DNA from: Glaucostegus cemiculus
Taxonomy: Eukaryota
Length of the DNA: 64,000 bases
Reading direction: 5' to 3'
Assembly: GCA_976551045.1 (NCBI GenBank)
Contig: CDPCPM010000077.1
Coordinates: 7,068,001 to 7,132,000 of the forward strand
Both the position numbers and the translations under genes were made by a program. The notes beneath the pieces were generated by a model, which was not told where the DNA came from, did no database searches, and saw only the letters and a program-made list of their open reading frames with translations. Below are positions 1 to 64,000 of this stretch, piece by piece; positions within the stretch are counted from its first letter, which is position 1; the number at the start of each line of letters is the position of its first letter.

Positions 1-370
1 GTAACAGTAAGAAAAACTTCATGCATCGCTCCAAGTCGTGCCAGTGATCTTGTATGTCCTCCTTTGAGGGCAAGTAATTTTAATGTCTCGTGTTGGGAGT
101 GTCATTCTGGCTTATGTGCTCATGTCCCTGAGTGGGACTGAAACACTCGACCTTCTGACTCAGAGGTGAGAGTAAACTGAGCCAAATCTGGCATCTAAGG
201 TGCAGAAAGCAGTTTTGCAAATGTGTTGCAGAAAGCAGTCATGAAATGCGAATTTTGTGGGTTGTGAATCCATCAGTCACAATCTTGTAAAGTATTCTTT
301 CTCAATGCTAGAGTTAATGATGAATGACCAGAAAGAGACAGTGATATCTGTAAACTTATAATAAAAACGC

Positions 371-607
371 TTTTATTTGTGCAGCACAGTAATAGGCCCT
401 ACCGGCCCAGTGAGCCCTTGCCACCCAATTACACCCCATGTTAACCTACTAAGTGGTACGTCTTTGGAAGGAAACCAATGCACCCGGAAAAAACCCACGC
501 AGACACAGGGAGAACGTACAGACTCCTTACAGACAGCGGTGGGAATTGAACCCCGATCGCTGGCGCTGTAGTAGTGTTACACTAACTGCTACGGTACTAT
601 GCCGCCC
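371..607 (-). mobile_element. V-SINE, tail type B-related
   Basis: tRNA-like head, V-core and gggccggtagggcctattactgtgctg tail. Confidence 0.8.
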
Positions 608-744
608 TCGCACTCTTTTTAGAAACTTCTAATGCTTCCTTTTTGACCAGTCTTCTCCTGTGAATCCTCTTCACAGATTCATTTAAATTCCCAGCACAGT
701 AAGTGCCCATGCATCTTAACATGTTCACTCAGGGACTGAACCCC

Positions 745-1282
745 CAGTCTTGTACATGACCACCAGGCTGTGCTCCTTCTCCCTGCATACAAACAGAAGC
801 TGAAATGGGAGGATCCAGTACAGAAAGTCGTGTAGTGCTGGTCTGAGGAAACAGATGAGCTTCTATGCGACTGCTTTGAGTCAGTGGACTGGTCCATGTT
901 CAAGGACTCAGCTGCCAGCCTAGATGAGAATGTCACCACCATCACGGACTTAATCAGCAAGTGTGTTGAGGACTGTATACCAAAGAGGACAATACGGGTG
1001 TTCCCAAACCGGAAACCATGGATGAACCAGGAGATCCACACCTTACTGATGGTGAGGACTGCTGCATTCCAATCATGTAACCCTGACGTTTAAGTCCAAA
1101 ATCAAATCCCAGACCAGCCGTCAGTTGTGGCAGGTCTTACATGCTATAATGGGCTACAAAACAATGTCAGGCAGCATCGCAAACAACAGCGCATCCCTTC
1201 CCAATGAGCGTAACGCATTCTATGCAAGTTTTGAACAGAAGGGGATTGGTTTGTCACCACCCACCCTGACAGCCTCAAATGC
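745..1282 (+). mobile_element. Rex1/Babar-like LINE internal fragment
   Basis: Translation CWSEETDELLCDCFESVDWSMFKDSAASLDENVTTITDLISKCVEDCIPKRTIRVFPNRKPWMN, typical of the EN-RT linker. Contains stops and deletions. Confidence 0.75.
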
Positions 1283-2849
1283 CTGAAATAGTCAGCAGGC
1301 CCGACCGTATCTGTGGGAGGAGAAACGGAGTGGATGCTTGACCTGAAATATTCACTGTATCTTTTCCCAGAAATGCAGCCTGACCTGCAGTGTAGTTACA
1401 GCACTTTCCGTTTATGGAAGTTAGAGTTGCCTCTTTAATTAATGCCGATTTTGTTGCCTGAGAATTTACTAATTGACTTGGCCTGTCCCTAACCTTAACC
1501 TTCCTCTCCTACTAAAACAACTATAAAATCTTTCCCATCATGGTTACAGTCTTCTTCACCGTATTCCCTAATCTCATTGCTTGTAGTAACTTGATCTGTG
1601 GAGTACGGTATTTCGCTCCTGTGCATGCTGAATGTGTATATGGTGGTGACAATAAAACTGATTCTGATTCTAGTAGGGAACAGTTTTGGGGGGAGATGTG
1701 CATGCAAATTAATTATTTTATATTACCTCAGGATCTTTAATGCTGGAAATCTGAAATGAAAAAGACCAGAAGTGCGAGTATCTGAAATTGTTAAGTTCAA
1801 AGTTGCGTCCAGAAGACTCTTGCAATGTCTCTAACAGAAGATGAGGTGGTGTTTCTTGAGCTCATGTTGGTCTTCAGTTGACAGGGTTGGAGTCTGAAGA
1901 CTGAGATGGGGTGGGATGGACGATGAAAGCTGATTATCCAATCTGTGTTTGTTGTCCCTGATGAACACTGAATAGTAACCTGTGTGGTAAAATGTATAAT
2001 TAATAATGTACTGTACTCAGTGCTCACAATGTAGTCTCCTCTATCTTAATAGTTTTTTGTATTAGTCCATTCAAGCAATTGCCAAACTTTCCTAAGGTGT
2101 GTAAATAAATAAAAATAATATTGCCTTCCAAATTCATTCTATGCAAAAATGGAGCGTTGAGGATTTTTTTTCCACAGAAGGCATTATTGCACTACCATTC
2201 TGACCCTGAACTTGGACTGCTTCATCTCAGTGTTGGTACTGAGTGAAACCATTTCACAACATACCACTGTTATTTATGTGTAACCTAAATGTGGCCTCAG
2301 ACAGACCCACTAATAGATTCTAAGCTCCTCCTTCAAATTTGATGGGCACCCAGGGATCAAAGTTCTGTTCACGTGGAGAGGGACAGCGGAGATTTGGGAC
2401 TCTAAAATCTTACAGCCCGTTGGAACCTATTTATTCTCCCCACATTCCCATCAACTCCTCCCACCCCTCCCCCCCCAAGATTCTACCATTCACCTCTACA
2501 TAAGGAGCAATTTGCAGTGGTCAATTAATTTACCAACCCTTACATGGATGATACACTGTAGACATCCTTAAGATCCTGGTGGAGTCTAGCTCCAGTGACT
2601 TGCAAGATACTTGACAACTTGCAGGAGAAAGCAGCCCAGTACCCTGTAAGTAGGGACTCAAGCCTGGAGGACACAGTGAACTAGTACCCCCTTCACCAAG
2701 TTTGCTTCCTTCACTGCTAGTGTATTGTGGTTGCTGTGTGTACCATCAACAAAATACACTACTGCTATTTGTCAAGTCTACTGCCATAGCATTTCTCAAA
2801 TCCTTGACCCCTACCATAAAGGAGAATAAGAACAGCAGGCACATAAGAC

Positions 2850-3300
2850 CACCACAAGGAAGGCGCACCAGTCTTTTTACTGTCTTAGGAGGTTGGAGAG
2901 GTTTGGCTTGTCACCGAACACTCCAACAAACTTCTGTAGATGTACTGTTGGAAGTTTGCATCATGGTCTGGTGTGGCAATTCGAATGCGCAGGAATGTAA
3001 GAAGCTACAGAGAGTAGTAGACTCTGCCCAGTACATCATGGGCACATCCTCCCCACCATTATAGTATCTATAGGAGACACTGCCTCAAGAAGGCAACATC
3101 CATCATCAAAGATCCCCACCATCTGGGCCACGCCATCTTCTTGCAGCTACCATCAGTCAGGAGGTACAGAAGCCTGAAGTCCCGCACCACCAGGTTCAAG
3201 GACAGCTGCTTCCCTTCAACTAGTCATGGGAACCAACCTGCACAACCCTTATCACTACCTCAAGTACTTGTGCATATGACAGTAAACTTGACTTTGACCA
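2850..3300 (+). mobile_element. Rex1/Babar-like LINE 3' end
   Basis: Translation CIMVWCGNSNAQECKKLQRVVDSAQYIMG...IIKDPHHLGH...LPSVRRYRSLKSRTTRFKDSCFP, then a catatgacagtaaacttgactt tail. Confidence 0.8.
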
Positions 3301-5339
3301 CATCTGAAGGTTCCCCTCAATATTTAATACCATGCTGACTTGGAAATATATTGCCATCTCTTCCTTGTCACTGAGTATAAATACTGTAACCCCCTAGTGT
3401 GACCAGAAGGAGTGCAGCAATTTAAGAAGTTGTCATCTCCACCTTTCCAAGTTAAAGATGGGTATCAATGCTGATTCAAGTTAATGATGGCTATATAACC
3501 TGGAAAAGTATTGGCTGTCAAACCTGATACATGGAAAAGGCATGGAATTTGGATAAACCTACTGTACTAACTTAGACTAATGCAAAGACCTGACATTTTA
3601 GATTTTCCGTGGTGTGAAGATTGGCGATTATGTTTTCATTAAAGGTGTGGAAATTGCCTGTGTGTGAATTCTTTTTTGCAGCGTAACGATTGCACAGCAG
3701 TTACCACATAGACCGCTCTTGATTTAATGGCAAAGAGAGCCAAGACACTTGGAGATTGTTCTGCTCCACAGACTTAACACACTTGGGGACACATGCAATT
3801 TTTGCCTGCAGTCATTTCCCTTAGGCTCCCACTGTATCGGCTTACCCTGCTCCTTCCCGCTACTTTCCCTCTTGATTCCCACAACATCTCTCCCTTGTGA
3901 GTCTACCGACTGTTACCACCTGTCCTCAATGAGGCCACTTCACAATTGCCAGTCACTCTCCCCCACCCTCACCCACATCCACCCTAAAATCTGACCCCCT
4001 CCCCCCAGCTGTGGACAGGCCGAGACCAGGGTCCCCCAGCTGTGGGCAGGCCCAGAACTGGGACCTCTGTCTTGGAGTGCACTGGGAACTGGAAGTACAA
4101 CAGGAGAGTAAAAAAATATGAAAACATTCCACAAAACAGCCAATTTGGTTTGAAATACCTGGTGTAACTATTTTGTTTGTGAATAAAGACAATGGAGTAG
4201 GCAAACCCAAGTCCCCAGTGCGCAGGCTCCAATTCCTTTCCCGGCTGAGGCAAGTCCATCCGAGCAATCTGTAGGATACGTACCTGGGCTTTGGACCATC
4301 CTCTGGACACTGGTCTCTATTCCATGTTGATGCCCACACGTCTGTAGCAGTATTGGCTGTTACCTACAGAGAGTAATGCAGGCCAATCATTCTAATGCTT
4401 GCCTGGTGATGCTAAGCAAAGATCTATGACCCTGGTTAGCTCTCCACCAAAAAAGACCTCTGGAATCCTGCCTTATCTTCATTCTCAGTAAAGCATGAGA
4501 CGGATGGTTAATTCTCTGATTATGTTGAAAGGATTGGAAAGGGACCAAAAGTGACTTCCCTAAACCACATGTGGGACTGAAATAGTGTAACGTCAGCACA
4601 AACGGTGCAAGTGAATCATACTTCTGAGCTAAATACAAAACAGTTCACAGGGCTTCTTTTGAAGTTTCCCATTTCATTTCCGTTTATGTCTGACATTTCA
4701 TGTAATTGGTTCCTGTTTTCTCCTGCCCATTTCTCACTCCTAACCAACATGTCCTTTTCTTCCCCTCAACCTAATTTCCTTTATTTTAACTCCCTCCCAC
4801 CCCTCCCGTGCCCCACCAAAACATTCCCTTTTTATGAGGGCAGGAGCAGGATCCTTCTTGTTCCACAGGCTCCTGCGTCGTTTTGGTTACTACACCCAGT
4901 TTACCATTCTTGTTCGTGTGTGACATAATCAGCTGTGACTGCAGTGCAGTCAAGATAAAGATTTCGGCCTAAGCCAGAGCCTCTCGTTGCCCAGTTAACC
5001 TTAGTGCAACCTGTAGCAATCACCGTGTGGTATTTGGAAGTATTTGTCATCCTTCTCATTCATTTGCAGTTCTGCCGAGACCAGATAACTCAGAACATAA
5101 TCAGTGCAGAACCAAGACGTAACTTTTCGAGTCTGCTTCACCATTCAGCTAATACTAATCACCCTCCACTTTATCACCCTGTCCTGGTATCCCTTGAATT
5201 TCTGACTGTCCAAAAACTCATATCAATTTTATTCTTGGTGACTAAGCAGAGGTAGCCTTCTGCAGTAGGAAATTCTGAAGGTTTACAAACCCGTGAATAA
5301 AGAAATTTCTCCACATCGTAGTCCTAAATATTGACACAT

Positions 5340-5800
5340 GATCCTCTCCTGCTCCCCGTCTGTCCCTTTTCTCTGTCTTCCGGATCTACCCAGTTCCTCC
5401 TACACCCACCCCCCCAGCCCCCCATCATCCTTTTTCATTCCCCTCCTCCATCTGCCCATCGCTGACACATTCCTCCCACTGGGTCCCTGTACCCCACTGT
5501 TCCCTTCTGCCCTCCCCACCTCCTTTAGTTGGTTCCATGCTCCACCTTCTGATCAGATTCCATCACCTGCAGCCCTTTTGTTGCCTCCATCTACCACCTC
5601 CCAGCCTCTGTCACTATTTCCACTCTTCCTTCCTCTATCTACCTATAAGCCCTCCTCACCTGGATCCACTAATCACTTGTAGCTCTTGCCTCACCCCTTC
5701 TTTCAGTTCGGATAAAGCATCTTGACCCGAAACATTGACTGTCCATTCCCCTTCACAGATGTTGCCTGACCCACTGAGGTTCTCCAGCAGTTTTTTGTTT
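5340..5800 (+). mobile_element. Older Penelope-like 3' region and pLTR
   Basis: C/T-rich segment homologous to 51400-51780. It ends in a decayed hammerhead (5704-5741, CAGTT CGGATAA...GAAA CATT GACTG) and cagatgttgcctgacccactgag. Confidence 0.7.
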
Positions 5801-6143
5801 GAGAGAATAAAATTTCATTCTGTTCTTTCTATCCTTGTCCAACCATCCTATCATGAAGAGAGTCAGTCTGACGAACCTTTAATCTGGCCTGTGTGGACTT
5901 TATATTGGATCATTGTGACACTTTACTCTGTACTGTTATTGTTTTTACCTATACCACATCAATGCACTCGGTACTAACTCAATACAACTGGACCGTGCAA
6001 TGAATTGACCTGTATGTTTGGTATGCAAGACAGGTTTTTCACTGTACCTCAGTGCAAGTGACAATAATAAATACACCAAAACCAAACCAAACCACTTGGA
6101 TAAGATTTGAAACTGAGATGGTAAGAACGCTGAAGTGGATGTT

Positions 6144-6440
6144 AAGATAAGATCTTTATTAGTCACATGTATATCGAAACACACAGTGAAATACACCTTT
6201 TGCGTAGTGATTTTGGGGGCCAGCCTGCAAGTGTCGCCATGCTTCCTGCGCCAACATAGCATGCCCATAACTTCCTAACCTGTACGTCTTTGGAATGTGG
6301 GAGGAAACCGGAGCACCCGGAGGAAACCCACGCAGACACGGGGAGAACGTACAAACTCCTTACAAACAGTGGCCAGATCTGAACCCGGGTCGCTGGCGCT
6401 GTAATAGTGTTATGCTAACTACTATGCTACCATGCCTGCC
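6144..6440 (-). mobile_element. tRNA-derived V-SINE, tail type A (Rex1-like tail)
   Basis: Pol III A/B-box head, V-domain gtgggtttcctccgggtgctccggtttcctcccaca, and tail ttcactgtgtgtttcgatatacatgtgactaataaagatctt. Confidence 0.88.
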
Positions 6441-7571
6441 AAATCTCTTGAAAGCTTGCTGAGCACCCTAAACTGGTTATCATCTCAGTTACCTTGTTTC
6501 CAATTGTTGGTTTGCGTTGCAATTAAAGTCACTACACTGTTTGTCTGCATAACTACAGTGGTTGCACTGCAAAGTAATTTAAGTTTGAAGCCCTTGGGAT
6601 GTTTTAAAATGAAGCAGTGGAATAGCACAAAAGTTCAGTTTCTTTCTTGCCTCCTGTCCTGTGACATGCAGCATCTCAAAGCTTTCTTTGTAAGTAGGTT
6701 GTAGATGTTAACTCAAGGTCCCACCATCCCTCTTAGAGGGGTAGGAAAGATCCCATGACCTTATTTAAAAGTGCATTGAATTCTCCACTGGGCTCTGTCA
6801 ATATTTATTCATCACCCAATTTCACAGAAACAGATTGTCTGATTATGGGAGGTTGCTGTGTGCAAATTAGTTATTCAGTTACTTGCATTCTGACAGTGAA
6901 GACTTCATTGACTGAATCCTTCGGGGTGTCCTCATACGAAAGATGTACTGCAAACGTACGTCATTTGAATCACAGTGAGCTTTAGCCATCATTATTAGAC
7001 CTGATATCTTCCTCCTTTGCACTGAACAGGTGCACAGTTCGCAGCAAGGATTCACTGATTGTTTCTGAGTTTATGGGTATCAAGTCCAGCAAAAATTCTG
7101 AAGACTTTGCCCAAATGATTCAGAACACAGACTTTCCCGTGTTTTTTCTTCATTAGCCTTTGTTACTGTCATTCCAACAAATTGGAGTTCATATCTTGAC
7201 TTCTTTCCTCAATTTTCCTTCCTTGCTGTATGGAAGCATCTATCTTCTGCTTGTCACTGACCCAGAAAACTGACTACAAAATGTTGAAGGTATCTTTAGT
7301 GTGGTGTTATAGCTATTGAACTGACTGCCATCTTATCTGTAGGATTATGTGTGGCTTTTTGTTAAAGGATGAAGTTTGTGAAGCTGTTTAGCCTCTTTTC
7401 AAACATTTAGCAAATTATCACATCAATGAAAACAGCAACAATTTGCTGTTTTTTAAAAAATTACCGAGGTTCTGTCAAAATCTATTGAATCAAAGAATAT
7501 AGTGTTATGTAGCATAGAGGCCCTTCGGTCTATCATATCTATGCTGACCATCAAGTACCTATCAATACTAA

Positions 7572-7861
7572 GGCACAGTAGTATAGCGGTTAGCATAACG
7601 CTTTACTTACAGCGCCAGCATCCCAGGTTCAATTCTGGCTGCTGTCTGTAAGGAGTTTGTACGTTTTCCCCGTGTCTGCGTGGGTTTCCTCCGGGTGCTC
7701 CGGTTTCCTCCCACATTCCAAAGATGTACGGTTTAGGAAGTTGTGGGCATGCTATGTTGGCATCGGAAGTGTGGCGACACTTGCAGGTTGCTGTCAGAAC
7801 ACTCTGTGCAAAAAGATGCATTTCACTGTGTGCTTTGATGTACATGTGACTAATAAAGATC
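7572..7861 (+). mobile_element. V-SINE, tail type A
   Basis: Full-length copy near-identical to 6144-6440. It is inserted into a CR1-like tail. Confidence 0.88.
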
Positions 7862-9019
7862 ATTTGCCAAGACTTGGTCTGTTCCCTACTACGCCAAGGC
7901 AATTCAAGTGCTTATCCACATGCTTCTTAAATGTTGTGAGAGCTTATTCAAATTTTCACATTTATTTGGATAGTCGCAACCAAAATTATGATTGCCTTAT
8001 TGAAGTTTCTAAAACGAAAGTGCACATTCTCTGCTAACATGTTAACTTCCTGCAGCATACATGTGAAGATTAGAGTTCACTTTAAGTATTTTATATTTCA
8101 TTGATCTTTAAGTTCCAAGGTTAGCAATGTATATTATTTAACATAATATGTTACTGTACACAGGGTTCCCAGCAGGCAGCCATGCAGATAGAACTCTGAA
8201 CTATGTACCCAAATCAGTGGAGTGTAAGGCGAAAGATGTTAACAGAGATCATATAAGAGAAACTTCCGGTCCATGCAGCATTGCAGCGAGGAAGATGATG
8301 ACATCCAGAGGATTGAGTTGTGAGGAAAGACTGCAGTAACTAGGGCTTTACAATGTGAGGTAACTAAGAGCAAACTTTATAGAGTAAATAAGATAGTAAA
8401 TGGTATCGGATATTTGGGCCAGAACTTTACATATGACAGCTGGCCGAGGCGATAGAATGAAAGGCACAAATCTTTCTGGTGAGGGAAGAAAATATATAAC
8501 TTCCATCCAAGGGACACCAATAATAACTCCAGGGGAGGAAATTAGGCTTGCATAACTGCTTTTGAAAACATTAAGGAAAAAATTAACAGAGCTTAAGATG
8601 ACAAGTTATCAGAAACTGATAGTTCCCACCAGTGGTGTTCGCCTGGATTTTACTGGCGCAGGCTCACTGCCAATCACTGTTCTCCCTTAATGTGGCTGCA
8701 GGAGGTCATGTCTCGCTGGAATGAAGCATGCCTGAGTTTAGGAATGTGCTCTAAACAGTGAAGGGTCCTCAAACAGCTCGACAAGGGTGACTGTGTTTCT
8801 AAAACGGCCCTGAAAACCTTTCAAGAGCTGTTTCCAGCTCTGATGGGTGTGGAAAGCTGCAAGGGTTTTAAATACTTCTGAATGCCACTTACAATTCTTG
8901 GTGAATTCTTGATCTCCCAATGTGCCTGGATACCACCCTTGCACTTTATTCGTTTTTCTTCACTGTACTTTCTCTGTAGCTGCAACCCTATATTTTGCAT
9001 TCTGTTTTCTTTTTACTAC

Positions 9020-9237
9020 CTTTATTAAACGCCTTACCAAAATCTATGTACAGCACATCCACTGCTCTGCCTTCATCGATGTGCTTTATCACATCCTCAA
9101 AGAATTCAGTCAGGCTCGTGAAGCACGACCTGCCCCTCACAAAGCCATGCTGACTGTCCCTAATCAGCCTATGCTTCTCCAAATGCCCATAAATCCTGTC
9201 TGTAAGGGCCTGTACTGTGCTGTAATGTTCTATGTTC
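9020..9237 (-). mobile_element. CR1 RT fragment nested in a Rex1-like tail
   Basis: Translation LIRDSQHGFVRGRSCFTSLTEFFEDVIKHIDEGRAVDVLYIDFGKAFNK is a canonical CR1 RT motif. It is followed by a plus-strand CR1 terminus. Confidence 0.85.
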
Positions 9238-11911
9238 CACCTCGATGTACTTACTTATGGCATGATCTGCCTGGCTGGCACGCAAACAAAGTTTTTCACT
9301 GTGTCTCGGTACAGGTGACAATAAACCAATGCTAATAATTAGAAACTTCTAAGAACCATTAAAGGATGAAACAAATCTAAAAAATCTTTAAAATTCAATT
9401 TAAAAACACATAAATAATTAAAAATTGTAAAAAGGTGCTGAAAATAATTAACATTTAGGAAGAGGTATTTACCTTCTCTGTAGTTCCCTACTGTCTTACA
9501 ATTCCCATTTAACTTTCTGGACTTTCTGATCCTGCACTGTTTACTCTGGAGCAGGATCCGAGAGTCAATTCTCCAGTGTAAAGATCCCAGCTTTGCATCT
9601 GGAATCCGTGGTAGTCTAGTGGTGGACTGTATTGAAAGATATGATGTCAACTATCAGTGAGTCATTTTGGGAGTTCATTGTTTGACTGCACATCCATGAA
9701 AGTTCCAGGCTTGCTGGCAGTTAAATAGTGGAAGCTGGCAGTTCCATTCACAATGGCCATGCACTTACCAGCAAAATCTGAGCTACCCAAGGCAGTAGGT
9801 GAAACTACACACCAAAAGTTCTCTTCCATGTGAATTACACTTTGAAATTGGAAAATTATAAATGTTCATCTACTGTCTAAGAAGGGCCAGGAAAAAAAAG
9901 CATTAACTACAGGCCTGTAATCTTTAAATTGTGGGGAAATTCCTGGAACCTATGAGAGAGTCATTGTGGATTTGTAATGGGTAGCTCACGTGTGACCGAT
10001 TTAAATGTACATTTTGAGGAGGTCACTTACATGGTCAGCTGGGGATTGTCTATTGATGTTGTCTAAATGGACTTCTGGGAAGTACTTGAGGTCATTATGA
10101 GAAATGAGAGTACTTGGAGAATTAGTTGGTTATTGGATGGGAAATATGAGACAGAATAAAGGGTTTGTTCTCTGATACATGGCAAATAGTGCTCCCTGGA
10201 GATCTATACCGGGACCAGTTTTGCGTTGAGTTGTGAATGTCCAAGTTCTCAAATGATGCTAAATTGGAACTTCTGCATGATCTGGATGTGGGGATAAGAT
10301 TATAGAGAGAGTTGGATAGCTCAGGTGACAAAACCGATGAGAGGTGCTGTTTCATTTCTACAGAGTCTTGGGTAGGTCTGGACTGCTGTGGGCATGTAGC
10401 TTCAGGCTAGTTGTATTATCCCTGGAGAAAGTAGAGCATAGATTCACCAGAAGGATAGCAGGATTTAAAGGGTTAAAATTATCGGGACAGAGTTACGGAG
10501 AGCTACCTGCCACAGTGGAGAACTGAGAAGAAGACGATCGTAAATTGGGAGTATCAGCATATTGGAATGAAACCTGGAATCCCTTTTCACAAGAAGAGTA
10601 ACAAACATCTGGAACTAATTCCCCAGTTTTGGTCTTGAAGCAGATGTTACACAACGGACTCAAAGGGGTGAGCAGCCTATCCCTGCACGTAAAGGGTTAT
10701 GAATATACAATTCAGACTTTGAGACAGAGAGAAATAGAGGCAAAATTAAGATCACGATAAGAAATGAAACCAGGAATGATCCATGCAGCTCTGTAGCCTG
10801 CCATTCAATAACACGAAGTGACCCCGTGCCACTATTCTGTTTGATTCCCATGTTCCTTGACTCCCACAGTTTATAAAAGTCTCTCAGTCTTGGTCTTGAC
10901 TCAATGACTGAATATCAACCACCTGTGGTAGAGAATTCCAAAGTTTCTCGGGAAGCATGGTAGTTAAGGTTTTTAAATTTTGGTTGTGGTCCTTCAAATA
11001 TGAAATCATATGTGTTCTGCACCTCCCCCTTAGTTGGATCCAGAGTTGCTGCACCACCCCTGAGTTCTCCCAGAGCTCCGAGAGCTTGTCTTAAAATAAA
11101 AGTTCAAATTATACAACCCTGTAGTTATCTAATCTTTTCCATGTGATATCTCTCTCATCCTATTCTTTGTAAATGTGGTCTCGTACCACACTTTGGGTCT
11201 TAAACCACCCAAGTTCCTTTATAGCTGTCTATAGCTGTTGTGATAGAAGTTAAAGTCTGACTCATTTGTTCTTAAGGTGAAATAACAATTATTCAGCTTG
11301 TAGGCAGTCAACTCCGAACAAGTGAGAAGAGTGTCTGAACAGGTAGAGAGCTGGAATCTAGTGTTTGCTGTGGGGCCTGTTCATTGCTGAGTCTTGTTCC
11401 TTTTGCGTAATGCTTTGCTGGATTAAATGGCCCTTGCAAGGTTAGACATAGCCATTCTGGGTGTGGTACCTCTCAGTAGCGTGGGCTCAGTTTACCACCT
11501 GTGCGTTAAGAAAAGAATATAACTAATTTGTTCATTTTAATGTAACTCTTATTGTTGGAGTAAGGCTTACTAGAGTAGTAGAATCAGAATCAGGTTTATT
11601 ATCACCTGATAATGCCGTGAAATTTGTTGTTTTGCGGCAGCAGTACATTGTAAGGACATAAAAATGACTATAAATTACAAAATAAATAGTGCAAAATAAA
11701 GCAATAATGAGCTAGTGTCCATTCAGAAATCTGACGGCAGAGGGGAAGAAGCTGTTCCTGCATCGTTGAGTGTGTGTCTTCAGGCTCCTGTACCTCCTCC
11801 TGGTATGAGGAGAAGTTGGGTGGGTTAGGCTTGTATCTGCTGGAGATTAGAAGAGTGAGAGGTGGCTTGATCTAAAAGAGGGGTTTGACAAGGTAGATGT
11901 GAAGAGGATTT

Positions 11912-12170
11912 TTCTTTTTTAAAATTTTTTAAAATTTTATTTACAGCATGGTAACAGGCCCTTTCGGCCCAACGAGTCCACGCCGCCCATTTTAAACCCC
12001 CAAATTAACCTACCCATACGTCTTTTAGAATATGGGAGGAAACCGGAGCACCCGGAGGAAACCCACGCAGACACGTGAGAACATACAAACTCCTTACAGT
12101 CAGCGACGGGAATCAAACCCCGATCACTGGCGCTGTAACAGCATCACGCTAACCGCTACGCTCTCGTGCC
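11912..12170 (-). mobile_element. V-SINE, tail type B (CR1/HE1-like tail)
   Basis: Same head and core as type A, but the 3' end is ttgggccgaaagggcctgttaccatgctgtaaataaaa. It is inserted into a CR1 fragment. Confidence 0.85.
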
Positions 12171-12545
12171 TTTTGTGGGTGAATCTAGAACTTAAAAGTA
12201 AGATGATGCCTATTTAAAGCAGAGACGATATGAATTCTCTCAGAGGATCATGAGTCTTTGGAACTCTCATCCTCAAAGGTCAGGGAATTGCAGAATATCT
12301 GAATGTATTTAAGGCAGAAGTAGATGGATCTTTGATGAGCAAGAGGTTGAAAAGTTACTGTGGGTGAACAGGAATGTGAAGTTGAGGCTACAGTTGGATT
12401 AGCACCATCTTATTAAATGGTTCAGCAAGTGGCCTGTCCTCCTCCTGATTTATATTTTTATAGCTGCAAACAATTTCAGCATTTCTTCCTTAGCTTTTGA
12501 TGTTCCTTTTGTGAAGGATCAAAAGCCATGTGTAAAACTTTTTTT

Positions 12546-13028
12546 CTTTGGTACACAGTCCTCAACACACTTATAGAGATACAGCCTCAGCACATCACAG
12601 AAACTAGCCTCCCCTCCATGGACTCTGTCTATACTTCTTGCTGCCTCAGTAAAACAGCCAGCATAGTCAAAGCCCCACCCAGCCCGGATATTCTCTCTTC
12701 TCTCCTCTCCCATCAGGCAGAAGATACAAAAGTCTGAAAGCATGTACCACCAGCTTCTATCCCGCTGTAAAAAGACTATTGAACAGTTCCCTTGGATGAT
12801 AAGATGGACTCTTGACCTCACAATCTACCTCGTTGTGACCTTGCACCTTACTGTCTACCTGCACTGTACTTTCTCTGTAGCTGTGATACTTTATTCTGCA
12901 TTCTGTGTTATTTTACCTTGTTCTACCTCAATGCACTGAGCAATGAATGGATCTGTATGAATGGTATTTAAGACAAGTTTTTCACTGTACCTCAGTACAT
13001 GTGACAATAATAAAACAATTCCAATTCT
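12546..13028 (+). mobile_element. Rex1-like LINE 3' end and 3' UTR, with a short inverted 5' piece
   Basis: Translation QHITETSLPSMDSVYTSCCLSKTASIVK; tail ttcactgtacctcagtacatgtgacaataataaa. Related tails lie at about 5870-6095 (+), 8935-9332 (+), 11580-11802 (-), 15110-15425 (-) and 60455-60855 (-). Confidence 0.75.
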
Positions 13029-14735
13029 GATTTTTTTTTTGTTTCATCTCTATAGTTTCTTTCTTCTGGATTTGGATTCAGGGTGAGTGACCTTACTGTA
13101 ATGCTCTCTTGTATCTGTATGTAGGTGTCAACCTTGTGATCTCTCTTGTTTTCTGAGGCGTTCAGTCATGCTCTGGACCGGACAACTGAGCACGTCTGTA
13201 CTGTACGGGCTGGTACTGAGAGTGAGCTACAGGGCTGGAAGTGTTGGCTCTGATAGGATAATAAACCTATAAGCTGAAGAATAAGGGGGCCATTAGTTAA
13301 TTTGTTTCATTGCAACTTGTGGGACCTTGCTGTATACAATTTGGCTACTGCATTTCCAACAGAGACCACAATTCATACATGCTTCTTTGAGAATATAGAT
13401 GTTCAAATGTCATTCTGTGATAGGCTCAAGAGAAATATAAAACCATTCCATTAATTTTCTGGAGCAGCTTGTCTTTCTGTGAACCGGCCTTTCACAACTT
13501 CAAGATACCCTAAGGTGCTTTACTCCTAACAATGTATTTTAGAAGCTTAGTTACTGTTGTGATGTGAGAAACACAACAGACAGTTTAGACGCAGCGAACT
13601 CTCTCAAAGAGCAGTGCATTTATGAGCTGATCATCCATTGTGGTGATGTTGATTGAGACATAAAGTTAGACTAGGATATGTGGTGGAACTTCCCTGCTCT
13701 TCTCTGTAGCCCTGCCTTGGAATCCTTAATATAGTTCACAAGGACAGCACCACCTCTGACAGTGCAGCTCTCTCATCACAACTCTGCCATCTCTAATGGA
13801 ATAACACATTAACTCCAAACTGGTGTCAGTTGGGCTGATGGTACCAAGAAATGTTCTTCTAAACAGAGGCCTTCAAACAATATTGAATGTTTTAAAAAGA
13901 ACAATGGTGATTAACTTTTTATACAGTGCACTATTTTAGTATAAAAGATTATTAAATCTGGAAAGCACCACCCAATTTTGTCATCAAGCTACCTCTGCCT
14001 ATGAAAACTCCACGGTATCTGTCTTGCATCTAATTACAGACAGGAGATGGGTAGGTGAAGTTAAGGTGTATCTATATCTGGCAGAATAAGTTCTAAATAG
14101 CTTTCCCAGTTTGGTTGAATACTACTGCACTAAACACTCGGTGATCACTGAATGAAATTCTATTAAAAGCACTTTATAAATACAAGTTGTTATTGTTTTG
14201 CATCAGAAAGGAAGTGTGATGTTTGCCTTAAGTTCATGCATGTGAAGACATGTATATTTTTTTTTGAATGCTTTCAAATGGTGACAGGATCAGATTAATT
14301 GAAAGCGGTTAAAATCTTTAAGATAACCAGAGTTATCCTGTAATTACTACTATTATGTAAGCTACATGGATTACTATGTGGCAGCTCCATCACAATGACT
14401 TTCTCTCATGTGCATTAGTGCATCTTGCCTTAAAAAACACATGTTTTTTTAAAGAGCATATCATTTCAAAATCTGTCTTTTCAACAATAGCACCTGTTGC
14501 TATCAGATTAGCTATTTTTCTAACGTAGAGGTTGTAGCTTTGACTTGAGGCACACCCTAACAAAAGAGAGGGAAGATACTATTTCCTCCCACTTTAAAAC
14601 TGTTTGGAGGCAGTCAGTCGTGCTCCCCATTGCACTGAGCCAGCACCTCACGAGTGGCTCTGCTTCCCACAAGCTGTTTCCTCCCACAGAATGGCCCTCA
14701 CAGGTGTTGAAAGAAGCAGCTGGGGTTCCCTACAG

Positions 14736-14780
14736 GAAATGCCTTGTCAAGAAATACCTTGTCAAAAAATACCTCATCAG
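14736..14780 (+). repeat. 15-bp tandem repeat, three copies
   Basis: gaaatgccttgtcaa gaaataccttgtcaa aaaatacctcatcag. Confidence 0.85.
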
Positions 14781-16394
14781 AAAACAGTTGGTACTGCCAA
14801 CTGTTGACCACAGTAATCCACATGGTGCTGGCCAGAGAGAGGGTTAACTATCTGCCACTTATGCTTAGTACTTCAATGCATCCACTTCCACTCCTGTGAT
14901 GCATCTTGCTCTCAGCTCCAGACCTACTGCAAGAAAGTTGAATAGTGCTGCAAAAGGAATTTGTGGCCTCCTTCTGTCCACCATCTGCAGTTGACAAATG
15001 CACTTCATTTTTGTGCTTTGAATCAATATTTCCAGTGTGTATGTGTCACAGAATTCTATGTAAAGTGCAATCTTGTTCAGTTTACACACTTTTCAGGAAG
15101 TAGCTAATGAATCAGAATCAGATTTATTATCACCGACTTATATGACATGAAATTTGTTGTTTTGTGGCAGCAGTACAGTGCAAAGATATAAAATTACTAT
15201 GAATTATAAAAATAAATAGTGCAATAAAAAAAAAGGAATAACAAGGTAGTGTTCATGGGTTTGTGGACTGTTCAGAAATCTGATGGTGGAGGGGAAGAAT
15301 CTGTTCCTGAATCACTGAGTGTGGGTCTTCAGGCTCCTGTACCTCCTCCCCAATGGTAGTTACAAGAAGAGGGAATGTCCCGGATGGTGAGGGTCCCTAG
15401 TGATGGATGCCACCCTCTCGAGGCTCTGTCAATGACCAGATGGTTGGAGTCATACCTCACACAAAGAAAGATGGATGGGGTTGCCAGACGTCAATCATTC
15501 CAGCCCAGGGAGTCACTGCAGGAGTTCTTCAGGATAACATCCTAGACCCAACCATCTTGAACTGCATTGTCAATGACTTTCCTTTCATCATAAGGTCACA
15601 AGTAGGGACCTACCTTGAAAATTGGTCGTGTCCATTCACAAAATAAAGCCTGCACGTAACAAAATCCAGACAACATTCAGGAGTGGACCTGGATTGAGTA
15701 TTGGTTGATGGACAGAAGAGAAAGTAAAAATAAATGGGACACTTTCAGGTTGGGAGATTGTGACTGATGGGATACCTCAGGGATCGATGCCAGTGCCCCA
15801 GTGCACAGTCTGTTCAGTGATTTGTTACAGGGATCAAGGATAAATATATCCAAGTTTGCTGCTGATACAAAACTAGGTGGCAGTGTGCACTTGCAGAAGT
15901 TCTAAAGAAGCTTCACGAGAAAATAGGAGCAGGAAAAGGCCATCAGGCCCTTCGAGCCTCCCCCATCATTCAGTATGATCATGGCTGATCTATGCTGGCC
16001 TCAACTCCCCTTCTGTGCCAATTCCACAGAGCCCTCTGTTCCCTAATCTTTCAAAAAATTATCTACCCTTCTTTAAATATCTCAACCAAGACAAGACAGG
16101 CTAAGTCACTGGGTAACAACAAGGCAGGTGGAAATTAATCAGGAAGAATGTGAGGTCATTCACTTGGATAGAAATAAAAGAACAGTTGAGTATTTTTTTA
16201 AAGTGATGAATAAATGAAAGGTGTTGCTGTTCTGAGAGACCTAGGTGTCCTCATACTGGATGTTATAGCTACAGCAAGCAATCAGGAAGACAAATGGTAT
16301 GATGGACAAATTGGCAATTATAACCAGAGCATTTGAGTACAAAAGTCGATTTACTCCAATTATATAGAGCCCTGGTGAGACCACATCTGGTGTA

Positions 16395-16698
16395 CAGGCT
16401 GTCCCTGGGTAATGAATGGGTTCTGTTTTTATAGGCATCCTTCTGTCGATCTGTCTATAAGCCGGAAAATATACAAAAATGACTTGTTATTGGTAAGTAT
16501 ACCTCCACAGTGTTGTAAAGAATGGCATCAAAACCACGTAAGATTGATAAGAAAGAACAATTAGGGAAACTAGTTCTGTTGTTTATTCAAATGAACATAT
16601 GTACGTATGTCATATTTTTGAATTTAATAATAGTATGGGTGCTCATCTTTATGTAGGGGTGCCTGTAAGTCGGACGTCTGCAACCTGGAGTTGGCCTG
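16395..16698. mobile_element. Tc1/mariner-pogo (Tigger-like) non-autonomous DNA transposon
   Basis: TA|CAGGC...GCCTG|TA with degenerate TIRs of about 20 bp. It splits the CR1 motif gagaccacatctggtgTA / TAttgtgt (LVRPHLxYCV) at a TA. Confidence 0.75.
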
Positions 16699-18355
16699 TA
16701 TTGTGTTCTTATGTAAGTGACAAATAACATCCATGCCACAAAAGTCCAGGCAATGACCATCTCCCTTGGACATTCAGTGGCATTGCCTTCACCAAGTCCT
16801 CCACTATCAACATCCTGGCATTCAGATAGCCTCAGAAAGTTTGAAGTTTCAGTGGATTAAAACCCCTCACTTTCTTTTATAGAAAGAGTATGCCATCTGT
16901 TCAGTGTTCCTGACACCATTTTTGATTATGATATTTTTCTCTACAAGACTTCAAGTTACACCAACCTAACCCATTTACATCAGGATTTGGCACGCAGCAG
17001 ACAGAGAAGACCTCTGTCCCATTGGCTGGGATGGGTTTGAACATAGTTCTCAAGGGGTGGTCTAGGTCACTGTGCCATCCTGGAGCACTGAGAGTATTTT
17101 TTGTAGATTTTCCTTTGATTGATATAAAGAATTAGTCTTGAATGCACAATGTACAATGCTTGTGTGAAGTATGGGAACAATGTGAGGTGACCCACCAGTA
17201 GAGGAAACAGAAATACAGAATATTTCTTAGAATCATGGAGCTACTCAGCAAGGAAACAGACTCTTCGGCCCAACTCGTCCATGCCGACCAAGTTGCCCAG
17301 CCAAGCTGGTCCCATTTGCCTGTGCTTGGCCCATATCCCTCTCAACCTTTCCTATCCATATACCTGTCCAAATGTCTTTTAAATGTGGTGATTGTACCCA
17401 CCTCTACCACTTCCTCTGACACCTTGTACCATATATGCATCACCCTCTATGTGAAAAAGTTGCCCCTCAGGTCCATTATAAATCCTTCCTGTCTCACTTT
17501 AAACCTATAAATGCCAAAAGATTGGAAATGTTGATGTTCAGAGGGACCTGGGGTCTTTGTACAGAAACTAACATGCAGGTGAAGCAGGCAGTTAAAGACA
17601 ATGCAAGGATTTGAGTACAGGAGTGCAATTATGTAGGGCCTTGGAACATGTTCTTCTGTTTTGGTCTACTTATCTCAAGAGGGAATGAAACTAAGATTTG
17701 CCAAACTGATTCCTGGGATGGTGGGTGTGTCATATGAGGAGGGGGTGTTGAGTAGGTTACGCCCATGTTCATGAGAGTTTAGAAGAATGAGAGGTGACTT
17801 CATTGTATGAAGTTCTCAGAGCACCAGTCAGGGTCGGTACAGGGATGATTTTTCTCCTACCTGGGGAGTCCAGAACCAGAGATCACCATCTCAAAATAGC
17901 AGGGAGCCATTTCTTCACTCAGTGTATAGTAAATCTTTGGAATGGACGATTGAGAATCCCTGTAGAATCTTATTCATTGATTGCATTCCAAAGGGATTGA
18001 TAGATTTCTGTAGATGAGAGAAATCAATGGATATGGGGGTAGGGCAATAAAATGGTTTTCAAGGTTCGAGATCCACCAGACTTGTTCCTGAAATGGCAGG
18101 TCTGTGATATGAGCAGAGACTGAGTAGGTCAGGCCTCTAATTCTTAGAATTTAGAAGACAGAGAGGTGATCTCACTGAGACATAAAATTCTGGGAGGGAC
18201 AGGGTGGGTACAGTGATGATGTTTTCTCTGGCTGAGGAGTCTAGCTGCTAGCATTATAGTCTCAAAATATTCAACGTTTCTGTTTTCTCTGGTGAATTGG
18301 AAGGCCTCATATTTTTACCACATTTTGCACTTCATTCATTCCTTTTGATACCAAT

Positions 18356-18532
18356 CATAGAACATAGAACATAGATACCTACAGCACAATTCAGGCCCTT
18401 CGGCCCACAAAGCTGTGCCGAACATGTCCCCACACTATTAGGCTTACCCATAACCTTCTGTCTTATTTACCTCCATGTACCTATCCAACAGTCTCTTGAA
18501 AGACCCTAACGTATCCGCCTCCACCACCATCT
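18356..18532 (-). mobile_element. Young CR1-like 3' end with (TCTATGT)n tail
   Basis: Nearly identical to 56497-56665. Confidence 0.8.
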
Positions 18533-19234
18533 TGTTGAATGGCAGAACAGAATGAGGTGCTGAATGGCCTACATCTGCCCCTATTTCTCATGTTCTTAAC
18601 AACAAGACTAGAGTGAAAGTGTGACAGTCTGCAGTCTCAAATATTTCCTGGAATATTTTGGGAATTTGTTGTCAGCTTTATCTATGGAGGGCTTGATTTT
18701 AAAAAAATTAACAAAAAAATGCAGAATTGACAAACATTGCTTTACTTTTCCTTCAACACTTATAAAAGTCTGAGCTGACAATACATGCCAGCCATGGGAA
18801 AAATTTACATATTGATTCATTTTGTTTCCCCACTTGTGGAATTTACAGTGCTCACGTAGACTACTGACTCATCCTGTTTTATCTGGGAGACTTGCAGACC
18901 TGTAACATGTTGGTAGAGTGTGGTAAGTTTTAGTAAGCTAATGTGATTTTGAATGTGTAAATACTGTTATGACTGATTTTTAATTTCACAGTGCCTTATA
19001 GAGACTGATTGATAGCTGATGCACCACTTACCGAAGTGCTTGTTAAAAAGAATTGAAATACAATAAAAAACTTTACTAAATTAAATCAAAAATAATACTT
19101 GCAGAATCAAATGAGCTCTTTTAGCTGACGCTTTCCTCCCACGTCAGCTCTTAATCCAGCAACTGTCTGCATGCCCACTACCCAGTTAAATAAGCTACCC
19201 ATTGCTGGTGTACCTTTCAGCAGATATCAGGCAA

Positions 19235-19730
19235 AGAGTCATAGAGTCATACAGCACAGAAACAGGCCCTTCGGCCCAACTGGTCCATGCTGACCAAGAT
19301 TCCCATCTAAGCCAGTCCCATTTGTCCACGTTTGGCCCATATCCTTCTAAATCTTCCCTATCCATGTACCTGCCTCAACCACTTCCTCTGGCAGCTCATT
19401 CCATATACTGACCACTCTCTGGGTGAAAAAGTTGCCCCTTGGGTTCCTATTAAATCTCTCTCCTCTCATCTTAAACCTGTGCCCTCTAGTTCTTGATTCC
19501 CCAACCCCTGGAAAAAGACTGTGCGCATTGACCCTATCTATGCACCTCTATAAACTCACACCTCATTCTCCTCTGCTCCAATGAATAATTTATCAACCTC
19601 TCAGTCCCTTGAGTCCCAGCAAATCTTCTCTACACTCTTTCCAGCTTAATAGCACCTTTCCTGTAGCAGGGTGACCAAAACTGCATACAATATTCCAAAT
19701 GCAGCCTCACCAACTCTTGTACAATTGCAT
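19235..19730 (-). mobile_element. CR1/HER1-like 3' fragment
   Basis: gagtcatagagtcatacagcacagaaacaggcccttcggccc tail plus a FFTQRVV-type region. Confidence 0.8.
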
Positions 19731-22479
19731 TTTTTAAGGTGTGAAAACATTGCTGATGGATAATCAAAATAGATTAGTTTCAGGTTGATTCATCTTGCAA
19801 ACATCAAGATTTTAAAGGCTGATTTATTGTTCTTATGTTCAGGCCCCGCTGTGGCCTTTCCCCTCACTCCATAACCTCCTCCTGTCTCACAACCCTCTCA
19901 GAATCTTATGTCTGTCTAACTTTGTCCTTGTGTGCCTCTTTCTAACACCCTACTTTGGGAGGCCATGCCATAATGAAACAGGCTTCAAATGCTTTCACTT
20001 CCCACCCTCCCTTCTTCCCCAGATCTTCATCTCTCTTTCCCCTTTAAAGGCGCTTCTAAAAACCTATTTCTTGTCCATGCCCACAACACCTGTTTCATTT
20101 TTTATGGAAACTTGTCTGATTAAGTACCAATGCTAGGGTCAAGGATCTTCATAAAACAAATGGTTGTTGTTTTGCATCATGAGAAAATGTGACATATCTT
20201 TAATTTAGGAATACAAAGCTAACTATAAGCTATCTTTATTAGTCACATTAGCCCCAGAGGAAACCCAGCAGACACAGGGAAAAGGTACCAATTCCTTACA
20301 GACAGCGGCCGGGATTGAACCTGGGTTGCTGGCACTGTAATAGCGTTTTGCTAACTGCTACACTACCGTGTCTGCCTTTTAAAAATTTACCAGAGATGAT
20401 AAGATCTAATCAACTGAAAACAATTAAAGTACTTAGGTTTATGAAACAGTTATCCCATAAATACTGTTGTATATACTGTATAATAATTGTAAAAACTGTT
20501 TAACTAAATGCCTGTAATTTGTGTGGGAATGCATTTTAGCCTGGCTTTCACAGACTGCTTAGCACTGTGGTGGCTTGAGACTGTGGTACTGTTTCTGCTA
20601 GTGGATTTTGTTAGTGGAATAATTACCAACAACTTTTATAATACGTTGGATGCTAATTTAGAAGATAAACTTTTGAATTATTGCTCTGGTAATTCAAGTA
20701 TTGCCAGGTGAAGAGATTGTTGAAGGAATAGATGAAGAGAGAAACTGCTGAGTTTATGAAGGGCTGTAACTTGATGATTATGCATCTGCCTCTTGCTCCA
20801 TGTTTATGAACTTAAATGTTTTATCAGATCATCTAATTAATGTGTGATGGGGCAAGGAGAGGGGACCTGCTAGATTGCTCTTGCATAGAGCCGGCAACAA
20901 GTCATTGAGCTGAATAGCTGCCTCCTGTTTTGTAACTCTTCTGTGATTCCGGGTGTAATGTGTAGTGTTAAAAGAATTTTACTAATTATGCTTCATAAAA
21001 GAGAGAGCAAGCTCTTTAATAGTCTGCCCACATGATGCTCTACAGTCAACTCCTCATATCACTACCAGTACCAGTGTAACCAACAGTTGTCTTTCAGTTG
21101 TGACTTTAAATTAAGGCTCCTACCCTCACTGGGGAAATACACCAAGTGACTGGAGAAGATTCAGACCAATATTTATCACTCAACAAATACATTAATATTG
21201 ATTGGGATGGAAATTTGTCCTCAATTACTTACTCTGATTGCATTTTACAGTATTAACAGTGAGTTATACTCCACTTTCTAAATCCTTTGGAAATGGTGAC
21301 AATTCAGTGGAGCTGAATTTCAGAAGCAAAGAACAATGTATTAACACAAATGAATTTGAGATAACTGACCATTATCACGTTCCTGTTTGAGGGACATTAT
21401 AACACTCAGTACACAACTAAGTACATCATTATTCAGAATTCTCTAGACCAGAGGTGGCTGGAGGGTGAATCAAAGCTGAGACAGAAGGGAAGTCAGAGGT
21501 TACCTGGAACGGATGGCAAAGTGGAGCTAAAGCCATGGTCTTATTAAATGACAAGTGAGCCTCAAGGGACTGAATGGCCTACTTCTGCATCTATTTCTTA
21601 TACTCTTATTGGCTATAACTCTGGGATAGCCAAAGGTAGTGAAAGGTGATATTTGAATGCAAAATCTTTTTGCTTTCGATTTGTGCAATATGCAGGGCAA
21701 GACTTTGCACTATCAGTGTGAATATTGGTTGAGGTACTGCAGTGGTATAGGATGCATCTAAGTTTGGGGTTGGTGCTTGCAGGCAAGAATACCTAAATAC
21801 AGAAACAATGTTGTGTAATAACACTGAATGAAGTTTTCTAGATTTATTGGGGCATTGGTAACTTAGATGATATACTGTGTCCTTACAGAAGTTATGCCAT
21901 AAAGTGCAAACAGCTGTATTGTAGAGTCAAGATGTCAAATACAGGTTAAGGGATCATCTGGCCAGTTCTGAATTCAGTTGTTCCACTGCTGGTTCCTCCT
22001 CCCATGTCATTTGAACACATTTACAGCCTGGGTTTTCTATTTTAGGAAAAGAGCTCTGATTCTTAATGGTTTGATTCGAGAAACGTTGCTTGAGGCTCTC
22101 GATTTCTTTTGAGAACTGTAATGCAAAGTGAATTGTACAGTTATACTGAATGAAAATCACAATTTATTTCTTTGCATCCGGAAATCTATCGTAACCAAGG
22201 GGCTGAATCTAGCAGAGATCCTATATTTCTTCAGTAAAAAAAAAGCTACGATTTTTTGTTTTGCCTTTGGCAGCTCAAGATGAATGCATCCTGGCAGCTT
22301 TACCAACATTTAAAGGATTAAGTTTCATTAGAGTTCTACGATTATACAATTTTTCAATAAGGAGCCCATTGCATCTGCTCTCTGAGTGTAAAGCAACAGA
22401 TAATGTATGTAGGTTTACTGAGTTGTGCAGGTGTACAGAGCGTTGGGTGGTTAAGGAGGAGTTGTTATCCCATTGTCTT

Positions 22480-23060
22480 TGCCATCCTTATTCTTCTTAT
22501 GAGTCCCTTGGGATTGAGGATGATTTGCTTCAACTCCTGATCTCTGGGTTCTGAAGTGACTGATGCAACTGGTAGACTCTACTGGAGATGGGGGCAGGAG
22601 ATGCCTGATGAATCAAACGGATGTTCTTTTGCAAGCTGTTGCACTCCTTATGTTGTTTGTAAAGAGTGCAACACCTCGCAAACTACCCACTCACCTGACT
22701 CATCAGGCATCTTTTGCCCCACCTCTGGTTTCTGTATGTTCCTGAGACATGCCTTTGAGGTTTTCAGTGCCATCCCAAAAGCTCCTCCACTTTGAGTGGC
22801 CGTGGGCTAGGGTTCCCACGATTCGATGGGGAACTCTTAAACATGCTCTACTGGACCTGGAATTACCATGGCTGTTGGCACCAGACTTGTCCTCCAGCGG
22901 GTCCTTGCTAAAGGACTTAAAGTGCACTCATTCCAATTACAGGGCCTCGAAAGAGTCCTGTATTGTTATTGACAAGGAGGCATTGAGAACATCCTTGCAT
23001 CTTTTCCTCTGTCCATCTGGTAACCTTTACCTGTGATAGAGCCTGGAAGAGACCCATTAA
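22480..23060 (-). mobile_element. RTE (BovB-like) LINE 3' fragment, interrupted by the 18S fragment
   Basis: Minus-strand translation RLPDGQRKRCKDVLNASL (about 22973-23026) resembles the RTE GGQRKRFKDxLKASL motif. It continues past the insert as ...TLAHGHSKWRS. Confidence 0.7.
22848..22970 (-). pseudogene. 18S rRNA fragment (decayed)
   Basis: Minus strand reads AATAACAATACAGGACTCTTTCGAGGCCCTGTAATTGGAATGAGTGCACTTTAA...GTCTGGTGCCAACAGCCATGGTAATTCCAG. This is vertebrate 18S sequence running into the universal GTGCCAGCAGCCGCGGTAATTCCAG motif, with substitutions. Confidence 0.92.
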
Positions 23061-23939
23061 CAGTACAGGAGCTGCAGGAAATTAGAATGATACTTGGTGT
23101 TCCTTGAATAATACTATAGTAACGCTATAGTTTTCTTGTAGTATTTTAACTCACTAATTGTTATCCAAGTTCCTGGCTATGCCAATGTTTGCAAAATTAG
23201 ACTTTTGAAGTGTTTAAAAATCCATCTGAGTAAATCTGAGGTGTTTGTACACTGCTTTCACTCCCAATATTTCAACATGAACAGAGTATCTTCTTTAGTC
23301 TTTTGTTTCTGCAGAGAATAAAGCTAAACATTTTATACCCTGTATAAACCCATTTTCAAGGTGTAGGATAGCTTCCAACACAAAAGGAAAGCTATTTGGC
23401 TGTAGCTTTTATTTCCCTTCTCCTTCTACCTCCTGTTCCTTTAGGTGGATTTTTTTAATATATCAATTTATTCATGGGATGTGAGATTCACGGGCAAAGT
23501 TAGTACTTCGTTCTCAAGCCTGATTGCCTTTGAAGGTGTGTTGATGGGCTGTTGCCTTAAATCGCTGCTGTGTGCACACCACAGGTCTGCTCAGATATAA
23601 AACTCAAACCCTGATCTGGCCAATCCAGACTGAACAAGCCTGCGGATTTGTAATTTTTTCTTTGTTTGATTTGACCTGACCTGACCCGACCCAATCCATA
23701 GGTGTTTGCAAGCAAGTGACTATGCTACACATACATTGCTATTGTTCAAAAGGAAAGGATGTGGGTTAGTGCTAAGCAAGTCATCTTGATCTGTGTAAGG
23801 TACTGAACTGGGCCAGCATGACATGACCCAACCTAACCCCATCGTCCTATCAGAACAGACACCTGACCCAGCTCCAACCAACGGATACAGTTGGATCCCA
23901 TTGCACTGGGGTCAGGTAACTGGGCTGTAGCTTGTACAC

Positions 23940-24250
23940 AAGAAAGACTGCAGATGTTGGAAATCTGGAGCAGCACACAAAGCTCTGGAGGAACTCAGCA
24001 GTCAGGCAGCACCTGTGGAGGGAAATGAAAATTTAACGTTTTGGGCCGAGACCTTCCATCAGGATTGGAAAGAAAAAGGGGAGACAGCCAGTATAAAACC
24101 GCCTGCCCCCACCCTTTTATTCTGGCTTCTGCCCTCTTCCTTTCCAGTCCAGATGAAGGGTCTCAGCCTGAAATGCCAACTATTCATTTCCCTCCACAGA
24201 TGCTGCCTGACCTGCTGAGTTCCTCCAGCACTTTGTGTGTTGCTGCAGTT
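23940..24250. mobile_element. Penelope-derived inverted pLTR pair (MITE-like palindrome)
   Basis: ctggaggaactcagcagtcaggcagcacctgtggagggaaatgaa is inverted relative to ttcatttccctccacagatgctgcctgacctgctgagttcctccag. Two degenerate hammerheads lie at 24030-24067 (-) and 24145-24182 (+). Confidence 0.8.
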
Positions 24251-24461
24251 TGTACACTGTGCTTGATTTTGATAGATAGCTCAATAAGACTCTCCCAGAG
24301 GGCTGTTAAGAGACAACCACATTGCTGTGGGTGTTCCAGGGAAATCTGGGCGAGAATGGCACATTTTAGTGAACTAGTTGGGTTACTGATACTAGTATTC
24401 TATTGAAAAGAGCAAAATTCAGTCACTATTTAACTGAATTTACCTTATCCTAACTTCACCT

Positions 24462-24869
24462 TGTCATGATTCTGAGTATTGGCCCTTGATTTGGCTCCTT
24501 GGATGCCTCGTTGTACAGCACATGGATTCCATGCTGGACTGATTGCACAATGACACACATCTGAACCCCATCGGGGGCCTAGCATAAGTACCTGGGTTTC
24601 TGTAGCACTAGTTGCCAGAGTATTGGTCAACCTTGAAGATTCAGTTTGGTTCCTAGCTGCTTAGAGTGGTCTACTCCAGAGCAGTCCTGTGTTCTCTAGT
24701 CCTGCTTGAAGGTTCAGTTCGTGTTGGGATTACTACTCAGATCTCCGAGGCAAGATTCCTTCCAGTGTTACCTGTGTCCGGTCTTGAGGAAGTATCCTGA
24801 CTCCAGTCCTGTACCAGTGTGCTGCATTTGGGTTTTCTGTGATCTTGCTCTTCAATCAACATTGTGACA
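24462..24869. mobile_element. Solo LTR, 408 bp (Gypsy-like)
   Basis: Termini TGTCA...TGACA, flanked by a perfect 5-bp TSD CACCT at 24457-24461 and 24870-24874. Confidence 0.75.
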
Positions 24870-26494
24870 CACCTTCTGTCTCTGAGTCACCAGTCCTACA
24901 TTTTGAGAAAGGATCAGCACCATGGTACATTTGCTGGACATAGCCAATGTAGTTGCCATATGCATGGAGGACCAGAGCTGGCTCCAGCTGTAAACTCGGT
25001 AACCTATGCAGGCAATGCACACACACCAACCTATGCACACAGTGCACATGTTTACTCTGTGCTACAGAGGTGAGAGTCATAGAGAGTCACACAGCACAGA
25101 AACAGGCCCTTCAGCCCAACTGGTCCATGATGACCAAGATGCCCATCCAAGCTAGTCCCATTTTTTGGCATTTTAATAGAAATCTTGGATATGTTGTGAA
25201 GTTTATTTTGAAACATGTTCCAATAGGGATCAAATGCAGTTGATGTGCATTTACATGTCAAGGATGAGTATTTGATTGCATTTTCCCTCACTGGATTGAT
25301 AAAGGATGAACTTTCTGCCACTCTGTCAGTATGATTCTGCTGGATAGCAAGTCAGTAGTAATCCTGCATTAATCATCCTCGTCCCACTTGCCTCTCCCAC
25401 TTTCTGTGAGGAGGGTTGTTGTGTTTTTGTAGTCATTTTGACTGAAGTTAACAAGGGTAAAGGATTTTTGGACCAAAGGGAATAAAGAATTGTTGGGAAT
25501 AGCCAGAGAAATGGATGGAGGCCCAGATCTGAGCAGTCATGACTTGTTGAACAGGCTGAATAGGAACTAGAAAGGTAAGTGGCACCTGAGTTTTCATTGC
25601 AAGGGAATTTGCATACAAGAGGTAAGATTTCCACTGAAAATTTATAGGATCCTGGTGAGACCACACCTGGAACATTATGCACAAGTCTGGTATCCCTGCC
25701 AGATTTCAGTGACAGAGGATGTCATGTGAGGAGAGATTAAGCTATTCTAAAGTTCAGAAGAATGAAAGAGGATCTCATTGAAGCAAGCAAAATTCTTGTG
25801 GCCTTGACAGGGTAGATGCAAGGGTGACCTTTTCCCTGGCTGGGGTGTCACAATCTCAATATGAGGAGCCAGCCATTCATTGTCAGAGATGGGATTAACT
25901 ATTCACCCAGAGGATGGTGAAGGTGAAACATTGGAACTCTCAACCCTAGTAGGTCATGGAAGCTTAGTTGCTGAGTATATTCAGCACGAAGATCAATAAA
26001 TGTTTGCATATTTAAGGGATATGTTGTTAGTGCAGGAATGTAGTACTAAGGTAATCCCATCTCAGCCATAATGTTATTGATTGGCAGAATAGATACAAGT
26101 AGGTGTATGACCTACTCTTGCTTGTATATCTTATGTTCATATGAATAGTCCTGCTCCTATTTCCTGTGCTCTATTATGAGCTTAGAACTTCATAATTTGT
26201 TGTCAAACATGATTTTTATATTCAGACAGGAGATGTAAAGGATATTTGACTTAGTTTTGGAGACTGGTTCCACAATCTATTCGGACTGCTCAATGTTGAT
26301 GCAGTGCTACTGAAATAACACTGAATTTGAGATCTAGTTTCTCCTAACTTATTTATTTTGCTTTGTGTCCTATAATCACCTTTCTTTCAAATTCCAGCGC
26401 CCTTCCATGCAACCCATGTTACTGATTTTAAACAGTGGAACTAATGCGAACTACCATAAAAGTGAATTTACAGTATTAACTGTTTCCTTTTCAG

Positions 26495-26592
26495 ATCAAT
26501 GAACTGAGCCATGTTCAGATTCCTGTTATGTTGATGCCAGATGACTTCAAAGCATTCAGCAAGATAAAAGTGGACAATCACCTTTTTAACAA
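26495..26592 (+). CDS. PIP4K2B: PI5P 4-kinase type-2 (beta-like), coding exon 2 (98 nt)
   Basis: Acceptor tttccttttcag, then [32 protein letters not shown](K), then donor AA|gtaggt. Peptide and phase-2 end match exon 2 of vertebrate PIP4K2 genes. Confidence 0.95.
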
Positions 26593-28138
26593 GTAGGTGG
26601 ACGGTGACTTTCATAGTTTTATTGCGTAGATGAAAAAGGGAGATATCCTTAAGTTTAATGATTTGAACCGGCTGTATTGAACTGTTAAACCTTCGTATAT
26701 AAAGTATACCCAGAATATTCTCTTTGAACTTTATTTTATTAAGCACAGAAAGATCTTCGGAGCTTAAGGGTTTTCTAATATATCAAATTAACTGAAATAA
26801 GCAAGTGTTTTTTTTAGTTCACAATCTGTGGCATTTGGATTTGGTTTGTTTAAATTTAGATTATTTTTCAATGCCCCTAAGAGGTATCATCACACTCAGG
26901 CATGTGTTATTCTTATTTCCTGATACCTTATTATATTCCCAGGACAAGGAACAGGGACTGGGGGAGAAAGGACAGGGGCAAACACTTTCTTGAGAGGACA
27001 TAGAAAGAATTGGCGAGCTAAACTTGTTTTTTTTTTCCATATCCAAACCAAGAATTACAAGAAAAGCACTGATTGAGGTACCATAAACAACTTATCCCCA
27101 GAATACTCTTGAATGAAGAATGACATGATGGCAGGACAATGGGACAGAGGACAACGAGAGAAATAGTTTGGAAAAGGAAAGGGAGGGAGTGTGTGGCAGT
27201 TGTCAATCTAGTAGACTGTTAGATAGAGACTTGCAGCTAATCTGTGTAAAAGTAAATACTATTCTAAATGTTGTTGGAATCTAACGATTGAATTTTATAT
27301 AATGAAGAACTGGGCTTCATTACTGTATCCAATGGAAGCCTTTAAAATTATGAAAGGGTTTGATAGGATAGATTTAGAGATGCTCTCGTTTCTGGGAAGA
27401 TCTAAATAAATAGGATTAAATATTATCATCAACAAATCCATTAAGAAACTAAAGAAAATCTTTTTTTTCAAACCAGTCAGTGTTTAGAATGTGCAATTCA
27501 CTACGGAACAATTGAGGTTGAGATGAGAAAATGTATTTGACAGGAAGCTAAGCAAGTATGAGAAGGAGAAAGGAACAGAAGGGTGCACTAAGAATGGGGG
27601 AAGGACTTTAGTGTGGAGCATAAGTACCAGCATTGAATAGAGAGACCAAACACCCTGTTCCTGTGTTTCAAATTCTAATTAATTCTATTAGTTCTCTGTC
27701 TGAGCCACTGCTTGGCAAACTTCAAAAGCAAGCATTTGAGAATTGAGAGAGATCTTGGAACGGGGTTAAGATGTGTTTGAGATCCAGACAGTCCTCCTTG
27801 TTGAAAGGGTATGATGCAGTTATTAAGGGAAATAGTAACTGTGTGGAAATTCAAATTCCTTTTGTTATTTCCTCTCTGTCACCCTCACTTTTTTTTTCTT
27901 GGAAGAAATAATAAAGTCACAGTTCCTGGCTGTGAGAGAGAATTTGGGAGGTCCAGCAATAAAATTAGATTTAATTAAAGTCTCTTCAGTGTGCTGTTTT
28001 GTTCAAGACTGAATGATTCCTGGAGGAAGAGATGCATCAGGCATATTAGCTCTCAGTAACTCATGGGCACTTGGTGTTTTATCAAAAAGTGGTTTAACAA
28101 CCCCAGTTTGAGGAAACTGTTGATTATGTTTTTTGTAG

Positions 28139-28235
28139 GGAGAATCTCCCAAGCCGTTTCAAATTTAAGGAGTATTGCCCGATGGTTTTTAGGAATCTGC
28201 GAGAGAGATTTTGCATCGATGATCAGGATTACCAG
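28139..28235 (+). CDS. PIP4K2B: PI5P 4-kinase type-2 (beta-like), coding exon 3 (97 nt)
   Basis: Acceptor ttttttgtag|G completes the AAG codon; encodes [32 protein letters not shown]; donor CAG|gttggt. ENLPSRF and DYQ are beta-type residues. Confidence 0.96.
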
Positions 28236-29694
28236 GTTGGTTTCTTTCAGATGTAAGGGTACATGATTTCTTTAACTCCTATTAATTTTACAATTAGATT
28301 ATAGGGCTTATTCAGGAACTGAAATTTGTTAAGAGGAGACAGAAGGTAACCAACTTTTGTAAACCAATTGCCATCTAGGGCTTTTTTTTGTAACTTGGAT
28401 TGGAGTGGACTGCATGATTTGTTGGGAGTCACTTTGATTTGTACACTAACCTATTTCAACATTGGGGCCAAAACATTATGTTCTGTGGTTTTGATAGACC
28501 TTGTAATCTAATTGAAACATACAAGATGCTAAAGGAACTTGACAGTGTAGATGCTGTGAAGATGTTTCCCCTTCTGGGGAAATCTAGAACTAGAGGGCAT
28601 GGTCTTGGATAAAGGTTTGGCCATTTCAGAGTGAGATGAGGTGGAACTTCTTATCTTAGATAATTTAAGAGCATTAGAAATTGAGGCAAGACTAGTCCAT
28701 TTGACCCCTTGCACCTCCTGCACTGTTCAGTAAGATCATGGCTGACTTTTTGACCTCAGTGCCACTTTTCTGCACCCTATTTCCCTTGATTCCCTTAATA
28801 TCTAAAAGTCTACGACCTTTGTCTTGAATATACTAAGTGACCAAGTCTCCACAGCTGTCTTAGGTGGAGAATGCCAAAGATCCATTAGCCTGTGGGTGAA
28901 GAAATTTCTCCTCCGCTCTCTCCTGAATGGACTATCATTTATTTTGAGACATTGACCCCTGGCTTTACACACCTCAACCAGGAGAAACATCAACTCTCCA
29001 CCTACCCTGTCATACTCTATCAGAATTTTGATATTTGTGTATATTTGGAATTCTCTAACCCAGAGAGCTATAGAAGCTAAGGCATTACTTGTATGCAGAT
29101 AGATTTTGGTTTTTAGAGGAATCGAGGGTTACAGGCATTAGCAGATAAATAAAGCTGAGTCTAAATCTTGTTGAAAGGCAGAGCAGGCTGAAGAGGCATG
29201 TGGCCTACTCTTTATTTTTTCTGTATCTTTGTTTCACTATCTGATCAACTTTCAGCCACTAATTATTGCTTTGACATCAGTGCTTGGCCTGTTTAAGCGC
29301 GATTGATAGATTCTTGATTGGTAAGGGAGGTGAAGAGTTACGGGGAGAAGGCGGGAAAATGGGGTTGAAAAAATCTGCCATGATTGAATGGCAGAGCAGA
29401 CTCGATGGGCTAATTCTGCTCCTCTGTCTTATGGTCTGTATAATGAAATATAAAAGTTTCAAGTATACAGTTCAGAACTTGTGTTTTTGTTGGGACCATG
29501 GCCAACCAGCTCACTTTCTATGCAACCAACATTCTTCCTTCTCTAGAAGAAAGAAATCTAAAAAAAAAGGAACTGCAGTTTGTGATGTTCGTAAAACTAC
29601 TCACCAATTACTCATTAGGAGGGAAGGAACTTAATGCTGTTCCCCTTATTATTGTACATTGTATTTTTTGTCCAACTGATTGAAACGTGCTTGA

Positions 29695-30032
29695 CAGAGT
29701 GACAGAGTGGTGCATCCAGAGGAGCTGCTGCCTCACAGCCCCAGCCACCTGGGTTCAATTCTGACCCCAGGTGCTGTACGTGTGGAGTTTGCACATTCTC
29801 CTTGTAATCATGTGGGTTCCCCCCCCCCACCCCCAACATCTCAGATACATGAGAGTTGGTAGTTTAATTGGCAAATGAGTAGATGAATGGTAGAATCTGA
29901 GGGGAGCTGATGGGAAGTGGGGAGAAGTGTGGGGGAGAATAAAGTCAGATTAGTATAAGATTAGGGGCCATTCGATGGTTGGTATGGATGTGATGGGCCG
30001 AAGTGCCTGTTTCCGTGCTGAATGACTCTATA
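29695..30032 (+). mobile_element. Older HE1-like V-SINE
   Basis: gctgcctcacagc...gggttcaattctgacc...gtgtggagtttgcacattctcc, ending in the CR1-like gggccgaagtgcctgtttccgtgctg. Related minus-strand copies lie at about 2400-2550 and 37170-37430. Confidence 0.7.
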
Positions 30033-33000
30033 GGTTGATTTGTTTCACAACAGGTTTGTTAGATTGTTGAATAGAATGCAGTCTAGGCTCTGGAAATCTT
30101 AATCACATAAGAAACAGGAGATGAAGAAGACAGTCATTTGATCCTGCTTTGCTATACTGTAAGATTTGTGCCTCGTCCACTAACCCTCAATCTCCTTGGT
30201 ATCCAAAAATCTCTTCACCTGAGTTAAATGTACGAAACTGAGACACGCAGACCAAGGAGGATACGCATGCAGCGGGCACCTGCAGTTCCTGATCTCCGCT
30301 GGAGGACTGACAGCAAGGCGCAAGTCAGCCAGGAACTGCTGCCCAGTGACTCCACCTGCTGGAACCAGAGTAAGGCTGGCCTGATGTGCTTGGGCTCAGG
30401 CAACAGCTGCAACCAATACTCTAGCATCCCTCGCCAGCGTGAGTCATACCTTCAAAGAAGTAAATGAGGAAATGGCGGCAGCAGCAGAGGGCTTGACCAT
30501 TACTAAAGGCTGTGACTAATAAGATTAACCGCACTGTGCAACATCATCACAGCATAGAGTAGAATCAGAGAAAAGTAGAGCAGTTGGCACATCGAGCCTG
30601 AGCCAACTCTTTCGAAAGACAATGTGGATAATCCCATTCTCTCATTTAATATTTTTATTTTGCCTTCATATATTAACTTAGTTCCCTGTCTAATTAATAT
30701 TGAATCTAATTTCATCACCCTACTTGGCAATGTCTTGCAAACACTCAGAGCAGTAAAACTATACCGGATTGTGCTAATGTCATGGTGATTTGGTGTAATA
30801 AAGATCACCGTTATACATATTACCAATTGCATTTTCAGCAGAGTCAACAAAATTATTTTGATTTTGGACCTATGATTAGTATAAGAACAGCATGGGAGAT
30901 GAGTTGTGTGGTTCAAAAAATGGTTGTGTTCTGTAACTGGCGTTTTGATAGTTAAATAAGAATGGCGCCATTACCTTGAAAAGGCAATAGATTGAGGAAA
31001 CCCTGTGCACTTTTGCTGTATTCATCAAACCAATAATAGTTATTTTGCCTCTTTTATTCCGGATATAGGCGGCATTGGCAAGAGTGGAAGTTATTACTTG
31101 TTCTTAGTTTGGGAAGGTGAGACACTTACTTTGAACTGCTGCAGCCTTGGTTCTATTCTTTGTAGTGATCGGGCTAGTCATTTCAGAGGACAATAAAGAG
31201 TTGGTCACACTGCGGTAGGTCAGTCCCTGCAAGGTGGCAAGCTGCCTTTCCTGAAAGATGTGAGTCAGCCTCGAGTTTCAGCAACAACCTGACAGTTTCG
31301 TAGTGACTAATATTTGTGTTTCTCTTAGTTTCAATTCTGGTCAAGAACGATGTAAAGGGATACATGTAGAGAAAATATTTCCACTTATGGGGAAGACCAA
31401 AACTATGGGTCTGGTGGTCATTAAAGAAGCTAACAGGGAACTCAGGCGAAATCTTGCCAGAACTTCATCAGAATGTGGAAACTGCTATTGCATGGAGAAG
31501 TTGTGGTTACCAGTATAAATACATTTAAGGAGAAGCTCAAAAAAACATGAGGGAGTAAGAAACTGATGGGGGAAGGTGAAGAGAGGAACAATAAACACCA
31601 GTGTAACTCATCTGTGTCAAGTGGCCTGCTTTTGTGAAGTAAATTCTATCTATAAGTTAGATCCTGTTCTGATGTTGGAATCATCCGTCAATGAGAAATT
31701 ATGGCGTAGGGAGCCCCTTCCAAACCTGCAGGTTCACAGAATCACCAAAATCAAATCGTTTTGGTAACCTGAAACTTGGATTCTGAATGGAAACAGTGTC
31801 CATATTTACATTTATGTTCAAACCGTCTGCAGGGACTTGATTGCTTTGGTTGCAACGAATAAATAACCAGCCAAGAGGTGCAAAGCTGTCAGTAGGTGGC
31901 CATTGATACAGTGGATATAAAGGGCAGGTGAGAGGGTGGATATCCTGCTGCAAGTGATTCACCTCCTGACACCCCAAAGCCTTTCCACCACCTAATAGGC
32001 GCGTGTCATGTAGTGAAATTCTGTCTAATTGCCTGGATGAGTGCAGCTGCAACAGGAGTTAAGAAACTCAACATCAAATAACACAAGGCGGCCCATTTGA
32101 TTGACCCAAAGACGTTGACCCCTCCCAGAACTGGTAGACCATGGTTTCAGCATGTCTCATTGGAGTCACTTACCTAGATTCACCTGACAGCACCTCCCAA
32201 ACCTCTGCGCTCTACCACCAAGAATGACAAGGATGAGGGCAGCGGGTACATGGGAACACCACCTGCGGGTTCTCTTCCAAGTCATTCACCATCCTGACTT
32301 GGAAATATTTTGCTGCTGCTTCTTCATCAGTGGTCTAATTCCAGGAATCCTTCCCATCAGTACAGTGGGAGTACCTTCACCAAGGACGACAGCAATTTAA
32401 GGTTACAGCACCTTCCTCTGAGCTCATGGAGGATAAATATGATGCCTGTGACCTGTAGATAGAATTGCAATGTATACTGTGAATTTATAGGTACTGATCT
32501 GAATAGTGGTCATTGAAATCAGTGACCATAAGGTATTTCCGGGAGATCTGTATCACAGGGCATTAAATATTGAGAATGCATGCATGTGTCTATTGGTGGG
32601 GGGAGTGAAAGGTGAGCCGAATGTCACTTGGGCACGTGGGATTTTGATTTTATGTTCTTGACTCTCGGCACCAGGCCGGGCGATTATTGAACAAGTGCTG
32701 CTGAAAGCGGTCACAAACAGTGAAACAGCTGACTAGGAAAAAGCAGCCTGAAGATAAATGCCCTTGTTGACCAGTCTCGTTTCCAAGTTCAGATCCTGGT
32801 ACGGGTTTGAGCCCAGCTAAACAGCTGCAGTGTCCAAGCACAGTGCTGGTCACATTCTTCAATTGGTCTGAGCTCCTTTCTACTCAAAACAATGAGTTTC
32901 AGAACAAAATTACTTGCCTTGGAAGGACTGTGTAGGTTCGGTGTACTACATCCCACTCCCATGACAGTTCTCAGTTGCTTTTACATCTCCAGGAAGACAG

Positions 33001-33829
33001 CCCATTTAGACACTGGGAGAGTCAGCGCCAAGGACAATCGCTGGACTCACTGGCTCCAGTGGATTGAGACTCTCTCCCCTCCAGGGGCCTGTCTAATCAC
33101 CACGGCTTCTGGGAAGTTTGAATCTGTTGATTTCAATGCAGTAAGGAACCCCGTGTCCCTCCGATTCTTGTCTTTCTCACTGACTGTGCTCTCCAGTGTT
33201 GCTACCTGCCTGCAGCAACCCTTTTTAAATGCAAGCACTCAAATTTTTATGGCTTCTCCTTTTCACAAATATTTAGACAACATAGACATCGTGGTTCCGG
33301 TAAGCTGCTGATATTTACCTCCTTGCCTTAGGCTTACTGGAACCAGCAATACCTTTAACAATACCCATGGCTACAAAATGCAGTTTTAAATAAGTCTGAT
33401 TGCAGGGCAGAAACACGAATCAAAGCAGCTCATTCTGTTGTAATAAACTCTAACATTAATAATTTAGAGCCAGGTTCCCAGAGCTCGGGAGTGTGGTTCA
33501 AATTTAACAGCAAGTGTTTACATGTGAGAGACATTAGCAGTTGAAACGTAATGCATCTGTGAGTTTGGTTGCGGGCACTGCTAGTTTCGGTAAACTGACA
33601 ATGTGAAATATAGCCCCAAAACATTACTAATTTATCTTAATTAGGATGTGTTCATTGTGTGAATATTTATGAAAAAGGGAATCCGTTAAATTTTCAGATT
33701 TAGTTAAAAAATTGAGTTCCAGTATTAAAAGCAAAGGATTTACACTAAATTGCTTCTTCCGTGATTCTGTGCATCTGGATTTGGCTGACATCCACAAGAA
33801 CATTGGCAAAGTGGCACCAAGACCTATGG

Positions 33830-33893
33830 ATGTTGAATGGCACAGGCCCACATATGTTGAATGGCACAGGCCCACATATGAAGAAGGCACAGG
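33830..33893 (+). repeat. 24-bp tandem repeat
   Basis: ATGTTGAATGGCACAGGCCCACAT twice exactly, plus a degenerate third unit. Confidence 0.9.
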
Positions 33894-35576
33894 TAAATGG
33901 TTGGTGTCTTTAGAATAATGCAAGAGATACATGTAAGGACGAGGAATAAAATGCGGGGGGGAATAAATGAAATTAGATTGTCATAACACAGCAGGTGAGG
34001 CTATTTTAATACTAGGGACAGGAGAATTCGTTTGGGATCAGTTCAGCTACACTGTAGCCTGGAGAGTGCCTTCAGGAAATAGTGGGTGGAAAGTAATTGA
34101 ATTGGAGAACCGCACCATTGTACGCCAAATAATCTCTTTCACTACAGGAATGGGGTGTAATTGGATGGAGGGTTATACCAAAAATTGCAAACCCTTTAAT
34201 TCAGAGAAAGGAATTCAGAGTCCAGTACAACAGCTGGGAATAAGCTAGTCAAATAGACACTGAAATAAAAGGCTGATATTTTAAGTGGTAGCCATGAAAC
34301 TGTCAGATTGTTGTACAAACCCATCTGGTTCAATAATGTCCATTGGGAAAGGCAATTGTAGACAAAGAATAAATAGTTTTCCCACAAAGGAGGCTACTTG
34401 GCCCATCAAATGCATACTAGCTTCAGTCCTTTCCTCCATAACCCTGCAAATTATTTTCCCTGAAGTGCTTGCCCGATTCCTTTTTGAAAATCTGCCACCC
34501 TTCTTTGACCTGGCCTAGAAATGACCGCAGACTGCCCTCAGAAACGACCTAGCGAGTTGTTCAAGGGCAGTTAAGGATGGGTAATAATGTCAGAGTCATG
34601 CCTGCATCCCATGAATGAATGAAGAAATAGCTTTATACGCCAGTTGTGATTGGGTTGCTTGTGAAATCCTGAATTGCAGTATGTGATAGACTAGATCTTT
34701 TAGATAATTGTTTCATGAACCTTGTGTTTGAACATTTCTCCCAAATTGGAATCTGTGTTTGTGCAAGGGTGGAGATAAAAACTTCTCTTGTTTATTTAAG
34801 TGTTTGACCAGTATTGTGTTTAAATCACCTTTATTGACATTTCAAAGTCCACTTGTTTTGTATGTATTTTGTCTGTCTAGATACAAGTCTGCTTCACTGA
34901 AACATATCCTCAAGGGAACTGACAGTAAAGACTGTTAAATCAGTGTGTTCACTACAGCAGAATTTCCAGACTTACTGCTTTGTAGTAAGCATAGGCAAAC
35001 AATTTGAATTGGATATATTGTTATGTTGAAGTACTATACTTCACATTTGTTGTGCCTATCCCAACATATGCTGGTTCTGTCATTTTAAGAAGTTCAAAAG
35101 GAGAATTTACGAAGCCAGTGAGGTGTGTTTGAATGTATTCACTGTTGTAATGTATCAAATCTGGCAGCCGGTGACTGTAACTCTGTTCCATAAATGACAG
35201 TAAGGTAGTGACCAGCTATTCTATTTTGCTTGAATAAAAACGGAAAATGCCAGAGGTTCTCAAGCAGGGCTGGCAGTACCCGTGGAGAGAGAAGCAGGGA
35301 TAACAATTCAGATTGATGAAATGGCTAAAGTAGTAATCTTGTTTCTCTCTCCACAGATGCTGTCTGACCTGTTGAGTATCTCCTGCAGTTTCTGTTTTTA
35401 TTTCAGATTTCTAGCACCTCTGCTTTTAGAACCTATTTTGCTTAGTGATATTTGTTGAGGAATGAATATTGGTAGAGAGACCCCCTACCCCCAAACCCCT
35501 TCTGAACAAACAAAAAGTTCCCAGCTTTAGACAGTGTGAAATTCTGCTATTGCACTTCCGAACACATTATATGAAT

Positions 35577-35875
35577 GCAGGTACGGTAGTGTAGTGGTTA
35601 GCGTAACGCTTTACCGTGCCAGCCAAATCAGTTCAAATCCAGCCGCTGTCTGCAAGGAGTTTGTACGTTCTTCCTGTGTCTGTATGGGTTTCCTCCAGAT
35701 GCTCTGGTTTCCTCCCACATTCCAAAGACATACGGGTTAGGAAGTTGTGGGCATGCTATGTTGGCGCTGGAAGCATGGTGACACTAGCAGGCTGCCCCCA
35801 GAATGCTCTAAGCAAAAAGATGTATTTCACTGTGTGTGTTGATGTACAAATGATTGTTAAAGATATCTTATATAT
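35577..35875 (+). mobile_element. V-SINE, tail type A
   Basis: Same head, core and tail as 7572-7861. Confidence 0.85.
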
Positions 35876-38195
35876 AATCTCCAGTTCTTTGGTTTCTATG
35901 TCTTTGCCACTACAGTGAAGAGCGTGAGAAACCAGGGCTGTTATGAATCTGAGTCCACAGCAAACTGCCTTTATTTACTCTTAAGTACCTTTTGAATTAG
36001 TCTGCAAGCCATTCAGTTCTGGAGCAATAACAGCTGGTTTTACTGTCAAAACTTGTGTCCTGTAAATAAATCAAAATTTTGACCCAGACTGCAGTACAAG
36101 TGTTCTTGTATTCCTTGGTTAGGAATGTGGACATACTCCTTCAAACTTGGGTAAAATTATTGACTTAGAGAGGTTTATGTACTGAATTGCTGTTTGAGTA
36201 AAATATGTAAATTCTGTGGAGTGCAGTCCTGCAATAGTTAATTTTTCTAATGAGTTGAGAGTAAAAGTTGGAAACGCTGAACATTTACAATAATCAGAAA
36301 TATTAATTCTGTATCCCTCACTATGTATTTGCCTAATATCAGCATTATTTTGGATTTCCATGTTTGGAATATCTCCTTTTTGATTGCAGTTTGGACTTCA
36401 TTGCCTTGCTTTCAGTCCTGTTTGGGACACTGCATGCAGTACCAACCTTATGCCACTAGATATCTCTGCATTTTGCAAAATGCAGCCAGTATTTACATGA
36501 AATATGTATTCTATATTGGCTCCTGCAGTTGAACTATAGATGCTTCACAATAGTGCTTTTCTTATGTTGCAGTAGGTTAGATTCAGTGAGGCAACAGGCT
36601 TTCATTTTATTCATGGAGGCCAGAGTCTTCAGTGAGGCAAGGTTTTTATTGCCCTCCCCTAATTGCCGTTGAGCTGAGTGGCTTGTTAGGCTTTTTTGCC
36701 CCCAGAGTTGACACCACTGCTGTGGGTCTGGAACTGCATCTAGACAAAATTGGATAAAGGTGGCAGATTTCCTTACCCTAAAGTATATTAATGAGCCAAT
36801 TAATTTTTACAACAGTTCTTTAATTTCTTGGTCACTATTATTGCTACCAGCATTTATTTCTAGATTTGTTTAATTTTTAAATTCCTCATCTGCCCTGGTG
36901 TAAGTTAAACCAAGGTGTGTTGAACATCTCTGGCAATCACCATACTCTCTGCTACAAGCATTTTATCATCAGTGGAAGAAATGTTCTGGCAGAAGGAGGT
37001 GAATCTGCCTGGAAAGGAGATATAATACTGCTTCAGATTAAATTAGCCATGGACACAGGCACAAACTAGCATCAGGTACATTTAGGACTTTGGTTTGGGA
37101 GTCTCTTGTTCACGAGAAGCGGGAATAGCATTGGAAAAGAGACTTCCCACTTTTCCTCATGACACAGAAGGACATTGTTTCGGATTCACAGAGCAATCCA
37201 ATTCCCCCGCTAATTCTTGTAATTTATTCTACTCTCAGATTCTACCATTCAGCACACACTAGAGGCAATTTTATAGTGTCCAATTAACCTCCCAACCTAT
37301 ATGTTTTTGGGATGTGGGAGGAAACAAGGGCATCCGAGGAGATCCCCGTAGTCACAGATGCACGCTCCACACAGACAGCACCGAAGGTCGGGATTGAACC
37401 TTGGACATTGGAGCTGAGACCCTGTGCCTTCTAGGAAGAATAGTTACAGAGTCGTACAGCATGGAAACAGACCCTTTGGCCCAACTCGTCCTTGCCGATT
37501 GTGTTGCCCAGTGAACTAGATCCATCTGCCCGCGTTTGGCCTATGGCCCTCGAAACCTCTCCTATCCATGTACTTGTCTAGATGGCTATTAAATGTTGCT
37601 AATGTGCCAGCCAGTTGATTCAAAGACTCTAGAATCCTTTGAGAAACAAAGGCTATTGCAGACTAATGAAATAAGCTAGGTTGAATGGGTTACTGATCTT
37701 AAGGACCACAAGAGATAGGGATGGGAGTAAGCCATTCAATTGATCGAGCCTGCTCCACCGTTCAGTGGGATTGTAGCTGCTCCAATGCTCTGTCCCTTAT
37801 CGTGCTCTTTCCCTAAAACCATAGATTCCTTAAATGATTAGAAATCTATCTTTCCCAGCCTTCAATACACACCAGTGTCACCACAGCTCTCAATGGCAAG
37901 GAGTTCCAAAGACTCAACCCTCTGATTCCTCTGTAATATATAGGCATGGTTGTAAATTATAATACTTGAACTCTGAACTGGAGGCTGGGATCAGCCAGTG
38001 CTTGAAAAGAAAGAGTAATGGGTCTACATTTGAACAGTGACCTTTCTCCATTTTGGGTAACAGTCCCAGGTAAGTATCGACATGGCTTTTCCCACTGCAG
38101 GTGTGTCATTGGCTGAACAAGTTTGATGGCGGTGGGTGGTGTGGGGAAGGAGATTATTGATAGATGACTGGTGACATTTCTTCTAAGCTAAAATA

Positions 38196-38525
38196 CGGCA
38201 AGGTAGCATAGTGGGACGGCACAGTAGCATAGTGGTTAGCACAATGCTTTACAGCGCCGGTGACCCGGGTTCAACTCCGGCCGCTGTCTGTAAGGAGTTT
38301 GTACGTTCTGCCCGTGTCTGCGTGGGTTTCCTCAGGGTGCTCTGGTTTCCTCCCACATTCCAAAGATGTACAGGTTAGGAAGTTGTGGGCATGCTATGTT
38401 GGTGCCGGAAGCGTGGCGACACTTGCGGGCAGCCTCCCGAACACTCTACGCAAAATGATATATTTCACTGTGTGTTTTGATGTACATGTGACTAATAAAG
38501 ATCTTATCTTACTTTATCTCTTATC
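38196..38525 (+). mobile_element. V-SINE, tail type A, with duplicated 5' head
   Basis: cggcaaggtagcatagtgg is followed by cggcacagtagcatagtgg; the tail ends in atcttatcttactttatctc. Confidence 0.88.
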
Positions 38526-39849
38526 TAAATGCTGAAATATGGAAATCATTTTGTATTTTGCACTACAAAAAAAAACTTCTGAACATCTTGATGTTCCCCT
38601 CCTGGTTTGGAGAGAAAGCTTTGTATTTATGTGAAACCTTTCTTCACCCTGAAAGCCCCAAAGGCTCTTTACAGTCAATGATGTAATGTTGGAAATTCAA
38701 CCAGATTCATATGTACTGTCTGCTTTAGATAAATTAAACTTTAGGGTCATATTGGTTATGGCATCTGAAACTAATGTTAGTTACTAACTCAGAGAGTGGT
38801 TGAAGTAGATGTAACACGTGATATTTGTGGTGTGAACACTGAGGCCATTTAAAGCAGTGTTTCTTCTGTTTGATCAAATTGATTGCAATCTGGTTTTGAT
38901 TCCTTCCTTTCTAATGTGTTTTCATTGCCTCACAAGCAGGGACCTTGTTGATCGCAATTGATGTTTCAATTCTTATTGTTTATAGCGGTCTTTGTCAAAG
39001 CTTCCAACACAGGAGCTGGATAAAGTAACAGTGAACATGGGTTTAGTCCGCCAGGTCAGTTACAAAATGGCAACTTGCATCTGAGTTTTACCACAATATC
39101 CTGTCTGCTGCACTGCACGCACTTCTGTAGGTAATGTGAGGTTTGCTATTAACATGTTGCAAGGACAGAACCTTCAGTAATGATTAATTTCTTCTCGAAT
39201 CTTCCATATTGAACAAATCGTCCAGTATGTTACAAACTAGTTAGGTGTTGCTAATTGGAAATCCAAGTGCGACTAATTGCATTCCTCATTGATAAAAAAA
39301 AATACGAGTTAAAGACATTATTTTCGAGCATGTGTTTTCAGTACTCAGTTGCATGGTATATGCATGTAAACTTTGATGTTTTGATGCATTTGGTAGAATG
39401 AAAACTATCATTTTTTATCTGTAAGGCATGCACTAAAATGAATGCACGTCATTACAACTTTGTCATGTAGTCGTATCTGTGGCTTGTCACCAATTTCCAC
39501 TGAAGAATAATGTGATAGAAACACAGTGAAATATGTGGCTAATATTCCTTTGTATTATGAATGCAACACTGCAACTTCGGAGTCTGTATTGGGCTAAATT
39601 TGTGCTTGTAGAGGTGAGGAATGCTGGAAAATGGAATGTTTGCCTGTCATCCACTCAAATACTCACTCCAATCAAATATAAGAACCTTTAGACCTAAATG
39701 TGAAAATGGTTTATAGTATTCTGGCCGTGATTCTTAATACCGAATCTCAGGACCTCCCTCCAATGAATCAGGGTGATACTTTCTTGCAACTCTGTTCTTG
39801 TGGTCTCTGATGGAGAGGACCAGTTCGGTGGTGTTGTTGTACATGGGAT

Positions 39850-40960
39850 CATAGAAAATTTACAACACGAGAGGCCATCGTGTTCCATGCCAGTCAAGAA
39901 AAAGGCAACTCACTAGCTCCACCCCTGGGACTAGGTCTCTAATCCTGCAGGTCACAGCTCTTCAACTGCACATCCAAGTATTTTTAAATGCACTGAGAAA
40001 TGTCTCAGTCTTTTAAAGTGGATTCCATTCACTGGTTGGAACGTTTTTCTTCATTTCCCCTCCCGCCGGTTACCTTTAAATCTGCTCCTTGGTTTTGACC
40101 GCTCTGGTAAGGGAAATAGGTCCTCCTTATTTACACCATCTAAACCCCTCATAATTTTATACACCTCAGTTATTTCCCACAACTACCTCAGTTCGAAAGA
40201 AAATAACCCTAGCTGACCCAATTTTTCCCAACAGCCACAATGTTCAAAAACTGACATCATTGTCGTGAATCTCCTGTGTACCTACTTTAGTGTTATCATA
40301 TCTTTCTGTTAACGTGAAAAGAACAGCTCACAGCATTCGAGTTAAGGTCCTACTAGTGTGGTACACGGTCCTTGAAAAACCTTCCTGCAATTGTATAAAA
40401 GAGAGAATCCTGCATACCCTGTTACCCACTTTCCCGAACTGACCTTCATACCTTTAACGTTCACTGATGTGCAGTCCAGGTTTCTTTTAGACAATTCAAT
40501 ATCTCGTCATTTATTGTATGTACCTCACCAGATGCATTACCTCAAACTTCTCTGGATTAAATTTCATTTGCCATTTCTATGCCATATTGACCAAGACTAT
40601 TATTTCTTCCTGCAATCTGAAACCTTCCCCCAGAACCATGCAGCCAATTTTTGTATTAACTGAAGCTGCTTTATCATGTCCTTGCATTTAAGTCAAAATT
40701 GATGTATTTTACAACATGCATGTGACCTTTAGAATGCTCCTGGAAAAAGCCTTCCAGTCACATAAACAATTTACTCTTTTATGTCCCACCACTGAACTAA
40801 TTTTGGATCCACTCTCTTTTGATCTCATGGGCTTTGTTTTTTTTTGCCATGTGGAATCCTTCTCAAAATTCATACTAAAATCCATGTCAAATGCACTGCC
40901 CTCATTGGTCCTCCTCCTTACCTCCTCAAAAGCAGTTAGTCATAAGTAGCCAATAACTGT
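39850..40960 (-). mobile_element. Old CR1-like LINE fragment
   Basis: Decayed CR1 tail (atcatagaaaatttacaacacgagaggcc) followed by degenerate RT sequence. Confidence 0.6.
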
Positions 40961-41089
40961 ACCACTGCTGTCTTTGCTTGCAACGCAGAAACAGTCTGGT
41001 GACATGCTCCATCAGCTTAACATTCCCACCTCACTGAGTTAGGATACCAGCAAATGAATTCCCATCTTAGCAATGATAGCTGCACATAG

Positions 41090-41450
41090 AACACAGTAAA
41101 ACATCCCTTAATAGGAGGATTATGAGAAAAAAATTGATACTGGGCCATGTAAATGAAATATTAGGACATATGGCCAAAGGCTTAGTCAAAAAGCTGGATT
41201 TTAATAAGTGACCAAAAGAAGGGAGGAGCAGTTTAAGGAGGGAATTCCTGACCTTAGGACCTAAGCAGCTGAAGGCAAGGATGCCAGTGGTGTATTGATT
41301 TTAAATTGCTTTTGCCAGAAATTACAGAGAAGTGCGCTGAGATCTTGGTGGGTTTTGGGACTGGAAAAAGCTGCAGAATTAGGAAGGGATGGGCCATGGA
41401 GGGAATTGAAAACAAATATCAGAATTTTAAAAGCATAGTGACACTAAGCG
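41090..41450 (-). mobile_element. L2-like LINE 3' fragment
   Basis: gagggaattcctgaccttaggacctaagcagctgaaggc is the reverse of an L2-type AFS...WNSL terminus. A plus-strand relative lies at about 19850-20180. Confidence 0.5.
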
Positions 41451-42446
41451 AATATAGTACATTCTTACTGGTGTTACTCTTGTAAAAGTGCATAAAATAA
41501 TAAAGGTTTACCACCAATTTCATATCCAAGCAACATAAACCCTCCAGCCTCAGATGAGCCATATGTTGAGATGGTTGTGCAAAATGGCCACCACATTTGC
41601 TGCGTAGAAGTTGCTGAACAATATCGTTTTATGCCTAAGGCCAGAAGGTATTACTGCTGATAGTCAGAACAAGGACAAAAACAGGGATTCCAAAGTTTAA
41701 AAATAGTGAAACAGAGCTTAACAAAGTCTACATGCTGTTTACGGTAAGTACTCCATCCAGCAGTGAAAGGGGACATTCACACATCTTCACTCAGTGATGG
41801 TTGACGCCAATTGTCATTCTTGGCAACGGATCCAACAGAAGAAGGAGAAGCAAAAACTGAGACGGTGGGTGAGAATACCAGGGTGAAAGAAAATGCAGGG
41901 ATCAGACTTCGTCTCTCAGCCAGAGGTTGGGATTGGTTTGATGCATCTTTTGGTGAATCCCAAACTAAAATTGGCCCAAGAACCATTAAGTCGCTTTCCT
42001 GTGTCCCCAGCCTCATGGTTTTGTTGATCATGTTGGTTCCTCACTCTCTTGCTTTATCTCTGTACTCATGCTTTGCAAACTTCTCTCAATCATCTTTCAT
42101 TTCTCCTTCACTGACCTGGTTTACTACAGTAATAATTCTCTCACTTTCACCTTGCTACCTCTCAGTCCTTCCTCTTTCCTCCCTTGCTCTACTTTTTCTT
42201 GCCTTCCTCTAATCCTCCTTTCTTACCTCTGAGATCCTCACCACCCTCTCCCCTCCGTCCTTTCCCCCATCCTCTGCCCCTGTCCCTGCTTTCTTCCAAG
42301 CCTTCACCCCTCTCTCTACAGTGATAATTTCTTTTCATAAAATTGGTACCAAAGAACGTATTACTTTGACTTTCGGTTTTACAATGGAGGTTTAATGTTC
42401 AGGATATTCAGGATATTCCTGCTGGATGGTCAGTTCAGGATTGAGG

Positions 42447-42955
42447 TCTGGAGCAATACACATAAAATGCTGGAGAGACTCAGCAGGTCAGGCAGCATCC
42501 ATGGAGGGAAATAAAAAGTCGATGTTTCGGGCCAAAACCCTTCATCGGGACTGGAAAGGAAGAGGGCAGAAGCCAGAATAAGAAGGTCGGAGGAGGAATA
42601 CTTGTAATCAGGGGACAGGTGAGTTCAGGTGATAGGTGAGTCCAGGTGAGAGGGGGAAGGTAGATGGGGAAGTTGTAATAAGCTGAGAAGTGATGGGTAG
42701 AAGAGGCAACAGGCCAAAGAAGAAGGAATTTGGTAGGGCAGAGGACCATGGAATAAAGGATGGGGGAGGGGAGGAGATGGGCAGGTCATCAAGGCGAGGG
42801 AAGGGAGCTACAGGAATGAGGGAAGTCAAAGGAGCGGGGGGGGTGGGGGGAGAGAAAAAGAAGGGGTGAGGTTACCAGAAGTTAGAGAAATCGATGTTGA
42901 GGCCATCAGGTTGGAGACTCCCAATGCGGAATATGAAATGTTGTTCAACAGATAC
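42447..42955 (-). mobile_element. Penelope-like element 3' fragment, same family as 50901-51790
   Basis: Minus strand encodes EQHFIFRIGSLQPDGLNIDFSNFW*, followed by the same 3' region and pLTR. Hammerhead remnant at 42516-42553 reads CAGTC CCGATGA AGGGTTTTGGCCC GAAA CATC GACTT. Confidence 0.85.
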
Positions 42956-43344
42956 AGGAGCTGCCTGGATATTATAATGCCAGCAAAATATATAATGGTG
43001 GGCTGTGGAGATTTACAAGTGACTCCACTGGGAGTTTTTAGGAAAAAGACTGAGGCAAGCAAAAGCTGCCAAAAAAAGTACTAAAGGTCAGGGAAAATAA
43101 TATGAAGATCAGAGCGGGAAAAATATCAGAGAAGAATTGGAAGATGTGGATTCAGGAGGGGTAGGTATGCCATCAGTGGCTGGAAAGCCAGAAGTATTGA
43201 ACTCTCTGAGAACCATCCCTTCCATCCTCTGCCCTTGCTGATCACAAGAAACACTGTTCCCATCTACTGGATAGAAATATGGGCAGCAGAGGTTAAAGAG
43301 AGGGGTTGGAAGACTTCAGTAACTGTGGGGAGCCAGACTTTCAA

Positions 43345-43815
43345 CCAAGAGATTCACCAGGATGTTGCTTGGAATAGAGGGCTGTAGTTATAAGGAAAGA
43401 TTTTATAGGCTGCGTTTATTCTCACTGGAACATTGGATGCTGAGGGGTGACCTTATATAGAGGTTTATAAAATTATGAGGGGCATAGATAGGATAGGTAG
43501 TCAGAATTTTCTTCCCCAAGGCAGGAAGCCTAGAACTGGAGGGCACAGGTTTAAGGTGAGAGGGGAGAAACTTAAAGAAGGTATGAGGGCTAGGTTTTTC
43601 ACACAGAGGGTGGTGAGTGTATGGAGCAAGCTGCCAGAGGCTATGGCGGAGACAGATGCAATAACAGCATCTGAAAAGAGTTTGGACAGGTACTTGGATA
43701 GGAAAGCAGGAGAGGGGATACGGGCCTAAAGTGGGATTAGCATCGAGAGGTATCACGGTCAGCATGGACGAGGTGGGCCAAAAGGACCCACTTCTGTGCT
43801 GTACGCTTCTATGGT
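43345..43815 (+). mobile_element. CR1/HER1-like 3' fragment
   Basis: Translation MRGIDRIGSQNFLP..RTGGHRFKVRGEKLKEGMRARFFTQRVVSVWSKLP...LDRYLDRK. Further CR1 pieces lie at about 25640-26140, 28510-29430, 47655-47990 (-), 49570-50560 and 63530-63830 (-). Confidence 0.85.
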
Positions 43816-44756
43816 GATGGAAGAGGGGTGTTTTGACATCTAAAGAAGAATGGCCAGAGTCTGAAGTAAACGTGCTGTTGCAGTTTGGAACAGCAAATTT
43901 AGAAGGAGTGGTACTGCATTGTGGTTTGTACCCCTCATCAGAAGAATCACAGCTCTATGCAATCAGTAGGAATGTTCAGGGTGTCACAGGATATGGTGGG
44001 CTTTATTTTTATCATTTTGCAGGATGTGGGCATTTTATTGCCTGTCCCTAATTGCAAAGGTGGTGGTGACTGTCGCTGAACTGTTGCAGTCTCTGCGGTA
44101 AAGCTGCTTTTTCAGATGTATTGGGTAATAGGACTTAGACCCAGTGACTGTGAAGGGTGGGCAGTTTATTTCCCAGTCTAGATGGAACTTTAATGTGTTA
44201 CATGTATACAAATGATCTGGAGGTTTAATACTTGCATTGTACGCGGCTTCTTATTTGCTTACATTGGTCTCCCATCGTGGTTGCAAACAGCAGCTGAGTG
44301 GTGTGATGTGTTCTTTAATTGTCCTTGTTTGCTTTGCATTATGCTCCCCTCTCCTCCTTGTCCTTGGTTGTTTCTCTGAACTTACCTTCTCTCACTACTT
44401 TCCGATGTTTTAGTTCAGCCTCTGTGATGACCTCTCCCTACTCTTCAATTAGCTCTCCAACCAAATGACCATTTTCCCCCATTCTATCCCTTCAGTTCCT
44501 TCACCCTAAGTTTCCTTCCCATTTATAGTTCTACTCCTTGGGAACGTAGGAAGCAGGATTATGAATTTCAGCCTCTATATCTGGTCTCCCTTTAACTCGG
44601 GTGACAATTGATTTCTGTCTCTGCACAGTTCACTTAAGTTCACTCCAGATCCCTTGAAGTTCCTCTTTACCAATATCTGCAGATGCTTTAAGTCTGAAAT
44701 AAAAACTCAGTGCTGGAAATGTTAAAATCCGTTGATATCAGTTTAAATTGGCAAGA

Positions 44757-45226
44757 CTCGTTGTTGTGCGAGCTTTTTGTTGCCTTGTCTGGCCGTCTGG
44801 TAAGCAGTTCTGGAGCATCCAGGCCAGAACTACTAGACTGCACAACAGTTCTTCCCCAGGCTGTCAGGCTTCTGAATACCCTGGAAGCAGTCTCAGAGAA
44901 ATGCTGTGTCAAAAGTCTTGGTTTGCACTACGGCACATAAGAACTTTGGCTGCTGCTGAACATGTTTATGCACTTAGTGCAATACACTGAGTTCTGTATT
45001 TTCTTTGTCCAATTAGATTTTGCACTAACCTTGCACTAATTTTGTACCCTGTATATTTTTTGCACTATTTGTTTCTGCACAATTTTTCTGTCTGCGTTTA
45101 TTGTATGTTCTCTGTTCTATGTATGTCCTCTGTTGTGTAAGTCTGGAGGAAACAACATTTTGTTCCTCCATGTGTCTTACAGCATATGGGTGAATGACAA
45201 TAAAGTATAACTTGAACTTGAACTTC
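44757..45226 (+). mobile_element. Rex1/Babar-like LINE 3' end, second family
   Basis: Translation PSGKQFWSIQARTTRLHNS..PQAVRLLN; tail gacaataaag...(CTTGAA)n. Confidence 0.75.
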
Positions 45227-46947
45227 ATATTTACTCTAACCATTGGCTGACTGCATTTCTACTGAGATTCATATTGAATTTTAGGATTGTGCCTCTTTAA
45301 TCTGGATTTTTCCACTATAGGAAATAGTTTTGCCAAATCCACCCCAGTTACACATCTCAACCATCAGAGCTAACCAAATAAAAGCTTGAATCTTTTGAGC
45401 TCTGTTGATTCCCAAAAGCCTGCACTGTACAGTACAAGGCCAATATTTCTTCCTGGGTATTGGCCCCAACCAGGCAGGCTGACAAGGACTGGAATGGTAA
45501 GGTAACAGACTTGAGCCCAAGCTAAAATGGTGAGAGTTTGAGAGAGTGAGGTTGCATTGCTGAAGTCTGGAGCTGGGATTTTGGGGATGGTGGGGTGTAG
45601 GAAGACAGAAAAGCAGTAGGAGAGAGGGAGAGCATGAGGTGGTAAAGGCTTGCAAGGGGGAATAAGAGGGGAGAGCAATGGATGAGTCAGAGGATGGTGG
45701 ATTTGAGAGTTACAGAAGATTAATAGATTAACTAAATATCTAGATTGTAGATTGCACTGGAGGTATCTGTACCATACTAGAATGCAAAGGTTTCAAAATT
45801 CCCCTTACTGTTTACCCACATCAAGGTTTACCAGCCACCCACACACCTTTTCCAGCATGCATTTCATAATATTATTTTGCTAAATAATTCTTAAAGCCGT
45901 ATAACTGCCCCAGTCCTTTCCACTTATCACCCTTGATAAGACTTTATTGCTTCATCTTTTCAATGGCTGACTTATCTAGTTTAAAGTAAATAACTGCTGA
46001 CATGCTTTATATATTGCCTCCCTGCCGTTCCCCCTGTTAGTAATCAGACACCTGCTGTCTACTCACAAGGGCATTGGAAAGAACAAGCACTTTTAAGAAT
46101 CACACCAGTTATTAATTTCACAGTTAACTCATTTCACAATTTCATTTCCAAAGGGGATTAGTGAAACATCATGGAGCACCAGAAAACATATTAATATCGC
46201 AGTCATATCAAATAAATCATCATGCTTTTAATGTTAATGAACACTTTCTGTTGACAAGCTGAAGTTAAGTTGTTGACAAGTTTTCTTTGGTTATTGTTGA
46301 GCTGAACCACACTATTGAACAATCCTGTAACCCTTGCAATGGTACCTGTTGGTAGACAAAAGAATATGCTGTTTGACTTATCAGTGTTTGAAACTGCTGT
46401 GTAAATAAAATGTGGCTAGTTTTATTCCGAGCTTTCCAATATCCTTTTTGGAAATTAATTAAGCATCCTGATTGTGAAGATTTGGCATTTCCTCTCTGCA
46501 GTGGAGTTATTTTTAAGGTGCATTCAGTAAAAAGCACCCTTATTATGGGGTGTGTCTAGTGACTCCCAGTGCATCAGTTGTAACTGTAAGCTAAATACCA
46601 GCAATTGAGTGCAATCCACAACATGAAATGTTGCAAGGAAGAACCCAGAATGTCCTCCCAAAAAACTCCCTCTGTAGATGTTGCCTAACCCACTGAGTTC
46701 CTCCAGCAGTTTATTTTTTGCTCCAGATTCCAGCATCTGCAGCCTCTTGTGTCTCCATCTAGCTAACAAAGTGGTAGTTTCAGAAGGCAGTTCCACTACT
46801 TCTAGGGAAGCCCAACAGAAGAGTAGGAAACTGCAGCAGAAATTGTGCTGCGGGTATTGGCAATTAAGGGTGCGGGGCAAGTCCTCCCACTCCTGCCCTC
46901 CTCACCCCTCCCACCCCTTCCCTGTTCATCTGAGCTGCAATTCCTGA

Positions 46948-47240
46948 GATAAAATATATCTTATTAGTCGCATGTACATCGAAACACACAGTAAAATACA
47001 TCTTTTGCATAGAGTGTGCTGGGGGCAGCCTGCAAGTGTCACCACGCTTCCGGCACCAACACAGCACGCCCACAACTTCCTAACCTGTACGTCTTTGGAA
47101 TGTGGGAGGAAACCAGAGCACCCGGAGGAAACCCATGCAGACACAGGGAGAACGTACAAACTCCTTACAGACAGCAGCCAGAATTGAACCCGGGTCGCTG
47201 GCGCTGTGATAGCGTTATGCTAACTGCTATACTACTACCT
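46948..47240 (-). mobile_element. V-SINE, tail type A
   Basis: Reverse-complement copy of the family. An internally deleted copy lies at about 20226-20376 (-) and a head-only piece at 57098-57175 (+). Confidence 0.88.
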
Positions 47241-48085
47241 GGAACAAGAGGCTGCAAAGTCCAAATTATTTGGGGACTGAGGCATGGAGTTGCTGAAATA
47301 AGCCTTAATTAAAGACCAATGGCCTTCCACTATTAGTGATAATTAAATTATCTCGCCTAACATCCAGAGATGTTACGGATTACCCACAGAGATATGCATA
47401 CCACTGTTCAGGATCATCTGCCATAGTGTGCAGGTAATATCTAATTTCATGACTAGATTGTTTGATTTCAGATCTTTAATATTGTTCAATTAGTTGAATT
47501 CTATTTGTAGCAGCTGAACTAAGGGCCACTCACATGGGGGCTGCAGTGCCCCCGTGGTACTCAACTTGATGCAGACCCGTGATGTCGTGAACCAAGTTAT
47601 GTTGATTCTTCAAAGTCAAAACAAAGGCAGAAGGAACAAGGCATGCCTCGGACTCTAATAGAGTCACGGAACAGTACAGCACAGATATAGGCCCTTCGGT
47701 CCAACCAGTCCATGCCGACTACAGTACCCACCCACCTAGTCCCAACTTTGTACGTTCGGCCCATGTCCCTCCATGTACCTATCCAAGTGCTTTTTAACTG
47801 ATACTATTGTACCTGCCTCAACCACTTCCTCTGGCAGCTCTTTCTATATGGTCACCGTACTCTGCATGAAAGAGATCTCCCTGAGGTCCCTTCTAAATCT
47901 TTCCCCTCTCACCCTAAACCTATGCCCCCTAGTTTTGGACTCCCCTACCCTGGGGAAAAGACTGTTATTATCCACCTTATCTATGCCTCCAGTGAAGTCT
48001 GTCACCAAGGTTTAACCAGTGTTGTGTGTTTCTGGCTGCAAGGATAACCTAAGGATAATGGTAGTAAGTGAAGAAGGTTCCATGT

Positions 48086-48350
48086 TTTTTTAAATTTATT
48101 TTTATTTATTCACAGCGTGGTAACAGGCCCTTTCGGCCCAACGAGTCCAAGCCGCCCATTTTAACAACCCCCCCCCAGATTAACCTACCCGTACGTCTTT
48201 AGAATGTGGGAGGAAACCGGAGCACCCGGAGGAAACCCACGCAGACACAGGAGAACATACAAACTCCTTACGGTCAGTGACGGGAATCGAACCCCGATCG
48301 CTGGCGCTGTTAACAGCGTTGCGCTAACCGCTACGCTATCGTGCTGCCCC
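48086..48350 (-). mobile_element. V-SINE, tail type B, young copy
   Basis: Near-identical to 11912-12170, with many CpGs retained. Confidence 0.88.
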
Positions 48351-49184
48351 AACAACAGTTTCAAGCAACAGTTTGCAAAACAACCACAGGAGGACACAGA
48401 GTAACACAATAGGTGGGCAGGCACTGTTCGGTCTTTGGGAAATATGAAGTACAGACATTCCAATTTTGCAAAACAATGTTATCACCAGTACAGGTTGTTC
48501 ATGCTCCTGCTTTGCTTCCTGTTCTAACAAGTTTCAGCAAAACTGTCCGTTGCAGACTGAATTCGGTATGTTTAAAATAAAGACAAGTCTGCTTCATTGT
48601 AGTTTTTGATTCCGTCTTCTAAACAGATGTGCTCAAACACTGCTTTGATCTCCCAGCTGTACAACGGTTTCCAAGATATTCATCTTTTGCAATAACACCA
48701 TAACTCAGAGAAGTTGCTGTTGCAATTTGAAAGTTTTTCAGCATGTTATTATTCCAGACAGAGACTTTAATCCATTCAAGCTTGTATTCTTGTTTAAATT
48801 GACCCAATAGCAACCATCAAGATAGTTTTTTTTTGAAGCACCAATTTACTGGCATAAGGCTTTAGCTTTGATGCTTAAGATTTATTCTTTATTCTCTTTC
48901 ATGCCCTCCATTTTAAATAAAAATGACACTACTTGTGTTTTAGCTAATTTTCCACAAGAGTTGCATTTTAAAGCTCTGGAGGGACACATATTTGCAACTG
49001 TGTTTTTAAATTATAAGCAAAATCAAAGCGAATGGAATTAAAGGGACAAGAGCAATGCAAATATAACATTTGTCTAATAATAAAAATAAGGATCATAAAC
49101 CATTGCTTTTTTAACTGGACAGAATTGTAAAGTTGTATTTACCGGAGGTTGGTGTTTTTGTGTCAGATGTAGTTTACGTATTTT

Positions 49185-49570
49185 CCTCTCAAGTCTGCTC
49201 CATAGACTTGTACCTAACAACCTAGGCTGACACTCCACTGCAGTACGGAAGGAATTTGCATCCCTGGGTGTGCAGTATAGTGAAATAGAGGCCTAGTCTC
49301 TCTAAGCAATCTCATGGGCACTGTTTTAAAGAAGAGTCAGGGAATTATCCTCAGTGTTCTTGCCAGTCGTTAAATCCTCAGAGAATTATTGTAAGGTTAA
49401 ACTGGTGAAAATTACCTTGGTGTTTCTGAGAGTTTGCTGTGTACAACTTAGTTGTTTGTTTTTTGCATCATAACAGTGACTGAACATCGTACATGTCATT
49501 CACTTTAAAGTGTTTTAGGAAATCCTAAGTGAGACATGAAAGGAACTATAAATGCAACTTTCCCTTTCTT
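49185..49570 (+). mobile_element. DeuSINE (SacSINE1-like), decayed
   Basis: ctaggctgacactccactgcagtac...gcactgttttaaagaagagtcaggga matches the Deu-domain pattern. Other decayed copies lie at about 1-190 (-), 6700-6960 (+), 13490-13780 (-) and 62890-63110 (-). Confidence 0.6.
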
Positions 49571-50979
49571 TAAATGTATTATTCACCTTGGCCAATGGGC
49601 AGGTAATAAGCGCAAAGTTCTCAGCTGACAACTTGGAAATGTGTTAGACAATGAAGAGGATAGCGAAGGGCACAGACTAACTGGTAAAATACACTGAGGT
49701 GTGGCAGCTGAAATTTAAAACAAGGATGTGAATTGATTGCAGAAGAGCTGGAGGAAAGAGACGATATAAATAAATAGCATGGTTTCGTGGATGCAGAAGA
49801 ACCTATAGGCATATGAGCACACACCTATGAAGCTGTTTACAGAAGCTGTTGACTCTAGCTTTTGAGTAATGGCAGAGAGCACAGAAGAGGAGGTTCTGCT
49901 AAATCTTCATGAAGCACTTGATAGACCTCAACTGGAGTATTGTTTCAATTTGGAAGATTGTCAACAACTATAACTATTTACAATTACAACATTTGAAAGA
50001 CGTTTGGACAGGTACATAGATAGGAAAGGTTTAGAGGCATATAGGCCAAATGCCGGGTAATGGATTAGCTCAAATAGACAACTTGACAAGTTGGGCCAAT
50101 GGGTTTATTTTCCGTGTTGTATAACTCTGACTCTTACGTACTAAAATCGCAACAAGGTTGAGAGAATTCAGTTACATAGAAAGACTGGAAATGCTGGTGG
50201 TGTTCTGCTGGAAACAGGGAATAGAATAGAGGTGTTCAAAATCATGGAGGGTCTTGATTGAGTAAATAAAAAGAAACTGGTTCATCTGGTGAAAGGATTG
50301 ATCCATTGAAGTTTACACATTTAATCTGATTGCCAAAAGAAATGGAGGTACTGGAAGAAACTTGTTTATGCAACTAAGATCTGGAAATTGCCAAAGTTGT
50401 GGAAGAAGGTTCAATGCAAATTGCTTAAACGCTTGATGTTTTGTTTTAAAATGGGCCATAGGAAAAGTGCAGACTGAGATAGCAGACAGGGAGGTACCTC
50501 TCCCAAGGATCTGAGGTGAACAGCCTCCTGTAGCATGCCAACTTAACCGAAGTTTGGACACTTCCCTCTTGTGTTGAAGCAGTTAATAGGGAGCAGTGCA
50601 GTACTGTAGGGTGGTGCAATGAAATTCCTTCACGCAAGCAAAGAATGGTGTACATGACAGTAAACTAATCTGAAATATGCAGTTTCCCTCAGTGTTGAAA
50701 GGAAAATCATTGCAAACACAGACACTGTTGTTGACACTGAGTTTGACCATTGGGTGAGGCAAGCAGCAAGGGGAGTTGTCCTTTAAAATGGTTTGCTGAC
50801 ATTCTAGCCTAGATGTTAGTTGGCATGCCTGAGTTGCCCAGTACTGCAGCAATGTGCCTCATTCACCATATAGGTAAAGTCTCCAGTAGTATATCCAGAG
50901 CACAAGAAATTCTGCAGATGCTGGAATCTGGAGCTGGAGGAACTCAGCAGGTCAGGCAGCATCCATGGAGGGAAATAAA

Positions 50980-51017
50980 CAGTCAACGTTTCAGACCAAG
51001 ACCCTTCATCAGGACTG
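50980..51017 (-). ncRNA. Minimal type I hammerhead ribozyme motif (Penelope-type)
   Basis: Minus strand reads CAGTC CTGATGA AGGGTCTTGGTCT GAAA CGTT GACTG: 5-bp stem I, intact CUGAUGA/GAAA core, palindromic minimal stem III, and stem II weakened to G-U pairs. Confidence 0.7.
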
Positions 51018-51686
51018 GAAGGGAAGAGGGCAGAAGCCAGAATAAGAAGGTGGGGGGAGGGGGAGCAGCACATGCAGGCAGGGGACAGGTGAGTTCAGGT
51101 GATAGGTGAGTCTGGAGTCCTTTGGAGTGACGGAGTCCTTCGCTCTGTCTACTGCAACCCCAGACCTCCCAGTGGCCACCAACTTCAATTCCACATCCCA
51201 CTCCCATACTGACGTGTCTATCCACGGCCTCCTCTGCTGCCACATTGAGGTCAGGCGCAGGCTGGAGGAACAACACCTTGCATTCCGCCTTGGGAGTCTC
51301 CAACCTGATGGCCTCAACATTGATTTCTCTAACTTCAGGTAACCCCACCCTTTCTTTTTCTTACCCAGCCCCCCAACTCCTTTGTCTTCTCTTATTCCTA
51401 TGGCTCCCTTCCCCAACCTTGATGACCTGCCCATCTCCTCTCCTCCCATCCCCCATCCTTTATTCCATGGTCCACTGCCCTCTCCTACCAGATTCCTCTT
51501 CCTCCAGCCTTTGGCCTCTTCTACTCATCACCTCTCAGCTTATTACATCTTCTCCCCCTCCCCCACTCACTACCTTCCCCCCCCTCACCTGGACTCACCT
51601 ATCACCTGAACTCACCCATCCCCTGCCTGTGTGTTCTCCTCCCCCTCCCCCCACCTTCTTATTCTGGCTTCTGCCCTCTTCCCTTC

Positions 51687-51724
51687 CAGTCCTGATGAAG
51701 GATCTCAGCCCGAAGCATCGACTG
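51687..51724 (+). ncRNA. Degenerate minimal hammerhead motif
   Basis: CAGTC CTGATGA AGGATCTCAGCCC GAAG CATC GACTG. GAAA is mutated to GAAG. Confidence 0.55.
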
Positions 51725-52699
51725 TTTACTTCCCTCCGTAGATGCTGCCTGACCTGCCGAGTTCCTCCAGCACTTTTTGTGTATATCCAGAGCCTGTGGT
51801 TGAGATGTATTCAGCCTCTGTTTATACAAAGACCCAACGTCTGTTTGGGTATCCCTTCCTGGAATTGTGCTTTGTAAGTACTTCTTACTGGATTTTGTTT
51901 GAATGTGAGCTGTGTAACATCATCCTCAATGTTTTTCTTCGACCACATGGTTCCATAATTGGTTGAATTGGCTGTTTGCATTATCTCATACTGAGCCACG
52001 AGAGTGGGACTTGAACTCACAGTCTTCTACGACTAACGTGTAACTCGATGAGCTACATGATGCCGAGTAAGTTTAAACCAGGAAAATTGAAGTGGGTTTA
52101 ACCTCACTTTATACAGAAATTGGAGGAAAGAGTGTGAATGTTATTTCCAAAGCTTTCAGTGTATGAAAGTTCAGTTGCATCACACCAGAAATAATAAAAA
52201 CCTTCCATACGACAGACCAACATACCTCTACCCTTTGTTGGTGAGAATACTGGGCCCCTGACACAGTCATATTTACAGACCTGCTGTCTTTTCAACTAAT
52301 AACCTGGTAATTTTATGTCCTTCTTAAAAAAAAATTCTGATTTATGACGGTTGACACAGGGCAGCTAACTAGGAAACACTGGCCTTTTCTTCATCTTTCT
52401 TTCTCACATGCAGTTGATCATCTTGCCCAGCATGTTTGTCATTATTCTCCCTAAAGGATTTAAGGGGTTGGGAGGCGAGGGGGTGGCTGGCTTTCAGCTT
52501 GATGCCAAAAATAGTCTCCAGTGCAAAATTTCCAAGATGTAGGTTTGCAGAAGATAATAACCGCCTGTTGACAGTAACATTTAATAACTTTCCTTCACAA
52601 TGAATTTAGTTTAGTACTAAACACAGATTCAACCAGACTGAAAACTCATGCCTGTTTATATTCCTTTGGGGATATTGCTCATGAAAATCTAAATTTTAC

Positions 52700-53330
52700 C
52701 ACATTAAATTTCTCTACCCTCTTCCCTTCAGTTTATTCTAACATTTATATATAACATTTCCTCTCTCATTCTCACCCTCAGTTCTACTTAACCCCCTCTC
52801 TCCCTGACCACGTTACCCCCTTTTCTCTGTGCTCTATGTGAAAGTCTGTGATGTCCTCGTAGCTCAGTTTGCTCTGTTTCTTCCTCTTTTTCTGTATGCT
52901 CATTATCTCTTTCTCTCTGTTTTCTATATCTGTATAATTCTCTCACTATTTCACTTTCCCTGTCCATTTTTCTCTCTTTCCTTTTCCCTCTTTGCATAAT
53001 TCCGTCTTTCTTGTGCTGTTTCGTTTCCCTTGTCCGAATCCCCCTATCCCATCTCTACCTGTCTTCCTCTCCCGCAGTCCCTTCTCCCTCCATCTCTGCC
53101 TCTCCTTTGGTCCCCTCCCCATCACTGTCTGTCTGCCTCTCTTTTCACAAATTCTCTTTCCACAAATGCTATCTGACCTGCTGAGTTTTTTTCCAGCACT
53201 TTGCATTTTTACTTCCGATTTCCAGCACTATTTTTTTAATCTTTGTTTCCTCCCTCTCACAGTCTGTCTGATTTCCCCTTTCTCTCTCTCTCTCTCTCTC
53301 TCTCTTTTTCTGTGTCTCCATGTCTTTTCC
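52700..53330 (+). repeat. Polypyrimidine low-complexity tract with (CT)n microsatellite at about 53280-53305
   Basis: Strong C/T skew on the + strand. A similar tract lies at about 42020-42320. Confidence 0.8.
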
Positions 53331-56300
53331 CATTGCTTGGAATTAAATTCTGACTTTTGATAATTGTAGAAATGATTTAATTTCTCTAATTCGGGATGGG
53401 GTCTGAGAATAATTGGAACTGGAAGAAGTGGGACTGTGTGCTTTTGGGTAGAGAAGAATTGAGACCCCAATACTTGATTGCCCTTCACCTCAATCGATCA
53501 GACATTGAACATGTGATACTGAAGATATTATCCTTTGGGAGATGTTATATCCAACCCCTTTCCATCTAACAGTAGATGTAAACAGTCCTGTGGTGGTGTT
53601 GAACCAAATGCAATTTAATTAATCATTCATTTATCTTTCCAAGAATTGTGGTCTACAACTTAATTCCTGAACAGCAATCTGTGTAGTGTTTTTCAAATGA
53701 TTGGGGAATATTAAAATTTTGAATAAATTTAAGTCACCTTTTCAATTAGATATATACCCTTTACCCAAATTATAGAGTCATACTGCAGGGGAACAGGCCC
53801 ATCTAAGCTTGTCCTCATTTGCCCATGTTTGGCCCATATCCTAGCAAATCTTTCCTATCCATGTACCTATCCAAGTGCCTTGTTTGTAGGATGGCACAGC
53901 TTGATGGGCCAAAGGGCCTGTTCTGTGCTGTAATGTTCTATGTTCTACACCTTCCTCTGACTCTTTCTAATATTATTTAAGCTGCAAAAGTAAGAAATGA
54001 TTTTGTCTGAAGATTGAGGCAACCCCATGACAACAGGAGTCTGTACTCACGTTTCAGTCTGACTGTGGAACACATTAAAGTCAAGTAAAGTATGGATCCA
54101 CATTCCCATTATTTAAGGAAGTCTCATTATTCCTTTTCAGTATTGGCTCCAATTGGACAATAATTCCAGCACAGTGTGAAGTTATGTATAAAAGACTCAG
54201 GTGATCTGCCGAGCTTCATGGGTACTGCAAGATCCTGTCATAATGGTTTGAGAGAGGAGATAATTCCATCTGTGAAATAAAAACTTAATGTCCTGTTTCT
54301 ACAAGACTTAAAAAAGGCAACAAAAGTTTATAAATCCATTATAAAATACCTCCTGAGAATAATGGACCAGAATTTTTAAAAAAATCTTGATTTTTTTTTA
54401 ATAGATTAAAACCATGGTGAATTTGCAAAAAAGCATTTATTTTATTCTTTGACTTTTTGGAAACTCTTTCTAACCACTCCTTTTCAGAGCTTTTCATTGG
54501 TTGCAGATCTTGCGTCGTAAGAAGGGTCTCTCTTCTTAAAGGCTAAAAGGTCTTTTGATTTTTGGATGTCTAATGGAGAACTAATACAATGTAAGATAAA
54601 ATTTGTATAACATACTTTCTTAAAGGCTTCTAAAGTGAATCTCTGAATGCAAAATGTTCATCCCTCCTGCTATGGAATAGAAAGCTGCACCATATTAAAT
54701 TGTAACATTGCAAATTCTAATTGAGGGAAAACCAGGAAAGAAGAAGTATTAATTATAAGTAACCGTTGAACGTACAATATCAGATTAAAATAAGGTCTGG
54801 ATTATCAGAAATTTAAGGATATAACAACTTTTATCATGGAACAGAAGGAATGACACTTTACACCCTTATAACTTCTGACCCAAAAATGTTATTATTTAAC
54901 AGTAATTATTATGACTAAGAGTGACATACATCTCACATAGAACAGCTTGATAGGTTGATTATTTTCTGTAGTGAGAATAATCTGTATAAATTGAATTTCA
55001 CGTCAAATCACTCATTCTGTGTCAATTTATCGGTAAAGATCACAACAGCACACCTGTGGAGGAGCAGGTGGCAGCTTTTGAGGTTCTGCATTTGTACTTG
55101 TGGGAGAGCGGAGGCTGCTGTAAGTTTTCACATAGTATTGACAGTGAACACTGGGGCGTGGAGAAGGGGGAGATGGGTGGAAGGGGCTCGCGTTCATTAG
55201 AACTGCCAATTGTTACTTGTGGGATTTTGCTGTGTGCAATGTGACTGTCAGGTTTGCTCAATAAGTATAATCACTGAATTTTAAATGAATTCCTTGATTA
55301 TGAATCACTTTAGGGCACTTCTGGAAGACAAGGTAAGATGTATAAATAATTACAAGCCTGGCTCTGCCTATATTCAAATCTCAGCAAATGCGATAACCAC
55401 ACTTCTCTCAAATGCTGAATAACTAAATTATAGTTTCTATGATGATGAAAGTAAAACAGCCTTGGGCAAAGCTGCTATTTTGGGAGCAGCTTGTCTGAAA
55501 GTTCTGGCATTTAATCATTAATGAACACCAAAGTGCCTGTATGCTATAAAACCTGGTTAATTGGACATGTTACACATGTTGTCAGATCTACAGACGGAAT
55601 AAGCAGACCATTGTTTGCTTACACAGAACAGAGCAGAAAATGTATGTATTTTGGCAGCATTTATAAGAATTTTGTTTTGTTCTTTTCTTTACTGTCTACT
55701 GTTGCATGTCCATTATATTGCAGCATCGAATTAGACAAATCTAACATTTTAAACTTGCAGGCTCCACAATTTATCAGAAGGGAAAAATGTAGTAAATGGA
55801 AAAGGAGAGAGCAAGTGGGTGAAAAACTGAATGAACCCCAACATTAAGGTTATGGTAGATTTGGCTAAATTACTGTTTTATTTATACAGATGGAGGTATG
55901 CTCTATTGCCTATCTCTGCATATGGTTAGACAGGGTGGATGTTGAGAGATTATTTGTTATTGGAGAGATTAGAAATTGGGAGCGGGGTGGGGTGGGGGGG
56001 CGGAAATTTCAGGAAATGTGGCCAGTTGTTTCAAGACTGAGGGAGCAACCATTATCATGATAGAATTTTTCATTAAGATGGACTGACTTAGTGACTTATA
56101 GACGATTGAGAGTAGGGTCCTGAATTTAAATCAAGAACACAACATTGATATGAGACAAGGGTTGTCTAAGCTTGGGGATTATTATTTATCAAGTTGATGG
56201 TGAATCTGTCCAATGCAAATATTTAAGGAGCAAATTCCCGGAGGTAAAGTACTTAAATAGATAGAGTTTGGATGGCAGACAGGAAACAAGGAATAGCAAT

Positions 56301-56496
56301 AAGCTGGTCCTTTTTCCAATTGGTAGGTAGTGACTTGTAGGGTATCACAGGATTCAGTGCTTGGAGCGTAGCTATTCACAATATATATTAATGATTTAGA
56401 TAAAGGAATTCAATATAATATCAGAGGGTCACACAAAGCTGAGTGGGGCCATGCAGGAGGATGCAGAGACATCCCTGTGTGATATGGACAGATTAA

Positions 56497-56772
56497 ACAT
56501 AGAACATAGATACCTACAGCACAATTCAGACCCTTCGGCCCACAAAGCTGTGCTGAACATGTCCCCACACTATTAGGCTTACCCATAGCCTTATCTTATT
56601 TACCTCCATGTACCTATCCAACAGTCTCTTGAAAGACCCTAACGTATCCGCCTCCACCACCATCTCCGGCAGCTCATTCCACGCACTCACCACTCTCTGA
56701 GTAAAAAACTTACCCCTAACATCTCCCCTATATCTTCCCCCCAGCACCTTAAACCTATGTCCTCTTGTTCTT
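56497..56772 (-). mobile_element. Young CR1-like 3' end
   Basis: Translation RTRGHRFKVLGGRYRGDVRGKFFTQRVVSAWNELPEMVVEADTLGSFKRLLDRYM is the typical CR1 C-terminus. Confidence 0.88.
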
Positions 56773-57320
56773 ATTAAAGATTCTGTTACAGCGCCAGCGA
56801 TCGGGGTTCGACTCCCATCACTGACCGTAAGGAGCCTGCACGCGATTTGGTAAACACAGATGAACACAAGAAAATCAGAGCAGGAGCAGAAGCAGAAGCA
56901 GGCTCTTCAAGCCTGCCCCACTATTTAATACAGTCATGGCTGATCTCTGCTGGCCTCAACTCCTCTTCTGTGCCGTTTCTCCATACCCCTCTATTCCTCG
57001 ATCCGTCAAATATTTATCTGCCTCCATTTTAATTATTTCTAATGATCCAGCTTCCACCAACCACCGGGACAGAGAATTCCAGGGATTCACCACCACTGGG
57101 GCAGAACAGTAGTGTAGCGGTTAGCGTAATGCTGTTACAGTGCCAGCGACCCGGGTTCAATTCCAGCCGCTGTCTCACTCCTACTGTGTAGATTGGGATC
57201 AGGCACTTGCTAGATTTAGAATCAAGTGGAATTAAGCAGCCACCTACATGTACTTCAGACCTATCAATACTGCTCTGTTGTCAGTAAACATGTTTGTTAT
57301 TGCTGATTAGCTAAATGCAG

Positions 57321-58140
57321 TGTTACGAAACCAGCAACAAAAGAAGCACACCAATTCATACTTCAGCGTTAAAACTACTTTATTAATAACTACATCTGAT
57401 AATACGTAAAATAAGAATAAAAAGTTAGTATATTAGTACAAAACAAAATATTAGAATCTTAAACTATAACCCCAAAAACTACTCGTCGTGTGTATGTGGC
57501 AAATTCCTAAACTCAAAGTCCAGGAATTAGTTCTTAAAGTTCAGTTCAGTAAGCCGTAAGATGAAACACAAGTAGAGGCTTCTTCAGAAGCACCGTCCAC
57601 CGAAGACAAAACATAGATATAGAGAGAGCTTAGAGAGGAATCACGAAATCCAAATGTTCCACTCAAAACTCAGACGACACTTCAGGGCTAACTCGGTAGT
57701 GACTTTCTCACCCCGAAAACTCCTGGATCGTGACTGTCCATGCAAATACCTGTGTCCTTCTACAGTTTAGCAGCAAAGTGAATTCCATCACTTTGTTCCA
57801 CAATATCCGCCACTCTGAAGAGCATCCAAAATGTGGTTGTCCACGCAAACACCTGTGTTCTTCTACAGGTTACCGACAAAGTGAACTCCACTGGACTACT
57901 CCAGAAATCCATCCACGGATTTTAGTGACAAACACAGTTACTGTCCTTCATCCATCGATAGAAACAAAACAGGCTGCCGTCTCTCCCTCCCCTCTCGATT
58001 TGTGTTTGTCTCTCTTTTTTTCTCTTTTTTGTAATGATCTCATCACGTTCATCTTATCTTCTGTTGACGTAATACGTTGCACACACGCACAATGTCCCAT
58101 CTTAAAGGGATATTTGCCAATAGTAAGCTACTTCGTAACA
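57321..58140 (-). mobile_element. Solo LTR, 820 bp (Gypsy/ERV-like)
   Basis: Termini TGTTACGAA...TTCGTAACA form a perfect 9-bp inverted repeat (TG...CA), with a 4-bp TSD GCAG on both sides. AATAAA lies on the minus strand at 57379-57384. Internal 53-bp direct repeat at 57735-57787 and 57838-57890. Confidence 0.85.
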
Positions 58141-59285
58141 GCAGATATTGAGGGAAATCGCAACTTGTATCAATATGTTGTGATGTTGCTTTCTTTTAGT
58201 CAGTTTTCACATTATTACGCAGCTCGAAATGTTTCTACACACATCCCAAATTCCAAAGGAAAGAATTCAGAATTGTGGTGGCAATGTTTTCACAGTTCAG
58301 GTTACATGGTCCGAGGCTTTCCTTCACACCCACCATCACACACTGCAACTATTGACAGCACCTGTGGTGATGTGTCTTTATTTGAACATGCGGTGCTGTT
58401 GAGAAGAGGGGGAGTGTGCAAGATGGTGCATTTGATGCCTACAAGGCAACATTGAGAGGAGCTATGAATGGTGATAGCAATATCAGTTTAATTAGTGAAC
58501 AGTTACAACGGATTGAGTGATTTTTGGATGCACAAGATAATAGAAGCGTTCTCTTTACGTGAAGATTGCTCTGTGCAAGCTCTCAACGAATAACTTGAAT
58601 GATAGGACAAAATGGATGGATCCAGTGCCTTTGCAGTGTTCAGTAAAAGCCAACATTTTTAAGGTTTTGCTGTACCTATAACTATGCGGATTCCACATTG
58701 AACTATGGACATGAACAGTCAAAGTTTCTGATTGGCTGAGAGTCATTCTCTTCTCTCTGCCTAATGCTATTCCTGCCTTACCTTGAAGGATTGATCCTAC
58801 ATTTGGAACTGATTATCAGAGCTAATGTCTTGAGGAAAGAGACAGAAGATTTGGTGGGGATATGACTAAGATTTTATGGAAAATGGCAAAACCTGTTAGT
58901 CTTTCCCCAATATTTGTTATATCTTTTGATGAGGTAATTCTTTTAAGAGATTTGGAACCAAAAATTTCTGACAAACGTATTTAAAAAACTGCATAAAATG
59001 TATAGAACAGGAAAAATGGCCCATTTTTTTAATAGTGTTTATTCCTTTGGCCTTCTCCCACCATGCATCATCTAACCCTAGCAGCACCGATTTCTATTCC
59101 CTTCCCTCCGTGTCTGTTTGTTCAGCCTTCCCTTAAATGTATTCATGTTATCTGCCACAACCACTCCCTGTGGCAACAAGTTCCTGAACCCTGGGATAAG
59201 AAGTTACAATAGGAAACATAAATCACTGCCGCTGTCGGAGATGGTATTCCTACAATGTCTGATCAAAACCTGTTCTTTCTTTCAG

Positions 59286-59438
59286 AACTCGGTAACAAGG
59301 AGTGCCCCCCTAAACAGTGACGCACAGAACCGGATGGGAGCTCGCTTCTTAACCACGTACGACAAGAGATTCGTCATTAAAACCATAACTAGCGAAGATG
59401 TAGCAGAGATGCACAATATTTTAAAAAAATACCATCAG
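59286..59438 (+). CDS. PIP4K2B: PI5P 4-kinase type-2 (beta-like), coding exon 4 (153 nt)
   Basis: Acceptor ttctttctttcag; encodes NSVTRSAPLNSDAQNRMGARFLTTYDKRFVIKTITSEDVAEMHNILKKYHQ, including the ATP-binding VIK lysine; donor CAG|gtaggc. Confidence 0.96.
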
Positions 59439-60007
59439 GTAGGCAAGGAAAATTTGGTTTAAGGGCTGTGATTAAAAAGGATTTGTATCCCTGAAAGAAC
59501 CAAGTGGGCAGTATGTTGGTATAGTTCAGGTTTTCGGTGAAGGCAGAAGAAGAGAGTATTCATTGCTTGAGACTTTGATCCGCATTTGCCGATGAAAATA
59601 AATTAAACCTTCTGCACCTTGAGATGCTGCAGTATGTTGTGGAGGGAGGAAGAGATTTATTTCTGACTGTTCTACATTTTGTCCACCACTTAAACGGGTC
59701 TGAAGCAGGAAGAGGAGTAACCTTGAGCTAAAACTTGTAATCATGGCTGTCTGAATGATTAATTGCTGTGCTCGCACAGGCAATGGGCATGGAAGTTAAA
59801 CTGGGGCCAATGGAAGTGGCCAGAATAGGGAGTCCTGAAGCAAATGCTTAATAGGAACAAATGTGTATGTACATTTATATATATTGCTGTCCATAGGAAA
59901 TATGACCTGAAGCTAATATCCCAGACTGAAACATAGCGCCTACACCAGGATTTAATAAGCCTTAAGAAGTGCAGCTCTTTTTTTTCATGGTAGTCTTCTT
60001 TTAGTTA

Positions 60008-60664
60008 AAAATTAACAGCAGATGGGAGCTCTACCAATGTTTAATGGATAAAAGCACTACATGGTGTTGCATTGGCCCATAGAGACCAGGTCCGAGGTTC
60101 GTTTCCTTGTCTGCGCCGAGTTAATGGGGAGACTGCAGATGAATTCCATGCCCCTGGATTATGGAGTGATAAAATGGACCAAGGGTCCTTCTGCTGACCC
60201 TGTGGCAAGGTTTCTGTGTTTGATATAAGTAAGAATGGAAGCTTTAGAGAGGGTGCAGAGGAGAATGACCAGGATGCTGCCTGGATTAGAGAACATGTCT
60301 TATGAGGAAAGGTTGAGCGAGCTATGGCTTTTCTCTTTGGAGTGACAGAGGATGAGAGGCGACTTGATAGAGGTATGTAGGATAATGAGAGGCATAGGTA
60401 GAGTGGACAGTCAGCACCTTTTCTCCCAGGTGGCAATAGCCAATACCAGAAGACATTGGTATTGGTTTATTATTGTCACGTACTGAGATACAGTGGAAAA
60501 TTAACAGCAGATGGGAGCTCTACCGATGTTTAATGGATAAAAGCACTACTTGGTGTTGCATTGGCCCATAGACACCAGGTCCAAGGTTTGTTTCCTTGTC
60601 TGCGCCGAGTTAGTGGGGAGACTGCAGATGGATTCCATGCCCCTGGATTAAGGAGAGATAAAAT
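60008..60664 (+). repeat. 168-bp direct duplication (60008-60175 and 60497-60664)
   Basis: Ungapped alignment at offset 489, with about 9 substitutions by manual count. Confidence 0.93.
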
Positions 60665-61125
60665 TTCTCTTGCATACCAATTTAAAAGGTCAATTCATTA
60701 CACAGTGCAGTTACGTTGGGTTAGTACAGAGTGCATTGAAGTAGTACAGTTAAAAACAATAACAGTACAGAGTAAAGTGTCACAGCTGCAGAGAAAGTGC
60801 AGTGCAATAAGTGCAAGGTCACAACAAGGTAGATCGTGAGGTCAGAGTCCATCTCAGGAAAGGTTAGGGGAGATGTCAGAGGTAGGTTTTTTCACATAGA
60901 GAGTGGTTGGTGCCTGGAATGCACTGCTGGGGCTGGTGGTAGAGGTTGATACAATAGGGACATTCAAAAGACTGTTAGATAGGCACGTGGATGTAAAGAA
61001 AATGGAGGGTTGTTGGCTGTGTAGGGGGGAAGGGTTAGATTGATCGTGGAGTAGCCTTATATAGATTGGCATTACTCTGAGCCAGAAAGCCCATACTGTG
61101 CTGTACTGCTCTCTGTTCTACGTTC
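60236..61125 (+). mobile_element. CR1 3' fragment split by a Rex1-like tail and a templated insertion
   Basis: Translation ALERVQRRMTRMLPGLENMSYEERLSEL at about 60240-60325. CR1 resumes at about 60856 and ends in ctgtgctgtactgctctctgttcta. Confidence 0.85.
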
Positions 61126-61329
61126 AAGTGAAAATGGGATAGACCCCATCAGGAAGAACCTGCTGAAGCTTATTTTTCTTTGTGAAAGTTGGTGTGCACC
61201 CTTGGAGCCAATGCCCAGCATGTGTTGGTTTTTGGGAGAGGAGCAGAGAAAATGCCAGCAGGTTAATGAAATTGGGGTGTTTCTATTTAACTTGCTTTGT
61301 TTACTAATATCTTTCTTTTTCCCCTGCAG

Positions 61330-61476
61330 TATATTGTGGAATGCCATGGTAACACACTTCTTCCCCAATTCCTGGGCATGTATCGGTTAACGGTGGATGG
61401 AGTGGAGACTTATATGACCGTAACAAGAAATGTATTTAGTCACAGACTTACTGTCCACAGGAAATACGACCTGAAG
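61330..61476 (+). CDS. PIP4K2B: PI5P 4-kinase type-2 (beta-like), coding exon 5 (147 nt)
   Basis: Acceptor tttttcccctgcag; encodes [49 protein letters not shown], with the PIPK motifs LLPQFLGMY and KYDLK; donor AAG|gtacaa. Confidence 0.96.
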
Positions 61477-62607
61477 GTACAACCCAGATGCAATACCCTT
61501 CACTAGGACTTTCTTGTGCTCATACCTTCTGAAACTGCACAAAACACAAGTTGGGCCAATGAAATGTAATGATTTCTCTGTAAGAAAAGGAATTGTACAC
61601 TGCAGAAAAATTAATTTGTATAACTCTTCATATATAAAAAATACCTTTGAATGGAAAGTGCATGCAATCAATAGGGAAGGAAAACAGGATAAGATTCTAT
61701 GGATAAACTAAGGTACAGTCAAAGAGTTATTTATCTTCTGGGAGGTTTTGAAGAGAGAAGGGAAACAACAGGCAGTGATTCAGTGAGACTGTTCAAAAGG
61801 GATGGGAGTTGATAAAGGAATGGGTGCCAATGATGGAAAATAAGCAATCACCCAGTGTAGAAGAGGTAACTGCAATGGCACGTGGCTACAAAAGATCACC
61901 ATTACAAGGCTGCAAAGGTTTTTAAAACGAGAACAAATTGAAGTCAATTTTATTGGGATATTGGGAGCTTAGTAAAAGGTTAGACCTTTGGTAAGGAGTG
62001 AGGTAATGTACTTGTCATTTCTGATGTGCCTGCAGTGTTCCTAATGAAAGCTCTCTTGTAATTTCAGTAGAAAATACTATAAGTTTGAAGTAGCTCCTGA
62101 ATGTTAGCAGTCCGCTCCTCAATACATTCTTTTTATAGAGTAGGTGTTGAATGCTATACACTTTGTTGGAAAATAACTCTTACTAAGTTTCTTGTACTTA
62201 ATTAAATATTTTGTATAGACCAGTTCAGTTCAGTCCACCAGCCAGTTAGCAGGTCAGATACAGGGACGATCTGGGTTTGATTGACTGCTGTGGTGTTAAA
62301 CTGGCTGACTCAGGCCTTTGGCCTTATGCTGATATGCACTATGGATCCTGCTCCTGATCTCTCTGTTGACAAAGGTCTTGAAGTTCATGTGCATGAACAT
62401 CATAGATTCCTAGAGTTATACAGCATAGAAGCAGGCCCTTTGGACACAACTTGACCATGCCAACCAAGATGCCTATCTATGCTAATCCCATTTGCCTGTG
62501 TTTGTCCCATATCCCTCTCAACCTTTGCTATCCATGTCCAAATCTGTCTTAAACATTGTAATTTAGCTACACCTCCTCTAGCAGCTCATTCTATAATTAA
62601 GCTTCAA

Positions 62608-62800
62608 ATAATCTACTGGAGGAACTCAGCGGGTCGAGCAGCAGTTGTGGAAGGAAAGGAACCCTGCATGGTTTCGAGCCAAAATGTCGATAATTCCACC
62701 GCTCCCCGCTCCTCCACAGATGCTGCTCGACCCACTGAGTTCCTCCAGTATGTTGTTTGTTGCTCCAGATTCCAGCATCTGCAGTCTCTTTTGTCTCCAT
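62608..62800. mobile_element. Short Penelope-pLTR-derived palindromic element
   Basis: tactggaggaactcagcgggtcgagcagca is inverted relative to tgctgctcgacccactgagttcctccagta. Related, more decayed copies lie at about 1285-1415, 35235-35425, 46670-46760 and 53155-53240. Confidence 0.7.
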
Positions 62801-63151
62801 AATCAAGCTTACACGTGGTGCTCACCGTAATGGGGCGATCATTGACCAGGCTTGCCCATGGATAATGCCCACATAAAGTATATTTGTTCTGGCAGGAAAA
62901 GGTGATTCTTGAACTTATAGAATGCTGCTCACGGCCTCGTCATCCTGAACAGCTTCCAGACAATGATCTCTGAAGTGTGGTCACATTTATCATATAGGAA
63001 CACAGCACTCAATTTGTACCTGACAACCAAACCAACAGTGTGATAGTGATCAGATAACCTGTTGTGATGCTGATTGAGAGATAAGTATTGGACTGCTGCT
63101 GGGAATAAGAAGAACATGAGCAATAGGAACAGGAGCAGTCCATTGTTTCCC

Positions 63152-63195
63152 TTGTGCCTTCTCCACCGTTCAATTGTGCCTTCTCCACCGTTCAA
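63152..63195 (+). repeat. 22-bp perfect tandem duplication
   Basis: ttgtgccttctccaccgttcaa twice. Confidence 0.9.
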
Positions 63196-64000
63196 TCTTT
63201 TACCTCTGTGACACTTCCTGCACTAATCTCATACATCTTTATTCCCTTAATACCTAATACTTTGAGTTGAAGACAAAATAATTATTTTTTAAACCACAAG
63301 CAAAAGTGCACCAACTGACTAGCTTCTGAAGGTTTAAACTGAAAACATGGAGCTGGTTCACAGGTCAGTTTGATAACAGGAAATGTTCAGAATTCCATCT
63401 GATTTTAAAATTCCAGCTGTGGATTAGGTTCCTTCTCCGCCTCCACTCTCCATGTGAAACCACTTGCTGGGTAAAGCAATTATTTAAATGTTTACCCTTG
63501 CTCCTTGAACAACTCTTTCTTATTGTTGACCTAGAATATAGAACAGCACAACACAGGAACAGGCCCTTTAGCCCACGACGTCTGTGCCGAACACTATGCC
63601 AAATTAAACCAAACCCCTTCTGCCTGCACACGATCCATATCCCTCCATTCCCTTCACATGCATGTGTCTATCTAAAAGCTTCTTAAACACCACTATTGTA
63701 TCATCTTCCACCACTACCCTTGGCAGCCCGTTTCTGACAACTAACACTCTGTGTAAAATTATACATACTTATCCCGTACATATCCTCTAAACTTCTCCCC
63801 CTCACCTTAAATGCACGTCCTCCAGTATGTGATATCTGGTTTCTAATCCTTGCAGATGCACCTTTACAGAACTAGCTTCCTAATAGAGGTACAGTTAGCA
63901 TAATGCTCTACCTTAACCAACCAGGTTCCAGATTACTTTTTCAAGGCCAAGAGGGATCTTGGGGGTGGTAATGTCAGCCAACATTGATAGAAATAATGGT

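Follow-up and report, generated by a model that had tools for sequence, protein, structure and literature searches.

A truncated Penelope-like element with decayed minimal hammerhead motifs in a lipid kinase intron, and a second, telomere-associated family in the same genome

The 64-kb stretch of Glaucostegus cemiculus DNA analysed here (hereafter the window) carries part of a plus-strand lipid kinase gene resembling PIP4K2B, of which one exon at 28139-28235 (+) and another at 59286-59438 (+), the latter with a PF01504 match, delimit an intron of 31 kb. For the downstream exon, the best matches were PIP4K2B structures, which scored 70 bits against 64 for alpha, a margin of 6 bits. The Penelope-like element (PLE) considered here had been initially annotated as lying inside a kinase intron, and its position between these two exons agrees with that. 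An intron of the kinase gene also holds a decayed 150-nt fragment of 18S rRNA (22843-22992, minus strand).

The insertion occupies 50902-51780 and forms one unit made up of a tail, an inverted arm, a junction and a forward copy, bounded by a 13-bp direct repeat that is identical on both sides (50889-50901 and 51781-51793) and is read as a target-site duplication, of 11-13 bp if the edge bases belong to the element. The tail (50902-50932, minus strand) is 31 nt long, is found only at the left end and, in full-length copies, continues into the element's 5′ part. It is followed by an inverted partial copy, the pseudo-LTR arm at 50933-51112 (-), by a 24-nt junction to the forward copy (51113-51136), for which no convincing match was found in 11 long copies, and by a GIY-YIG endonuclease end (51137-51342, +) that comprises the last ~65 codons and the stop codon at 51340-51342. 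The remainder (51343-51780, +) consists of a pyrimidine-rich 3′ region and the forward pseudo-LTR, whose arm spans 51592-51771. Both arms measure 180 nt and are 90% complementary, as expected from the inverted pseudo-LTRs of about 180 bp previously described around the remnant. The reverse transcriptase (RT) is absent from this copy, and the remnant begins downstream of the GIY and YIG motifs; searched alone against Pfam, its 76 aa gave only a chance match and none that was significant. Over 58 aa, the frame shows 62% identity to the homologous protein P0006 (residues 394-451), of which residues 355-432 pass the GIY-YIG Pfam cut-off, and the earlier assignment to the C-terminal end of a GIY-YIG frame is thus borne out. 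With the arms, the tail, the target duplication and the RT and GIY-YIG domains of the family, both the Penelope-like class and the proposed anatomy of the element check out.

All six copies of the hammerhead motif reported by the initial annotation (5704+, 24030-, 24145+, 42516-, 50980-, 51687+) were recovered at their places, with 29-34 of 38 bases matching its consensus, and no other site in the 64-kb window reached 24 of the 38 bases. The minimal type I motif at 50980-51017 (-) is, as had been claimed, the only one in the window with an intact core (CUGAUGA, GAAA and UH kept); it also keeps the palindrome and stem I, three of its four stem II pairs are G-U, the cut is predicted between 50985 and 50984, and its strand is antisense to the host gene. 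A structure descriptor matched once in the window, at this copy, and had no match in 20 block shuffles. The other motif of the insertion (51687-51724, +), which would be the sense-oriented one in the host pre-mRNA, has a broken core, with A15.1 changed to G and the palindrome lost, and the two motifs are divergently oriented. Elsewhere in the window, a second pair of back-to-back pseudo-LTR stubs, with a flank repeat of 12 of 14 bases, lies at 23937-24240, and both of its motifs (24030-24067, minus, and 24145-24182, plus) are broken; a truncated family copy at 42456-42946 (-) bears a motif at 42516-42553 in which U4 has become C, and an older, more decayed stub at 5700-5795 (+) contains the motif at 5704-5741. 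Shorter stubs at 35346-35401, 46667-46742 and 62616-62784 match the pseudo-LTR only in its portion downstream of the hammerhead.

No Rfam hammerhead was found in the window at E≤5, but as the Rfam models do not cover the minimal form, this result does not count against the motif. The predicted hammerhead fold of the 50980 copy reached -3.0 kcal/mol, compared with -10.5 for a perfect natural copy, and was no better than that of shuffled sequences (z -0.02), and a co-fold of two copies gave non-catalytic duplexes in a program that cannot represent the active dimer. Neither motif of the insertion is predicted to cut, and both are damaged and likely inactive, since the 50980 core is antisense with a weak stem II, the core of the sense copy is broken and the arms would pair with each other; the folding programs behind this prediction model neither the active dimer nor protein help. 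Additionally, because the copies are inverted, a tandem dimer within one RNA is impossible at this locus.

A longer natural copy of the family has 15 homologues, the best named of which come from batoids (70-73% identity) and from the whale shark (60%), in keeping with the chondrichthyan origin initially assigned to it. PLE-type RT motifs are present in the linked copies L066 and L089-L108 and in the homologues P0003 and P0006, and longer genomic copies have a C-x4-C-x2-C linker between the RT and the endonuclease, the latter being a C-terminal GIY-YIG domain with two inner cysteines and CCHH. Judged by the linker rather than by a tree, the family is a Neptune-type PLE. Four metagenome or assembly proteins (P0010, P0012, P0013 and P0015) are 44-48% identical to the linker-endonuclease part, and P0012 also has an RT very similar to that of the window family; such likeness would be compatible with horizontal transfer or with its absence. 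In a first look at the 2.85-Gb genome, 39,559 candidates were obtained for the endonuclease end, 9,137 for the RT and 189 for the 5′ part, counts that came from different query types and are meaningful only as a trend, which, by falling in this order, indicates a heavily 5′-truncated family. No intact ORF was found among the 150 of the 9,137 RT candidates that were scored, in which the longest open frame had 449 aa, and all the long copies translated were broken. In one locus, L134, two direct pseudo-LTRs surround a broken ORF (pLTR-ORF-pLTR); there the tail comes next after the motif, and a likely start codon lies about 140 nt past the cut site. A sister subfamily (L140-L159) carries C rather than A9 in its core, with 162 exact pattern matches and none in the control, and its stem II is maintained while loop II differs between copies. 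A further subfamily is marked by A at position 7 of the core.

The form of the motif was compared with the published one. Most of the family and the 50980 copy have the minimal PLE hammerhead, namely CUGANGA, GAAA and UH, an extra base after position 9, G10.1-C11.1, a palindromic 15.2-16.2 and no helix III, so that, with a stem I of 5 bp and a palindrome standing for helix III, the original identification fits. A tight motif pattern, which pools two subfamilies, had 1,926 exact matches in the genome and none in the control. Decay was then scored in 85 projected copies picked by protein match, reduced to 84 by removal of one duplicate and to 69 by removal of 15 diverged or short ones; copies L002-L030, chosen by likeness to the motif region, were excluded. 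Enhanced conservation of the core, on which the initial annotation had made its identification depend, is absent within the family: non-CpG core positions were changed in 44 of 678 cells (6.5%) versus 208 of 3,684 in the flank (5.6%; Fisher p 0.37), flank columns above 15% change being left out (all 72 flank columns give 352 of 4,885). Inserted copies decay neutrally, and therefore this absence does not refute the motif. CpG positions were changed in 18-41% of copies, and the catalytic G12, which lies in a CpG, was lost in 28 of 68; the family thus shows how fast CpG decay removes this base. Stem covariation, the other expectation, was found between families and not within the window family, where only a U-G/U-A alternation at one pair was seen: seven of nine stem pairs change on both sides across eight hand-picked copies, nearly all of this signal coming from the two rows of the telomeric family described below. 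The core is intact in 15 of the 69 copies, together with the palindrome in 8 and with all stems paired as well in 4. With this retention of the core, one intact core in six copies is expected by chance, the probability of at least one being 77%.

We read 50902-51780, with a probability of about 90%, as a single truncated insertion of an abundant PLE, likely the product of one event, likely decaying without function, and with neither motif predicted to cut. By analogy with the biochemistry in PMC11167929, endonuclease nicking would have been followed by target-primed reverse transcription initiated at two neighbouring sites, which would leave one end with a tail and the other without. The minimal hammerhead of the parent element lies within the pseudo-LTR, some 140 nt upstream of the likely start codon, and, again by analogy, its cleavage of the tandem precursor RNA would be weak and would need a dimer or the help of the element protein. 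The window element itself is likely a neutral relic.

Three other explanations of the unit were weighed. One of them, improbable, holds that the 180-bp hairpin has its effect not as a ribozyme but as intronic double-stranded RNA that influences editing or splicing; folding of read-through RNA predicts pairing of 165 of the 180 arm bases on the host (plus) strand, which would suit such a role, and 174 of 180 on the minus strand, but the exons on either side are 22 kb and 7.5 kb away, and such pairs are common in the genome, the second pair at 23937-24240 being one. Still more doubtful is a working ribozyme kept at 50980 on an antisense RNA and affecting the kinase gene. The joint survival of its core, palindrome and stem I, in a family where few copies keep as much, speaks for it, but one intact core in six has the high chance given above, the G-U pairs of stem II and the fold no better than shuffles argue against function, and the motif has no same-sense tandem partner nearby, its arm pairing instead with the other arm. 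The host-ribozyme reading was rejected. The least probable explanation, a non-autonomous fold-back element of MITE-like or DIRS-like kind that would move as one piece and whose arms would be genuine terminal inverted repeats, would account for the 180-bp arms at both ends and the target duplication, but is largely refuted by arm lengths and inner junctions that vary between loci (the arms of L099 reach about 1.6 kb), by the 35 of 45 endonuclease-selected loci whose copies have no inverted arm, and by the description of the same layout for PLE insertions in the available part of PMC8557442. In 5 of these 45 loci the distance from the forward copy to an inverted stub is no more than 100 nt, and in 10 it is no more than 1.2 kb. 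A retrozyme reading was also discarded, as the copies at this locus are inverted or single, with no head-to-tail tandem units. The truncated PLE insertion thus stands as the preferred reading; beyond the CpG decay of G12, what it shows is that a known PLE feature is present in one further lineage.

A second PLE family was found outside the window. A search pattern allowing other stem II sequences gave 10,325 matches in the genome and 12 in the control, and 9,731 of them exactly repeated a single minimal hammerhead whose stems I and II are different and whose lowest-energy fold is the hammerhead shape. This motif belongs to a short non-coding unit of 1.1-1.2 kb, arranged in tandem and totalling about 11 Mb as estimated from the 9,731 motif copies. 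Contig C4 has one such unit per 1.1-1.2 kb between 8.7 kb and a point past 136 kb, and in its first 7.4 kb truncated units alternate with pure telomeric tracts. The polarised arrays extend over C4:1-136000 (L165-L192, L217-L218) and occur at the ends of 14 other contigs (C10, C30, C34, C40, C64, C80, C99, C119, C138, C142, C188, C192, C217 and C235). Within them lie coding copies with two intact frames, ORF1 of 855 codons and ORF2 of 740 codons (L191:6330-9028 and 1682-3901; L221:334, minus strand), which the short derivative outnumbers by about 20 to 1. ORF1 ends in an esterase-like part with a weak Pfam match (E 0.019, below cut-off), and ORF2 bears RT and GIY-YIG domains over the Pfam cut-offs (26.4 versus 22.6 bits for GIY-YIG) and is 35% identical to P0006. 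In a 401-nt piece of the RT, the 40 copies scored of 1,692 candidates were all 100% identical. The hammerhead of the coding copy has a real helix III and 501 exact matches, which include an array of more than 1 Mb at the right end of C64, whereas that of the short unit is minimal; no Rfam hammerhead matched in seven loci of this family or in L191:6200-6500. A 740-aa protein from a sequencing-run assembly, P0016, is 71% identical to ORF2 and likely represents a relative in another species.

The point at which units of this second family enter telomeric tracts is a single fixed internal site that lies about 530 nt downstream from the hammerhead and reads like the C-rich telomeric strand; the resulting element-to-repeat junction has 469 exact matches, with none in the control. 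Contig ends standing in for chromosome ends, 98 of the 100 junctions listed (of the 469, on 15 contigs) lie within 0.82 Mb of a contig end with telomere polarity; of the other two, the first lies some 0.95 Mb into C166 and the second, in C192, has the reverse orientation. Contigs C10 and C142 start with at least 5 kb of telomeric repeats. The genome has a single telomerase RNA gene (L219, C104:1927644-1928168, minus), and the bases just 3′ of its template are those found where telomeric tracts meet truncated units. Matches of 4-8 bases to the telomerase RNA were seen in 7 of 23 distinct inner junctions, with a chance of 0.25% per position, and 6 of these 7 have at least one base that does not come from the element. 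The same bases also recur inside variant telomeric tracts, and one internal copy, L223, ends in a short tract followed by them.

These observations tip the balance slightly towards a young, endonuclease-bearing (EN+) PLE with an Athena/Terminon-like telomeric life, that is, a telomere-extending vertebrate retroelement that would build polarised subtelomeric arrays of up to about 1 Mb with its 1.1-1.2 kb derivative. In such a cycle, the element RNA would anneal through its internal reverse-complement telomeric heptamer to the G-rich telomeric 3′ end and be copied onto the chromosome end, leaving 5′-truncated ends that telomerase would heal before the next copy attaches; judging from the junctions, priming on telomeric 3′ ends and healing by telomerase in turn are likely. 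Part of this telomeric reading is that a dimer-type and a monomer-type hammerhead would occur together. Some observations fit it poorly: 16 of the 23 inner junctions have no telomerase-RNA match of at least 4 bases, C217 and C119 begin inside an array with no telomeric tract in their first 4-5 kb, the esterase match is weak, and internal, more diverged and hence older copies exist, so that the family is not confined to chromosome ends. The rivals considered for these arrays are endonuclease-driven insertion into telomeric tracts, of which the insect SART and TRAS elements are a precedent, growth of telomeric arrays by recombination, and copy numbers inflated by assembly. If the telomeric reading is true, an intact, high-copy vertebrate PLE alternates with telomerase at chromosome ends; its RT-endonuclease could be cloned, its priming site is defined and its hammerhead exists in two natural forms, so that the role of PLE hammerheads becomes directly testable.

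Compared with known systems, every feature of the window element has already been described for metazoan PLEs in the available parts of PMC4209133 and PMC8557442. The former reports minimal, mostly solitary hammerheads in metazoan pseudo-LTRs, with opposite-strand pairs of motifs separated by 100-700 bp and little activity even in dimeric form, and the window family shares with that type the 5-bp stem I, one extra base between 9 and 10.1, G10.1-C11.1 and the palindromic 15.2-16.2 without helix III, as well as the mostly single copies and the opposite-strand pairs. However, its helix II has 4-5 bp versus 7-8 bp in the Schistosoma families of that paper, whose available text names no cartilaginous fish, and no report of a shark or ray hammerhead was found in the literature judged by titles or the beginning of abstracts. 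According to the available part of PMC8557442, Neptune and Nematis elements combine the RT, a C-x2-5-C-x2-C linker and a GIY-YIG domain with CCHH, and typically show an inverted 5′-truncated copy and a one-sided tail of 30-40 bp; the linker, the CCHH endonuclease, the 5′ truncation, the inverted copy and the tail are common to the window family. Unlike them, the window copy keeps the endonuclease end only and has no microsatellite target, and no intact member of its family was found among those scored. The Poseidon PAc element of the green anole, as described in the available text of PMC11167929, likewise has a hammerhead in the pseudo-LTR near the ORF start and a tail whose source lies just inside the element's 5′ part, but it belongs to another clade, without the linker, and its start codon lies inside the hammerhead rather than about 140 nt downstream. 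Its hammerhead cuts only with protein and is dispensable for insertion in vitro.

For the telomeric family, the nearest known systems are the telomere-attaching PLEs described, in the sources available, from rotifers, fungi, plants and protists, in which attachment with hammerheads is known for endonuclease-free elements (PMC6431247, PMC8557442). It shares with Athena, Coprina and Terminon, as far as the available parts of these two papers go, the polarised head-to-tail chains, the telomere-capped 5′-truncated copies, the 3′ ends joined through a reverse-complement telomeric stretch and the hammerhead. In contrast to the EN-minus Athena and Coprina, its GIY-YIG domain is intact and fused to the RT and its host is a vertebrate; the attachment site adjoins the hammerhead in Athena, Coprina and Terminon and lies about 530 nt downstream here, and the roughly 20:1 excess of a short non-coding derivative is a further difference from them. 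An esterase-like extra ORF is shared with known PLEs, esterase ORFs being reported in Neptune-like PLEs of fish and molluscs in the available part of PMC5408684. Endonuclease-free telomeric PLEs were not detected among vertebrates according to the available portion of a 2026 preprint, and a vertebrate telomeric PLE had no precedent in the literature judged by titles or the start of abstracts, a scope that did not extend to Repbase or Dfam. In the literature searched, each part of the telomeric family has a precedent, while their combination in a vertebrate has none known, and preprint supplements may list the species and families. The non-LTR retrozymes of bioRxiv 10.64898/2026.07.22.740005, whose available text describes tandem hammerhead units in vertebrates, including the one chondrichthyan sampled, resemble its short unit in being tandem and non-coding, with a type I hammerhead each, and in deriving from PLE ends, and in Xenopus their multimers are enriched at chromosome ends or centres. 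The window element, unlike retrozymes, is not tandem, and the short unit is set apart from them by its length of 1.1-1.2 kb versus 51-972 bp (under a period limit of 1,000 in that preprint) and by its joining to telomeric repeats at a fixed site.
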